A stretch of 64,000 nt of DNA, taken from assembly GCF_021869535.1 (NCBI RefSeq), contig NW_026262690.1, positions 116,932,001 to 116,996,000 of the forward strand, in the 5' to 3' direction. The position numbers were made by a program, and so were the translations under genes. Positions 1 to 64,000 of the stretch are shown one piece after another. The notes beneath the pieces were generated by a model. It was given only the letters and a program-made list of their open reading frames with translations, searched no databases and was not told the DNA's origin. The DNA comes from Mytilus californianus (lineage: Eukaryota). Position 1 is the first letter of the stretch. The number at the start of each line of letters is the position of its first letter.

Positions 1-202
1 TAAAATCGATATCATAATTGAACGCCTCTAAATATAATATTGGTTGAGATCACTTTAATAATTCATTCTTATCTACAAAATTATACCTGTCAAATTTTTA
101 ATCATGTATAAATAAGAACTATGACATTTGATTCTTATTGTAATTATGTTTTACATTCATATATATTATTCTAAAATGTGTTATTTGAAAACATACACTT
201 AC

Positions 203-323
203 ATTGTCTCTGATATAGTACATAAATTCGTTTGCTTCTTTCAAAATTGCCTCGTCATGTGCAATACGTATACGAAACGTTTTGTGTTTATATTTACCTT
301 GTGAGGATTCCAAAGGAAAACAC
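203..323 (-). other. Exon-like segment of an unidentified gene continuing off the left edge (CFPLESSQGKYKHKTFRIRIAHDEAILKEANEFMYYIRDN)
   Basis: CAG acceptor (326-324), GTAAGT donor (202-197), one open frame across 121 nt; homologous copy with intron flanks at 15323-15445. Protein family not recognised. Confidence 0.4.
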
Positions 324-829
324 CTGTTTCTATAAATATAACATATATGATTAAAGAGCCTTGTGGTTATAAGTCATGGCATGACTGTGGAACTGCTGTA
401 GGCTATTAACAAGTTTCAGGAAGATGAAACGTTTATTGCTAGAATTGAAGTAGTTTTCTACGAAATGAAATGAACTGATTGTTTTTGTAATAACGTACAA
501 CTTTCTGCTTCATTTGCATTAAAATTTGTGCATTTTACAACTTCTTTGCTGTAACGCATACAAAATTAGCATGAAACGTTTATGTTTACAAATAATAATA
601 AATAATTGAACTATTCATTTTTTAATCTTTGATATTATCTTTTTCCAATCTTTGAGAGATTACCGAAATCATGTACGCACGCTTATAAAAAATATTTAAA
701 CAATTTGATTAATATCATACATGTTCTTCCTGTAAATTATTTTGTTTAAAAATGTGTTCAACTTGTTATAAACATTCACATTAGAGATGTAGCCCAATCC
801 CGTTCTTTTTTTCTTCAATGTATTGAAGT

Positions 830-1060
830 TTGTCCGTTTATAAATTTATAAAAGATTAAGAAACTAAGGTTTCAACTCCATCAGGCAAAGTTGACCTTAG
901 ATGAATTTGGCTATTATTCAAGGTAATTTTGGTCATATAGCTCTTCAAGTGTTTCGAGTCTTATACATCTTTGGCCTTGCCCTTCAAATTTTGACTTTGA
1001 GCTTTTCTAATGAAGTTAAATCCAGAAAAAAGCAACTATTTTATGGAGTGTTATTTTCAT
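830..1060 (+). mobile_element. Retrozyme-like repeat unit (subfamily 1) with degenerate hammerhead at 1001-1028
   Basis: Aligns by eye with 13400-13630 and 13755-13960. Carries CTAATGA-AGTTAAATCCA-GAAA (G5 lost, stems I and III decayed). Confidence 0.65.
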
Positions 1061-1820
1061 TTACTAACACTAGGTCGATTCCTCTGCTAGTGGACACATC
1101 TTACTAACACTAGGTCGATTCCTCTGCTAGTGGACACATCTTACTAACACTAGGTCGATTCCTCTGCTAGTGGACACATCTTACTAACACTAGGTCGATT
1201 CCTCTGCTAGTGGACACATCTTACTAACACTAGGTCGATTCCACTGCTAGTGGACACATCTTACTAACACTAGGTCGATTCCTCTACTAGTGGACACATC
1301 TTACTAACACTAGGTCGATTCTTCTGCTAGTGGACACATCTTACTAACACTAGGTCGATTCCTCTGCTAGTGGACACATCTTACTAACACTAGGTCGATT
1401 CCTCTGCTAGTGGACACATCTTACTAACACTAGGTCGATTCCTCTGCTAGTGGACACATCTTACTAACACTAGGTCGATTCCTCTGCTAGTGGACACATC
1501 TTACTAACACTAGGTCGATTCCACTGCTAGTGGACACATCTTACTAACACTAGGTCGATTCCTCTGCTAGTGGACACATCTTACTAACACTAGGTCGATT
1601 CCTCTGCTAGTGGACACATCTTACTAACACTAGGTCGATTCCTCTGCTAGTGGACACATCTTACTAACACTAGGTCGATTCCTCTGCTAGTGGACACATC
1701 TTACTAACACTAGGTCGATTCCACTGCTAGTGGACACATCTTACTAACACTAGGTCGATTCCTCTGCTAGTGGACACATCTTACTAACACTAGGTCGATT
1801 CCTCTGCTAGTGGACACATC
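1061..1820 (+). repeat. 40-bp minisatellite, 19 near-identical copies (TTACTAACACTAGGTCGATTCCTCTGCTAGTGGACACATC)
   Basis: Exact 40-nt periodicity with only scattered single substitutions and no spacers. Unit matches a sub-segment of the dispersed repeat seen at 13290 and 13640. Confidence 0.97.
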
Positions 1821-1889
1821 AAGTGTATCATAAGCTCAGTAATCAGTGTGTCGGTATTAGTTACATGATTTAAATTTGAATTTTTCGAA

Positions 1890-2095
1890 AAAATAAGGAT
1901 TTTCTTATCCCAGGAATAGATTACCTAAGCCGTATTTGGCACAACTTTTTGAATTTTGGGTACTCAATGCTCTTCAACTTTGTACTTGTTTGGCTTTATA
2001 ACTTTTTTGATCTGAGCGTCACTGATGAGTCTTAGGTAGACGAAACGCGCGTCTGGCGTATTAAATTATAATCCTGATACCTTTGATAACTTATT
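1890..2095 (+). mobile_element. Hammerhead-carrying dispersed repeat (retrozyme-like subfamily 2)
   Basis: Shares blocks (CCTxAGxxGxATTTGGC, GCTCTTCAA, TGAGCGT) with subfamily 1 and contains the intact hammerhead at 2016-2059. Confidence 0.7.
2016..2059 (+). ncRNA. Type I hammerhead ribozyme, intact core
   Basis: Stem I GCGUCA(2016-21)/UGGCGU(2054-59); CUGAUGA 2022-28; stem II GUCU/AGAC with UAGGU loop; GAAA 2042-45; stem III is the palindrome ACGCGCGU (2045-52); GUC cleavage triplet, cut after 2053. Confidence 0.88.
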
Positions 2096-2142
2096 ATAAC
2101 AAACCTTACTTAAACTCTCCGTTGATAACATTTTTGCGTAGG

Positions 2143-2170
2143 GCGTTCCTAATGAAGGTGAATCCAGAAA
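2143..2170 (+). ncRNA. Degenerate hammerhead remnant (subfamily 1)
   Basis: GCGTTC-CTAATGA-AGGTGAATCCA-GAAA; G5 is mutated and the stem III/cleavage half is missing. Confidence 0.55.
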
Positions 2171-3631
2171 ACATATCCAACTAAGTCAGACATCACGTGA
2201 CTTTTGTGACGTATACCAGCCGCCATTTTGTATTATATTGCCCCATATAAAATGCATAGGTGCTTCAATAAAGTTGAGTTTTCTCATGAACCTGACCCGT
2301 TTTCTAACTTTTGCAAATCAATCCTTGATATTCAAACATATTTCTATCAAACAATGTTGGTCCTAACAGTTTAATTTTTGATTAAATTCTGTCACTGGAG
2401 AATCGTAAAAACATGTACTTTTTCTCGTTATTTCTCCGTTGACTCAATGCTAAATTACCGATACCCATGTCTACTTGTATAACAAATAAAGAAATTCCGT
2501 TAATAAAAATAAAACTTTGCAACTCGATTAAGTGTATTCAAACATATATCTGGCGAAAAATACTATTTAAAACAGTTTAATTTCTGGGCAATTTCGGTCA
2601 AAAATCGATTTAAAAAAGTGAATATTTCGGGATTTTTCAAAATGGCGGATGATGTATATGGAAATGTTGCATCAAATCGAGGATTTGTATAGTAAGACTT
2701 TCCTTGATTTAATTTAATTTTCATGTAGAATCTCTGATGTTTCTGTTATTTTCTTTGGTGATATTTCGATATGATTGATTTCAAAATTTATTGATTTAAA
2801 TAAAAAAATATTATTTTAAGTGTGACACGGGAAAATTTTATTTTGACAGATATCCAGGATATACTGTTACCAGAAAATAGTTAACAATAAAATTTATGAT
2901 AAAATTTTTTCTCTTCTTTTTTTAAAAGGTTTTTTTCCTGTTTTCTGTATAATTTATCTTTCTTTAGAAATATATTTATACATTCCTTTTAGAACAAAAA
3001 AATATTTACGTCCAAAGAGAGAAAAAAATCCCAACAATTATTATAGATAAATATTCCATACCTTCAAAATCCCATCACTTGACGAACAGGTGAACTCTGA
3101 CTTTGGATGTAATGTTACATAACAATATATTGTCAGGTAGACGTGCAAACCAAAAGCAACCAGGTGACATTAAACATCCTGTGTATACATGTATTACCAG
3201 AGTTTAAATTTTGTGATATACAAAAGTTTTCATAACTGTACAAATAAATATCTTCTCTTCCCCGTGTCAAACCAGAAGAAGTATGTATCATAATAAACTT
3301 AAAGAAAATATGAATATTATAAAAAAAAATCTTCAAAAAAAAAATTTTTGCTTTAAAAGATAATCAAACTAATATTTATGTTTCTATGATTATTTAAAAA
3401 AAATATTTTGATTCAAATTTTAATTTAAATGGATTTTGTATTATTTCGTAAAAAATTAAACGAGATTTCATTGAATATGATTTTATTATTTATTTTTTTA
3501 ATTCAATATTTTAAGCAAAATCCAGGCATTCAATAAATCGATATAAAGTTAAACTTGTGTAAAAAAATTTATTATTGTATACATTTCAACAGAGACATAT
3601 AATACAATTGCTTTGATTTCAACAACATTGT

Positions 3632-3730
3632 ATACCCGACAATATTTATCGACAGAGTTATCGGTCCTGAATAGGACTGATATAGTTGGGTATGAAAAAC
3701 GCTTCGGACGCAACTAGTTTATAAAGTGTG
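3632..3730 (+). other. 3' half of a subfamily-1 hammerhead preceded by a nested double hairpin
   Basis: GAAAAACGCTTCGGACGC at 3694-3711, followed by the same downstream flank as at 13601. Hairpins ATACCCGAC/GTTGGGTAT and TATCGGTCCT/AGGACTGATA. Confidence 0.5.
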
Positions 3731-6700
3731 ATTTTTCATCATATCAAAGTAGATTACATAACATGGGGATATTCTGTGTTGCGCAGGTTACTTATTCATA
3801 TGTTTCACCTTTGTTTACTTGAATTCTTATTGATAGTAACTAAATCTTTATTTTTGCGCTTAGAAAAAAAGTGGACTTTAATAATATAAAAAATATAATT
3901 TTGGTTAACCTGTGGTAATTTTCTCACAGGAGGTCAAGTCAGAAAATATTTTTGAAACGATTCATATACACATTGTCATTAAGACGATATTTTTATGATA
4001 TCATTTCAAAAAATATTAGATTAAGAATTTCTAAATACATGTAATATTTTTATTTGGATATGTACACGTCATAGTTAAATGTATATTACAATACATAAAC
4101 ATGTGTACGGAACGTTAAATTTAAATAGACCACGGAAAGGTTTCCCAATAAATACCCTTTTTATACAAGTCTAACTCTAATGTGTGATGTGTATTATTTC
4201 ACATAATTGTGTAAATATTTGTAAATATTCATCAATAGTTTTCAGTCATTTAGCGAAATTGTATAATTGATTTAAGAAAGCGTTATAAAAGGCATTTTTA
4301 TTGTGATCAATGAAAAAGTTGATTTAAGCCAGTTATTCTATATATATTCGACATATTGTATTTGATAGTCAACCGTGGCGACAGGTATAAATAACGGACC
4401 ATTTGAGCTCTCTTCCGAGTTTTGGCGGATTTTTAGTTGCTCAGTCTTAAGTTTTCTTTGGAAGGTTTTATGACCTCTTAAATTGACTTTCCTTTTGTTC
4501 TTTTGGTCCTAGTGTTGTTTGCTTTTTTCGATTCATGATTGAATTGCCAGTCGGTATCAATTTTCTCCTACTTTTTATTTAATTTTCATGCTACCGAGTT
4601 TTCTTGTTAATAAACATTGCTTGCATTTGAATAAATCCATTTTAGTCCTTAGAATAGACGACCTTAATTCAGTCTTATGTAGTATATTGTGCAATGTATA
4701 AATTATTAACATGATTTTATTTGTTTTAAAGACCTTTCATTCATTTGAAAGAAAAGTTATTTCAATTTATTTATTTGATTTTTGTTTAGTTTTATTGCCT
4801 TCGACTTAAGTATAGCTCATTGAACAGGATTTTAGAATAGTTTAATTTATCTTCATATTGTATTACAAATATTAAATCAAGTTTTATAATCAACATCTTT
4901 TTACTTGTTGACCAATAAACATGCAATGTGAAGTTTGACTAGAAATGTCAATATAAATGCATGATCTTGACTGGAAATGTCAATATAAATACATGCTTCC
5001 GAGTCCAGTGCTCACGGTATTTGGTTTGGAATCAAAAAGATTTGGTATCAGATTCCTGTTTTCTTTGACTATATGGTACTTTGATTAAGAATATGCATGC
5101 CTTAATTCCCAGTATACCTAATATGACATGTTGTCAACGTTTTGTTTTAGTTCGATTCATATAATTTAAATGGATTTACATCGATAAGCAGTTGCCTCTT
5201 ATTCAATGGCAGTTTACATTGTTCGAGCTATTCAGTGTTGCTCGCTGTTTTCATGTCCGCATGTCTTTGCAAATACCTATATACTAGATTGTCTTTTATG
5301 TTATCGATGTTATGTGTTTCCTTTAGATGGAGTCTCTTTGGGAAATTATATGTTTTGCAAAATAGAAATCAGATTAGAAATAAGTCGGTTTTGGTTGTTT
5401 TCAATCTTTGCTGTGCGTCGTGGATTATTGCAGAAAAGAGAGGCGAAAGATACGATAGGGAAATTCACACTCCCAAGTCGAAAATAAACTGACAACGCCA
5501 TGGCATAAAAACGAAAAAAAAGACCAAAAGACAAACACCAGTATATAAAACACAACATAGAAAAGTAAATACTGAGCAGCAATACGAACTCGACCAAAGC
5601 TCAGGGGTGTGCTTAGGTGATCTCATATTAGTTTCCTTTCAGTGTTTTATGGACTCTCATTTGCCTTTCTTCTTTTATCCATAATGTTGTCTGTTTTATT
5701 TGGACTAATGGTTTTTAATTGCCCTTTTTGAACATTATTTATAGTTCTGTGTTCCTGGCAGCAACAGTATATGAAGATAAGAATAATCAGTTTGATTTGT
5801 GGCGTATATAATCATACAACAACAAAATGTGTTTATATTTAACACACATATATACATATATAACAACTTTATTTTAAACATCATCTACAGTTCTGTATTA
5901 CTGGCAGCGAAACAGCATATAAAGATAAGAATAATCAATTGTATTTGTGGCGTATAGAATCATACAACAACAAAATGTGTAATTTGCTGTTCATAAACGC
6001 GGAAACACATATAAATGCACGCAAAGTTTCCATTTTAGGAGTAAACAAAATGCGTAATAGATTACTTTAATCCTGGTGGTATATAAGACGTTTAAAAAAT
6101 ACAATGTTTCAGATTTAGTTTGGTATCTTGTAACTTTGTATTATTGATTGATTGCTTTTAATGGTCGAGGAAGCTGGAGTACCCGAGTAGAACAACCAAC
6201 GTTCGGCACGTAAACTGATAATCGTATTCGATTAAGATTGTCTTGTTGAAATTTACTGTTGTAAGTTACGATATCTTCAAATCATCAAACAATAATGATA
6301 AAAACTTTTTGATGGTAATGAAAATTTTATTACAATAAATGCACGTTTATCAAACGAAAATTGTTGCATTTCAATAACCAAACATTCACAATTGCAAATC
6401 AGTATTATAACTGTTCATACTATATAACAGTCCGTAAAACATAGTTTATATATATATATATATATCCCTTTCATAAATATAATTAGCTTACAATAAAGCA
6501 TAAATCAATGAATACATGTTTATATAAATGAAATCTTATCAACCAACCACTATGTACTTAGATTCTAAATATTACAGCTAAGTGTATAGACAGTTCAAAC
6601 TAATGATCATGATTCATGGACGATAAAACATTCTCTAGTGCTGTAAAATTGGTACTGTTTATATTATCATATCTACTCTGTCATAGATTTTCGAAGTTCT

Positions 6701-6868
6701 TTGTCCTTGCCAGAATTCCTTGGAACAATTTTGATGTAGATGTAAATGTAGAATACGGCAAACAAGGAAACATTCCAATTATTCTTAGTATGTAAGTTGA
6801 AAATTGTCTCCTGATGGTCATATTAGGGCATATGGAATCCCATTGTAGGTCACTGTTAGTGCCAGAGT

Positions 6869-9242
6869 TCATGGCTCAAATCGTATACTTTGTTTCGCAC
6901 TAGGACAAACTAAGAGATGTTGATATAACATTTTCTGTAACTTTGCCTTTTCTGCACGGAGATTCCTAATTTCATTTGACTTCTGTGTGTTGTCTGCTTC
7001 CAGTTCTTGTATTTTCTGCAATGATAACTTTAGTTAAAAGCTACAAATCTGATGATATTTTAAAACTTATAAATATTTGCTTTTATATATGCCTGATAGA
7101 TCGTCAGAAACTGCCGAAAGTTAAGAAATTTAAAAATTACTTATTAGTTAAAACACAATTTTTAACCCTTTTTACAAATATTTACAACTCTGTTATTTTC
7201 AATACCTATAGATATTTCAAATTTGTTTAATTACAATTTCATAAACACAAGTTTAAGTTTTATCAAAGGCAAATCTTATATTCTTCAAATACTATTTTGA
7301 AGAATATACTGATATATCCATTCACACGTACCTTGCAAAGTGATGTTGAATTATTTTTCTTTCTATCACGGAATCTCTGTGCTGCCAGTCTATTTTGTTC
7401 ACGACGTTTAACAATTTTATCACGTTCTTCCTCTGTAAGCTGAAACAAAGTATTTGAAATTCAATGACAATTCTTAAATAATTCATAAAACTCTTCCTTT
7501 GTAGTTGCTTCGGTGCCTTTTAAAACTGCAGATTAAAACTTTCCGATTCCATCATATGATATACCCTGTCTATTTCGTTCATTCTTTAGTAGTTTTTTAG
7601 AATTTGGATGCGTTAATGAAAGAACTTTTAATTTGAAACATTCTTTTTGCTTTTTGTATTGAGAGAATTTAGTGATTTCAGACCCCTTACCGTTGCCGTT
7701 AACTTTTTTTGCCAGTTGTCTAGAGTATGGACGATCAAAAACTTAGATCCGTTATAAAGATCCTTTGCTATTGCTGTAAACAGTGTCCGACCCCATTCGT
7801 CACAACTCGGCCGATTCCGTACCTTCATCTAAGATAGAAGGAGAGTAGCGGATTCACCCGAGGATTGCCGATTGTGTCCGACCCCAGACCATTACATGTG
7901 TTTAAGGTTTTTTGTATCATTAGATTGCCTTTTGTTTGGCATAAACTTATGTGTTTACAATTAAACCCTCCAACACGCTTTCCCAAAATTTGACCAAATA
8001 ATATAAAAACATCTTGTCAGCGGTCTTGAAAATTACATTATCGTCAATCTTCCAATTAGCTAAGGCAAATTAAGATTACTGATGTTCTAATATCATTAAT
8101 TGCCAAAGAAGACAAATGAAGGTTACAAACAATAGCTAAACCTGTCTTTCCGTGTCCGAAAGATGGCTACTAAATATCCGATTTCATTACATCTCCTCAC
8201 CGGTCCTGTTAACGGCTTTAAAATCCATAGTTTTCTGTCATTGATAAATTGTATACAATGTGTGTTATGAAGTTAAATCATTAAAAAGTAAAATAACAAA
8301 AATACCGAACTCCAAGGAAAATTCAAAACGGAAAGTCCCGTATCAAATGGCAAAATCAAAAGCTCAAACGCATTAAACGAATGGAAAACAACCGCCATAT
8401 TCCTGACTTGGAACAGGCATTTCCTTATGTAGAAAATGGTGGATTAAACCTGGTTTTATAGCTAGCTAAACCTCTCACTTGTATGACAGTCGCATAAAAT
8501 TCCATTATATTGACAACAATGTGTGAACACAACAAACAGACATAATAGGTAAAAATGTCAAAAATAGGGGTACAGCAGTCAACATTGTGTTATAATCTTA
8601 ATCACTATAAAAACAAACAAATATATCAACAAAGAAAAACAAAACGGCATATAGACAAAGCACAAAAATGAATTAACCTACTTCATGCTTTGTTTCTTCT
8701 AGAAATTCTACTTTCATTTCGTGTTAACCTACCTCATGCTTTGTTTCTTCTAGAACTTCTACTTTCAGTTCGTGTTATCCGTGTTGAAGACCGTACTTTG
8801 ACCTATAATGGTTTACTTTTTTAAATTTTGACTTGGATGGAGAGTTGTCTCATTGGCACTCATACCACATCTTCTTATATCTACATAACCTACCTCATGC
8901 TTTGTTTCTTCTAGAAATTCTACTTTCATTTCGTATTAACCTACCTCATGCTTTGTTTCTTCTGAAGTTTAAATGTTAACCTACTCCTGCTTTATTTCTT
9001 CTGAAGTTTAACTGTTAACCTACCTCATGCTTTGTTTCATCTGGAAATTCTACTTTCATTTCGTGTTGGCCCTTTGCTAATCGTCTTGACTGAATTGTAC
9101 ATTTTAACTCTTCTTTTATCAGTGGCGCCATGTTCCCGGTTCCCAATGCTAGAAGTGTTGCAACTTCCAAATTGTTGTTGCCGTTTGCCATTTTAAACAG
9201 TATATTTTCTTCAAAGTCACACACATAAGAATTATCAAACAT
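6869..9242 (-). CDS. ATF3: ATF3/JDP2-like bZIP transcription factor, paralog A, 157 aa; CDS exons 9242-9024, 7439-7332, 7015-6869
   Basis: All introns GT-AG, phase 0. N-terminal APLIKEELKCTIQSRRL resembles the ATF3 motif TPFVKEELRFAIQNKHL. 108-nt basic-region exon (LTEEERDKIVKRREQNRLAAQRFRDRKK) as in Fos/ATF3 genes. Zipper exon ends HLLVCP. The symbol is family-level; orthology is untested. Confidence 0.88.
8282..8665 (-). mobile_element. Dispersed repeat (SINE-like, family uncertain) in intron of paralog A
   Basis: Related fragments occur elsewhere in the window (about 4400-4560, 5480-5610, 14340-14420); resembles common Mytilus interspersed repeats. Confidence 0.45.
8673..9065 (-). repeat. 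Five extra copies of the 3' end and splice donor of paralog A coding exon 1
   Basis: Copies at about 8673-8723, 8724-8774, 8887-8935, 8936-8963 and 8976-9004 versus the real exon end at 9015-9065; a SINE-like tail fragment interrupts at 8775-8886. Confidence 0.9.
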
Positions 9243-9473
9243 CTTGTCAAACTCTGTAAAAAAATAAGTTCTATAAAGTACTAGTAAATATATACGATGA
9301 TGATCATGTATTCAAGGGTTACTGCCTAAAACATGTTCTTAATTTGAATATACATAGCTTCAAATTGACAAAACTGTATACATCTTGATTGAAATTATAC
9401 TTCGTATACTTATTTCATAGTTATCAAACCTTCTAATAAAGATATTAACTCAGCATATACTATTGCGACTTAC

Positions 9474-9550
9474 CTTTTAAACGTTTCACATAACGTCATG
9501 TCTATTTATAAATTTTCGCTTACTCAGGAAAATCAAACGCATGCGCAGAT
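9474..9550 (-). promoter_or_regulatory. Putative 5' UTR exon end / proximal promoter of paralog A
   Basis: AG|GTAAGT donor at 9473 pairs with TACAG acceptor at 9254. TGACGTTA (9491-98), TATAAATA (9503-10) and NRF1-like TGCGCATGCG (9538-47). Confidence 0.5.
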
Positions 9551-9558
9551 CTTACTTC

Positions 9559-12366
9559 AATAAAATGCTTCGCTGGGGCGCAGCTTGATACGACCGCAGA
9601 GGTCGAACCCTGAACAGTTGGGGCAAGTATGGACACAACATTCAAGCTTGATACAGCTCTGAATTTGGATTGTTATTAAATATTTGACACAGCATAGGTT
9701 TCTGACACAGAAAGAATGTGGTCTAAGAACTTGAATTTTTTTAATTTACCTATTATGGTCCAATGTCCAAAATCAAAATACATGGTTAGATTCAGCATAT
9801 CAAAGAACCCCATATATTCAATTTTTGTTAAAATCAAACAAAGTTTAATTTTGGACCCCAACTTGGACAAACTTGAAAACTGGGCCAATAATCAAAAATC
9901 TAAACACATGTTTAGATTCAGCATATCAAAGAACCCCAAGAATTCAATTTTTGCTAAAATCAAACTAAGTTTAATTTTGGACCCTTTGGACCTTAATGTA
10001 GAACAATTTAAAAAACGGGACTTAAAATTAAAAATCTAAATACACGGTTAGATTTGGAATATCAAAGAACCCCAATAATTCAATTTTTGATGAAATCAAA
10101 CAAAGTTTAATTTTGGACCCTTTTGACCTCAATATGAACCAATTTGATAGCGGGGCCCACAAATAAAAATTCTAAATTCATGGTTAGATTCAGCATATCA
10201 AAGAACCCCATATATTCAATTTTTGTTGAAATCAAAAAAAGTTTAATTTTGGACCCCAACTTGGACCAACTTGAAAACTGGGCCCATAATCAAAAATCAA
10301 GACACATGTTTAGATTCAGCATATCAAAGAACCCCAAGAATTCAATTTTTGTTAAAATCAAACTAAGTTTAATTTTGGACCCTTTGGACCTCAATGAAGA
10401 CCAATTTAAAAAACGGGACCCAAATTAAAAATCTAAAAACACGGTTAGATTTGGCATATCAAAGAACCCCAATAATTCAATTTTCGATGAAATCAAACAA
10501 ATTTTAATTTTGGACCCTTTTGACCTCAATATGAACCAATTTGATAGCGGGGCCTACAAATAAAAAATCTAAATACATGGTTAGATTCAGCATATCAAAG
10601 AACCTCATATATTCAATTTTTGTTGAAATCAAACAAAGTTTAATTTTGGACCCCAATTTGGACCAACTTGAAAACTGGGCCCATAATCAAAAATCTAAAT
10701 ACATGTTAAGATTCAGCATATCAAAGAACCCCATACATTCAATTTTTGTTGAAATCAAACAAAGTTTAAATACTGGACCCTATCTTGGACCAACTTGAAA
10801 ACTGGGCCCATAATCAAAAATCTAAACACATGTTTAGATTCAGCAAATCAAAGAACCCCAAGAATTCAATTTTTGTTAAAATCAAACTAAGTTTAATTTT
10901 GGACCCTTTGGACCTCAATGTAGACCAATTTAAAAAACAGGACCCAAAATTAAAAACCTAAATACACGGTTAGATTTGGAATATCAAAGAACCCCAATAA
11001 TTCAATTTTAGATGAAATCAAACAAAGTTTAATTTTGGACCCTTTTGACCTCAATATGAACCAATTAGATAACGGGGTCCACAAATAAAAAATCTAAATA
11101 CATGGTTAGATCAGCATATCAAAGAACCCCATATATTCAATTTTTGTTGAAATCAAACAAAGTTTAATTTTGGACCCCAATTTGGACCAACTTGAAAACT
11201 GGGCCAAAAATCAAAAATCTAAATACATGTTTAGATTCAGCATATCAAAGAACCTCATATATTCAATTTTTGCTAAAATCAAACAAAGTTTAATTTTGGA
11301 CCCTTTGGACATTAATGTAGACCAATTTGAAAACTGGACCCAAAATTAAAAATCTAAATACACTGTTAGATTCGGCATAACAAATAAATAAATGTGATCA
11401 AAGATTTTACAAATCTAATGCGCCATACTGTGCAATTAAAGATTACTTCTTGAAATTTTTCAATATTTGAAATTTGAAAAAAAAATAATATTTGAAGAAT
11501 AATTCTTTTTAATTTCTGAAATCTGAAATGAGAAAAAATTGGCCCCCCACAATTTCTTTTTATCCCCCCCCCCCCTTTTTCCCCCAAAAAAATTCTTTCC
11601 CTCAAGATATGGTCATAATCTCAATTCAAATTTCCAATGGAGTTGGCAACCATAATTACCCATTTAAATTTACCATAGTGCTAACTTCATCTATTTTATA
11701 ATAGAATTAATAAAAATATAGTGTCAAATCTTTCATATGGATTTTTTTGTAAAAAAAAAAGATGAAAACATTTGCAGATATTTTTACTGGTCTTCCTTTA
11801 TAAATATGCATTTCTTTAAACATAATTTAAAAGCAGTGTAAGGGAAGTAACCAAAACGTTGTATTTGGATTACCTCCCTTACACTGTTTTAGATTATCTT
11901 TATTGTTCATTAACCATTACTTTATACATAATTTAAAAGCAGTGTAAGGGAGATAATTTCAATGATGTATTTGATTTATCTCCCTTACACTGCTTTAAAT
12001 TATGTTTTGTACTAAAGTATTTGTCCATTAACCAGGACAACCTTGTTTTTCCCCCTTTTTTGCCCCTAATTCCTAAACGGTTTGAACCATAACCCCCCAA
12101 AGCAAATCCTAACCATCCCTTTGTGGTATGGAAACTTGTAGTATAATTTCAGAGAGATCCATACACCGTTCCACAGTTATTGTTTGGAAACTAGAAAATG
12201 CTCATTTTTGGCCCCTAATTCCTTAACTGTTGGTACCATAACCCCCAAAATCAATCCCAACCTTCCTTTTGTGGTATTTAACCTTATGGTCAAATTTCAA
12301 AAAGATCCATTCACTTAAACTAAAGTTAGAGTGCGAAAACCAATATGTATTCGGACGACGACGCCG

Positions 12367-12401
<35 letters not shown>

Positions 12402-12452
12402 CAACGTCATACCAATATACGACCACAAAATTTTTTTGTGGTCGTATAAAAA
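9559..12452 (-). mobile_element. Non-autonomous Helentron-type (HINE-like) element A with two internal tandem arrays and (GAC)n tract
   Basis: Sub-terminal inverted repeats ATACGACCGCA (9588-98) / TGTGGTCGTAT (12437-47); self-inverted repeat 12416-12448; terminal hairpin GCTTCGC-TGGG-GCGCAGC (9567-84); microsatellite 12355-12400; A-rich ends; no TSD. Confidence 0.8.
9740..11380. repeat. Internal tandem array of element A, ~126/136/136-bp monomers forming a ~398-bp higher-order unit
   Basis: TTAGATT anchor at 9786, 9912, 10048, 10184, 10310, 10445, 10581, 10707, 10834, 10970, 11106, 11231, 11366. Confidence 0.9.
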
Positions 12453-12879
12453 TGATATGGCGCAAATTGGTATATGTAACCTACTTTTTTTTTAATCTAG
12501 AGACGACATGATGGTTTATTTATAGATCTAAAAGGAAAGGTAATTTTCAGATATCTTTAAAAATTTCGTAAATCACGTCAAACGTATCGAGGTCGTATTT
12601 TTGATTTTGATATATATTAACTCTGTCAAGTTTGGTGGTTTTATACCAATACCGATACGTACACTGAAGTAGAGATGATGACAAATAACGCTAAATGATG
12701 ACTTAAACTCACAAATTCCATAAAACTATAGAAATTATGTGCTGTATCATCGCACGGAAATTAAAAAGTTAGTCAAAAAGAAATCAACCAATAATAATAC
12801 TCATGAATAATAATAATAATAATTTGTTTTACTGTAGCAAGAGAATATTATAAATACCTTTTAATACTAGTCGTAAATA

Positions 12880-13005
12880 TTTCAAATTACGTCATATCTT
12901 AATATATATATTTCCACTTACGCAGCATTTTTCAATCGCATGCGCAGACCAAGGTTTGTTGAAAAGGTTTATTGGTATACACGTGATACGCAAGTCACGT
13001 GTTCG
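12880..13005. promoter_or_regulatory. Cluster of transcription-factor-like motifs upstream of paralog A
   Basis: TTACGTCA 12887-94, CGCATGCGCA 12937-46, ATTGG 12971-75, CACGTG at 12980 and 12996; minus-strand GTAAGT donor at 12922-12917. Motif matches only. Confidence 0.4.
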
Positions 13006-13269
13006 AGAGAAAAGTTAAGGGTGCAAAAAATCAACTTTTGAAATGACTTAGTATATATTGATTCAAAATGTCAAAAAGGAAGTTATGTATCTCAAAAGAA
13101 AAATCGTACAATATACTTCAAATTAGTTTTTTAATTAAACATATGGTTTACTAATGACAAATGAACAATGCCAAACTATGACACGCGAAATCTACACAAC
13201 CTGATTAAAATATATATTTATACTGTATTTTTTTTTACCTCTGACGACGTCAGTAATTCGCCTAGGAAA

Positions 13270-13975
13270 TGTTATTTTCATTTATATCATTAGGTCGATA
13301 CCACTACTGGTGGACTTCAAGTCTCCGGGGTATCATCAGCTCAGTAGTCAGTGCTTCGGTACTGACATGATTTATAACATACTTTATTAAACTATACATT
13401 TATAAATTTCGCAATTATAAAGCAACAAAGGTTGCAACTACCTCAGGATTAATTGACCTTAGATGGATTTTGGCAATTCTTTTTCGTCCCTTTTAGTCAT
13501 ATAGCTCGTCATGTAATCAAGTACGTATACATCCTTGACTTTCAAATTTTTGGGTAAGAGCGTTCATGATGAAGATAAATCCAGAAAAGCGCTTCGGACG
13601 CACTAAATTTAAAAAAGTGTTTTTGTTTTTCATTTTCTAGCATTGGTTCGATACCGCTGCTGGTGGACTGTTAGTCCCAAAGGCTTATATCAGCTCAGTA
13701 GTCAGTGCTTCGGTATAGACATGATTTATTAAATACATTTCTTAATTTCGCCGTTTATAAATTTATAAATTATCAAGAAACTGAGGTATCAACTCTTTCA
13801 GGATATAACCTTAGATTGATTTGGCTATATTTTTTTTATCCCATTTGGTCATATACAGCACTTCACGTATTCAACTATTTATACATCTTTGGCTTTTAAA
13901 TATTTGGGTTTTAGCGTTCCTGGTGGTTGTAAATCCAGAAAGAGAAACCAAATTTATAAAGTGTATTTTTCAGTG
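13270..13975 (+). mobile_element. Tandem pair of ~354-nt retrozyme-like units (subfamily 1)
   Basis: Two direct repeats; hammerhead cores at 13566 and 13920 are 354 nt apart. Confidence 0.75.
13560..13601 (+). ncRNA. Type I hammerhead, near-intact (C3 to A substitution)
   Basis: Stem I GCGUUC/GGACGC; AUGAUGA; AGAUAAAUCCA; GAAA; palindromic stem III AAGCGCUU (13587-94); UUC triplet. Confidence 0.7.
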
Positions 13976-15322
13976 TCTTATACTATCAATTTGAATCAAA
14001 GTATTTCTCAAAGTATAACTATATTATTTCATGTTTTACAACTCAAATTATATTCAGTAAGAGAGGAAGTTTAAATTAGATTTCATCAAAAAGTTTTCTA
14101 GCATTTTCTTTAATGATAACTTTTCGTTACCTTTTATTTATACCTGAAATGTACACAAGTATTTTGGTTAGTTTGTAAGATGAAGGTTATTCAATGATGT
14201 ATGTACGTATGTAGTTAACGCATTATGTGATCTCTGGTAGATAGATGTCTCATTGGCAACCATACCACATCTCCTTATTTTATATCATATACGTTGACTC
14301 CATAGTATGCCAAGTACTTTTTAAGATATAATTTTGGTAAGAATAATAAGTATTCAAAACTCCTATATGAACTCCAAAATGGAAAGTTTTATAAACTGGT
14401 ATTAATGGTATAATTTGACTTTTGGTTTATATTGACAAATGTGTTGCGTAAAATAATTGCATCCTTCTATTTAGCACTACTCTTTACTCGGGGAAAATGG
14501 AAGTTCGATCTTTTTTTTTGGTAGGGGTTAGTAGCTGTATCAGCTGGTACCAAACCCTCATTATAAATTTTAAGGCTTGACTATGTGTACCTTATATATA
14601 CAACAGTAATAGCAAAAGTAAATAATATTTTATCAAACATGTCATCTCTATGTTGCTACCCATCATATTATATGAAGCAAGGAAAGTTGATTTACTCTTT
14701 CGGCTTATCCCAACCCCTCAATACATTTGAAGTGCCAAATCTAAGGCGATCGGACTTTACTACCAAGAAGTCAGCGGAATAGTGTGAATTACCATATATA
14801 TAGGCTACGGACGTACATTTAATATATGAAGGTAGTCAATTTAAAAAATGCAGTCGAGTTATGCTCAACAACTCATATAATATATACCCCGGCAACGTGC
14901 ACATTTCATACATGTTATATTCAATATACAGTAACATATATTTGAAACATTGATTTTTTAGATGAAGAATTATTAAGGCTAACTTACATTTTTCTGCCGT
15001 TTCTGATGAAATAACCGTCAATGTTTAATGTGTATATGGCACGGGATTACAACGTAGTTTAGTATGTGTGAATGAGCTTTAGAATCATAATGTGAATAAT
15101 GTACAAGTCCATCAAATGGTCATACTTTTTTTTATATATTTGAAAAGTTTCATAGTCATAAGTATGTATATAGATGACGACAGAGAAATATATGTCCCCG
15201 ATCTTTAATGTATATATATCATAGCTCTTAAAAGTATATACTATTGTATTCAGAATTAGAAAATACTTAATTACATTTTTAATGGTATATTAAGAAAATG
15301 GTATTTGGAAATATACACTTAC

Positions 15323-15445
15323 ATTGTTTCTTTTGAACATAAGCTTTAATAGGTCTGGATCGTTTGAAATTGCCTCGCATTGTGTAATACGTAATTAAAA
15401 CGTTCAGTATTTATATTACCGTGTGAGGATTCCCATGGAAAACAC
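15323..15445 (-). pseudogene. Diverged duplicate of the exon-like segment at 203-323, frameshifted relative to it
   Basis: Begins CFPWESSHG, then a 1-nt deletion and an in-frame TAA. Donor GTAAGT is kept; acceptor is AAG. Confidence 0.45.
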
Positions 15446-15692
15446 CTTTTCTATAAATAACTTATAGATTAGATCATTTTATTTAGAACTTGTTTAAGAA
15501 TGTCATATTGGCCAAAACAGATTAAGACATTCTATAAAACAAAATTGAAAATACATTTCCAATTGTAAGCCTCTTATACAGCAAATCCAAATTTCATTTA
15601 GCCGATATCTGCTGAAGATCCATTGATTTATTGATAAACTCCATGCGGACCTACTGAACAAATATTGAATCTCGAAAATCATGACACTGCAC

Positions 15693-15854
15693 CAGTGGCG
15701 GATTCAAAGGGGTTCCAGAAGTCGGGACCCACATTTTTGTTGGGCAACTAATGCTTTTGTATGGGGACATATGGTTGGATCCCCCCTTTTTATATGACTT
15801 GCATGTTTTGTAACCCCCCTTTTCACAAAGTTTAAATGGCTGATTCGGCGCCTG
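15693..15854. mobile_element. MITE with CAGTGGCGGAT-type termini and 5-bp TSD TGCAC
   Basis: TGCAC at 15688-92 and 15855-59; imperfect terminal inverted repeats; related termini at 52870-53019. Confidence 0.65.
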
Positions 15855-16072
15855 TGCACTGAGTTAAATAATTTATAATCAATATTTATTTACATCTTAA
15901 GTTATATCAAATATATAAAATATGGTTGTTATACATACATATTTGTGTTGACCATTTTGAAATAATATAAATGCAGAGCTCTCCATGTTGTATTTAATTA
16001 AATGTAAGTACCTATACAAGTGTTTTTTCATCGTCTTTACTTCTGTTTTCTGTATTTGAACAACACTGCCTA

Positions 16073-16305
16073 TAAGAGGATTACCATTTGATTTTCTGGG
16101 GGTCCGGAGGATTTTGAAAATAAATATCCGGGCCTGGTAACAGCTGAAAATAAATAATGTTTTGCCCACGACAGGATGGAAATGAATATTCTTCAACACA
16201 AAATTAAGGAAATATAATTGAGTGAAAATAAGTTTCCGAAAATGAAAAGTCAGTCCTCCAAAAAACCTCCTGGCCTCTCTCAGAATAGCAATTGGTCGTC
16301 CCCTA
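16073..16305. mobile_element. MITE-like element with imperfect ~26-bp TIRs
   Basis: TAAGAGGATTACCATTTGATTTTCTG versus CAGAATAGCAATTGGTCGTCCCCTAA; a similar end occurs at about 46127. Confidence 0.45.
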
Positions 16306-18039
16306 AAGGTGTACAATTGGCAATGAAAATCGTAAAACAATTCAAACGAGAACTCTAACGGCCTGGTTTATATTCAAAACAATAAACATGATAACGAAAA
16401 AAATACGTCTACTTGTGAACCATCATTGAAACTTTAATTTCTATTAATCTGTTTGTTTGAATGTTTGTTTGTATGTTTGTTTTATAGGAGTAAACAAATA
16501 AGACAAGAAAGGAGCAACATAAAAAATAAACATATGGGGTCTTAATCAAATGTTTTAGAAGACAAAAATCGTAGCATGGACTTTGTGTGCGTAGTTTTGT
16601 TGATTTCATATCCCATTAAATTTCTTAGACTCTGAAACTCTGTAGTGAATGTTATTTGTAACAAAAACCAAAATGGTAAAAGATACACCTCTGTTGATTG
16701 TTTATTTAGTGTATAATTTATGTTTCTCTATATAAAATGACAGCTGACGTTTTTGATGAAATTTCATATCTGACAATTTGGGCTAAGAACTATAAATCAA
16801 TTTCTGGTATTACAGCATAATTTGAAATATGATGTATAGGTATTATCATTTAGTCACTCATCAGTTCAGCTAAGTTTTTATTTTTTGTGTATTGATTTGG
16901 GGACTGTCGTTGGTCTTTTCGTTGTTTTCGTTTTTCGCCATGACTTTATCTGTTTTCTCTTCTACTTTTGATTCTCTTATCGGTATCTCCCACCTCTTTT
17001 TAATCCTCAGGATGACATAATTTTTCTATACTAGAGTATTGAATAAAAAAAATGTCAAACAAATAAGAATAGAAGTACCGGACTTGTTATAGTTTGTTCA
17101 CTGTTATGAAAATTATACAAGATAATATATATTTATACTGACCCAATTATCTGTTTACGCAAACGAATTCGAAATTTATTGATGAAAGCCATCCATTGGT
17201 GAGCATCAACTCAGCAAAAAACAGGTTTTTTTTTATGAATGTTGTACTGTGTTTATTGAATGAGCTTATGTCTCATATGAATAATATTTGACTTTATATT
17301 AAAAAAAAGAAGATGATATATGATTTCCAGTGAGAGAACTATCCACTAGGGTTCAATGGACGAGGATGTGAATAACTTTAGGCTCGAGACTTTAGGTCAC
17401 CGTACGGATATCAACAATAAACAAACCCCGTGCCGTATTGTAAGCTATAAAAAGTCCCAACGTGAAAAAATCTAAATAAATCCAAAGGAGAAAAACCAAC
17501 GGCGTGATTTATACCAAAAGTTAACCTATTTAATAAATAATCTACATTAAACTTTGTACATGTTTAACTTAGATTGATGTTTTTTGTTTCTGTTTCGTTA
17601 AGTTAAAATAGCGTTTATAGAATGAACATTTCATTATTGAAGCGTGACAAAGGTGTAGCCTAAGTTCATTAGCAGACGACAAAAACAGGCTTTAAGTTTA
17701 AAAAAAAATATAAACATGCCAATGTTGAGACCAAAAAATCATAATTACTCGCAGTTCAAAGATATATCAAAATCTAACTAAATTCAAGAGATTAAATTTA
17801 AAACACCCTTACTTTCGATTTTTCCAAAAGACTTTCCAAAAATCTTACAACTCTATACATCATCATGAAAATAGAAATGAAATATTCTACCTGGTTACCA
17901 CTTTCATATGAAGTTTTGGTCAAACCGAGTTTGACCAGAACCGCAAAGACAACCACAAAGGTTACCGAGTGGACTCGAGTATAGAAAAATGGTCATCCCT
18001 GAAATTTTCTAGTTCGGCAGCAAAACTTATGCTATGAGG

Positions 18040-18360
18040 GGCGTGTGTTTGGCTGTGTCTGGGGTGTATAAATACATAGCCACGTCTAAAAAATGGGGAT
18101 ATTGAATCCGATGCCTCGTATAGGTAGCGTGCGCTCTCTGAATGTTAAGGTGCCCTTGGAACAACTATTTGAATGGTATGTAGGAAGAACGGTGCAAGTC
18201 AAAATGTTTGCCCCTATCCAACAATTCCTTCATTTTGAAAGGCAGTCTAAATTCCCACTGTTAATCGGGGACTTCTTTGCAGGCCCACCTATTGGATTTA
18301 ATGATAGTTTAATGAAATAGTTGCGGCTGGAGTTAAGAAGACAACAATAAATCAAATTTA
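18040..18360 (+). mobile_element. Degenerate SINE-like element
   Basis: Head similar to 25259, 26090 and 31590; ends in an A-rich (AATAAATCAA) tail resembling bivalve SINE tails. Confidence 0.45.
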
Positions 18361-18539
18361 TGACTATACTTAACTTAAATATGTTTTGTAAAAGACAGAG
18401 TGCGGTAAGAGATTAATTTGGCAAATATCTTAATGTAAAATTAGCCAAATTATGTGTTCAAATTTTTCAATTTTGTCATTTTGTGTTAGAAAATAAATCT
18501 AAATTATGTTATTGTTCATGAGAATGAAACTTTCCACCT

Positions 18540-18720
18540 GAGGATAGTACACCGAGGACAGGTCCTAATCTAAGACAATACTACACACCAGAGGAAGTAA
18601 ACCGCAACTTTTCTTCTTTTACACACAACACTTCGAGAGATTGGAACCACTTCCCAGAGACAGTAGCATCTGCTAAAAAAACTGCAGGAGTTTAGGGCTA
18701 GATAGGCCATTGTGTCCTGG
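18540..18720 (+). mobile_element. Decayed 3' end of a CR1/L2-type LINE
   Basis: Reads ...THNTSRDWNHFPETVASA, resembling the SFFPRTIRDWNxLP C-terminal motif. Confidence 0.4.
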
Positions 18721-20086
18721 ACTCTAGAAATTTGAAATTCAAATTCAAGATCTCTATTTGTGTCTGTTTTAAAGATGAGGTGATGCATAATCTAAAATAG
18801 GTAGGTTCAAATTCTAAACTTCATGATAAATGTATTTGTGGCGTCATGAAAAAGGTCCTTCTAATCGTTTTTGTTTGAAAAAAAGAAGAGATTTTTGTCA
18901 ATTTTTATTTTACTGTTTTTTCGACCCGCAAATGAAGAGTACATGCAAGTACCAATAAATAATTTACTATGATGTTTGTCTTTATGAATGACAACTCTCA
19001 TGCCGAAATACTTATGTTGACACTTGCATGTGCTCAATATTTCAGACTCGCAAATTTGTGTCAAAATATGCATTATTTAGTTTTGTAGAATATTTGAAAG
19101 TTCGTACGATTTAAAGTTGCATATACATATCAATTATCCTTAGCCTCGAAATCACCTTATTTTGTATTACTTCAATTTTCTGTCCAAATATGCACATCCT
19201 CCTTTTAAACAAATACAATCCTGTTTTTTTACGTCCCAAAAACTTTTGGTCGTATGCTGCATAGGTCTTCTTCCGATCATCAACAATTTCGGTTTGTTTT
19301 TCTTAATCTTTACTTTTCCGCGTGATGTTATATGGGCAGTATAGTTGGTGTGTTCGTTCTTTCCTTCTATTCAATAGTATATTGATTGCATTCTTGGTAG
19401 CTTTTTATTTTGATAAACAGAATAACTTAATTAATCATACAAATTTTGTTCGGAATAGTCTAAGATTATATACACCGTAAAAAAATGTTAAAATTTCGTA
19501 ACTTTAATATATTGATATTGGGATCTCTGGCTGATCGGTTCTGACTAAATTTATAAACAAACTGAGTAATGCATGTGTATTTAACCGATATTTAAACGGT
19601 TTTGGTCCATTGTAAATTTTAAAAGGCAATAAAAAAACCAGACCGTAACCTTTCTTTACAACATACTTTTCAGATATCGATCCTAATTTCTCGTCTAATA
19701 CGATCAATATTAGTTTTCTTGCATAAAAACTAGAATTCTGTCATATCCATATAAGGTGCCCAGGACTTTATATCCATATCCAGTGTTATCTGTTAAATGT
19801 CCAAATATAGCGTTCAAGTCCACCGTGAGCTTTTATATATTATCTCATATACTAATACATGTACCTTTTATTATCCAAATATGGTGTTGTTAGACAAATC
19901 ACCGCATAATTAGATTCCTAAAGAAAAACAACAATCCGTAGCAAGTACATGTCTATATCAACATAGTAATGACTCAAAGGTAAAAGTGTACCATTGCTTA
20001 TATGATTTTCACGCTGTACAAAAATGTTTTGTATATAAGAATGTCCGTTTGCATAAAGCAGAAAAATTATAATGCCAGAGCCATCG

Positions 20087-21415
20087 AGATGGACAAACTA
20101 GCAAATGTTATTTCAACGTTCTAGCAAATATTATTTCAACGTTCTCTCGAAATCTGGCTTTTCTTCAGACATCAATAACATTATCAGATCCCGTGTCTTC
20201 AATTTTCTAAAAACTTTAAGTAAGATGAAAAGTTTCATTATAGCAAAGCAAAATTGTGAATGCGCTATATTCAAAGTTCACGAATTGTTCATAGCGTAAA
20301 CGGTACATATGACACGCGCATGCATTTATAAGGTAAATGGTTTAGGAACGGATCCATGATTATTGAAAAGAGGGAAGCGTAATTGCATAAAACTGAATAT
20401 ATACGTGGCAAAAAATTTTACCTTTTTACACACATATACTTCTTATAAAGCTTGCGCGCGAATTTAATATTTTTCTCATACAATCTTTATCATAAATAAT
20501 TTTCATGCAAATGGTGATGTTTTTAAATGTTTGTTGACTTTGCTCCTAAGAATGAGCCAGGGGAGCTCTTATCAAAATGTATGTTTGTTTGGTAAGTGCG
20601 TAAAAGGGGGGGGGTTAAGTTTATCCTGTTTTTGTTTTCCAACGTATGTGATAACATGTCAAGTAGGTCAAATTTAATAATAATTGGAATCGGTGGTTTA
20701 TGACAAACATATTTTGCCTTGAATTGATATATGTTAAAATTTCAGTCAACCATATTCAAATTAATATTTGTATAAACAGATATTTATTGAACATCACAAA
20801 AAAATCAATAGGCACCCAAAGGTCAACAACCGGCAAGAATCTATACATACAGCATGTTGAAGTCATACTAACACATGCTCTTACTCAACGTAGAGTGTAT
20901 AAATTAATATATAACAATATTTGTTCGGACATGTATCAATGAAGACAATTTACACACTCTCTGTACGTCACAGAAACTGACATGCAACTGATTTATGAAG
21001 AAAAAAAAACAGAATTACAGGCTCCTCACTTGGGACAGGGCACATATAGAATGGGAGGGAGTCAAACATGAGTGTGAGCGAGATCAACCCGCCACCTTAA
21101 AATGGACAGTGGTGTAACATAAAGACAAACGATGTATGCTTAACTGAATCATAAAATATACTATCGACATTCATATTTCAATAACCTTTATTTTTATTAA
21201 TAAATAAAAAAAAAATTGGACGCTAACATTAAATACCCTTTGAATAACAACAAGATTTAATTATCATCCATGATGTACGATAATTATTGATGGTTTGGTA
21301 GTGGATGTATTTATAATTAACTCATACTTAAACAAGAAATATTGGATGACGATTCTTTCTCTTGAGAACCTTTCGCGAATCTTCTGTCACATCTAATTTT
21401 TTCGCAATCTGTAAG
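20087..21415 (-). pseudogene. Third ATF3-like copy, pseudogene; remnants of basic exon (21415-21328) and zipper exon (20206-20087)
   Basis: TCAG|CTTACAGA acceptor identical to paralog A exon 2; GTATGA donor. The second remnant starts TAG|AAAATT (KI) and contains TAA-HLLVCPS matching Q-HLLVCPS of paralog A. Indels, stops and a 23-bp duplication (20098-20120/20121-20143). Confidence 0.72.
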
Positions 21416-22659
21416 CTGAGAGAAAGGCCAATTAAACCCAAAATATTTAAAATAGATACATGAATTCCTTGAATCTAACAGTATTTCAGTTGTTAACTTC
21501 TTTTCCAGTTACTTTTTTAACCCTCCTTAAATCTCTTTTTAAATTTTTACATCCCCCCCCCCCAAACCTCCACCTTTTTGCTTGTTTGAAAATGCTAGGT
21601 ACGAGACGAGATTTAAAAAAAAATATGCATATGTATTGTTAGTGTATTCAGTAGATATACATAATGTTTTCAAATCTCGTATCGTACCTGTATCATATAG
21701 CTGCATTGGAATGATAAATCAGAAGTGCAAATTAAGACATTCAAAATTTCCCTAACATTTTCTGTCAAATGAATGTCATTAAAAAAAATAAATAAAAGGA
21801 GCTTACAGGAACTTGAAAATTAAAAGATGTGTTTTACGTGTTTATATGAAACATAACTAATGGAGGAGGAACACTAAATTTCAAAAAGTTTTCTTTACAG
21901 ATATCAATGAGATATATGAAGATGTTTTGTATACAAATTGAATTTTCCTTTCGAATATTACGAAATGTTTTTGTCAAAATATGTTTTAACATGAATTTGT
22001 TGAAAATTTTAAGTTAATTTTGAAATGACTCACTGATTAATTGCTTACTGTCCAAAATGGTCAAACCAAATCGAATATGTTCAATTACCACATGTTGTGT
22101 AATCGATGTTGTGTAATCGCGGATCAGCAACGAAAACACCTATTGTTATAAATAGCCTGTTTATTTATAAGTAAATGTTTGTATATAAATAGAATAAATC
22201 CCATTGGTCCAATTTAAAGGTATACTATAAAAGATTCTATAAACACTCTATTAGCATGGTTAGTAAATAATTGGTAGTAAAATTGACTCCTTTTTCTGAA
22301 TGCTCGAGAATTATTTAACGATATTATGACGCGGACATTATTTATCTGTTAATGTTTATTCTACTCAACCTACATTATTTTATTTTTTTCGTTATCAGCT
22401 ATGTTTAATATATATTAAAAAAAAAGGGGGGGGGGGGGGGGGGTCATATGTATAATAATAATAATAATCAATAAACTTTGTTTAGAGTCGGCATAGTATT
22501 CAGACAGGGACATATTATAACGGATTGAGCTTAGTAACCGATATCTCAGAAACTGAACTAGTTTTACCAAGATTCAAGATTTCAAGTTTTGATCATGTGC
22601 CTGCCCTAATAAGGAACCTAGCCATTGGTAATAAACTGCTATAAACGCCTCAAAAAGTT

Positions 22660-23320
22660 GAAAAATCTGCAATTTCAACAACACATGTGGACACAAACAT
22701 GCATGGATAGTATCCAGCTCTCAAGACCAATACTAGTTTGATGAAAAATTTCCTTGATCAATGAGTAGTTAAATTTCAAACTATCAGCAAACAGGAAGTG
22801 GATGTACTGAAGATGTGTTGAAACGACATGAAAATCAGCATATCGGAACGAAACATAAACTTGATCTGTAACTCATCATTGTAGACTCACATATCAAAAA
22901 TCAGCTCAAAATCTGAAGGCGTGTAGAAAAAAAGTCTGTATAACTGTGATTTTCAACCATTTATCAAAGTCCAAAGCCCGTAATTTCGGCAAAATTTAGC
23001 AGAGCGGAACGAAACTTAAACTTGAACTGTTACTCATCATGGTTAACTTACATACCAAAAATCAGCCCAATATCTAAAGGCGTTTAGAAAAAAAGTCCGT
23101 ATAACTGTGATTTTCAACAATTTATCAAAGTCCAAAGCCCGTAATTTCTGCAAAAATAAGCAGAGCGGAACGAAACTTAAACTTAATCTGTAACTCATCA
23201 TGGTTAACTCACATACAAAACATCAGCCGAATATCTGAAGGCGTTTAGAAAAAAAGTCCGTATAATGCATATGGTTTGTTATGGAATGACGGAATGACGG
23301 AATGACAGATTGACGGCGGG
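22660..23320 (-). mobile_element. Truncated HINE-like element with ~161-bp internal repeats and (GGAATGAC)n tract
   Basis: Repeat anchors at 22857, 23018 and 23179; microsatellite at about 23283-23315; terminal hairpin not found. Confidence 0.55.
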
Positions 23321-24835
23321 GCCATAACAAAAGTAAAATTTAGAATTAGGTGCTAATTATCCCTGCAGTTTTGAGGGGTATGTATTGTCATTTAAACAGG
23401 TTAATGTTTGGGATAATGAATTCATTTCAGCGTGAAACAAATATGAATCATGTATAGTATGTTAGTGTTCTGATCAATCATTCCCAATCAGTATAATAGT
23501 TGTGTGAAAGGACGAATGAAAGTAGTTATATTGTATGTCTGTCTTTGTTATGATTTATATGCCTGTTTATGGGGGCCCTGTGATTAGGTTGATAAAAGAA
23601 TTTGCATGAATTTGAATCATTTATTTCAAAAGAAATATAAAAAAACGAAAATAAAAGAAAATTGAAAAAATAATCTGCATGCTTAGACTGTCCGCAGTTA
23701 TGAAGACTGCGTCACAAAGTTGCAGTATATCTACCTTCTTCGATTAAACCATACGCATTGTTAAGCAAACAAACACTTGCCCCCTCCCTCAAAAACCATA
23801 GGATTTGCACTAAGACAAATTTCTTCCAATCTGGCACATTGCAGAATACTACTAGCTCCGTAGCTTCTGTGAATTTATTAATTTTCTTTCTGTATGGCTC
23901 TGCACTGCCTAATGAACCAAACATTGGATCAACCGTCTTGTCAATAAATATCCAACTTAGATGATGAAAGCACATTTTAACGCTCAGATTTTGAGTTGGG
24001 AGAATATAATATTTAATTCGATTTAAATACATTTAATAACCATTTTGGGTACGTCATCTCAATTCTTTTACATAAACAAAAGTGGCATTTTAAGTTTGCA
24101 TCATTCTTGTCTGTAAATTAATGTACTCAATTCAACAGTATTTGGTAATTTGTTGGAACAATTAGTTGTAATTACACGAAAACTCCTTTTTGGTTTAAGA
24201 TTGTAGTATTCCGAGGTATTCCGATTAAATGTGTTGGGAGAAGATGAACTTATGATATAGTATTGAAGATACAATCTTCTTATTTTCTATCTTTATTCAA
24301 TTTATTCATTGGTAATTTATGAATATGCTATAATGTGATAAGATTTCAGCATCATACTTTACGTCACAATATCAAATTAAACCAAACTGGTAATTTTATG
24401 TGATTATTTCATCATCCGATATGATGCGACGGTAACCAAGCAACATATAACTTGACCACCAAATAAAAAAAGATAAATCTTGATCAACGTACGATCTTCA
24501 ATGACTATAACTCACGTGGTTATCTCTATGTTGTCCAAAGTGAGTCAATAATATCGAAATGATCATATCCTGAACTGAATAAATCACTTTTTTTACGTTT
24601 AAAAGTTGAGTTTTTTTATAGCTTAAATGTTTGTATAGATAACACGTGCTCTGAGCTTCGGGCACAGTGTAAGGCTGTTTTCATACATAGTATAGATCAA
24701 GCGATATGAAAATGCTTTCGCTATTTGTACTTCACTAAACCATGTATGCTTCTTTTACTACCGGTCTGGTACGAATGTTTGTACAAGTTGTAAAGATACT
24801 TGACATATGTGATTCTGTTGTCTGTACAGGTGTAT

Positions 24836-25175
24836 AATAAAATGCTTCGCTGAGCGCAGCTGGATACAACCGCAGAGGTCCAACCCCGAAAAGTTGGGAC
24901 AAAAATGGACAAAATATTCGCGCTTGATACAGGTCTGAATTTGGATTGTAATTAAATATTTGACACATAATAGGTTGGTACCATAACCCCTAAAATCAAT
25001 CCCAACCTTCCTTTTGTGGTATTGAACCTTATGGTAAAATTTCTTAGAGATCCATTCACTTAAACTAAAGTTATTGTTCGAAAACCAATGTGTCTTCGGA
25101 CGACGACGACGACGACGACGACGCCAACGTCATACCAATATACGACCGCAAAAATTTTTTGCAGTCTTATAAAAA
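24836..25175 (-). mobile_element. Short internal-deletion derivative (element C) of the element A family
   Basis: Both ends match element A; joined at about 24975 (ATAGGTT|GGTACC) with both tandem arrays missing. Confidence 0.85.
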
Positions 25176-26079
25176 CTGAGGTTTAGACTACGATGTCCCG
25201 AGATACCATATTATATTTTTTTCATTCTGCGCACACTAAAGAATTAAACAAATTCAAGAGGTGTTCGTTTGGCTGTAATTGAGGTAAAGTATTCATGTCC
25301 GGTGCGATTGGCTTTTCTATGAATCAGATGAGAATGCCAGGATCTCTACTTTCAATGGAACCCTTACAACTCTTTCGAAGGTGGGTGTAGGAGGCATAAA
25401 TACGTAGTCAAGTTTGGACTGTTTGCAGACTTTATTCTAGGTAAAAAATAAAAATCTTATTTTAATAAACTGAGCAACAACTAAGCAGCCGAAAGAACGT
25501 AATTCATAGCATGTTGTAGAGCTTATAAAGTATAAACTTCGGGATATCGGTTTAGACATATTTACAAGATTGTATAAAATTTAAGATGGGAAATTTTATA
25601 ACCTTTGTGTAGAAATGACACGAAACAAATTTACTTTGCTCGGTTTCGGCTGGTTCAACTAGCCATTTTTTTCATTTTTTTATTTCGGACTTTAATTCTT
25701 AACATATCTTTGGCGTTCAGTACGTTTGTTAATTCTCATTCCTATCAAACTGGTCCCCGAAGAGTTTCAAGAAACTTTCAAAATGAAGAACAACAATATA
25801 AGAGTTCCTTGCTTTGGTAAGTGGCTATTTCTGTTACTATAAGGGATATCTCAAGAAACTCAGATTCTTTCCAGTTGCATTTGGTTGGATAGAATTTCCA
25901 GTAACAAAGTACATAAATAAGTTCGCTTAGACGAAATAAAGTTAAACAAATAGTTTTTTGCTATGGCGTTGTCAGGGTATTTTCGATACTTTGGTATCTT
26001 TAGCCTCTCTCTCTCTTTCTTTTTTCTTTTTTAAAGAAATCTACATTTACATATTAGTAAGTGTCCTTTTTGTTGTTAG

Positions 26080-26565
26080 GGATGAGGGATTGATAAATAC
26101 CCCGCCACGTCCAGTCTTTGTTTAAGCTTAATGTTTTTCTGCTTCGTTTCGATCTGATGAGTTAAGCCTTTTTCAACTGATTTTTAAAGTTTGTTCTTAT
26201 GTTGTGCTGTTACACCACTGTCCCAGGTTAGGGGAGGATTGAGCCCTCACAACCATGCCTAACCCCGCCACATTCTCTATGTGCCTATCCCAAGTCAGGA
26301 GCCTGTAGTTCAGTGGTTGTCGTTGGTTCATGTCTGTAATATTTGTTTTTCGTAAATTGTTTTGTTATAAATTAGGCCGTTAGTTTTCTCAATTGAATTG
26401 TTTTATATTTTTCATGTCGGGGCTTTTTATAGCCGACTATACGGTATGGGGTTTTCTCATTGTTGAAGGCCGTACTGTTGCCTATAATTGCTTACATTCA
26501 CATTTTTAACTATGGTGGATAGTAGTCTCATTGGCAATCATACCAAATCTCCTTTTTTTTATATA
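26080..26565 (+). mobile_element. Abundant SINE-like dispersed repeat, longest copy in the window
   Basis: Same family at 31578-31850, 44205-44545 and 52425-52625 (+), and 17305-17520, 33990-34270 and 58075-58240 (-). Shared tail GTCTCATTGGCAATCATACCACATCT. Confidence 0.75.
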
Positions 26566-27779
26566 GCTATGGAATGTTGTCTGATAGACATCCATGCATT
26601 CCAAACGATTTGTTATTCTTAATTCCTTTATTTTCTTATTTGCATGGACTGATGACATACTTTACAGATTAAATATTTTGTAAACAATTGCGTCTTTGCC
26701 TTTCCTATTGAGTTTCTGTGTCCCCCTTTTGTAAAATCATAAGTTTTCTTGAACCTATTCTGTTGACCATTTTCACCCTCCCTCTTTTTCTTTTTTAGTA
26801 AAAATCATTATTTTCTTTTTGCCCATCTCCCCTTTGCCAATCTCCCCGTTTTTAAAAATATCATTAGTTTGCCTTAAACTCCTGCCGACCTTCTCTCCCC
26901 CTTTTCTTCTTAAAATCGCTTATATCAGTAAATTATGTTCGTACCACTTCTATGTTTATCCTACAAACACGAGAAATAAATACATTGACAACATGTAAAC
27001 TTTAAAATATTTAATGTAAATAACAGTTTATAATCTGAATGTACACGTCCATGTCGTGTCAATATATCACACCATTTAAGGTTAACCTAAGGAGATTCTA
27101 TAAAATCTGTTAAGAAACATTTATTTCTTACTCAGTTAACAAAGATTGCACATAATACATTTTTTCTTAAAAAAATGAAAAATCGTCAAAAATAAATTTA
27201 CATAAACGCTCTAAGTAGTCAGACCTTAACTCAAGTCTTTAATCACAGTGGTGTCCTAGGTTATACATCGACTAGTTACAATTACAATTATTTTGACTAG
27301 TTAATTTTCATAATTTAAAATCTTTCTAATGATTTAAAAGAATCAGATCTTAAAATTTACAGCAGATAATATACATTACTATTTGCAAGCACCACTTGTA
27401 TGACAAAATTGCACTAACCATTTTTCAATTTGCAAAAAGAGTATTTCTTTTAGTTCTTATACTGTTTCTGTATTATTTTTGGTAACTAAATATATGAAAA
27501 CGGCAATGTTTCAACTCCCAACTGCATATATACAAAATAAACACATTTTGACAACTTTTGTAATACATAAACCCCACGACAGTATTGTCATACATGTAGT
27601 TTATATATGTACATTCTGTGTCCAAGTTTCTTCAGAATCGTTGTAGATGTAATTTACAATGATCTTGTATATATATACAGAGCTCCGCGCTTTTTTTACA
27701 CATGTTTATATTGTATTCTCTGCACTTATAAACAGTGAATCCTTGATATTTTTATACACACAAACTCCTTGTCCAGTGT

Positions 27780-28940
27780 TCATCCAGTGTGTATGGTAAC
27801 CGTTGGACAGACCAATAGATGATTCTGTAACATCGCCTGTAGTTCGTCCCGCTCTTTTCGCAGACGTCTGATCTCTGTCAGTTTCCTCGTATTGTCCGCC
27901 TCTAATTCATTTACTTGCTGTAAATAATAATTATAATTTCAGAAATATATTTACATATCAAAAATCATATGTAAAAAAAAAATACTGATACTTGTTCATT
28001 TGTTATTCTGTTTATATATTTTTTTTTTGGTAAGGTGTTGATGTTTTCATTGTGTTTTTGTATTTTGAGGTGTCAATAATTGTCATTATTTCGGTTGGGG
28101 TCGTTACTTTTATCAAGATGGAGGATGATGAAACTTACTTATAACTTATGGCACCGATTTCCCCTAATTTGCCACATTTTCGTTTAAACCGACGACAACT
28201 TATTCATACCGCACAATATGATGATCAGAATAAGACTCTTAAATTGTCTATAGAAGGCACATATAATTCTATGAAAAAACAGATTATTTTGTTATACATT
28301 ATGTTTACCTTGGCATACACTGGTCCTTTCGCTCGGCGACGTTGACGGAATCGTCTTGCTGCTAGTTTATTCTGTTCTCGTCTTTTAATAATTTTCTCTT
28401 TTTCTTCTTCCGTCAGCTAAAACATTTAATAAGATGAATATAAGTCAAAACGAATATATTTAAGAAAATATTGATAAATTATATGCCGAGATTTGTCAGA
28501 AGATTAAAATATTAATTTCTTTCAATTAAATAGTTTTCAGCAATTTGCTTCCATTTTTTTATCTCACAGTATCTTAACAACCTAAATGATAGTTACAAAT
28601 CTTTAAATATACTATATATAAATACAATAGATAAACATTAACTTACCTGTCCCTGTTCTGGTTCACTGAATTCCACCCCTAGTTCGCCTTGACCATTTGC
28701 CAATCTTCTTGATTGTATGGTATACTTTAATTCCTCTTTTACTAAAGGAGTAATTTCTCCCGTTTCCAAAGCAACTAAAGTAGCTTCCGTAAGGCCGTTA
28801 GTCTGCTTAGAAGGTTTTAACTCAGCATCATAAAATATGGTAGCCTCCATGAACTTATCGGCGTCTTCGGTCTCAATTTCTGACATAGGATAGTTTTCCA
28901 GTGGAGTTATCCACATACTCGGGTAGTCGTATTCTAGCAT
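27780..28940 (-). CDS. ATF3: ATF3/JDP2-like bZIP transcription factor, paralog B, 179 aa; CDS exons 28940-28647, 28416-28309, 27917-27780
   Basis: GT-AG phase-0 introns. ITPLVKEELKYTIQSRRL motif; 108-nt basic exon LTEEEKEKIIKRREQNKLAARRFRQRRRAKGPVYAK; zipper exon QVNELEADNTRKLTEIRRLRKERDELQAMLQNHLLVCPTVTIHTG*. The symbol is family-level. Confidence 0.9.
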
Positions 28941-29117
28941 TATTTACTGTTCATATATTGACATTACTTGCAAAAGTCAATTTAAACTCTTGTGCTATCT
29001 TTTCTTTTTTCTTTTTTATTCATTATTTATCGAACTAACGATGCCATGCTTAATATTTACACGTCTTTATCGTTATGTGGTCGTAGTTCTTATGACTATG
29101 GGATACCCATTCAATCC

Positions 29118-29225
29118 TATTTATACAACCGCATGATTGACTATGACGATTAGTTACTACGTGTTGTGAAATGACATGTAAAGTTAATGGAAACACCTTG
29201 TACGTATTAATAGAAATACTGACGT
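29118..29225 (-). promoter_or_regulatory. Candidate promoter of paralog B
   Basis: TATAAATA on the minus strand at 29118-25; TGACGT half-CRE at 29220-25. Confidence 0.35.
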
Positions 29226-30520
29226 GTGATAGATGTTAGGAGAATTTGTATTAAAGCATTTTTAAAGCAATGACACTTATATCAGTCGAAAATTTATTAA
29301 TGTTGGTATTTTTAATATATGATATTGCACGAATTTATTCAAATGATATCTTTTTCCTGTCTAAAATGACTATTTCAGCCATAGACAGTACGACAACTAC
29401 GTTTACGACAAATCTGTTCCGAATGATACCAAGTTGGGAGAATTTACACTTATCTATTGAATAGGACTATGTATATATAAATTAAAAAAACATTATTAAT
29501 AGACCATAAGTATATTCTTACGAGCAGATGTGAACATGGCATACATTTAAATTACACAATGATTGAAATATGATTAATGAAAAGTAGTTCACAAAATATT
29601 TTATAATGTAATCGATCTTTGAAAATTTCAAGCAGAGTTGAGCTTTTAACACGCTCGTAGCATGTCATTTGGAAGATACCAAAGAAAGTAAAATATTAGT
29701 AACTAGTATAATCAAATATTAAGTTTGGAATTCGATGTAAATTTCACTGTGTTTTTTCATATAAAGTCGGAATTTTCAGTATAGACTTTTAACATTGGGA
29801 CAAACCGTATAGAATATTAAGATGTTAATTTCTTTCTAATAAAAAATCGTAGGAATAAATATTCAAATACTTTTGTATTACAAAGTATAGACTTGAAAGT
29901 TTAGGACAGACGGAGCAATCTTTCCTTTCTATTTTTATGTTTTGATTTTCCTTGGTGGTGCGTTCTGACGGTGGTCCCTTCTTATGCAGGGTGTATTTCT
30001 CAATTAAACATATGGTTCGATATGCGCGGGTTTGCTGTGACATTTCATATATTAATCAGGGTAATATTTTCTTTACTTACAAAATCCTACAAAGGAGTAC
30101 CGGTCAAACCTTTAATGAATTTTATCTAATTGTAAGATGTATAAAGGAATTATCACATTTTTATAGTAGTATAATTTATAAGCTAACAAGTTGAGGAATT
30201 GTCCTTCCAATCTGCCTTTTTTACTTTTAAATAGCTAAAAACTTATCGTTAGATGTTATGATTATATTGCAGTTGTTCATTCATTGCGTCTGGTCCTTTT
30301 TCGCTAATTTATGGTTTAACATTTTCATTATTTTTTTTCTATAAAAATGATGTACAAATATTTTTGGACCATAGAACAGGTCGCGTCTTCCTGTACTAAC
30401 TATGCCATTTTTGAATGAGTTTAAATCACAGTACAACCGCCAATATCAGAGTTCAAGGCCTTCCAAGGTCAAGAATGTTGTCAGTGATTGTCTCATATAT
30501 ATATATATATATATATATAT

Positions 30521-30733
30521 GGTCATCGTAGCGACTACCAATGCAAGCCAGACCTCCCTCTCAGTCGACATTTGAGATCCCCTGGCCACACTAAGGCAGA
30601 TCTCAATCGACTGACCATTACAATCATTGACCACAACTCTGCTTGGTCTAGGGAGGATAGACTCACTCGGGAAAGATTTTGGATAAGAAAATTAACAACT
30701 TTGGCACCAAATGGGATAAATGAAAAGATGTAG
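30521..30733 (+). pseudogene. C-terminal fragment of a Penelope GIY-YIG endonuclease
   Basis: HRSD...PLSRHLRSPGH...L.ITIID...R..RERFWIRKLTTLAPNGIN matches the PLE endonuclease tail pattern. The ORF start MSHIYIYIY is a microsatellite artefact. Confidence 0.85.
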
Positions 30734-31323
30734 TTCGACTCCATGCAGTGCTTCACATTTGGGTTGTATTACTTTTTATTACAGTCTCTGTTTCTATTTC
30801 TTTACCTTACTCATCTCTAAAATAAATCTGTTGAATATACCAATTTAAATTGCTTAATTTTTTGAGGGATGTAAAAGTACCAAGCCACGTTCAACTAGTT
30901 AACCTTAGTCAAAATTTATTATTATATTTTAACGGCCGTTTGTTTGCGATGTTTAAATACGCAGACTCTGTTGCAACTACTCTACCGTTGTCAAATTTGA
31001 AATATTTACAAATTTAGATCGTTCAGTGCTGTTTATTTGGAATTCTTATTGACGCAATCGTTCTTGTAACATCATAACTGTCGTCACCGTTAAAGCTTTA
31101 GAATTGTGCTAGTTCATATCGCACATTATTATTTTTATTTAAAGCATATATTTGAACTCTCTGTTGTAATTAGTCATATAACCTATGTCGTGTTTAACAC
31201 ATATTTAGAATTGTGCAAGCGTCTTACCTGATGTTCGGTTTGACATTTTTATTGTATAAATTTCAAGATTTGTATAGTTTAATCTAAGTAGACTGATATA
31301 TGATTCATTCAACATCACAATCA

Positions 31324-31368
31324 TATTTACTGATGAAGGATATCTGTTATCCGAAATATTTATAAATA
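31324..31368 (+). ncRNA. Minimal type I hammerhead motif in the Penelope 3' region
   Basis: Stem I UAUUUA/UAAAUA; CUGAUGA 31330-36 plus an extra A; stem II GGAUA/UAUCC; GAAA 31353-56; stem III rudimentary and imperfect. Confidence 0.65.
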
Positions 31369-31424
31369 ATTACATTTATAGTTCCTTTTTTTGTTATTGG
31401 TGTTGTTGTGTACACTTTTTAGGC

Positions 31425-31461
<37 letters not shown>

Positions 31462-31577
31462 ATATCGTACTATTTTGTTTTGTCTTCTGTTTTTTTTGTT
31501 TTTTTTTTCTTGTTTAATTTGTTGTTCTGATATTTTATAGACACAGTACTCTCAGATCTGTCCTTTTTTTTTTGTTA

Positions 31578-31850
31578 TAGGGATGAGGGATGGATAAATA
31601 CCCTGCCACGTTCGGTCTGTGTTAATGTTTGATGTTTTTCTGCTTTGTATCGATCTGATGAGTTAAGCCTTTTTCAACTGATTTTTATAGTTTGTTCTTT
31701 TGTTGTGCTGGTACACCTCTGTTCCAGCTTAGGGGAGGGTTGAGCGCTCACAAACATGTCGGGGCCTTTTATAACCGACTATATGGTATGGGTTTTCTCA
31801 TTGTTGAAAGCCGTACGGTTGCCTATATACGAATCAAATTTGTTTATTAT
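31578..31850 (+). mobile_element. SINE-like repeat, same family as 26080
   Basis: Direct alignment by eye with 26080-26480. Confidence 0.7.
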
Positions 31851-33099
31851 AGTGACATTGTGTTTATATACATTATAATAATAATATATGTCAATACAGT
31901 GTTTGTACACCCGGCCCATTGGACATATAACTAAAGTCACTTAAAAATATAAATCTATAAATCATTTCAAAGTAGAATCCTGTAGTTCAAATATTTACAT
32001 AAATGAATTGTCTGCGTTTTGTAAATGCTTGTAAAATATATTTAGCTGTTCTTCTTGGAAAATAAGTAAGTAGTTGTATTAATTGTTCACAATGTGGTAG
32101 TGATAAAAATGTTTCTTTGCCCGGTATGGTAAAGTAAAGTTGCTTACATTCACTTTCTTTAGAGCTGAATAACAATGATGAGAATTGGGTTGACAGAATA
32201 GATAATATTAGGCAAATAAATAAAAAAGAAAAAGAGTTAAAGGAATACCCAGCCCTCTAATCCACACTGACTCTGTATTCACAATAAAAGACCACTAGTA
32301 ACAGCTGAAGGACACATGAGTTGTCTCCCATATATATTAATATTTCACTTGAAATGAAATGAATTACTTCCCTTCTACTAAATATTATTTTACTGGTTAC
32401 AATATTTAATCGAATTGTTGGTAAACATGTAAGAAAATATCAAGGGACAATCAGATTCGAAGAAGCAGAGATAACATAATGGCCAAAAGCAAAAAAAAAA
32501 AAAACAAAACGATTAAAAAGAGTTGGCAATAATAACGCCAACAAAACTATAATAAACAAAAACCCGAAGACTGTGCAAAAAGAAAAGCACCCAATACATT
32601 TAGAAATTCAACAAAAATCATGATTAAAAAACCATGCTGAGGAAGGTTAAAAAGAGAAGTGAAGAATGGACAGTCAGGACAAAGGAATAGCCTTCATAAT
32701 CACAGAATAGTTAGATCAATGGTACAAAAAAAAATTATAGATACAACATGAAATACGTTCACAAATAGGAAATATCCAGCTAGTATGGTTAAACAATAGT
32801 TGAGAAAATCATGGCCATGAAACAAATGTTGATATACAACCCTTCGAAGTCTTTTCTAATCTATTGCCATAAATCTCCGATGATAAAATGACTTCAAAGA
32901 TAAAAGTAAAAAAAAAAAAAACACAATGAATGATATTTATGAATTTGCAGAAAATAATTATTTACATTTTTATCGCGAAATCTATATTTAAAAATGAAAA
33001 TTAAAAAGCAGTATTGTTTGTTTGTCTTGTGAGTTTTGAAAGAAAAGGGATAGTTATGCTAAGCAGCCTCTTTTTTACAAATGCCACTTCCTATTGCTA

Positions 33100-33280
33100 A
33101 TGAAATGAAAACCCATTGACAAGCCACCAAAAAAAAATGGAAACACGTTTTAAAGTGCATGCGTCCGAAGAGCTTTTCTGGATTTAAATTCATCAGGAAC
33201 GCTCAAAGCCGAATATTTGAAAGCCAATGATGTATAAGAACCGAAACAGTTGAAGAGCTATATTACAAAAAAGGACCACA
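33100..33280 (-). mobile_element. Partial retrozyme-like unit (subfamily 1) on the minus strand
   Basis: Reverse complement aligns with 13490-13640. Confidence 0.7.
33161..33202 (-). ncRNA. Type I hammerhead, core intact but stem II weakened
   Basis: Minus strand reads GCGUUC-CUGAUGA-AUUUAAAUCCA-GAAA-AGCUC-UUC-GGACGC. Confidence 0.68.
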
Positions 33281-33989
33281 AGTTGTGTTCAATGAATATC
33301 TTTAGTCAGTGAAAACAAAGGACCTTCGTTTAAAATATGACTGCCAATTGTAGATATTACATGTTTACATTTAAAACAGGTGGGGTCCTAATGAAACGTC
33401 AAATGAAAAATCGAATTTTCCCATATTATAACAATTATACGGTCCACACAGTTTGTTCAACACTGGTGATCAATCTTAGGGAACATGCTTAAACCAAGAA
33501 ATAATAAAAGTATATATAGTCCTAAAGTTTTACATATAAATGAATGAATTTAAAAACACGGAGTAACTTGATCACCTGGATCTTGATTTATAGTTTAATG
33601 GTAAATTAAAATACATTTGTATTCAATCAAAATCTTCTTATTTCCGAATCCTTTTATTCAACTTTATCTTTGTGTGATTATGTATTTGTAATTATGACGA
33701 ATAAGTTTTTTTTTTTATTTGGCTGTTGTCTCTTTGATAAGATTCCCCACTTCCATTCTCAATTCTATTTTGGAAATTTTTTTAAGGAGATTTGTTGACA
33801 TATTTGGGTAAATTGTTCAATACCCGGAAAAGTATTTTAATCTAACGATCACTAGTATTTTCAAGTCTATCTACAGTGCTAATGGAATCAACCCAATTCA
33901 CTTTATTTTATTATCACATGTTCAAAAACATTGATAGGACGATATAACAATGAAGAAATGAAAAACAAATGACTATATATATAAACTTT

Positions 33990-34270
33990 AATAAACTGTT
34001 CCCCAAAAAAAGAAACCTATAAAAATAAGTAGATGTGATATGATTTCCTATGAGACAACTATCCATGTACCAGAAGGGAAATGGCGTGGATTTTAGCCAC
34101 GCTACGGCATTCAACATTAAGGAGCACACCTACCGTAAAGTCACCTCTAAAAGGCGACGACATGACAGAATGTCAAACAAACAATTCAAATGAAAAAACC
34201 ACTGCCTTGTTTTATTACAAAACAATGAACGAAAAGCAGATAAAACAATCGGCAACCAATCCAAGTCAGT
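33990..34270 (-). mobile_element. SINE-like repeat, same family as 26080
   Basis: Reverse-complement match to the shared tail. Confidence 0.6.
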
Positions 34271-34912
34271 CACTGAATTAGAGGCTACTAGCATAGAAAA
34301 GGCACATACAGCTGAATGTGGTGGTGTTCAACATAACCTTCCCCGATTACATAAGCATTACCTAAAGTTTGCATTACCAAATAAAAAGTGTTTCTGAAAA
34401 TGAATTGCACGGATGTAGTATCTGGTAATATAGTTGAGATCGACACTATGACTATGAACACGGCAAAAAAAAAACCAAGAAGCAGCAATTAACAACTAAA
34501 GAAATACAAAAAAGAAAGCTTGTGTATCATTAATTAGATTTCAAACTCTCTATCAGTTGGTTAGAAAGTCCATCACATTTTTGCTTTTTTAGTTACACAG
34601 TGTTTCATGTTAGGAAGGACAAGGGGCGACAATGGCCGTTTATGGCCCCACCCCAAATTTCATTTATTTTGTCATGTTGGAACTATACCACAGACCTTCT
34701 GAAAATGGTGGAATTTTTTTTTTGGTCTAGCTCGTATATTCTGTTGCCTATCAACAGGATAATTGGGGGTGGGGGAGCCTATTATATATCTAAGATCCAA
34801 CCTGTGTTACATGCAGTAAATACACTGTTTAAATATAACACAATGCAATGCACATTTTTTGGCAAAATCATTATCATTTCTCCCTAGCAACAAATCTTTG
34901 CCCGGCAAACAC

Positions 34913-35290
34913 CGGCTGGAAATGGTACAAAGAAGAGCAACAAGATACGCAGTCACTAACAGATATCACAACACCTCATCTAACATTCTTTAGCCTTACC
35001 CCGGCAACTCTAACGGAAAACCCTTGAAGATCGTAGGAAAGTATCAAGACTCACAATGATGTACAAAATGACAACGGGATGGGTAATGTTGATACAGAAA
35101 ACATTCTCACTCTACCAGACAGACTATCCCGTAACATAAAAATCAACGGTTTCCAAGCACCATCGTGTAGAACAGAAGTGAGGAAAGAATCGTTCTACCC
35201 AAGAACGACTATAGACTGAAACGCACTACCACTTACCGCCACCAGTGCAGGTAGTCTTGAATGTTTCAAGACTCACCATCAAGTGTACAA
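34913..35290 (+). mobile_element. 3' fragment of a CR1/L2-type LINE ORF2 (disrupted)
   Basis: Translates in pieces as RLEMVQRRATRY...LEDRRKVSRLTMMYKM...RTEVRKESFYPRTTID*NALP...SLECFK, with frameshifts and stops. Confidence 0.8.
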
Positions 35291-35789
35291 AAAAAATTGC
35301 AAACGTGACATTGGTAAAACCACGAAATCAAGTGTCCACGAAAATGAAACTTGTCTTCAGTCCACGGAAATTCGTATCCAGTAAAATAAGTCACAGACGT
35401 GTTGCGTCGTATTGACGCAACACGAATTTCATTTTTCATGTTAAATCATTTTTGGATTTCCTGTCCTCAAACTATGTATACATTTCCAATTTTCATAATT
35501 GTGTTGATTCCCTCGAGTTCATTAAGTACTAGTTCATCTATTGAGTATTAGTTGCTTCATCCCTTTATTATTTCTAACTAACTTATTATGTCAACGATAG
35601 ACTGATGCAGCATTTTGTCATGATACCAACATAGACCAAATTAAACCGAGAGTATTGTTGCCCCATTTGAGGAAATTCTTTATTGAATTTGACAGAAACA
35701 CATTTTATTCTAAGATAGTTTTGACTATTAGAATCAAGGTAATAGTTGAATATGATTTACGCATATATTGGTACTGGACAGCAAGAAAG

Positions 35790-38700
35790 GATTCAAGAGG
35801 TGACACGTCTGTAGTATCTTATAATGTGCTAGCAAATAAATTTTGTAAATGAATCAAGAAGTGACACGTCTGCAGTATTTTATAATGTGCTAGGAAATAA
35901 AATGTGTTAACGAATTAAGAGGTGACACGTCTGTCGTATTTTATAATGTGCTAGGAAATAAATTGTGTTAATGAACCAAGAGGTGACACGTCTGTAGTAT
36001 TTCATGTGCTACGAAATAAATTTTGTAAATGAATCAAGAGGTGACACATCTGTAGTATTTCATAATGTGCTAGGAAATAAATTTTGTAAATGAATCAAGA
36101 GGTGACACGTCTGTAGTATTTCATAATGTGCTAGCAAATAAATTTTGTAAATGAATCAAGAGGTGACACGTCTGTAGTATTTCATAATGTGCTAGGAAAT
36201 AAATTGTGTTAATGAATCAAGAGGTGACACGTCTGTAGTATTTCATAATGTGCTAGGAAATAAATTTTGTTACTGAATCAAGAGGTGACACGTCTGTAGT
36301 ATTTCATGTGCTAGCAAATAAATTTTGTAAATGAATCAAGAGGTGACACGTCTGTAGTATTTTATAATGTGCTAGGAAATAAATTGTATTAATGAATCAA
36401 GAGGTGACACGACTGTAGTATTTTATAATGTGCTACTCAATAAATTTTGTAAACGAATCAAGAGGTGACACGTCTGTAGTATTTCATAATGTGCTACGAA
36501 ATAAATTTTGTAAATGAATCAAGAGGTGACACGTCTACGTCTGTAGTATTTCCTAATGTGCTACGAAATAAATTTTGTAAATGAATCAAGAGGTGACACG
36601 TCTGTAGTGTTTTATACTGTGCTAGGAAATAAATTTTGTTACAGAATCAAGAGGTGACATGTCTGTAGTATTTTATAATGTGCTAGGAAATAAATTGTGT
36701 TAATGAATCAAGAGGTGACACGTCTGTAGTATTTTATAATGTGCTAGCAAATAAATTGTGTTAATGAATCAAGAGGTGACACGTCTGTAGTATTTCATGT
36801 GCTAGCAAATAAATTTTGTAAATGAATCAAGAGGTGACACATCTGTAGTATTTCATAATGTGCTAGGAAATAAATTTTGTTACTGAATCAAGAGGTGACA
36901 CGTCTGTAGTATTCTTTAATGTGCTAGGAAAAAAATTGTGTTAATGAATGAAGAGGTGACACGTCTGTAGTATTTTATAATGTGTCAGGAAATAAATTTT
37001 GTAAATGAATCAAGAGGTGACACGTCTGTAGTATTTCATAATGTGCTAGCAAATAAATTTTGTAAATGAGTCAAGAGGTGACACGTCTGTAGTATTTCAT
37101 AATTTGCTAGGAAATAAATTGTGTTAATGAATCAAGAGGTGACACGTCTGTAGTATTTCATAATGTGCTAGGAAATAAATTTTGTTACTGATTCAAGAGG
37201 TGACACGTCTGTAGTATTTCATGTGCTAGCAAATTAATTTTGTTAATGAATCAAGAGGTGACACATCTGTAGTATTTCATAATGTGCTAGGAATAAATTT
37301 TGTTACTGAATCAACAGGTGACACGTCTGTAGTATCTTATAATGTGCTAGGAAATAAATTGTGTTAATGAATCAAGAGGTGACACGTCTGTAGTATTTTA
37401 TAATGTGCTAGGAAATAAATTTTGTAAATGAATCAAGAGGTGACACGTCTGTAGTATTTCATAATGTGCTAGCAAATAAATTTTGTAAATGAATCAAGAG
37501 GTGACACGTCTGTAGTATTTCATAATGTGCTAGCAAATAAATTGTGTAAATGAATCAAGAGGTGACACGTCTGTAGTATTTCATAATGTGCTAGGAAATA
37601 AACTGTGTTAATGAATCAAGAGGTGACACGTCTGTAGTATTTCATAATGTGCTAGGAAATAAATTTTGTTACTGATTCAAGAGGTGACACGTCTGTAGTA
37701 TTTCATGTGCTAGCAAATAAATTTTGTAAATGAATCAAGAGGTGACACGTCTGTAGTATTTCATAATGTGCTAGGAAATAAATTGTGTTAATGAATCAAG
37801 AGGTGACACGTCTGTAGTATTTCATAATGTGCTAGGAAATAAATTTTGTTACTGAATCAAGAGGTGACACGTCTGTAGTATTTCATGTGCTAGCAAATAA
37901 ATTTTGTAAATGAATCAAGAGGTGACACGTCTGTAGTATTTTATAATGTGCTACGAAATAAATTGTATTAATGAATCAAGAGGTGACACGTCTGTAGTAT
38001 TTTATAATGTGCTACTCAATAAATTTTGTAAACGAATCAAGAGGTGACACGTCTGTAGTATTTCATAATGTGCTACGAAATAAATTTTGTAAATGAATCA
38101 AGAGGTGACACGTTTTCGTCTGTAGTATTTCGTAATGTGCTACGACATAAATTTTGTTAATGAATCAAGAGGTGACACGTCTGTAGTATTTTATACTGTG
38201 CTAGGAAATAAATTTTGTTACAGAATCAAGAGGTGACATGTCTGTAGTATTTTATAATGTGCTAGGAAATAAATTGTGTTAATGAATCAAGAGGTGACAC
38301 GTCTGTAGTATTTTATAATGTGCAAGGAAATAAATTGTGTTAATGAATCAAGAGGTGACACGTCTGTAGTATTTCATGTGCTAGCAAATAAATTTTGTAA
38401 ATGAATCAAGAGGTGACACATCTGTAGTATTTCATAATGTGCTAGAAAATAAATTTTGTTACTGAATCAAGAGGTGACACGTCTGTAGTATCTTATAATG
38501 TGCTAGGAAATAAATTGTGTTAATGAATCAAGAGGTGACACGTCTGTAGTATTTTATAATGTGCTAGGAAATAGATTTTGTAAATGAATCAAGAGGTGAC
38601 ACGTCTGTAGTATTTCATAATGTGCTAGGAAATAAATTTGGTAAATGAATCAAGAGGTGACACGTCTGTAGTATTTCATAATGTGCTAGCAAATAAATTG

Positions 38701-39216
38701 TGTAAATGAATCAAGAGGTGACACGTCTGTAGTATTTCATAATGTGCTAGGAAATAAACTGTGTTAATGAATCAAGAGGTGACACGTCTGTAGTATTTCA
38801 TAATGTGCTAGGAAATAAATTTTGTTACTGATTCAAGAGGTGACACGTCTGTAGTATTTCATGTGCTAGCAAATAAATTTTGTAAATGAATCAAGAGGTG
38901 ACATGTCTGTAGTATTTCATAATGTGCTAGGAAATAAATTTTGTTACTGAATCAAGAGGTGACACGTCTGTAGTATTTTATAACGTGCTAGGAAATAAAT
39001 TGTGTTAATGAATCAAGAGGTGACACGTATGTAGTATTTTATAATGTGCTACTCAATAAATTTTGTAAATGATTCAAGAGGTGACACGTCTGTAGTATTT
39101 CATGTGCTAGCAAATAATTTTGTAAATGAATCAAGAGGTGACACATCTGTAGTATTTCATAATGTGCTAGGAAATAAATTTTGTTACTGAATCAAGAGGT
39201 GACACGTCTGTAGTAT
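35790..39216. repeat. 61-bp tandem array (with 58-bp variants), left segment, roughly 56 copies
   Basis: Unit GAATCAAGAGGTGACACGTCTGTAGTATTTCATAATGTGCTAGGAAATAAATTTTGTAAAT. Confidence 0.97.
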
Positions 39217-40893
39217 TTATACGACCGCAAAAAAATTTTGCGGTCGTATATTGGTATGACGTTGGCGTCGTCGCCGCCGTCGTCGTCGTCATTGTCGTCC
39301 GGCGTCGTCCGAAGACACATTGGTTTTCGCACAATAACTTTAGTTTAAGTGAATGGGTCTAAAAATTTTTACCATAAGGTTCAATATCACAAAAGGAAGG
39401 TTAGGATTGATTATGGGGGTTTGTTACCAACAGTTAAGGAATTAGGTGCCAAAAAGGGGCCAAAAATAAGCATTTTTGTAACTTCCAGACAATAACTTGT
39501 GTGTTAGTGTATGGATCTCTCTGACATTGTACCACAAGGTTCCATATCACAAAGGAAATGCTGGGATTGATTTTGGAGGTAATTGCCTCAAAATTTTAGG
39601 AATTAGGGGCAATAAAAGGGGCAAAAAACAAGCATTTTTCTAGTTTCATGACAATAACTTGTGTGTAAGTGTATGGATCTTTCTGAAATTGTACTACAAG
39701 GTTCCATATCACAAAGGGCTGCTGGAATTGAGTTTGGGGGTAATTGCCCAAAACGGTTAGGAATAAGGGGCCAAAAATAAGCATTTTTCTAGTTTCCAGA
39801 CAATAACTTGTGTTCAAGTGTATGGATCTCTCTGAAATTGTACTGCAAGGTACCATACCACAAAGGAAATGCTGGGGTTGATTTTGGGGGTAATTGCCTC
39901 AAAATTTTAGGAATTAGGGCCAAAAAACAAGCATTTTTCTAGTTTCATGACAATAACTTGTGTGTAAGTGGATGGATCTTTCTGAAATTGTACTACAAGG
40001 TTCCATATCACAAAGGGAAAGCTGGAATTGAATTTGGGGGTAATTACCTCAAAGTTTTAGGAATTAGGGGCCAATAAGGGGCAAAAAACAAGCATTTTTC
40101 TAGTTTCAGGACAATAACTTGTGTGTAAGTGTAAGGATCTGTATGAAAATGTACTACAAGGTTCCGTATCACAAAGGGGAAGCTGGGTTTGAGTTTGGGG
40201 GTAATTGCCTTAAACGTTAAGGAATTTGGGGCCAAAAAGGGGCCAAAAAACAAGCATTTTTACAGTTTCCAGACAATAACTTGTGTTCAAGTGTATGGAT
40301 CTCTCTGAAATTGTACTGCAAGGTACCATACCACAAAGGGAAGGCTGGGATTGAGTTGGGGTGATGAATCATAAGGGGGTTAAAAAATTGGAGGGGGGAT
40401 TTTTTTTTCCTTTTTTTTTATTCTTTAAAATTTTCCATTTTAAGTTGGTTATTTTTTATTTATATATAAAAGCAAATAATAATGATATGGTTTGATTTCA
40501 TTAAAAATTGAAATATTGGGGTTCTTTGATATGCTAAATCTAACCGTGTATTTAGATTCTTAATGTTTGGTCCCGTTTTCAAGGTCCAAAGGGTCCAAAA
40601 TTAAACTTAGTTTGATTTTAACAAAAATTGAATTCTTGGGGTTTTTTGATATGCTGAATCTAACCGTGTATGTATTTCGATTTTGGATATTGGACCATAA
40701 TAGGTAAACTAAAATTTTTTTAGTTCTTAGACCACATTCATTTTGTGTCAGAAATCTATGCTGTGTCAAATATTTAATCACAATCCAAATTCAGAGCTGT
40801 ATCAAGCTTGAATGTTGTGTCCATACTTGTCCCAACTGTTCAGGGTTCGACTTCTGCGGTCATATCAAGCTGCGTCCAGCGGAGCATTTTATT
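39217..40893 (+). mobile_element. HINE-like element B (element A family) inserted in the 61-bp array
   Basis: ATACGACCGCA 39219-29 with inverted copy 39239-49; (GTC)n tract; six to seven 149-162-bp repeats; 3' sub-TIR TGCGGTCATAT 40855-65, then hairpin and ATTTTATT. Confidence 0.85.
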
Positions 40894-41536
40894 TATACTT
40901 TGCTAGGAAATAAGTTTTGTAAATGAATCAAGAGGTGACACGTCTGTAGTATTTCATAATGTGCTAGGAAATAAATTGTGTTAATGAATCAAGAGGTGAC
41001 ACGTCTGTAGTATTTCATAATGTGCTAGGAAATAAATTTTGTTACTGAATCAAGAGGTGACACGTCTGTAGTATTTTATAACGTGCTAGGAAATAAATTG
41101 TGTTAATTAAGCAAGAGGTGACACGTCTGTAGAATTTCATAATGTGCTACGAAATAAATTTTGTAAATGAATCAAGAGGTGACACTTCTGTAGTATCTTA
41201 TAATGTGCTAGGAAATAAATTGTGTTAATGAATCAAGAGGTGACACGTCTGTCGTATTTTATAATGTGCTACGAAATAAATTTTGTAAATGAACCAAGAG
41301 GTGACACTTCTGTAGTATCTTATAATGTGCTAGGAAATAAATTGTGTTAATGAATCAAGAGGTGACACGTCTGTAGTATTTTATAATGTGCTAGGAAATA
41401 AATTTTGTAAATGAATCAAGAGGTGACACACCTGTACATGTAGTATTTTAAACTGTGCTAGGAAATAAATTTTGTAAATGAATCAAGAGGTGACACGTCT
41501 GTAGTATTCTATAATGTGCTAGGAAATAAATTTTGT
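40894..41536. repeat. 61-bp tandem array, right segment, roughly 10-11 copies
   Basis: Same unit, resuming in register after element B. Confidence 0.97.
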
Positions 41537-43122
41537 ATTGCAAATTTGATATGAACAGGATCTGAGAAGTTTGAACATAAAAATTAAATCTATGGTCAAT
41601 CCACTACTATCAATAAAATTCTATATAAACTGTTTGACCTGGTGATTAACAACTCAGAAAATAAACTATAGAAAGTGTCTGCAAGCTAAATGTCTGAACA
41701 GTACTGTTTTTGCTACAATAAACATGTTTGATTATGACTGATAACAAAACATTGCTTAAATTCATATTTTATGAGGGCCATCGTTGGCTAAATGGTCTAA
41801 GTAGTTCATTGATTGTATCACTTGCCTGTCAACACAAAGGTTGCCAGTTCCAGTCCTGCACATGGCAGGTGTGTTCGACTCCAATATTGACTAGTATTTC
41901 CAGTTTTCCTGCTATAAGTTGGTGATATTGTGTATCAATTCATTACAGCAATATGGGCACATAAAAAAGCAAACGAACAGCACTACTTCTCAAAGTAACA
42001 GTGATTATATTAGTACAGAATATTATTACTAGTGATGGACTTCAAACTCTAAATAGACACATGCATCGATTCTATTGGTTTTGTACTGCAGTATTAAGGA
42101 TTTTTCAGAAATTAATTAAAATGGACACCTGCATATAATTCAAAAGGCGATATTTCAATGGTATTTCAGAATAGATTTAAAATTATGCAAAATATGGGGG
42201 GAAGACAACAACGGGACAATAAAAAAACAGAAGTCAAAGAAAAAAAGACAACACCATAGGCAAAACAATCATGAAGATAAGACAGACAACAGCCCACAAA
42301 CCACACACCATAACACTAAAGATAGAGCAACACATCTGCCACCAAAAAACTGAGATTCTCAAGCGTCTGAAATAGCAAGCAGTTTTTATTCCAAGTATGG
42401 TACTGGTTCTATTCCAAGTATGGTTCTGGTTCTGCTTCTAATGTCAAACAAACAAGCTAGTGATTAGTCACATTTGTCAATGTCACAATCAAGGAAAGAG
42501 GACAGAACTGTGGAACATACCCTTCGTCATTCATAAAGGTCATGAAAGTTGCAAGCACCTATTTTGAATTTGACAAAGACAAAGTTTCAAAATACAGTTC
42601 AGGTAATTCAAGTTCATATGCAATACAAAAGAAACAGCCAATGAAAAACAGTATAACATAAATGTTGAATTAGTTAAGACGGTATTTTGTTATCAAATTA
42701 CCAATTTCTTCCTGACCTAACTACCGGTATTTTAAACATGTTCAAGTTCAAAATAAAACTTTTTTGATCTCTTACTGCTATTAAACTGAAGTTCGAAAAC
42801 AAAAGAAAATAATAATTCATAACCATTGACAAGGAATATAATCCATAAATATTTCCTTAAAGAAAAAAGGAGAGAACAGATATCAAGAGTTGGTACAGTT
42901 CTTTATAAATGTAAACAATTTTATTATTTTTTCATTTACAGAAAACATATCATGAAGAAATAATCCAAGTAATAAATTATTGTTGTTTTAGACTGAAGTC
43001 TGCAATGTATGCATGTCTGTCCCTCTATCTCATTGAACCAGAACAATGCATTTCCTTTCATCCGAACCTTGGTCCAACAACCTTTCATAGAATGGTCTCA
43101 CTTTCGAAATGTAACATGTTTT

Positions 43123-46100
43123 TTATGTAATTTTGATTCTCTTTATTCTGTAATAGTTTATATAGAGGTGAGCTGCACCAATAATTACACCTGTACAATA
43201 TCCAAACAGTGTCCCCACTACACAGGTAATTGGCCATTCCTGAAAAAGATATCAATTAATTAAAATATTTTACATTGAATTTCTTTACTGCAGTCCAGAT
43301 GTCAGAGGAAATCATGCAAGTATAAATAGGAAAATGCAATCAATAGCCAAAAATATTGTAATAAATAATAAAAAAAAATCTTCAACCGTTTCAAAAAGGA
43401 AATGTGTTTTAAGAAGACATGACTGAGAAACTGATGTTGTATCATTGATGTCAAGCAATCAAAGAAACGACTGGATATAGTAATAAAAAACAATTGTTGT
43501 TAAAACACTGAATTGAAAAATATGCTTTCTTTATTACTGATTAGTAAAATTTAAAAAGAATGCTTTTCTCCAAAGAATAATACACTCTTTATCATTTTTC
43601 AAATATTTTCATTGCAGTTAACAGGAGCTTTTGTATTGACCTATGCAATTTATAAAAACTTTTACATAAAAGATATAGAAATTTCAAGTGCTGATACAAA
43701 TAACAGGATTATACAATTAACAGGTACATGTATGTAAACTAAGTGGAGATACCTGTACTGAAGTTTATCACACATTTAGGGTTATATTTAAATCTTTATA
43801 TCTTGATTTTTTATAATAAACACTGATTGGTAAAACAATACTTTTAAACATCACCAAATTGATACTTCTTTATGTTTTTTTTATTTTGGATCAATTTACT
43901 GTATTTAAGACGAAGATTTTTTTTTCTTACATCACTTAAGATATTGTTGAAGTTTTTTAAATCATAGAAACCAGCATTAGTGAAGACATTATTTACCTTT
44001 CTTAAGTTTTATGTAGACCCTTTGGCTAAAATGGCTGCGTTTTTAGCTCAAAATTTACTCTAAGTACAGCATCTGGAAAAGTTTTAAGGCATAGCATGCC
44101 CTAGATAAATAAAATTCAAATTCATTTTATGTTTTAGAAAATTTAAAATTTAACTGGATTTGCTGTGTACTTTTTTTCGTCCCAGCAGAAGGTGCCAAAA
44201 TTAACACCACTGTCCCAGGTTAGGGGGAGGGTTGAGCGCTCACAAACATGTTTAACCCCACCACATTCTTTATGTGCCTGTCCCAAGTCAGGAGTCTGTA
44301 GTTCAGTGGTTGTCATTGGTTCATGTCTGTCATATTTGTTTTTTATAAATTAGGCCGTTAGTTTTCTCAATTGAATTGTTTCATATTTTTCATGTCGGGG
44401 CCTTTTATATAGTCGACCATACAGTATGGATTTTTCTCATTGTTGAAGGCCATACAGTTGCCTATAATTGCTAACATCCTTTCAATTGAACTTTGGTGGA
44501 TAGTTGGCTCATTGGCAATCATAACACATCTCCTTATTTTTATAAATAGTTGAGTTTCACTTGATATGGTCCACTCAGGTACACAGTTTAAATCACCAAT
44601 TATTGTCAGGTAGCTATTGTCCATCTATTGTCCATGTCAATCAATACAGTTCACTTCAATTATTACCTGTGGGGAAGTTCTCAAACCTCTTTCCCAACTT
44701 TTATTTTGGCACCTTCTGGAGGAATGAAAAAAGTGCACTGCAAAATCCTGTTTATAATTTTTTTAAAGAAAATGTATTTGAATTTTATTTATCTAGAGCA
44801 TGCTATGCCTTAAATTTTTTCCAGATCCTCAGGTTTTTCTGTACTCTGAGTGTTTTTTTGAGGTGAAAAAGCAGCCATTTTAGTCAAAGTGTCCACATGA
44901 ACTTAAATATAAGGTAGTTTCAACTTGCTTTCAATTACTTCAATAATACTTTTATAATATATTATACTTTATCGTACCGCTATGTTTTTATTCTGATTTA
45001 AGGACAAGCTATTTCACAGATTTTAGTAAAATTTTGTTCTATGAAACATTTCACAAAACTCTGTCACAAAGCCCATTTACTGTACCTTGACCGTAAATAC
45101 AGATCCTGTGACCCCTCTTTTTTCCCAGGATCTGACAATGCTTGATTCTTCTTTATATTCTGATAGTTATTACAGCATACAATTCAGACTTTGTCTAGAT
45201 TCAGATCTATTTACCTGCCATGGTCTGTCCCAGTCCAGTGGTATGGGGAAAGCTCCTAACCAGGCACCTATTATACTACATATAGTAGAGAAATACACTA
45301 TGGATTCGGCTCCAAGTTCTGGACTACAATCAAAATATAATTCATTAAAAGTAACATCATCATGCATGTATAACAGTAATTTTTTTCATTCATTGCAAGT
45401 AATATAGTAAAAATATATGCTACATCAAAATAAATATATGAAGTCATGATTATAAAATGTTATAAACTGTCAAAGTGACTTGTTGATTTCCCTAGATACT
45501 GTATTCCAAAAGACCACTTTTGAGTTTGTTGCATTTCCATCAAAAACTTTGGTTTTAGTGAACATCATTTGTGTGTTTAGAAGCATTGTCGCTTCCTTCC
45601 CGTGTTGAGCCAGAGGGTGAAAAAATATGATGCTATATTGCACGAATTATCATGATTATTGGGCAAATTAAATTCTTATAATTAATAATCAGCACTGCTC
45701 TGTCATTAGGGAATTGTGATGAAGTACCTACAGAACAAACATTATTTCTAGTTTATCCTGCCTAATGATGATCACAAAGACGCTTGATGATCTTTAATAG
45801 TGCAGGGATACAGGCGAACCCCTCTATCTGGTAAATGACAGCATAAAGGCGCACATAATTGATGAACTTTTCCGATAAGGACATTACTCGAAAGTGGTCT
45901 ATTAATATTCACTATTAATTTATTTACTTGTCTTTTGCAAGTATAAAAAATGATGTGGATATAAATCTTATATAAGTTTTTTAAAGCAGAGGAAACTTGA
46001 GCACCCAGAAAACCTCTCACCTTTGGCAAGAAAACTGGCGACCATTGTCAAATGCATCTCCCATAAGCTGGGTTGGAACTAACAACCTCAGTGTTGACAG

Positions 46101-49100
46101 TTCTGGTGATCATTGTAGATGAACTACTTAGGGAACGACTATTGAACTTCAAGGGGGGTTACAGTTTTTATAATATAGTGCCATGATGACTGAATGAAAA
46201 TACATGTACCTGTTTTGTGCAAATATTCTGATCCACTGTACTGTACTGGTACCCATCACACACAGAGCTGGTAATACAACTGTAGCTGACATGGTCATAC
46301 CAAAGTGAAATGTCTCTGCTGAAGATCTAAAAATATAGGATAATTATCTTAAAACTGTACTGTCATCATAAAATGACAAATGTTGACTTAGTTTTCTATC
46401 AATAATGACAATTTTAATAAACTGCTTCGCTCAGCGAAGCTGGATACGCCCGCAGAGGTCCAACCCTGAACAGTTGGGGCAAAAAAAGGACACAATATTC
46501 AGGCTTGATACAGGTCTGAATTTGGATTGTTATTAAATATTTGACATATTATAGGTTTCTGAATAAATGTAGTCAAAGAACTTGAAATTGGTTATATGAA
46601 TTAAATTTATATTCAATTAAAGCAATACACTGTGCTGTTGCTCAATACTTAGTAAATCTGTTGTCAGACTATAAACAAATAAAGTTCAATTAATTCTCAA
46701 TGTCATATTAGAAATTTATGAAAATATAAAGGGAGCTTACATCAATAGATATAAACAATTCACCAACTTCATGAGAATTGCTGACAGCATTTTTGAGTTA
46801 TTGTCCGAAAACTGGAAAATCCCACCTGAAAAAAACCCCACAACTCAGAAATGATAAATGAAAAATTTATAAAATTCTAAACGGAGCTTACATCAATTGA
46901 TATAAACAATTCACCAAAGTTTCATAAGAACTGCTTAAAAGCATTTTTGATTTTTTGTCCGAAAACTGGAAAATCCCCTTTCTTTATGAACAAGAGTGCA
47001 CACGCTGAACTGTCTCGCCTTCTTTACTACCCATTGATATTATGTTGATAGTCCTAAATGAAAGCTTTACTACAACTATTACATAAACTTAACATGATCC
47101 AAGAAAATGAAGTCAAGGTCATATAAACCAAACGAGAAATACATGTACACCTTACAATCATTCAATACACTAAATATAGTTGACCTATTGCTTATAGTTT
47201 CTAAAAAACAGACTTAACCAAGAAAACTAAACATTGACCAATGAATCGTGAAAATGAGGTCAAGGTCAGATGAACCATGCCAGGCAGACATGAACAGCTT
47301 ACAATCCTTCCATACAACAAATATAGCTGACCTATTGCTTATAGTTTAAGAAAAACAGACTGAAACACATAAACTTAACACTGAGCAATGAACCGTGAAA
47401 ATGAGGTCAAGGTCAAATAAAACCTGCGAGACTGACATGTACATCATAGAATATTTCCATACACCAAATATAGTTGACTTATTGCATATAGTATAAGAAA
47501 AAAGACCAAAACTCAAAAACTTAACTTTGACCACTGAACCATGAAAATGAGGTCAAAGTCAGATGACACCTGCCAGTTGGACATGTACACCTTACAATCA
47601 TTCCATACACCAAATATAGTAGACCTATTGCATAAAGTATAAGAAAAACGGACCAAAACACAAAAACTTAACTATAACCACTGAACCATGAAAATGAGGT
47701 CAAGGTCAGATGACACCTGCCAGCAAGACATGTACACCTTACAATCATTCCATACACCAAATATAGTAGACCTATTGCATACAGTATAAGAAAAACAGAC
47801 CAAAACACAAAAACTTAACTATAACCACTGAACCATGAAAATGAGGTCAGGGTCAGATGACACCTGCCAGTTGGACATGTACACCTTACAGTCCTTCCAT
47901 ACACCGAATATACTAGACCTATTGCTTATAGTATCTGAGATATGGACTTGACCACCAAAACTTAACCTTGTTCACTGATCCATGAAATGAGGTGGAGGTC
48001 AAGTGAAAACTGTCTGACATGCATGAGGACCTTGCAAGGTACGCCCATACCAAATATAGTTATCCTATTACTTATAATAAGAGAGAATTTAACATTACAA
48101 AAAATCTTAACTTTTTTTTCAAGTAGTCACTGAACCATGAAAATGAGGTCAAGGACATTGGACATGTGACTGACGGAAACTTCGTAACATGAGGCATCCA
48201 TATACAAAGTATGAAGCATCCAGGTCTTCCACCTTCTAAAATATAAAGCTTTTAAGAAGTTAGCTAACGCCGCCGCCGCCGCCGGATCACTATCCCTATG
48301 TCGAGCTTTCTGCGACAAAAGTCGCAGGCTCGACAATAAAAGCCTGTAACTCGGAAATGTAAAATCTAAAATATATAAAAATTGAAAGGGATCTCATGTC
48401 AATAGATATAAACAATTCACCACAATTTCTTGCAAGCTGGTGAAAGCATTCTTGAGTTATTGTCCGCAAACTGGAAAATCCCCCTTTTTTTAATGAATAA
48501 AACCCCATAACTCGGAAACGTAAAATCTAAAATTTATAAAAATCGAAAGGGAGCTCATGTCAATAGATATTAACAATTCACCACAATTTCTTGCAAGTTG
48601 GTGAAAGATGATTCTTGAGTTATTGTCCGAAAACTGGAAAATCCCCCTTTTTATAATGAATAAAACCCAATAACTCGGAAACGTAAAATCTAAAATTTAT
48701 AAAAAACGAAAGGGAGCTCACGTCAATAGATATAAACAATTCACCACAATTTCTTGCAAGCTGGTGAAAGCATTCTTGAGTTATTGTCCGCAAACTGGAA
48801 AATCCCCCTTTTTTTAATGAATAAAACCCCATAACTCGGAAACGTAAAATCTAAAATTTATAAAAATCGAAAGGGAGCTCATGTCAATAGATATTAACAA
48901 TTCACCACAATTTCTTGCAAGTTGGTGAAAGATGATTCTTGAGTTATTGTCCGAAAACTGGAAAATCCCCCTTTTTATAATGAATAAAACCCAATAACTC
49001 GGAAACGTAAAATCTAAAATTTATAAAAAATGAAAGGGAGCTCACGTCAATATATATAAACAATTCACCAAAGTTTTATTCAAATTGGTTAAAGCATTTT

Positions 49101-50418
49101 TGAGTTAATGTCCGACATGTTGACGACGGACGGACAAACGGAAGGACAACGGTATACCATTATATGTCCCGTAAACGGGCGTATAAAAAGTCAACATTTG
49201 CTTACTGGTACTCTCAATACTCAATGGTGATTGAAAGATTGAACATGGTGTTGATGGTAGATAATTTTTTGACTCAAAAATTTTAAGGTTAAGCAGATTT
49301 TAAAAAAAATACTGTAGTGTTAGTTAAATATTTCATCTTCATACAAACTGATTTTTCCTCATTTTTGAAGATTTCATCAAGATGAAGAACATTAATAAAA
49401 GTATGTTATTGTTCATTTAATTTTTTACACCATGACCATTTGGTTGGTAGATGCAGACATCACTCAATGGATAAACTGTTGCATACCCAAAGTTTCTTTT
49501 TAGATCTACGGATATCCAAAAGATTGTTGTAAAATAAGAAACACAAAAACTCTGCATCAGATAAATGTATCTGGTGAAATTTTATTCTGATGTACAATGA
49601 ACATGATGTTTCAAATAGTTTAAAGGTTTATGTCTGATTATTGATTACAATGTACACTTGCTATAAAATGTTGATGAAGATGTTTGTTAATAAAAGTCAC
49701 TATATGTATATACCTTACTACAAAGAGTATTTTAATATATGCTGTACTTACTCTAAGAATGGTGCACCAAATAAAACTGCTATTACATGAAAAAATATCG
49801 ATGAACAAAATAACAATAATCCATTCTTCAAAATGATTCTTATCTGAAATAAAAATAAAAAGTTCCAATAAACTTAAAAAGGTGAGAAAAATTGAAAATT
49901 AATGGTGATAAATCATATACTTGAAAATGTAATTGCTTTACTAATCAATGGAAAAATAGTCATCCCTCAATACAGGTGACACATTTATAGTCAAAAAAAT
50001 ATCAGAAATAGTAAATAATGCCCCCGAGGTCATATGTTATAGGACTATAGTGACAGGGTGCAAAATTGACCAGGTGCCAATTTAATCAGGAATTTCGGAG
50101 AGAAGGGGAGGGTCTTAGTGTTCTACATGCCAGTGCATTCTATAATAACATAATTACTTTTGATAGTATCCCTGCGTTCCTTTGTGATGTACCTCCCTGG
50201 ATATTCAGAAAATTGTAAAAAATTATATTGAATACGCTAATAAAAAATATAAATAGTTTTGTGACAATAAAGCGATATTTAACTATACTAAACAGATTTT
50301 CATTGGTTATGCTAAAGAACAATAACATCAATGTACTAATAGAGAATATAAGGTGTCCTTTTAGCAAGGAATTTAGAGTTTCTTTCGCCGGCAAACGATT
50401 TGCCATGGGGGCAGACAT
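43123..50418 (-). CDS. PIGF: Phosphatidylinositol-glycan biosynthesis class F protein (PIG-F/Gpi11), about 231 aa; CDS exons 50418-50158, 49843-49752, 46326-46210, 45323-45215, 43239-43123
   Basis: All introns GT-AG with compatible phases (0,2,2,0). Conserved motifs FHVIAVLFGAP, ETFHF, GAWLGAFPIPLDWDRPWQ|EWPITC match PIG-F. The start may be the second ATG (50406). Confidence 0.95.
44205..44545 (+). mobile_element. SINE-like repeat in the last PIGF intron
   Basis: Close match to 26215-26560. Confidence 0.75.
46416..49189 (-). mobile_element. HINE-like element D in PIGF intron, with alternating 161/163-bp repeats and a nested element
   Basis: Perfect hairpin GCTTCGC-TCA-GCGAAGC (46424-40); sub-TIRs ATACGCCCG (46444-52) / CGGGCGTAT (49176-84); GGAC-type microsatellite at about 49120-49150. 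Confidence 0.8.
46989..48336 (-). mobile_element. HINE-like element E nested in element D, with about eight 147-bp repeats and a (GCC)n tract
   Basis: Terminal inverted repeat TGTCGAGC..CTGCGAC-AAAA-GTCGCAG-GCTCGACA; host monomer TTATGAA/AATAAAA is split at an AA dinucleotide. Confidence 0.8.
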
Positions 50419-50442
50419 CTTTGTTTACGATTCCCTTAGACA

Positions 50443-50450
50443 ACTTCCGG
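50443..50450 (-). promoter_or_regulatory. ETS-type motif CCGGAAGT just upstream of the PIGF start codon
   Basis: ACTTCCGG on the + strand, 25 nt upstream of the ATG; typical of housekeeping promoters. Motif match only. Confidence 0.45.
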
Positions 50451-52424
50451 TTTTTGTCAAAACAAACAGAACCTGTTTCGACAAATCTAATAGTTAACCA
50501 CCACAATGAGGTAACCAGCACAATGAGGTTTTAAGACACACCTCTTTTCATAAATCAACGCCCACAAAACGGCTCTTTTATAGAAAGGTACAAAGAGCGT
50601 TGTCTTTTCCGGGACTGTAAGACTTTTTTTGTTTTACTGATTTAACGGATACTACACTTCAAGAGGATTTCCCACTGGAGTGGATCATCTGAAAAAGGTG
50701 AAATTTACAGAATAGGTAACAGGTAACAAGAAGAAACGGCGGGAATTGTAATACACATATATATGCATTTTGGCTTTCATTACCATGATTACAGTAGGTT
50801 AGTATCCAATATGTATTTGCTCAATCGGCAATCAGTATGGACAAATGAGTGTTAATTATTATAAAAACTTGGAAGTTGGGCAACAATATTCAATACACAC
50901 ACTTTTTGAGTAGAAATCAGTTGCTGATGATGATAATGGATGGGTGTTAAACGTCCATTGCAGCCACAAATTAGTGCATTCTCAGGTCGAGAGCATGTTA
51001 ATATAATATAAATATTAACCTTGCTTTGGACTAGACTGACACGATTTTCCGAATACTTAACATGCTTTTCCACAGTAAGACATGTCATTTTATCGGACAC
51101 AACAATCCGATATCCCAGCTGACCATGTCATCAGTCTTTGTTATTGCTTCTTAATACAGCGTGCTATTCAGAGAATCAGTAAATATCAATTTTAAAGTCT
51201 TTGTTTTTACCCTGCCATGGTTCAGCCATTGGTTAAACCAACAACTTGAGCACTGGATGCAACCAAGTTCTGCAACACCACAGAGGCAGTAGTTAAGGGC
51301 ATCCGATACAGTTTCTCGATATAATGTCATTTTTATAATTTTGAAATATGTTGTAGGCCTTGGCGAGTTATTAAATAAAACACAAAATAAAACATAGGTC
51401 ACCATGCTTGTTTTCGAGAAAATTGAGGCTGAAAATTGGGGATTTGTGCAATTTTGTAAAAAAGTTAGGCAATGTTATAAAATTTATTGGGCAGATATTC
51501 TTCGTCGTAAATTATTAAGATCGGGTTCAATTTAAAGCTGTGATAAGACACAATAAGGAAAAAAATAAATCCCTACACGAATGACTATACAATTATGCAA
51601 ACCTTGCTTGACATTGCGGACCAGATGCTCAAAGTGGTATTTTTTTTAACCTAAAAATAGGGAAATAAAGTGTTTCTGAAAATGTCATTTTTATCATTTT
51701 TCTACATAAACTGCATTTTGTCATGCTTTCTCCAAATCTCAAATAAAAAATATATGTCACCGTGCTGGGTTCCATGATAAACGCGAGTTATCCTAAAAAT
51801 TGAGTCCCCCCCTTTGGAACCTCAACGTTAGCGCTAAAATGCACGACGTCGCTGGCAGACAATTTCGACGTTATCTCTGCAAGTTACCGGCGACATTTTT
51901 AGATGTATAAATATTGCTTGTAAACAGCTACCTATAAATTGGTCAAATTGTTTTCGGAAATAAAATCATGTGAATCATAAATACCTGTCTCCGTTTGTGG
52001 TCTAAGTGAGAAACATCGCAAGAAAAGTTATTACGGACTGTTGATAATTTTACGGCTTTTAGAATTAAAGACTCGGCAATTTAGAACTTGACATACAGGT
52101 ACATGTACTGTACACACTCGTGTATTATTTTTTACAATATGTTGACCTCTAGATGTTGTTTTTTGTTTTGTTTTGTTTGGTGGGCTGCTGTTTCATTACA
52201 ATACTCCTTAAAATCCTTTTATTCACGTTTTAATCATTTTTTAGAATTTCACATTTATCCATAAAATAAAACTTTTGTTACGGTCAATGATTGCAATTGA
52301 ATAAAATTTATAGGCTTCTGAATAGTTTTAAAGTTCACTTGATAAAATTATCTCCACTGGATCACAGCACAAAGGTTACTTACATGAGGTCTTTTCCTGC
52401 AAACGGAACTTCTTTTTTGTACAT

Positions 52425-52625
52425 AAATTAGGCCGCTAGTTTTCTCGTCTGAATTGTTTTACAGTATAATTTCGGGGCCTTCTATAGTTGACTAATAGAT
52501 GCGGTATGGGCTTTGCTCATTGTTGAAGACCGTACGATGACCTATAGTTGTTAATTTCTGTGTCATGTTTGTCTCTTGTGGAGAGTTGTCTTATCGGCAA
52601 TTACACCACATCTTCTTTTTTTATG
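52425..52625 (+). mobile_element. SINE-like fragment nested in the TTAA element
   Basis: Matches the 3' half of the 26080 family. Confidence 0.65.
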
Positions 52626-52869
52626 TTGTCAGAAAACAAAAACAAAATCTTATAAAGGAGAATCTTCAATTTGCCAAAGGATGCTTTTGTCCAGACAGAG
52701 AAACTAAACCATAATTTTGAAATTTTTGATTTGGCAAAACGATTGAATTAATAGCGAAAGGATTGGACATATTACCAATTCCCCCACCCACTCCCAGCTT
52801 TGGTTTTGTTTCTGTTCCTCTCCCAACTTTCCACACTATACCCACTTAAAGTACGATTGCAAAGCAAGT

Positions 52870-53019
52870 CAGTGGCGGATCCAGAAATTTTCATAAGTAG
52901 GGGCCCACTGACTGCATAAGAGGGGGCCCGCTCTCGTCACGCTTCAGTGATTCTCTATATAACCAACCAAAATTTTTCCTCAAAAAGGGGGCCTGAGCCT
53001 CCCCCTGAATACGCCTCTG
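52870..53019. mobile_element. MITE with CAGTGGCGGAT-type termini
   Basis: CAGTGGCGGATCCA / TGAATACGCCTCTG; flanks CAAGT and CACGT (4 of 5 match, probable 5-bp TSD). Confidence 0.6.
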
Positions 53020-53472
53020 CACGTCACTTTTATAATCTTGTACTATTATATACTTTCTCTTCAGTTTTTAATGCTGTTTTTTTAGGGGGAAGAGGGGAGA
53101 GAGTGGGAGAGGGTAGCAAGTTGCGATTAAAATCCAAATACTAGTACTTCTCTCATAGCGTAATTTTATTGGTAAATAACTATATATATTTTTTCACCAC
53201 AGCGCGACGCATTGCGGGGTACATAAAATATCACACGCCCATTCCTCTGTCTGTCCTTTATGTCCTTCTGGTTAATAGATTTTTCAAGTGTACAATTCTT
53301 GCCAAATTTTTATAAAACTAATATCGTATGGACACGTTCGAAAATCAGTGCATATCAACTGTTCTTTAAAAGAGTTATGCCATTTGGAAATATTAATTAT
53401 ATTGGAAATTGCATTGTATTTGATGTCAATCCGTCATTTCTCTAATATATTTGTAAAAAAAATAAAGAACAA

Positions 53473-54166
53473 AATAAACAGCTGCGCTACGAGCGCATGA
53501 TACGCCCATCGTCTTATGAAAAAAACCCATAATAAATGTTTTTAAAATAACACGGGGGTTGTACAGGAATTCATGCTAAGTATATCCTGACTCATTCCTT
53601 ATTCTTTCTCAATAGGAAGTTTATATATCACATCATGTGTTCTATGATATCAAATTGAAGCTCAATAAAAATTCAAAAACTCAAAAATGAATTAAAGAAT
53701 CATCACGAAAAAGTATACAGATCTTTAGATTAATTTAAGTAACAAGTATGTGAAGTTTTATGCAATAATTATAAATAGTTTCTGAGATACGGCGCGACAT
53801 GTGAAAACCCCCTCTTTTTTCATAAACTCAATAACTGTAAAATAAAATTTTGAATCATCCCCAAAAAGTACACAGATCTTCAGATTAATATAACTAAGAA
53901 GTGTGTACAGTTTTAAGCAATAATCATAATTCGTTTTTGAGATACGGCGCGAACTGTGAAAAAAAACACCTCTGTTTTAGTTACAAAGTCCTGTAACTCA
54001 AAACGTTCACCAAAAAGTATACTTATCGTTTGACCATCATAAAAAACAACTATGTTAAGTTTAATGAAATTTGGATATTTGTGCTGTACTATGTTAAAGA
54101 CGGACAGACAGACGCCGGACATTTGTATACCATTATTAAGTTCCGTCAAAATTTTTCGGGCGTTAA
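53473..54166 (-). mobile_element. HINE-like element F with ~155-bp internal repeats
   Basis: Hairpin TGCGCT-ACG-AGCGCA; sub-TIRs ATACGCCC (53500-07) / CGGGCGT (54157-63); GACGGACAGACAGAC tract. Confidence 0.7.
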
Positions 54167-56265
54167 TATTGTTGACTTTTGCCTTTTTGTTAGATAAAAT
54201 ACGTGCAACGTGGAAGAAATAGGAACTTTGTTGTATCATTTTTAATATTAGCGGCATACCATTATTTATTTTAGTAAATTGTTCAGTTAGGAAATTTACT
54301 TCTTCGTGTACCTAAATTTTCGGTATTAGTTTTAAAATATCATTGGTTTCCTGTGCTGTAATAAAATGTCAGAAAATCGGATTCGGACCAAATCATGGAT
54401 GATGAATGATAATAAAAATGATAATTGACATGCATTATATTAGTAACACCAAAAGGGTCAGTCGTCTTGAGATTGCTCACTATACGATACTTTGTTGAAG
54501 ATCTCACAGAAACAGTTATATGTTTTATTTCTTCTGATTATATTAGACTGTTATCCTGTTAGAATCAAATGCACTAATATTAATGGTTTAGAAGTTAGCA
54601 TGCGGGAGAAACAGAAATTGAAGCATCGAAAATCCACATTACGTTTTTTATTACGGAAAATTACACGCATTACGTCCCGCAAAAAGTGACGTTTTGCGGG
54701 AATTCAAACGCATAACGTCGCGCCAAGAGTTAACTCCCTTGAAACTGTATCGGATGCCCTTAAAGACAGATATCACAATATAACGTGTTTAAGGTTCTGC
54801 TAAGGTCAAATTTTTCTTCATGTGAGGCATTTACTATCCTTCTTCTTCCGAATCCGGGAGTAGACTCCTTGGTAGGAGTGTAAAACTTCTCGTAACTTGT
54901 GTGCTATGTACATATGGACTTAATTAAAAGTAATATAAACAGTAACAAAAAATAGTCTGTAAAATAACATATATACATTATGTACAGTGGCTTTAAGTTT
55001 GATAGTTTAATAAATTGGTGACTGTGTGTCCTTCAAATGTTAGAGTGGATATGCCACTTTTGAAAGATTCCAGAGTGTCAGACATACAATGTACCTATTG
55101 CTTCAAGGGGTGAATTCCAATCAGAGATAGTGTTTGGATAAAAAGAATATATAAATAGAAGTCTTTATTAGTTTATACTATTTGCAAAATTTTATGTTGC
55201 CCCCTAGTACGTCTATCAGATTTTGTAAAATTGTCCTTTGGAACTTCTACTAACCCTCAATTAATTTTGTATAGCATAATTAATGTAGCTTTTTTTCGTC
55301 TATTGTCATGATTGTATAAACTTTCCCATTGTAAGGAATTTATCATGTTGGAAACTGCTCCCGGTGTATAAATGTTTTGTTTCTTAGCTTGTTCTTCCAG
55401 TTTTGGCTTCTTATTTTGTTCATGCATTTACATTTGTACAACAATATGAAGTTATTTATTTCAAAAGGACTGTAGAAATTTCAAAAAATAAATACATGAT
55501 TTTGCTTTAAATTGGGTACACCAATTGCAAGACACATTTTTCAAATAAATCTAGTTCTCATGAATAGGAGTTTTCATTGTCCATAATTGTACAAGTCAAT
55601 ATACTCTTTATAAGTCTATACGAAGTACAAGCTAGCATTTAAAATGCATGTAAATTAATAATTGATCAGTTCTGCAAAATTGTTTTACTGCTTTACAAAA
55701 TACAAAGGCCGCCACTTTTCAATTTCAAAGTGTCGTTGATTTTCTCGAAATTACTAAACCACAAACATTGAGGATCGTTATCTAGCGAAGTTATTGGACA
55801 CACCTACTTAAAATAAAACATGCCTACTTTCTTTACTCTTCTTTGTTGGAGATTGAAAAACACTGCAATGTACGGGATTGAAACATAGTTTTATCAACGA
55901 GCACTGCACAACATGGCAAAACAGTTCAGAAGCAGATGATCAATTGAAATAGGCACATTTAAAAGTTGTATATATGTTACAATAGATAATTGAGTTACAT
56001 GGACACAGCTATGCAGCCATTTAATGAGATAACATGGTATTCAGAAGTAAGATTATACCTAATCCTGATTGGTCGTTGTGTACCGCTATATGTTTTGTCT
56101 TAAGATACTCCTTGCACTCTGCATTCAACCAAAGCAAAATTTTCCATAGCTCTAAAAAAAACTATACAGTCTTTTCTATGCTACCACAAGAAACATATTT
56201 GCAGTGGGGAATTGAAAGGCAAGGGAGGTGAGTAAAATTTGCCTTTACAGAAAAGTCACTGGAAT

Positions 56266-56695
56266 ATGACAACTACCGAGGGATGGTCTTGATAAATGTT
56301 GTTTTTATAATGTATATAGGTCAGATGTCCATGACAACTACCGTGGGCTGGTCTTGATAAATGATGTTTTTATACTGTATATAGGTCAGATGTCCATGAC
56401 AACTATGGAGGGCTGGTTTTAATAAATGGTGCTTTTATACTGTATATAGGTCAGATGTCCATGACAACTACCGAGAGCTGGTCTAGATAAATGGTGTTTT
56501 TATACTGTATATAGGAGGTCAGATGTCTATGACAACTACTGAGGGCTAGTCTTGATAAATGGTGTTTTTGTACTGTATATACATGATATAGGTCAGATGT
56601 CCATGACAACTACCGAGGGCTGGTCTTGGCAAATGGTGTTTTTATACTGTATATAGGTCAGATGTCCATGACAACTACATAGGGTAGGTCTTGAA
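56266..56695. repeat. 65-bp tandem repeat, about 6.5 copies
   Basis: ATGACAACTA anchor at 56266, 56331, 56396, 56461, 56529, 56603 and 56668. Confidence 0.92.
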
Positions 56696-58617
56696 AAATA
56701 ATGGATAATTTCAGTGTTTTTTTGTTTACAGAAATGGTCATCATCATTTATCTTTTCCAACATTATTGCTGGATTACAAAATTTGTTAAAAAAAAAAGAA
56801 GACAATGAGAAATTGTATTGGCAGTTTTGTACCTGTGATACAATGATGTCCATCCATTTTGTTTTGGAAAAAGCAGATGCTGATTAGCCTGAGTACTTCA
56901 AATGCTGTCATTGTCATGTGAGGTACTTATTAATTAAGAAATAGCCTTGATATAATTTGGATAATTTGTTTCAGCATTAAAATCAGTTTGCCAACTGTTA
57001 TGATAGTGTCAAATTAAATACAAAGATATGATTAGAAATGAAATATTCAAATATCATAGTTCAACTACCATGTACCAATACAAAAGTTGAAATAAGTTTA
57101 ATGGGCGTATTACCCTTGTTATGAAGCAAGTATATGAAGTCGTACATGGAGTGTTAATTAGGAATTCAATTGTAAAATGCACCATTGATAAATGTTGTAT
57201 GCCACCAGCAGTAAAACACAATTTCATGGAATGAACATAACTGTATAACAACAACACATTTCATACAGAACATTACAAAAAATCAATGTACAATAATATT
57301 GTATGTTTTATATATAGGGCAAATGAAGATTCAAACTAGAAACATATCATCAGCGACAACATTATACTTTGAAGATAAAATAGTCTATTGTGTTAGCACA
57401 TTAAAAGTGCAACAATTTATTTAACGATTAAACCATCTGCTTTGAAATAATTCAAACTTTTGAGTTCTAAAAATGTAATGAAAATATGTAATTACTTAGA
57501 AACAGCTTTTAGTTTTGGTAGAACAGTATTGTAATTTACCCTAATGTAAATTCTAAGACAATTAAAAAATTGTACAACCATGAATATAGTTGTTATAAAT
57601 ACTGTAATGCTGATAAACAGATTGTTAAAAACTAATGAAAAATCTGAATCTGAGATTGGTATCAAGGTTAAGGCCCTATGACATCGTTTTTTTTTAATTC
57701 AAAGGAAACTATTAAACTATTCCAATATGATATGTGTAAAAGAATGCTTTGTATGGGAAACAGAGACTGATTTTCCAAGCTGGACACAAATTATAATACA
57801 GAATGGAAGAAAGCAAACAGAACCAAGAAATACAAGTAATTATCAAATTACATATTTAAGATTGACTTATTGCAATTACATGACTGTATAGTATTTTTCA
57901 CATGTTGTATAGTTTAAAGTTATGTAGAATCTGCATTATCTATTATTGTTTGTTTACTAGAAGAAAAAGATGTGTCCAATGCTGTAACAGTTAATTTAAA
58001 GTCATACTAACTAGTAGTGACAATTTATGAACCTTCTCATTCACTCCGAAAAAATGTGCTTCAATATAAAAAAAAGATTGGTATGATTGCGAATGAGACA
58101 ACTCTCCATGTGAGATCACATGTGGTTGGTGTCAGCAACAATATTAGTTACCATATATATGGCCTTCGACATGAGGCAAAAGCTAACAAACTATAAAAGG
58201 CCACAAAATGACAAGTGTAAAACAACTTAAACAAGAAAATTAAAGGCTTGTCGCTACTAAATTTACTTGCTGATATGAATAAGCCATCATACTAAGAGGA
58301 AGAAGTGTCTGGTCATGCATGTATTCATGTACTAAATGGAAAGATGGTTAAAATAATTTTGTTCTTTGCTATTACATTACAGATAAGTAGATTTGTTTCT
58401 CTTTTATAAATATTTACCAATATTTTTGCACACTTATAAATAGGTTCATGTATGAATTGCCCCTCTATGAAAATCCAAAGATGCAGGAAAAGAAAACCAT
58501 GAACAAGCTTCAAAAGATAAAGATGATAATGATGAATCAGGTCAGTGAATCCTGTATTATAAATTCTTTTCATAAAATAAACATAGGGTTGTAAAAGCCT
58601 TGATCTTGTACACAAGA

Positions 58618-58960
58618 TTAGCTCACCTGGCTTAAAGGCCAAGTGAGCTTTTCTCATAACTTGGCATCCGTTATCTGTCATCGTTGTTAACTTTAACAAA
58701 AATCTTCTCCTCTGAAACTACTGGGCCAAATTTAAAACTTGGCCACAATATTTATTACGGTATTTAGTTTTAAAAAATGAGTCCTGCCAAACAACACAGA
58801 CAACATGTTTAAAAGTAGAACATGGGGTAAAATGCAAATGTTGTCTATTATCTTGAAAACAGCTCTAGATAGAGAAAATCTGACAGCAGCAGAAATGTTC
58901 AGAATTTTGAGATCTATCTTCTGACTATTAACATTTATAATTTGGGAATTTATTAACTAT
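58618..58960 (+). mobile_element. 5' part of another HINE-like element (truncated, decayed)
   Basis: Terminal inverted repeat AGCTCAC-CTGGC-TTAAAG-GCCAA-GTGAGCT followed by a decayed GTC-rich tract. Confidence 0.5.
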
Positions 58961-60414
58961 TGATTGACATAATGAAATCAGTATTTATTCTTCCCATACT
59001 GATTGCTCGAGAATATATCTTTTATGACCATTGGGGAAAGTGTAAACTGTGGGTATATTTAAAATAAGTATGCATTCGTAATAACATATAAAGAGAATAT
59101 TTATGCTTTCCATTCATGAATCACAATTTGCACGATTCACCATGGAGTGGTACTAAACTACAAATTTTACAGAATTTCTACAAACATGTAAACAAGGCAG
59201 TTGTCTATATATCACTTTATTTTTCATATTATTATCTTTTTCAGAATAGCTGATAATTATCTTATTTTTTTCATGCCGGAAGAAGCGTTTTTTTTTTTTT
59301 TTTTTTTGCACATGAGGAAGCTGGTGAATTATGTGCTGCTACAGAAGAGGATATAGTAAATATACTGAAGAGGAAACATCCAAGCTAGTAGATCTTTGTT
59401 GACTACACTTCTGAAAATTTTATATGTTTACAGTTTCTGTATCATTTTATTTTTAAGTTAAATGGATCAAAGTCTCTATTGGAGGGGTTGCAATATTTGT
59501 GTCTAATCAATGTAGAATGTTTACAATATAATTGGAAATACATAAAGTAGAGTTGTTTTTTTTTGTATTTGAGAATAATCATAAGTATTATTTTTCTGCA
59601 GATTTTAATTAATGCTATGTATAGCAGAAATTAAATAAAGCAATTTCAATAGAGATATAAGCACACATGAGAGAAATATGTAGACAACAGTTATTATGAA
59701 ACGACTAATTACCAAAAATTGATGTAGAAATTGTGAGTGCTAGATTAATAGTGATTACCATACACTAAGTATAAGTCGAAATGTATATATTTTCCTATTT
59801 CATTGTTTTTTAGATTGATAGTAGTTTCCTCAAATGAAACAAATAATTACAGTTTTATAATTCTTTTTAGATTGGAGTATTTGGTTATGATTGCACAATT
59901 TAGTCATTTTTTCATTAAAAAAAATTAAGCTAGTTTTATGGTATACCTTAAATGATATTGATTTGTAAACCACATAATTATATAAGAGACAACATTTTGA
60001 AAGCTACACGGGTTAATCAGTGTGCACCACATTTTTGATGTTATTTCTTCATAGACAGAAAAAATATTACAGTCATTCCTTAAATATGTTTTGGTTAACC
60101 AAAAATGTCTAAAAAAAATGATGATACTAGCAGTCTAAAAATTCTTTTGAGATAAAATTATCTGATTATAATTGAACACTGAAGTAACTTTTTCATTGAG
60201 TTGTTCTTTTCTTTTTTGCTAGAACTTGGGTTTTTTTTTATTGGTTCACATATTATATTTTATCAATTTTGAGAACATTTGTTTGCAATTTTATAGAATA
60301 TATTCATGTATAAAATGTACTGGTACTTAGTGTGATAAACCACTAAGGTTAAGCACAGGTTTAAGAATTTATAAAAGTTAAGGATTTTCACTCCTAACTA
60401 AATTCCAAAAGTCA

Positions 60415-63400
60415 CCTTTAAAAATTTCTTTAACTTTTTTCAAATCATCTTGGATTTTCATAAAAAATCTACAGCTATCTCAATTATATATTGATCTTAC
60501 AAAATGCAAAGTTATTTGGTAGTTTGTTTTATTACTGTCAAATTTAAGGATTTAATCAATGGGTAAAAAAGCTGTAAATTTCATGTTGGACAAAATTTAG
60601 ATAGTCAACTTTAAAATTTTTTGTAACTTTTTCAAATGATTTCGGATTTTAATAATACTCTTCAGCTATCTCAATTATATATTGATCTTACAAAATGCCA
60701 GGTTATTTGGTAGTTTGTTTTATTACTGTCAAATTTAAGGATTTAATCAATAGGTAAAAAAGCTAGAAATTTCATGTCAGACAAAATTTAGATAGTCAAC
60801 TTTAAAAATATCTGTAACTTTTTCAAATCAACTTGGATTTTCATAATACTCTTCAGCTATCTCAGTTATAAATTAATCTTACAAAATGACAGGTTATTTG
60901 GTAGTTTGAATTATTGCTGTCAAATTTAAGGATTTAATCAATAGGTAAAAAAGCTGGAACTTTCATGTCGGACAAAATTTAGATAGTCAACTTTAAAAAT
61001 TTCTTTAACTTTTTCAAATGATTTTGGATTTTAATAATACTCTTCAGTTATCCTAATTATATATTGATCTTACAAAATGCCAGGTTATTTGGTAGTTTGT
61101 TTTATTACTGTCAAATTTAAGGATTTAATCAATAGGTAAATAAGCTAGAAATTTCATGTCCGACAAAATTTAGATAGTCAACTTTAAAAATATCTGTAAC
61201 TTTTTCAAATGAACTTGGATTTCCATAAAACTCCACAGTTATCTCAATTAAATACTAATCTTAGAAAATGCCAGGTTATTTGGTAGTTTGGTATATTGGT
61301 GTCAAATTAAAGGATTTAATTAATAGACAACATTTAGATAATCAACTTTAAAAAGTGTTATTACTTTTTCAAATCAACTTGGATTTTCATAATACTCTTC
61401 AACTATCTCAGTTATAAATTAATCTTACAAAATGACAGGTTATTTGGTAGTTTGAATTATTGCTGTCAAATTTAAGGATTTAATCAATAGGTAAAAAAGC
61501 TGGAACTTTCATGTCGGACAAAATTTAGATAGTCAACTTTAAAAAGTTCTGTAACTTTTTCAAATGATTTTGGATTTTCATAATACTCTTCAGCTATCTC
61601 AATTATATATTGATCTTACAAAATGCCAGGTTATTTGGTAGTTTGTTTTATTACTGTCAAATTTAAGGATTTAATCATTAGGTAAAAAAGCTGGAATTTT
61701 CATGTCGGACAAAATTTAGATAGTCAACTTTAAAAAGTTCTGTTACTTTTTCAAACCAACTTGGATTGTCATAATACTCTTCAGCTATCTCAATTATATA
61801 TTGATCTTTCAAAATGCCAGGTTATTTGGTAATTTGTTTTATTACTGTCAAATTTAAGGATTTAATCAATAGGTAAAAAAGCTGGAACTTTCATGTCGGA
61901 CAAAATTTAGATAGTCAACTTTAAAAATTTCTTTAACTTTTTCAAATGATTTTGGATTTTAATAATACTCTTCAGTTATCCTAATTATATATTGATCTTA
62001 CAAAATGCCAGGTTATTTGGTAGTTTGTTTTATTACTGTCAAATTTAAGGATTTAATCAATAGGTAAATAAGCTAGAAATTTCATGTCTGACAAAATTTA
62101 GATAGTCAACTTTAAAAATATCTGTAACTTTTTCAAATGAACTTGGATTTCCATAAAACTCCACAGTTATCTCAATTAAATACTAATCTTAGAAAATGCC
62201 AGGTTATTTGGTAGTTTGGTATATTGGTGTCAAATTAAAGGATTTATTTAATAGACAACATTTAGATAATCAACTTTAAAAAGTGTTATTACTTTTTCAA
62301 ATCAACTTGGATTTTCATAATACTCTTCAACTATCTCAGTTATAAATTAATCTTACAAAATGACAGGTTATTTGGTAGTTTGAATTATTGCTGTCAAATT
62401 TAAGGATTTAATCAATAGGTAAAAAAGCTGGAATTTTCATGTCGGACAAAATTTAGATAGTCAACTTTAAAAACTTCTGTTACTTTTTCAAACCAACTTG
62501 GATTGTCATAATACTCTTCAGCTATCTCAATTATATATTGATCTTACAAAATGTCAGGTTATTTGGTACTTTGTTTTATTACTGTCAAATTTAAGGATTT
62601 ATTCAATAGGTAAAAAAGCTAGAAATTTCATGTCAGACAAAATTTAGATAGTCAACTTTAAAAATATCTGTAACTTTTTGAAATAAACTTGGATTGTCAT
62701 AATACTCTTGAGCTATCTCAATTATATATTGATCTTACAAAATTCCAGGTTATTTGGTAGTTTGTTTTATTACTGTCAAATTTAAGGATTTAATCAATAG
62801 GTAAAAAAGCTAGAAATTTCATGTCGGACAAAATTTAGATAGTCAACTTTAAAAGATCTGTAACTTTTTTCAAATGATTTTGGATTTTCATAATACTCTT
62901 CAGCTATCTCAATTATATATTGATCTTACAAAATGCCAGGTTATTTGGTAATTTGATTTATTACTGTCAAATTTAAGGATTTAATCAATAGGTAAAAAAG
63001 CTAGAAATTTCATGTCGGACAAAATTTAGATAGTCAACTTTAAAAAGTTCTGTAACTTTTTCAAATGATTTTGGATTTTCATAATACTCTTCAGCTATCT
63101 CAATTATATATTGATCTTACAAAATGCCAGGTTATTTGGTAATTTGTTTTATTACTGTCAAATTTAAGGATTTAATCAATAGGTAAAAAAGATAGAAATT
63201 TCATGTCAGACAAAATTTAGATAGTCAACTTTAAAAATATCTGTAACTTTTTCAAATCAACTTGGATTTTCATAATACTCTTCAGCTATCTCAGTTATAA
63301 ATTAATCTTACAAAATGACAGGTTATTTGGTAGTTTGAATTATTGCTGTCAAATTTAAGGATTTAATCAATAGGTAAAAAAGCTGGAACTTTCATGTCGG

Positions 63401-64000
63401 ACAAAATTTAGATAGTCAACTTTAAAAAGTTCTGTAACTTTTTCAAATGATTTTGGATTTTCATAATACTCTTCAGCTATCTCAATTATATATTGATCTT
63501 ACAAAATGCCAGGTTATTTGGTAGTTTGTTTTATTACTGTCAAATTAAAGGATTTAATCATTAGGTAAAAAGCTGGAATTTTCATGTCGGACAAAATTTA
63601 GATAGTCAACTTTAAAAAGTTCTGTAACTTTTTCAAATGAACTTGGATTTCCATAAAACTCCAATCTTATCTCAATTAAATACTAATCTTAGAAAATGCC
63701 AGGTTATTTGGTAGTTAGGTATATTGGTGTCAAATTAAAGGATTTAATTAATAGACAAAATTTAGATAATCAACTTTAAAAAGTGTTATTACTTTTTCAA
63801 ATCAACTTGGGTTGTCATAATACTCTTCAGCTATCTCAATTATATATTGATCTTACAAATTGCCAGGTTATTTGGTAATTTGTTTTATTACTGTCAAATT
63901 TAAGGATTTAATCAATAGGTAAAAAAGCTAGAAATTTCATGTCGGACATAATTTAGATAGTCAACTTTAAAAAGTTCTGTAACTTTTTCAAATGATTTTG
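60415..64000. repeat. AT-rich satellite, 191-bp monomers with recurring 164-bp variant, running off the right edge
   Basis: AACTTTAAAA anchor at 60607, 60798, 60989, 61180, 61344, 61535 and onward; 164-bp units start at 61180, 62108 and 63608. Confidence 0.95.

What the first reader, a model, noticed from the sequence alone, without database searches (positions are those of the whole stretch)
2016..2059. Intact type I hammerhead ribozyme with a palindromic stem III (dimer-type self-cleavage)
Seen: every conserved core nucleotide is present (CUGAUGA, GAAA, GUC), with a 6-bp stem I and a 4-bp stem II. Stem III is the perfect palindrome ACGCGCGU. Established: type I hammerheads with short palindromic stem III, as in newt satellite 2 and metazoan retrozymes, cleave as dimers, and tandem hammerhead retrozymes making small circular RNAs have been reported in Mytilus. 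Inference: this copy could still self-cleave after nt 2053. The class is known; this locus and its activity are not established.
Basis: partly seen in the sequence, partly recalled or inferred. Interest (0 to 1): 0.75.

Follow-up and report, generated by a model that had tools for sequence, protein, structure and literature searches.

The report
Solo hammerhead copy of known mussel retrozyme
The flagged 44 bases are a genuine, intact-looking self-cutting hammerhead RNA motif, but it is one truncated stray copy among about 4,000 of a mussel jumping element (a "retrozyme") published in 2020, so it is ordinary.

Summary
Window 2016-2059(+) has every hammerhead core base, a 6-bp stem I (two G-U pairs), a 4-bp stem II and the palindrome ACGCGCGU. 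It aligns end to end with Rfam Hammerhead_1 at 33.1 bits (cut-off 34; E 1.7e-6).

It is not a new locus type. Window 1873-2096 is a 224-bp, 5'-truncated solo copy of a ~355-nt repeat. That repeat's exact ribozyme core occurs 4,152 times in this 1.65-Gb genome, often in tandem arrays of period 354-355.

The ribozyme differs only in loop 2 from the published Mytilus galloprovincialis retrozyme clone Mg353 (PMC7229834). That clone, with one ribozyme, self-cleaves at about 0.1 per min, and its family makes abundant circular RNAs.

The copy sits inside an older, related "family-2" retrozyme-like element whose own two ribozyme-like motifs here are dead. With one live ribozyme, this locus cannot release a circle.

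In four RNA-seq runs the family is highly expressed from the ribozyme-sense strand. The reads come from other copies, the flanks have zero depth, and no RNA ends pile up at 2053/2054.

The "dimer-type" reading is only partly supported: energy modelling favours a double hammerhead, but there is no partner in cis.

This scan has already noted hammerhead retrozymes 146 times in this genome. Known class, known family, low interest.

The parts
2016..2059 (+). Type I hammerhead ribozyme motif. Stem I 2016-2021/2054-2059; core CUGAUGA 2022-2028; stem-loop II 2029-2041; GAA 2042-2044; helix III palindrome 2045-2052; C17 at 2053; predicted cut 2053/2054.
   Evidence: Rfam RF00163 at 33.1 bits, full-length match. 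Coordinates verified. Unique in the window, none in shuffles.
1873..2096 (+). 224-bp, 5'-truncated solo copy of the ~355-nt 'family-1' mussel retrozyme. It covers unit positions ~172-355 plus 1-43, counted from the cleavage site.
   Evidence: 94-97% identical to many genomic copies (over 3,600 first-look candidates, 40 scored), many in arrays of period 354-355. BLAST to a natural unit: 96.4%. Joining the flanks restores a continuous family-2 sequence, an empty-site test.
830..1872 (+). Older, related 'family-2' retrozyme-like element, the host of the insertion. It includes a dead ribozyme-like motif at 1001-1033 (CTAATGA instead of CTGATGA; the GCGCTTCGGACGC segment, i.e. most of helix III, the cut site and the stem I 3' strand, is deleted and reads AAGC).
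   Evidence: 83-86% identity to over 1,800 first-look candidates. BLAST to a family-2 unit from L039. Motif read directly.
1061..1820 (+). 40-bp minisatellite, 19 copies, 98% matches. It is an expansion of an internal segment of the family-2 unit (the CACTGGGTCGAT..CTGCTG box).
   Evidence: TRF. Homology of the 40-mer to the unit's internal box. The exact array is unique to this locus.
2097..2171 (+). Continuation of the family-2 host element after the insertion, with an internal deletion of about 150 nt. It ends in the 5' half of a second dead family-2 motif (2143-2171, CTAATGA).
   Evidence: BLAST to family-2 unit positions 130-169 and 317-345. Alignments. Sequence.
2172..3694 (+). Young non-coding repeat of about 1.5 kb (97-100% identical copies, about 300-380 first-look candidates). 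It is inserted into the second family-2 motif. The rest of that motif (CGCTTCGGACGC...) resumes at about 3696-3735.
   Evidence: copies. (no ORF of 100 aa or more). (right junction and resumed motif).

Best explanation
Window 2016-2059 is a bona fide type I hammerhead ribozyme sequence. It lies in a dead-on-arrival, 5'-truncated 224-bp solo insertion (1873-2096) of the known ~355-nt Mytilus non-LTR retrozyme.

How the family works (from PMC7229834 and the RNA reads here): tandem units are transcribed, each unit's hammerhead cuts after GUC, and the ~355-nt monomers are circularised, probably by a tRNA ligase. The RNA is then copied back into DNA by a non-LTR reverse transcriptase; a Penelope-like element is the candidate.

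Shown here: insertions share a fixed 3' end about 41-46 nt past the cut site and have variable 5' ends. That is the signature of target-primed reverse transcription that often stops early. The window copy is such an early stop.

It landed inside an older, ~70%-identical sister element whose own ribozyme-like motifs at this locus are mutated, or split by a later transposon. With only one live ribozyme, a transcript through this locus could at most be cut once, at 2053/2054. It could not yield a circle.

No transcription of the locus was detected. Cleavage competence of this copy is inferred from its identity to a tested ribozyme; it is not shown.
For: - Motif and significance.
- Family size: the exact core CTGATGAGTC-N5-9-GACGAAACGCGCGTC occurs 4,152 times, 0 in the reversed control. 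Arrays have period 354-355.
- Published identity: the Mg353 clone and the family consensus carry the same ribozyme apart from loop 2, and the same internal box. The paper reports about 5,000 copies, 350-390-bp repeats, kobs about 0.1 per min, and circRNAs up to about 1% of total RNA.
- Insertion model: joining the flanks reconstitutes the family-2 sequence ACATGATTTA|TAACAAACC, with family-2 coordinates running 45-132 then 130-169.
- Ends: the 3' end falls at unit position 38-46 in about 20 loci, with one exception (L023, position 188). The 5' ends fall at positions 6, 58, 81, 101, 110, 120, 128, 140, 147, 212, 244, 268, 297 and 307. One array (L020) has a clean 17-nt target-site duplication.
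- Structure is conserved between the sister families: stem I pair A-U becomes C-G and helix III pair C-G becomes A-U (both compensatory); three further one-sided changes keep pairing.
- RNA: depth of 100s to 2,400x over 1873-2096 only. Flanks 1821-1860 and 2101-2160 have zero depth. Read ends continue into full family-1 units. 94-99.6% of reads carry T where the window has G at 2035. First mates lie 2.5-fold to 17-fold more often on the minus strand in three of the four runs (X21-X23), least near the ribozyme, which implies ribozyme-sense RNA if those libraries are stranded in the usual way.
Against: - The Rfam score is 0.9 bit under the family's gathering cut-off.
- The monomer's minimum-energy fold is not the hammerhead fold (-10.1 against -5.7 kcal/mol; z-score 0.65).
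- The loop-2 variant UAGGU is rare, 7 of 4,152 cores, and its effect on activity is unknown.
- Clear target-site duplications were found for only one array. At this locus only a 3-5-nt overlap (TTA / ATTTA~TATTA) can be seen, which could be microhomology.
- The loci used for the end analysis were picked by similarity to the window copy, which could bias the 3' end result.
- The RNA runs carry a coded species label and may not come from the assembled individual or species, so zero flank depth does not prove the locus is silent.
Confidence: 0.9

Rival explanations
1. The locus is an active retrozyme source that releases a small circular RNA.
For: The family does this. The family RNA is abundant and reads cross the cut site.
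Against: There is only one hammerhead in the whole 64-kb window with this core. The upstream and downstream family-2 motifs carry CTAATGA, and one has lost helix III while the other is split by a 1.5-kb insertion. Flank depth is zero, and over 94% of reads carry non-window letters.
Confidence: 0.02
2. The ribozyme works mainly as a double hammerhead. The palindrome ACGCGCGU of two molecules forms an 8-bp helix III, so this solo copy could be cut only in trans, with another family RNA.
For: The double-hammerhead structure evaluates at -29.5 kcal/mol, near the cofold optimum of -30.6. The single hammerhead fold is -5.7, below the monomer optimum of -10.1. The palindrome is kept in the sister family as AAGCGCUU. 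Family RNA is very abundant.
Against: The published clone with one ribozyme self-cleaves co-transcriptionally at about 0.1 per min. The paper groups 2-bp helix III motifs with the efficient invertebrate ribozymes. A 2-bp stem with a palindromic GCGC loop is automatically an 8-nt palindrome, so its conservation does not prove dimer use. No transcript of this locus was seen.
Confidence: 0.25
3. The solo ribozyme has been co-opted by the host to process a host transcript, like the conserved intronic hammerheads of amniotes.
For: The core is intact. The window holds genes elsewhere (an ATF3-like note at 7332-7439).
Against: No reads lie on the unique flanks. The copy is young (96% to the family) and sits in a nest of decayed repeats and a fresh transposon. 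Most intact cores in the genome are likewise solo: about 88 of the first 100 listed have no intact neighbour one unit away (my count).
Confidence: 0.02
4. It is a chance match to the hammerhead consensus.
For: The score is just under Rfam's cut-off. Folding energy is no better than shuffles.
Against: E is 1.7e-6, with no match in shuffles. The motif is identical to thousands of family copies and to an experimentally active clone.
Confidence: 0.01

Closest known systems
Mytilus galloprovincialis non-LTR retrozyme (clone Mg353; HHR A/B families), Cervera & de la Pena, Nucleic Acids Res 2020 (PMC7229834)
   Same: The ribozyme is the same base for base except 2 bases of loop 2 (UAGGU here, UUUGU in Mg353; the majority variant here is UAUGU). 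It shares the internal CACTGGGTCGATGCCACTGCTGGTGGA box, the unit size (354-355 against 350-390 bp), the copy number (about 4,150 exact cores against about 5,000 motifs), low GC (38%), tandem arrays and high expression.
   Different: The window copy is a 224-bp truncated monomer, not a tandem repeat. It belongs to the UAUGU-loop subfamily, whose non-ribozyme part looks roughly 85% like Mg353 by eye. The species of the assembly was not given.
Newt / axolotl satellite-2 hammerheads (HHR_Amex1)
   Same: Type I topology, a short helix III capped by a palindromic tetraloop, a tandem ~330-350-nt repeat context, and a possible double-hammerhead route.
   Different: The amphibian motif has a 1-bp helix III and is nearly inactive as a monomer. 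The mussel design has 2 bp and is active as a single motif. There is no sequence relationship beyond the core.
Penelope-like element (PLE) hammerheads / pLTR
   Same: Type I hammerhead, tandem or partial-tandem insertions, a fixed 3' end with variable 5' truncation. PLEs are the proposed mobilisers (preprint 10.64898/2026.07.22.740005).
   Different: No coding capacity. No detectable sequence similarity between the family-1 or family-2 units and the PLE fragment noted at 30495-31459 of this window (no hit at E<1e-3).

Membership tests
Hammerhead ribozyme type I (Rfam RF00163) | Conserved catalytic core: C3 U4 G5 A6 N7 G8 A9, G12 A13 A14, and an A15.1-U16.1 pair followed by C17. | tested here: met
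   CTGATGA at 2022-2028, GAA at 2042-2044, A2045...T2052, C2053.
Hammerhead ribozyme type I (Rfam RF00163) | Three helices around the core, with the open end in helix I. | tested here: met
   Stem I 6 bp (2 G-U), stem II 4 bp plus a 5-nt loop, helix III 2 bp plus the GCGC loop. Full-length alignment to model positions 1-45.
Hammerhead ribozyme type I (Rfam RF00163) | Score at or above Rfam's gathering cut-off (34 bits). | tested here: not met
   33.1 bits, E 1.7e-6. It misses by 0.9 bit. Some other genomic hammerhead matches score 34.4-44.8. I treat this as a curation threshold, not as evidence against the motif.
Hammerhead ribozyme type I (Rfam RF00163) | Site-specific self-cleavage leaving 2',3'-cyclic phosphate and 5'-OH ends. 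| not testable with these tools
   Inferred only from the near-identical clone Mg353, kobs about 0.1 per min. RNA-seq shows no end pile-up at 2053/2054, but such ends are poorly captured, and ligated circles also read through the site.
Hammerhead ribozyme type I (Rfam RF00163) | Stems supported by covariation. | tested here: met
   Within family 1 the stems hardly vary, which is uninformative. Against sister family 2 there are 2 fully compensatory pairs (stem I A-U to C-G; helix III C-G to A-U) and 3 one-sided pair-preserving changes (the structural register was read by hand because MAFFT misplaced the 2-nt gap).
Metazoan non-LTR retrozyme (Cervera & de la Pena 2020) | Short tandem repeats (150-450 bp), each unit carrying a type I hammerhead. 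| tested here: met
   Met for the family: arrays of period 354-355 with one ribozyme per unit. Not met at this locus, which is a single truncated unit.
Metazoan non-LTR retrozyme (Cervera & de la Pena 2020) | Low GC (under 45-50%) and non-coding. | tested here: met
   The unit is 38% GC and the fragment 34%. No ORF of 100 aa or more in 2100-7000; no ORF scan was run on the 355-nt unit itself.
Metazoan non-LTR retrozyme (Cervera & de la Pena 2020) | Expressed as abundant monomer-length RNA, mostly circular. | tested here: inconclusive
   Family RNA is abundant, ribozyme-sense and continuous across the cut site. Circularity could not be shown on a truncated reference. Circles are shown by northern blots and RT-PCR in the paper.
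Metazoan non-LTR retrozyme (Cervera & de la Pena 2020) | No LTR, PBS or PPT; target-site duplications longer than 4 bp when present. | tested here: inconclusive
   One array has a 17-nt duplication (L020). Most solo copies showed none by a crude test. At this locus only a 3-5-nt overlap is seen. LTR, PBS and PPT were not searched for specifically.

The most novel reading that the evidence does not exclude
This is a family-level reading, not a locus-level one. Solo and tandem insertions of the ~355-nt retrozyme almost all end at one fixed point 41-46 nt downstream of the ribozyme cut site, and they start at variable points. The one family-2 array end examined (L039) and this window's family-2 element appear to end at the equivalent place.

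This would mean cDNA synthesis starts at one defined site on a circular or multimeric RNA, not at the ribozyme-made ends. That fits rolling-circle, target-primed copying by a Penelope-like enzyme. Most genomic hammerheads, including this one, would then be abortive by-products that can no longer make circles.
Probability: 0.45. Interest if true: 0.35.

Novelty: already known. Interest (0 to 1): 0.15.

Why it matters
It matters little on its own. It is one more copy of a published mussel retrozyme, and as a solo copy it cannot make the circular RNA that makes the family interesting.

It has two modest uses:
- It is a clean, datable example of nested insertions: a retrozyme into a sister retrozyme, then a young transposon into that. 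This shows the families were active at different times.
- Together with about 20 other loci, it shows a fixed 3' end and variable 5' ends. That is direct sequence evidence for how these elements are copied, and it could be turned into a genome-wide test of the Penelope-like, rolling-circle model.

Tried and rejected
- The Rfam gathering scan of the whole window listed nothing. The permissive scan explained why: the score is 0.9 bit short.
- I considered that 860-1060 and 2100-2175 might be target-site or flanking repeats of the insertion. Rejected: they are two units of a separate, older sister family.
- I considered that the family-1/family-2 junction at 1872 arose by recombination between homologous units. 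Rejected: the family-2 sequence resumes exactly where it stopped.
- A target-site duplication search at 21 loci was mostly negative with crude boundaries. Seven of those loci share flanks and so are copies of one larger repeat, not independent insertions.
- The GGGTCGATGCC box resembles a tRNA-type B box, but ARAGORN finds no tRNA-like structure in family-1 or family-2 loci or in window 800-3800. The idea was left untested beyond that.
- MAFFT misaligned the two ribozyme designs by putting the gap in helix III, so the count of structure pairs was not run and the pairs were compared by hand.
- Neither retrozyme unit shows similarity to the Penelope-like fragment at 30495-31459.
- A formal alignment of the full Mg353 clone to a genomic unit was not done. 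Only the short ribozyme and box segments were compared, by eye.

Full report
**1. The observation**

- stem I: GCGTCA (2016-2021) with TGGCGT (2054-2059), six pairs, two of them G-U
- core: CTGATGA (2022-2028)
- stem II: GTCT/AGAC around the 5-nt loop TAGGT (2029-2041)
- GAA (2042-2044)
- the palindrome ACGCGCGT (2045-2052)
- C17 at 2053, which puts the predicted cut between 2053 and 2054

A permissive Rfam scan of 1800-2300 gave one match, Hammerhead_1 (RF00163). It covers model positions 1-45 of 45 at 33.1 bits, E 1.7e-6. The family's gathering score is 34, so the default scan of the whole window was empty. The motif occurs once in the 64 kb, and none of 100 dinucleotide shuffles gave a match.

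One refinement: within one molecule, helix III can only be 2 bp (A-U, C-G) closed by the GCGC tetraloop.

**2. What it belongs to**

A search of the window's own genome (1.65 Gb, 175 contigs) with 1820-2320 returned over 3,600 first-look candidates. The scored ones were 94-97% identical over window 1872-2096 only. Many lie head to tail with a period of 354-355 nt.

The exact core CTGATGAGTC-N5-9-GACGAAACGCGCGTC occurs 4,152 times, against 0 for the reversed control. Loop 2 has two main variants. The window's own loop variant occurs 7 times.

The family is published. Cervera & de la Pena 2020 (PMC7229834) report the following for Mytilus galloprovincialis:
- about 5,000 type I hammerheads in repeats of 350-390 bp
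- co-transcriptional self-cleavage of a cloned genomic copy at about 0.1 per min
- circular RNAs amounting to up to about 1% of total RNA

Their supplementary sequence of clone Mg353, and their consensus, carry the same ribozyme as the window except for two bases of loop 2. They also carry the same internal CACTGGGTCGATGCCACTGCTGGTGGA box.

**3. Anatomy of the locus**

I used one natural unit from locus L020, cut from cleavage site to cleavage site (355 nt), as a ruler. On it, window 1872-2091 aligns to unit positions 172-355 plus 1-38 at 96.4%. By eye the copy runs to 2096, unit position about 43.

Upstream and downstream the similarity to family 1 collapses to about 60-70%. Those flanks belong to a second, older family:
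- 830-1029 matches over 1,800 first-look candidates at 83-86%.
- 1788-1872 and 2094-2134 match family-2 unit positions 45-132 and 130-169.
- 2143-2171 matches family-2 positions 317-345.

Joining 1781-1869 to 2097-2172 recreates an uninterrupted family-2 sequence (...ACATGATTTA|TAACAAACC...). So the family-1 piece is an insertion into a family-2 element, with at most a 3-5-nt overlap at the junctions.

Family 2 is a sister retrozyme-like family:
- It is about 70% identical to family 1 over about 250 nt.
- Its unit is 352 nt.
- Its motif CTGATGAAGGTAAATCCAGAAAAGCGCTTC is present 4,872 times at up to 1 mismatch, often at a spacing of 352-355.

At this locus both family-2 motifs are dead:
- 1001-1033 reads CTAATGA, and the GCGCTTCGGACGC segment (most of helix III, the cut site and the stem I 3' strand) is deleted and reads AAGC.
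- 2143-2171 also reads CTAATGA. It is split by a young, non-coding repeat of about 1.5 kb (2172-~3694; 97-100% identical copies, about 300-380 first-look candidates). The motif resumes after it at about 3696.

The 40-bp minisatellite at 1061-1820 (19 copies) is a local expansion of the family-2 internal box. The array is unique to this locus.

**4. How the family is copied**

In about 20 loci the 3' end of a solo copy, or of the last unit of an array, falls at unit position 38-46. There is one exception, at 188 (L023). The 5' ends scatter: 6, 58, 81, 101, 110, 120, 128, 140, 147, 212, 244, 268, 297, 307. One array (L020) is flanked by a 17-nt target-site duplication. The family-2 array in L039, and the family-2 element of this window, appear to end at the equivalent place.

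This is the pattern of target-primed reverse transcription from a fixed start with frequent early termination. Multi-unit products fit copying round a circle or along a multimer. The 2020 paper proposes exactly that and names Penelope-like elements as candidates. A 2026 preprint argues the same for vertebrates.

Two caveats apply. The loci were chosen by similarity to the window copy. Seven of them share flanks and are not independent.

**5. Can this copy act?**

The core and all stems are identical to the majority family copy. The only difference is U to G at 2035, in loop 2.

Energy evaluations:

| Structure | Energy (kcal/mol) |
|---|---|
| Single hammerhead fold | -5.7 |
| Monomer optimum | -10.1 |
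| Double hammerhead, helices I and III swapped between two molecules | -29.5 |
| Two-molecule cofold optimum | -30.6 |

So a dimer route is energetically attractive. However, the published single-ribozyme clone cleaves on its own, and the paper reserves obligatory dimer action for amphibian motifs with a 1-bp helix III.

The palindrome is kept in family 2 as AAGCGCTT through a compensatory C-G to A-U change. Stem I shows a compensatory A-U to C-G change plus three one-sided pair-preserving changes. This supports structural constraint on the ribozyme. It does not by itself prove dimer use, because a 2-bp stem on a palindromic GCGC loop is a palindrome anyway.

**6. Expression**

Four raw-read RNA-seq runs of one coded species were laid on 1821-2400 at 92% likeness.
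- Depth over 1873-2096 is in the hundreds to about 2,400x, from only 6-18% of each run.
- The unique flanks 1821-1860 and 2101-2160 have zero depth.
- Reads overhang 1875 and 2091 into the rest of a full family-1 unit.
- At positions that distinguish the window copy, nearly all reads carry the other letter (2035: 94-99.6% T; likewise 1893, 1927, 2077 and, less completely, 1962 and 2004).
- Only 0-13 reads per run are 99% or more alike.

The signal is therefore the family, not this locus. In three of the four runs (X21-X23) first mates lie 2.5-fold to 17-fold more often on the minus strand, the excess being smallest near the ribozyme. In the usual stranded protocol that means RNA of the ribozyme-sense strand.

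Reads cross 2053/2054 at the highest depth, and no pile-up of ends was reported there. That fits ligated circles or uncut multimers, but it gives no direct evidence of cleavage. Whether the runs come from the assembled species or individual is unknown, so silence of the locus is likely but not proven.

**7. Verdict**

The motif is real. The class and the family are already known. The copy is a truncated solo insertion that cannot make a circle and shows no transcription.

The scan's own notebook lists 146 hammerhead/retrozyme notes for this genome. They include a family-2 array at 13270-13975 and a Penelope-like fragment at 30495-31459 of this same window. My BLAST confirms the family-2 identity of 13270-13941.

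The only mildly new element is the fixed 3' end with variable 5' ends of the ~355-nt families. It deserves an unbiased genome-wide count.

No sequence was treated as human-like, and no N stretch was touched.

Noticed in passing
window 830-1872, 2097-2171, 3696-~3735; also 13270-13941 and 33132-33271(-): A second, equally abundant retrozyme-like family: 352-nt unit, motif CTGATGAAGGTAAATCCAGAAAAGCGCTTC-GGACGC, 4,872 copies at up to 1 mismatch, tandem spacing 352-355. Its hammerhead-like motif keeps stems I and III through compensatory changes but has a weak stem II (an A.A at the base, then 2 G-C pairs). A motif search that expects a canonical stem II might miss it, so it may be absent from the published HHR A/B census. 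I did not test this.
   Followed up: partly
window 1061-1820: The 40-bp minisatellite (19 copies, 98% matches) is an expansion of the retrozyme's internal CACTGGGTCGAT..CTGCTG box. The GGGTCGATGCC core of that box resembles a tRNA-type RNA polymerase III B box (GGTTCGANNCC). ARAGORN finds no tRNA-like fold, so the resemblance is untested.
   Followed up: partly
window 2172-~3694: A very young non-coding repeat of about 1.5 kb (97-100% identical copies, about 300-380 first-look candidates, no ORF of 100 aa or more). It is inserted into the second family-2 motif, with a likely 5-bp duplication GAAAA. No clear terminal inverted repeats were found, and its class was not determined.
   Followed up: partly
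L009-L014, L022 (G000 C154, C132, C110, C46, C13, C88): Seven family-1 copies begin at the same unit position (128) and share identical flanks. A truncated retrozyme fragment has therefore been captured inside a larger repeat that has itself multiplied.
   Followed up: no
RNA run X24 laid on window 2042, 2032, 1995-2003: In the random-primed run about 20-25% of family reads carry A instead of G at the position of catalytic G12 (2042), together with a linked set of other changes. This suggests an expressed subfamily whose ribozyme should be inactive.
   Followed up: no
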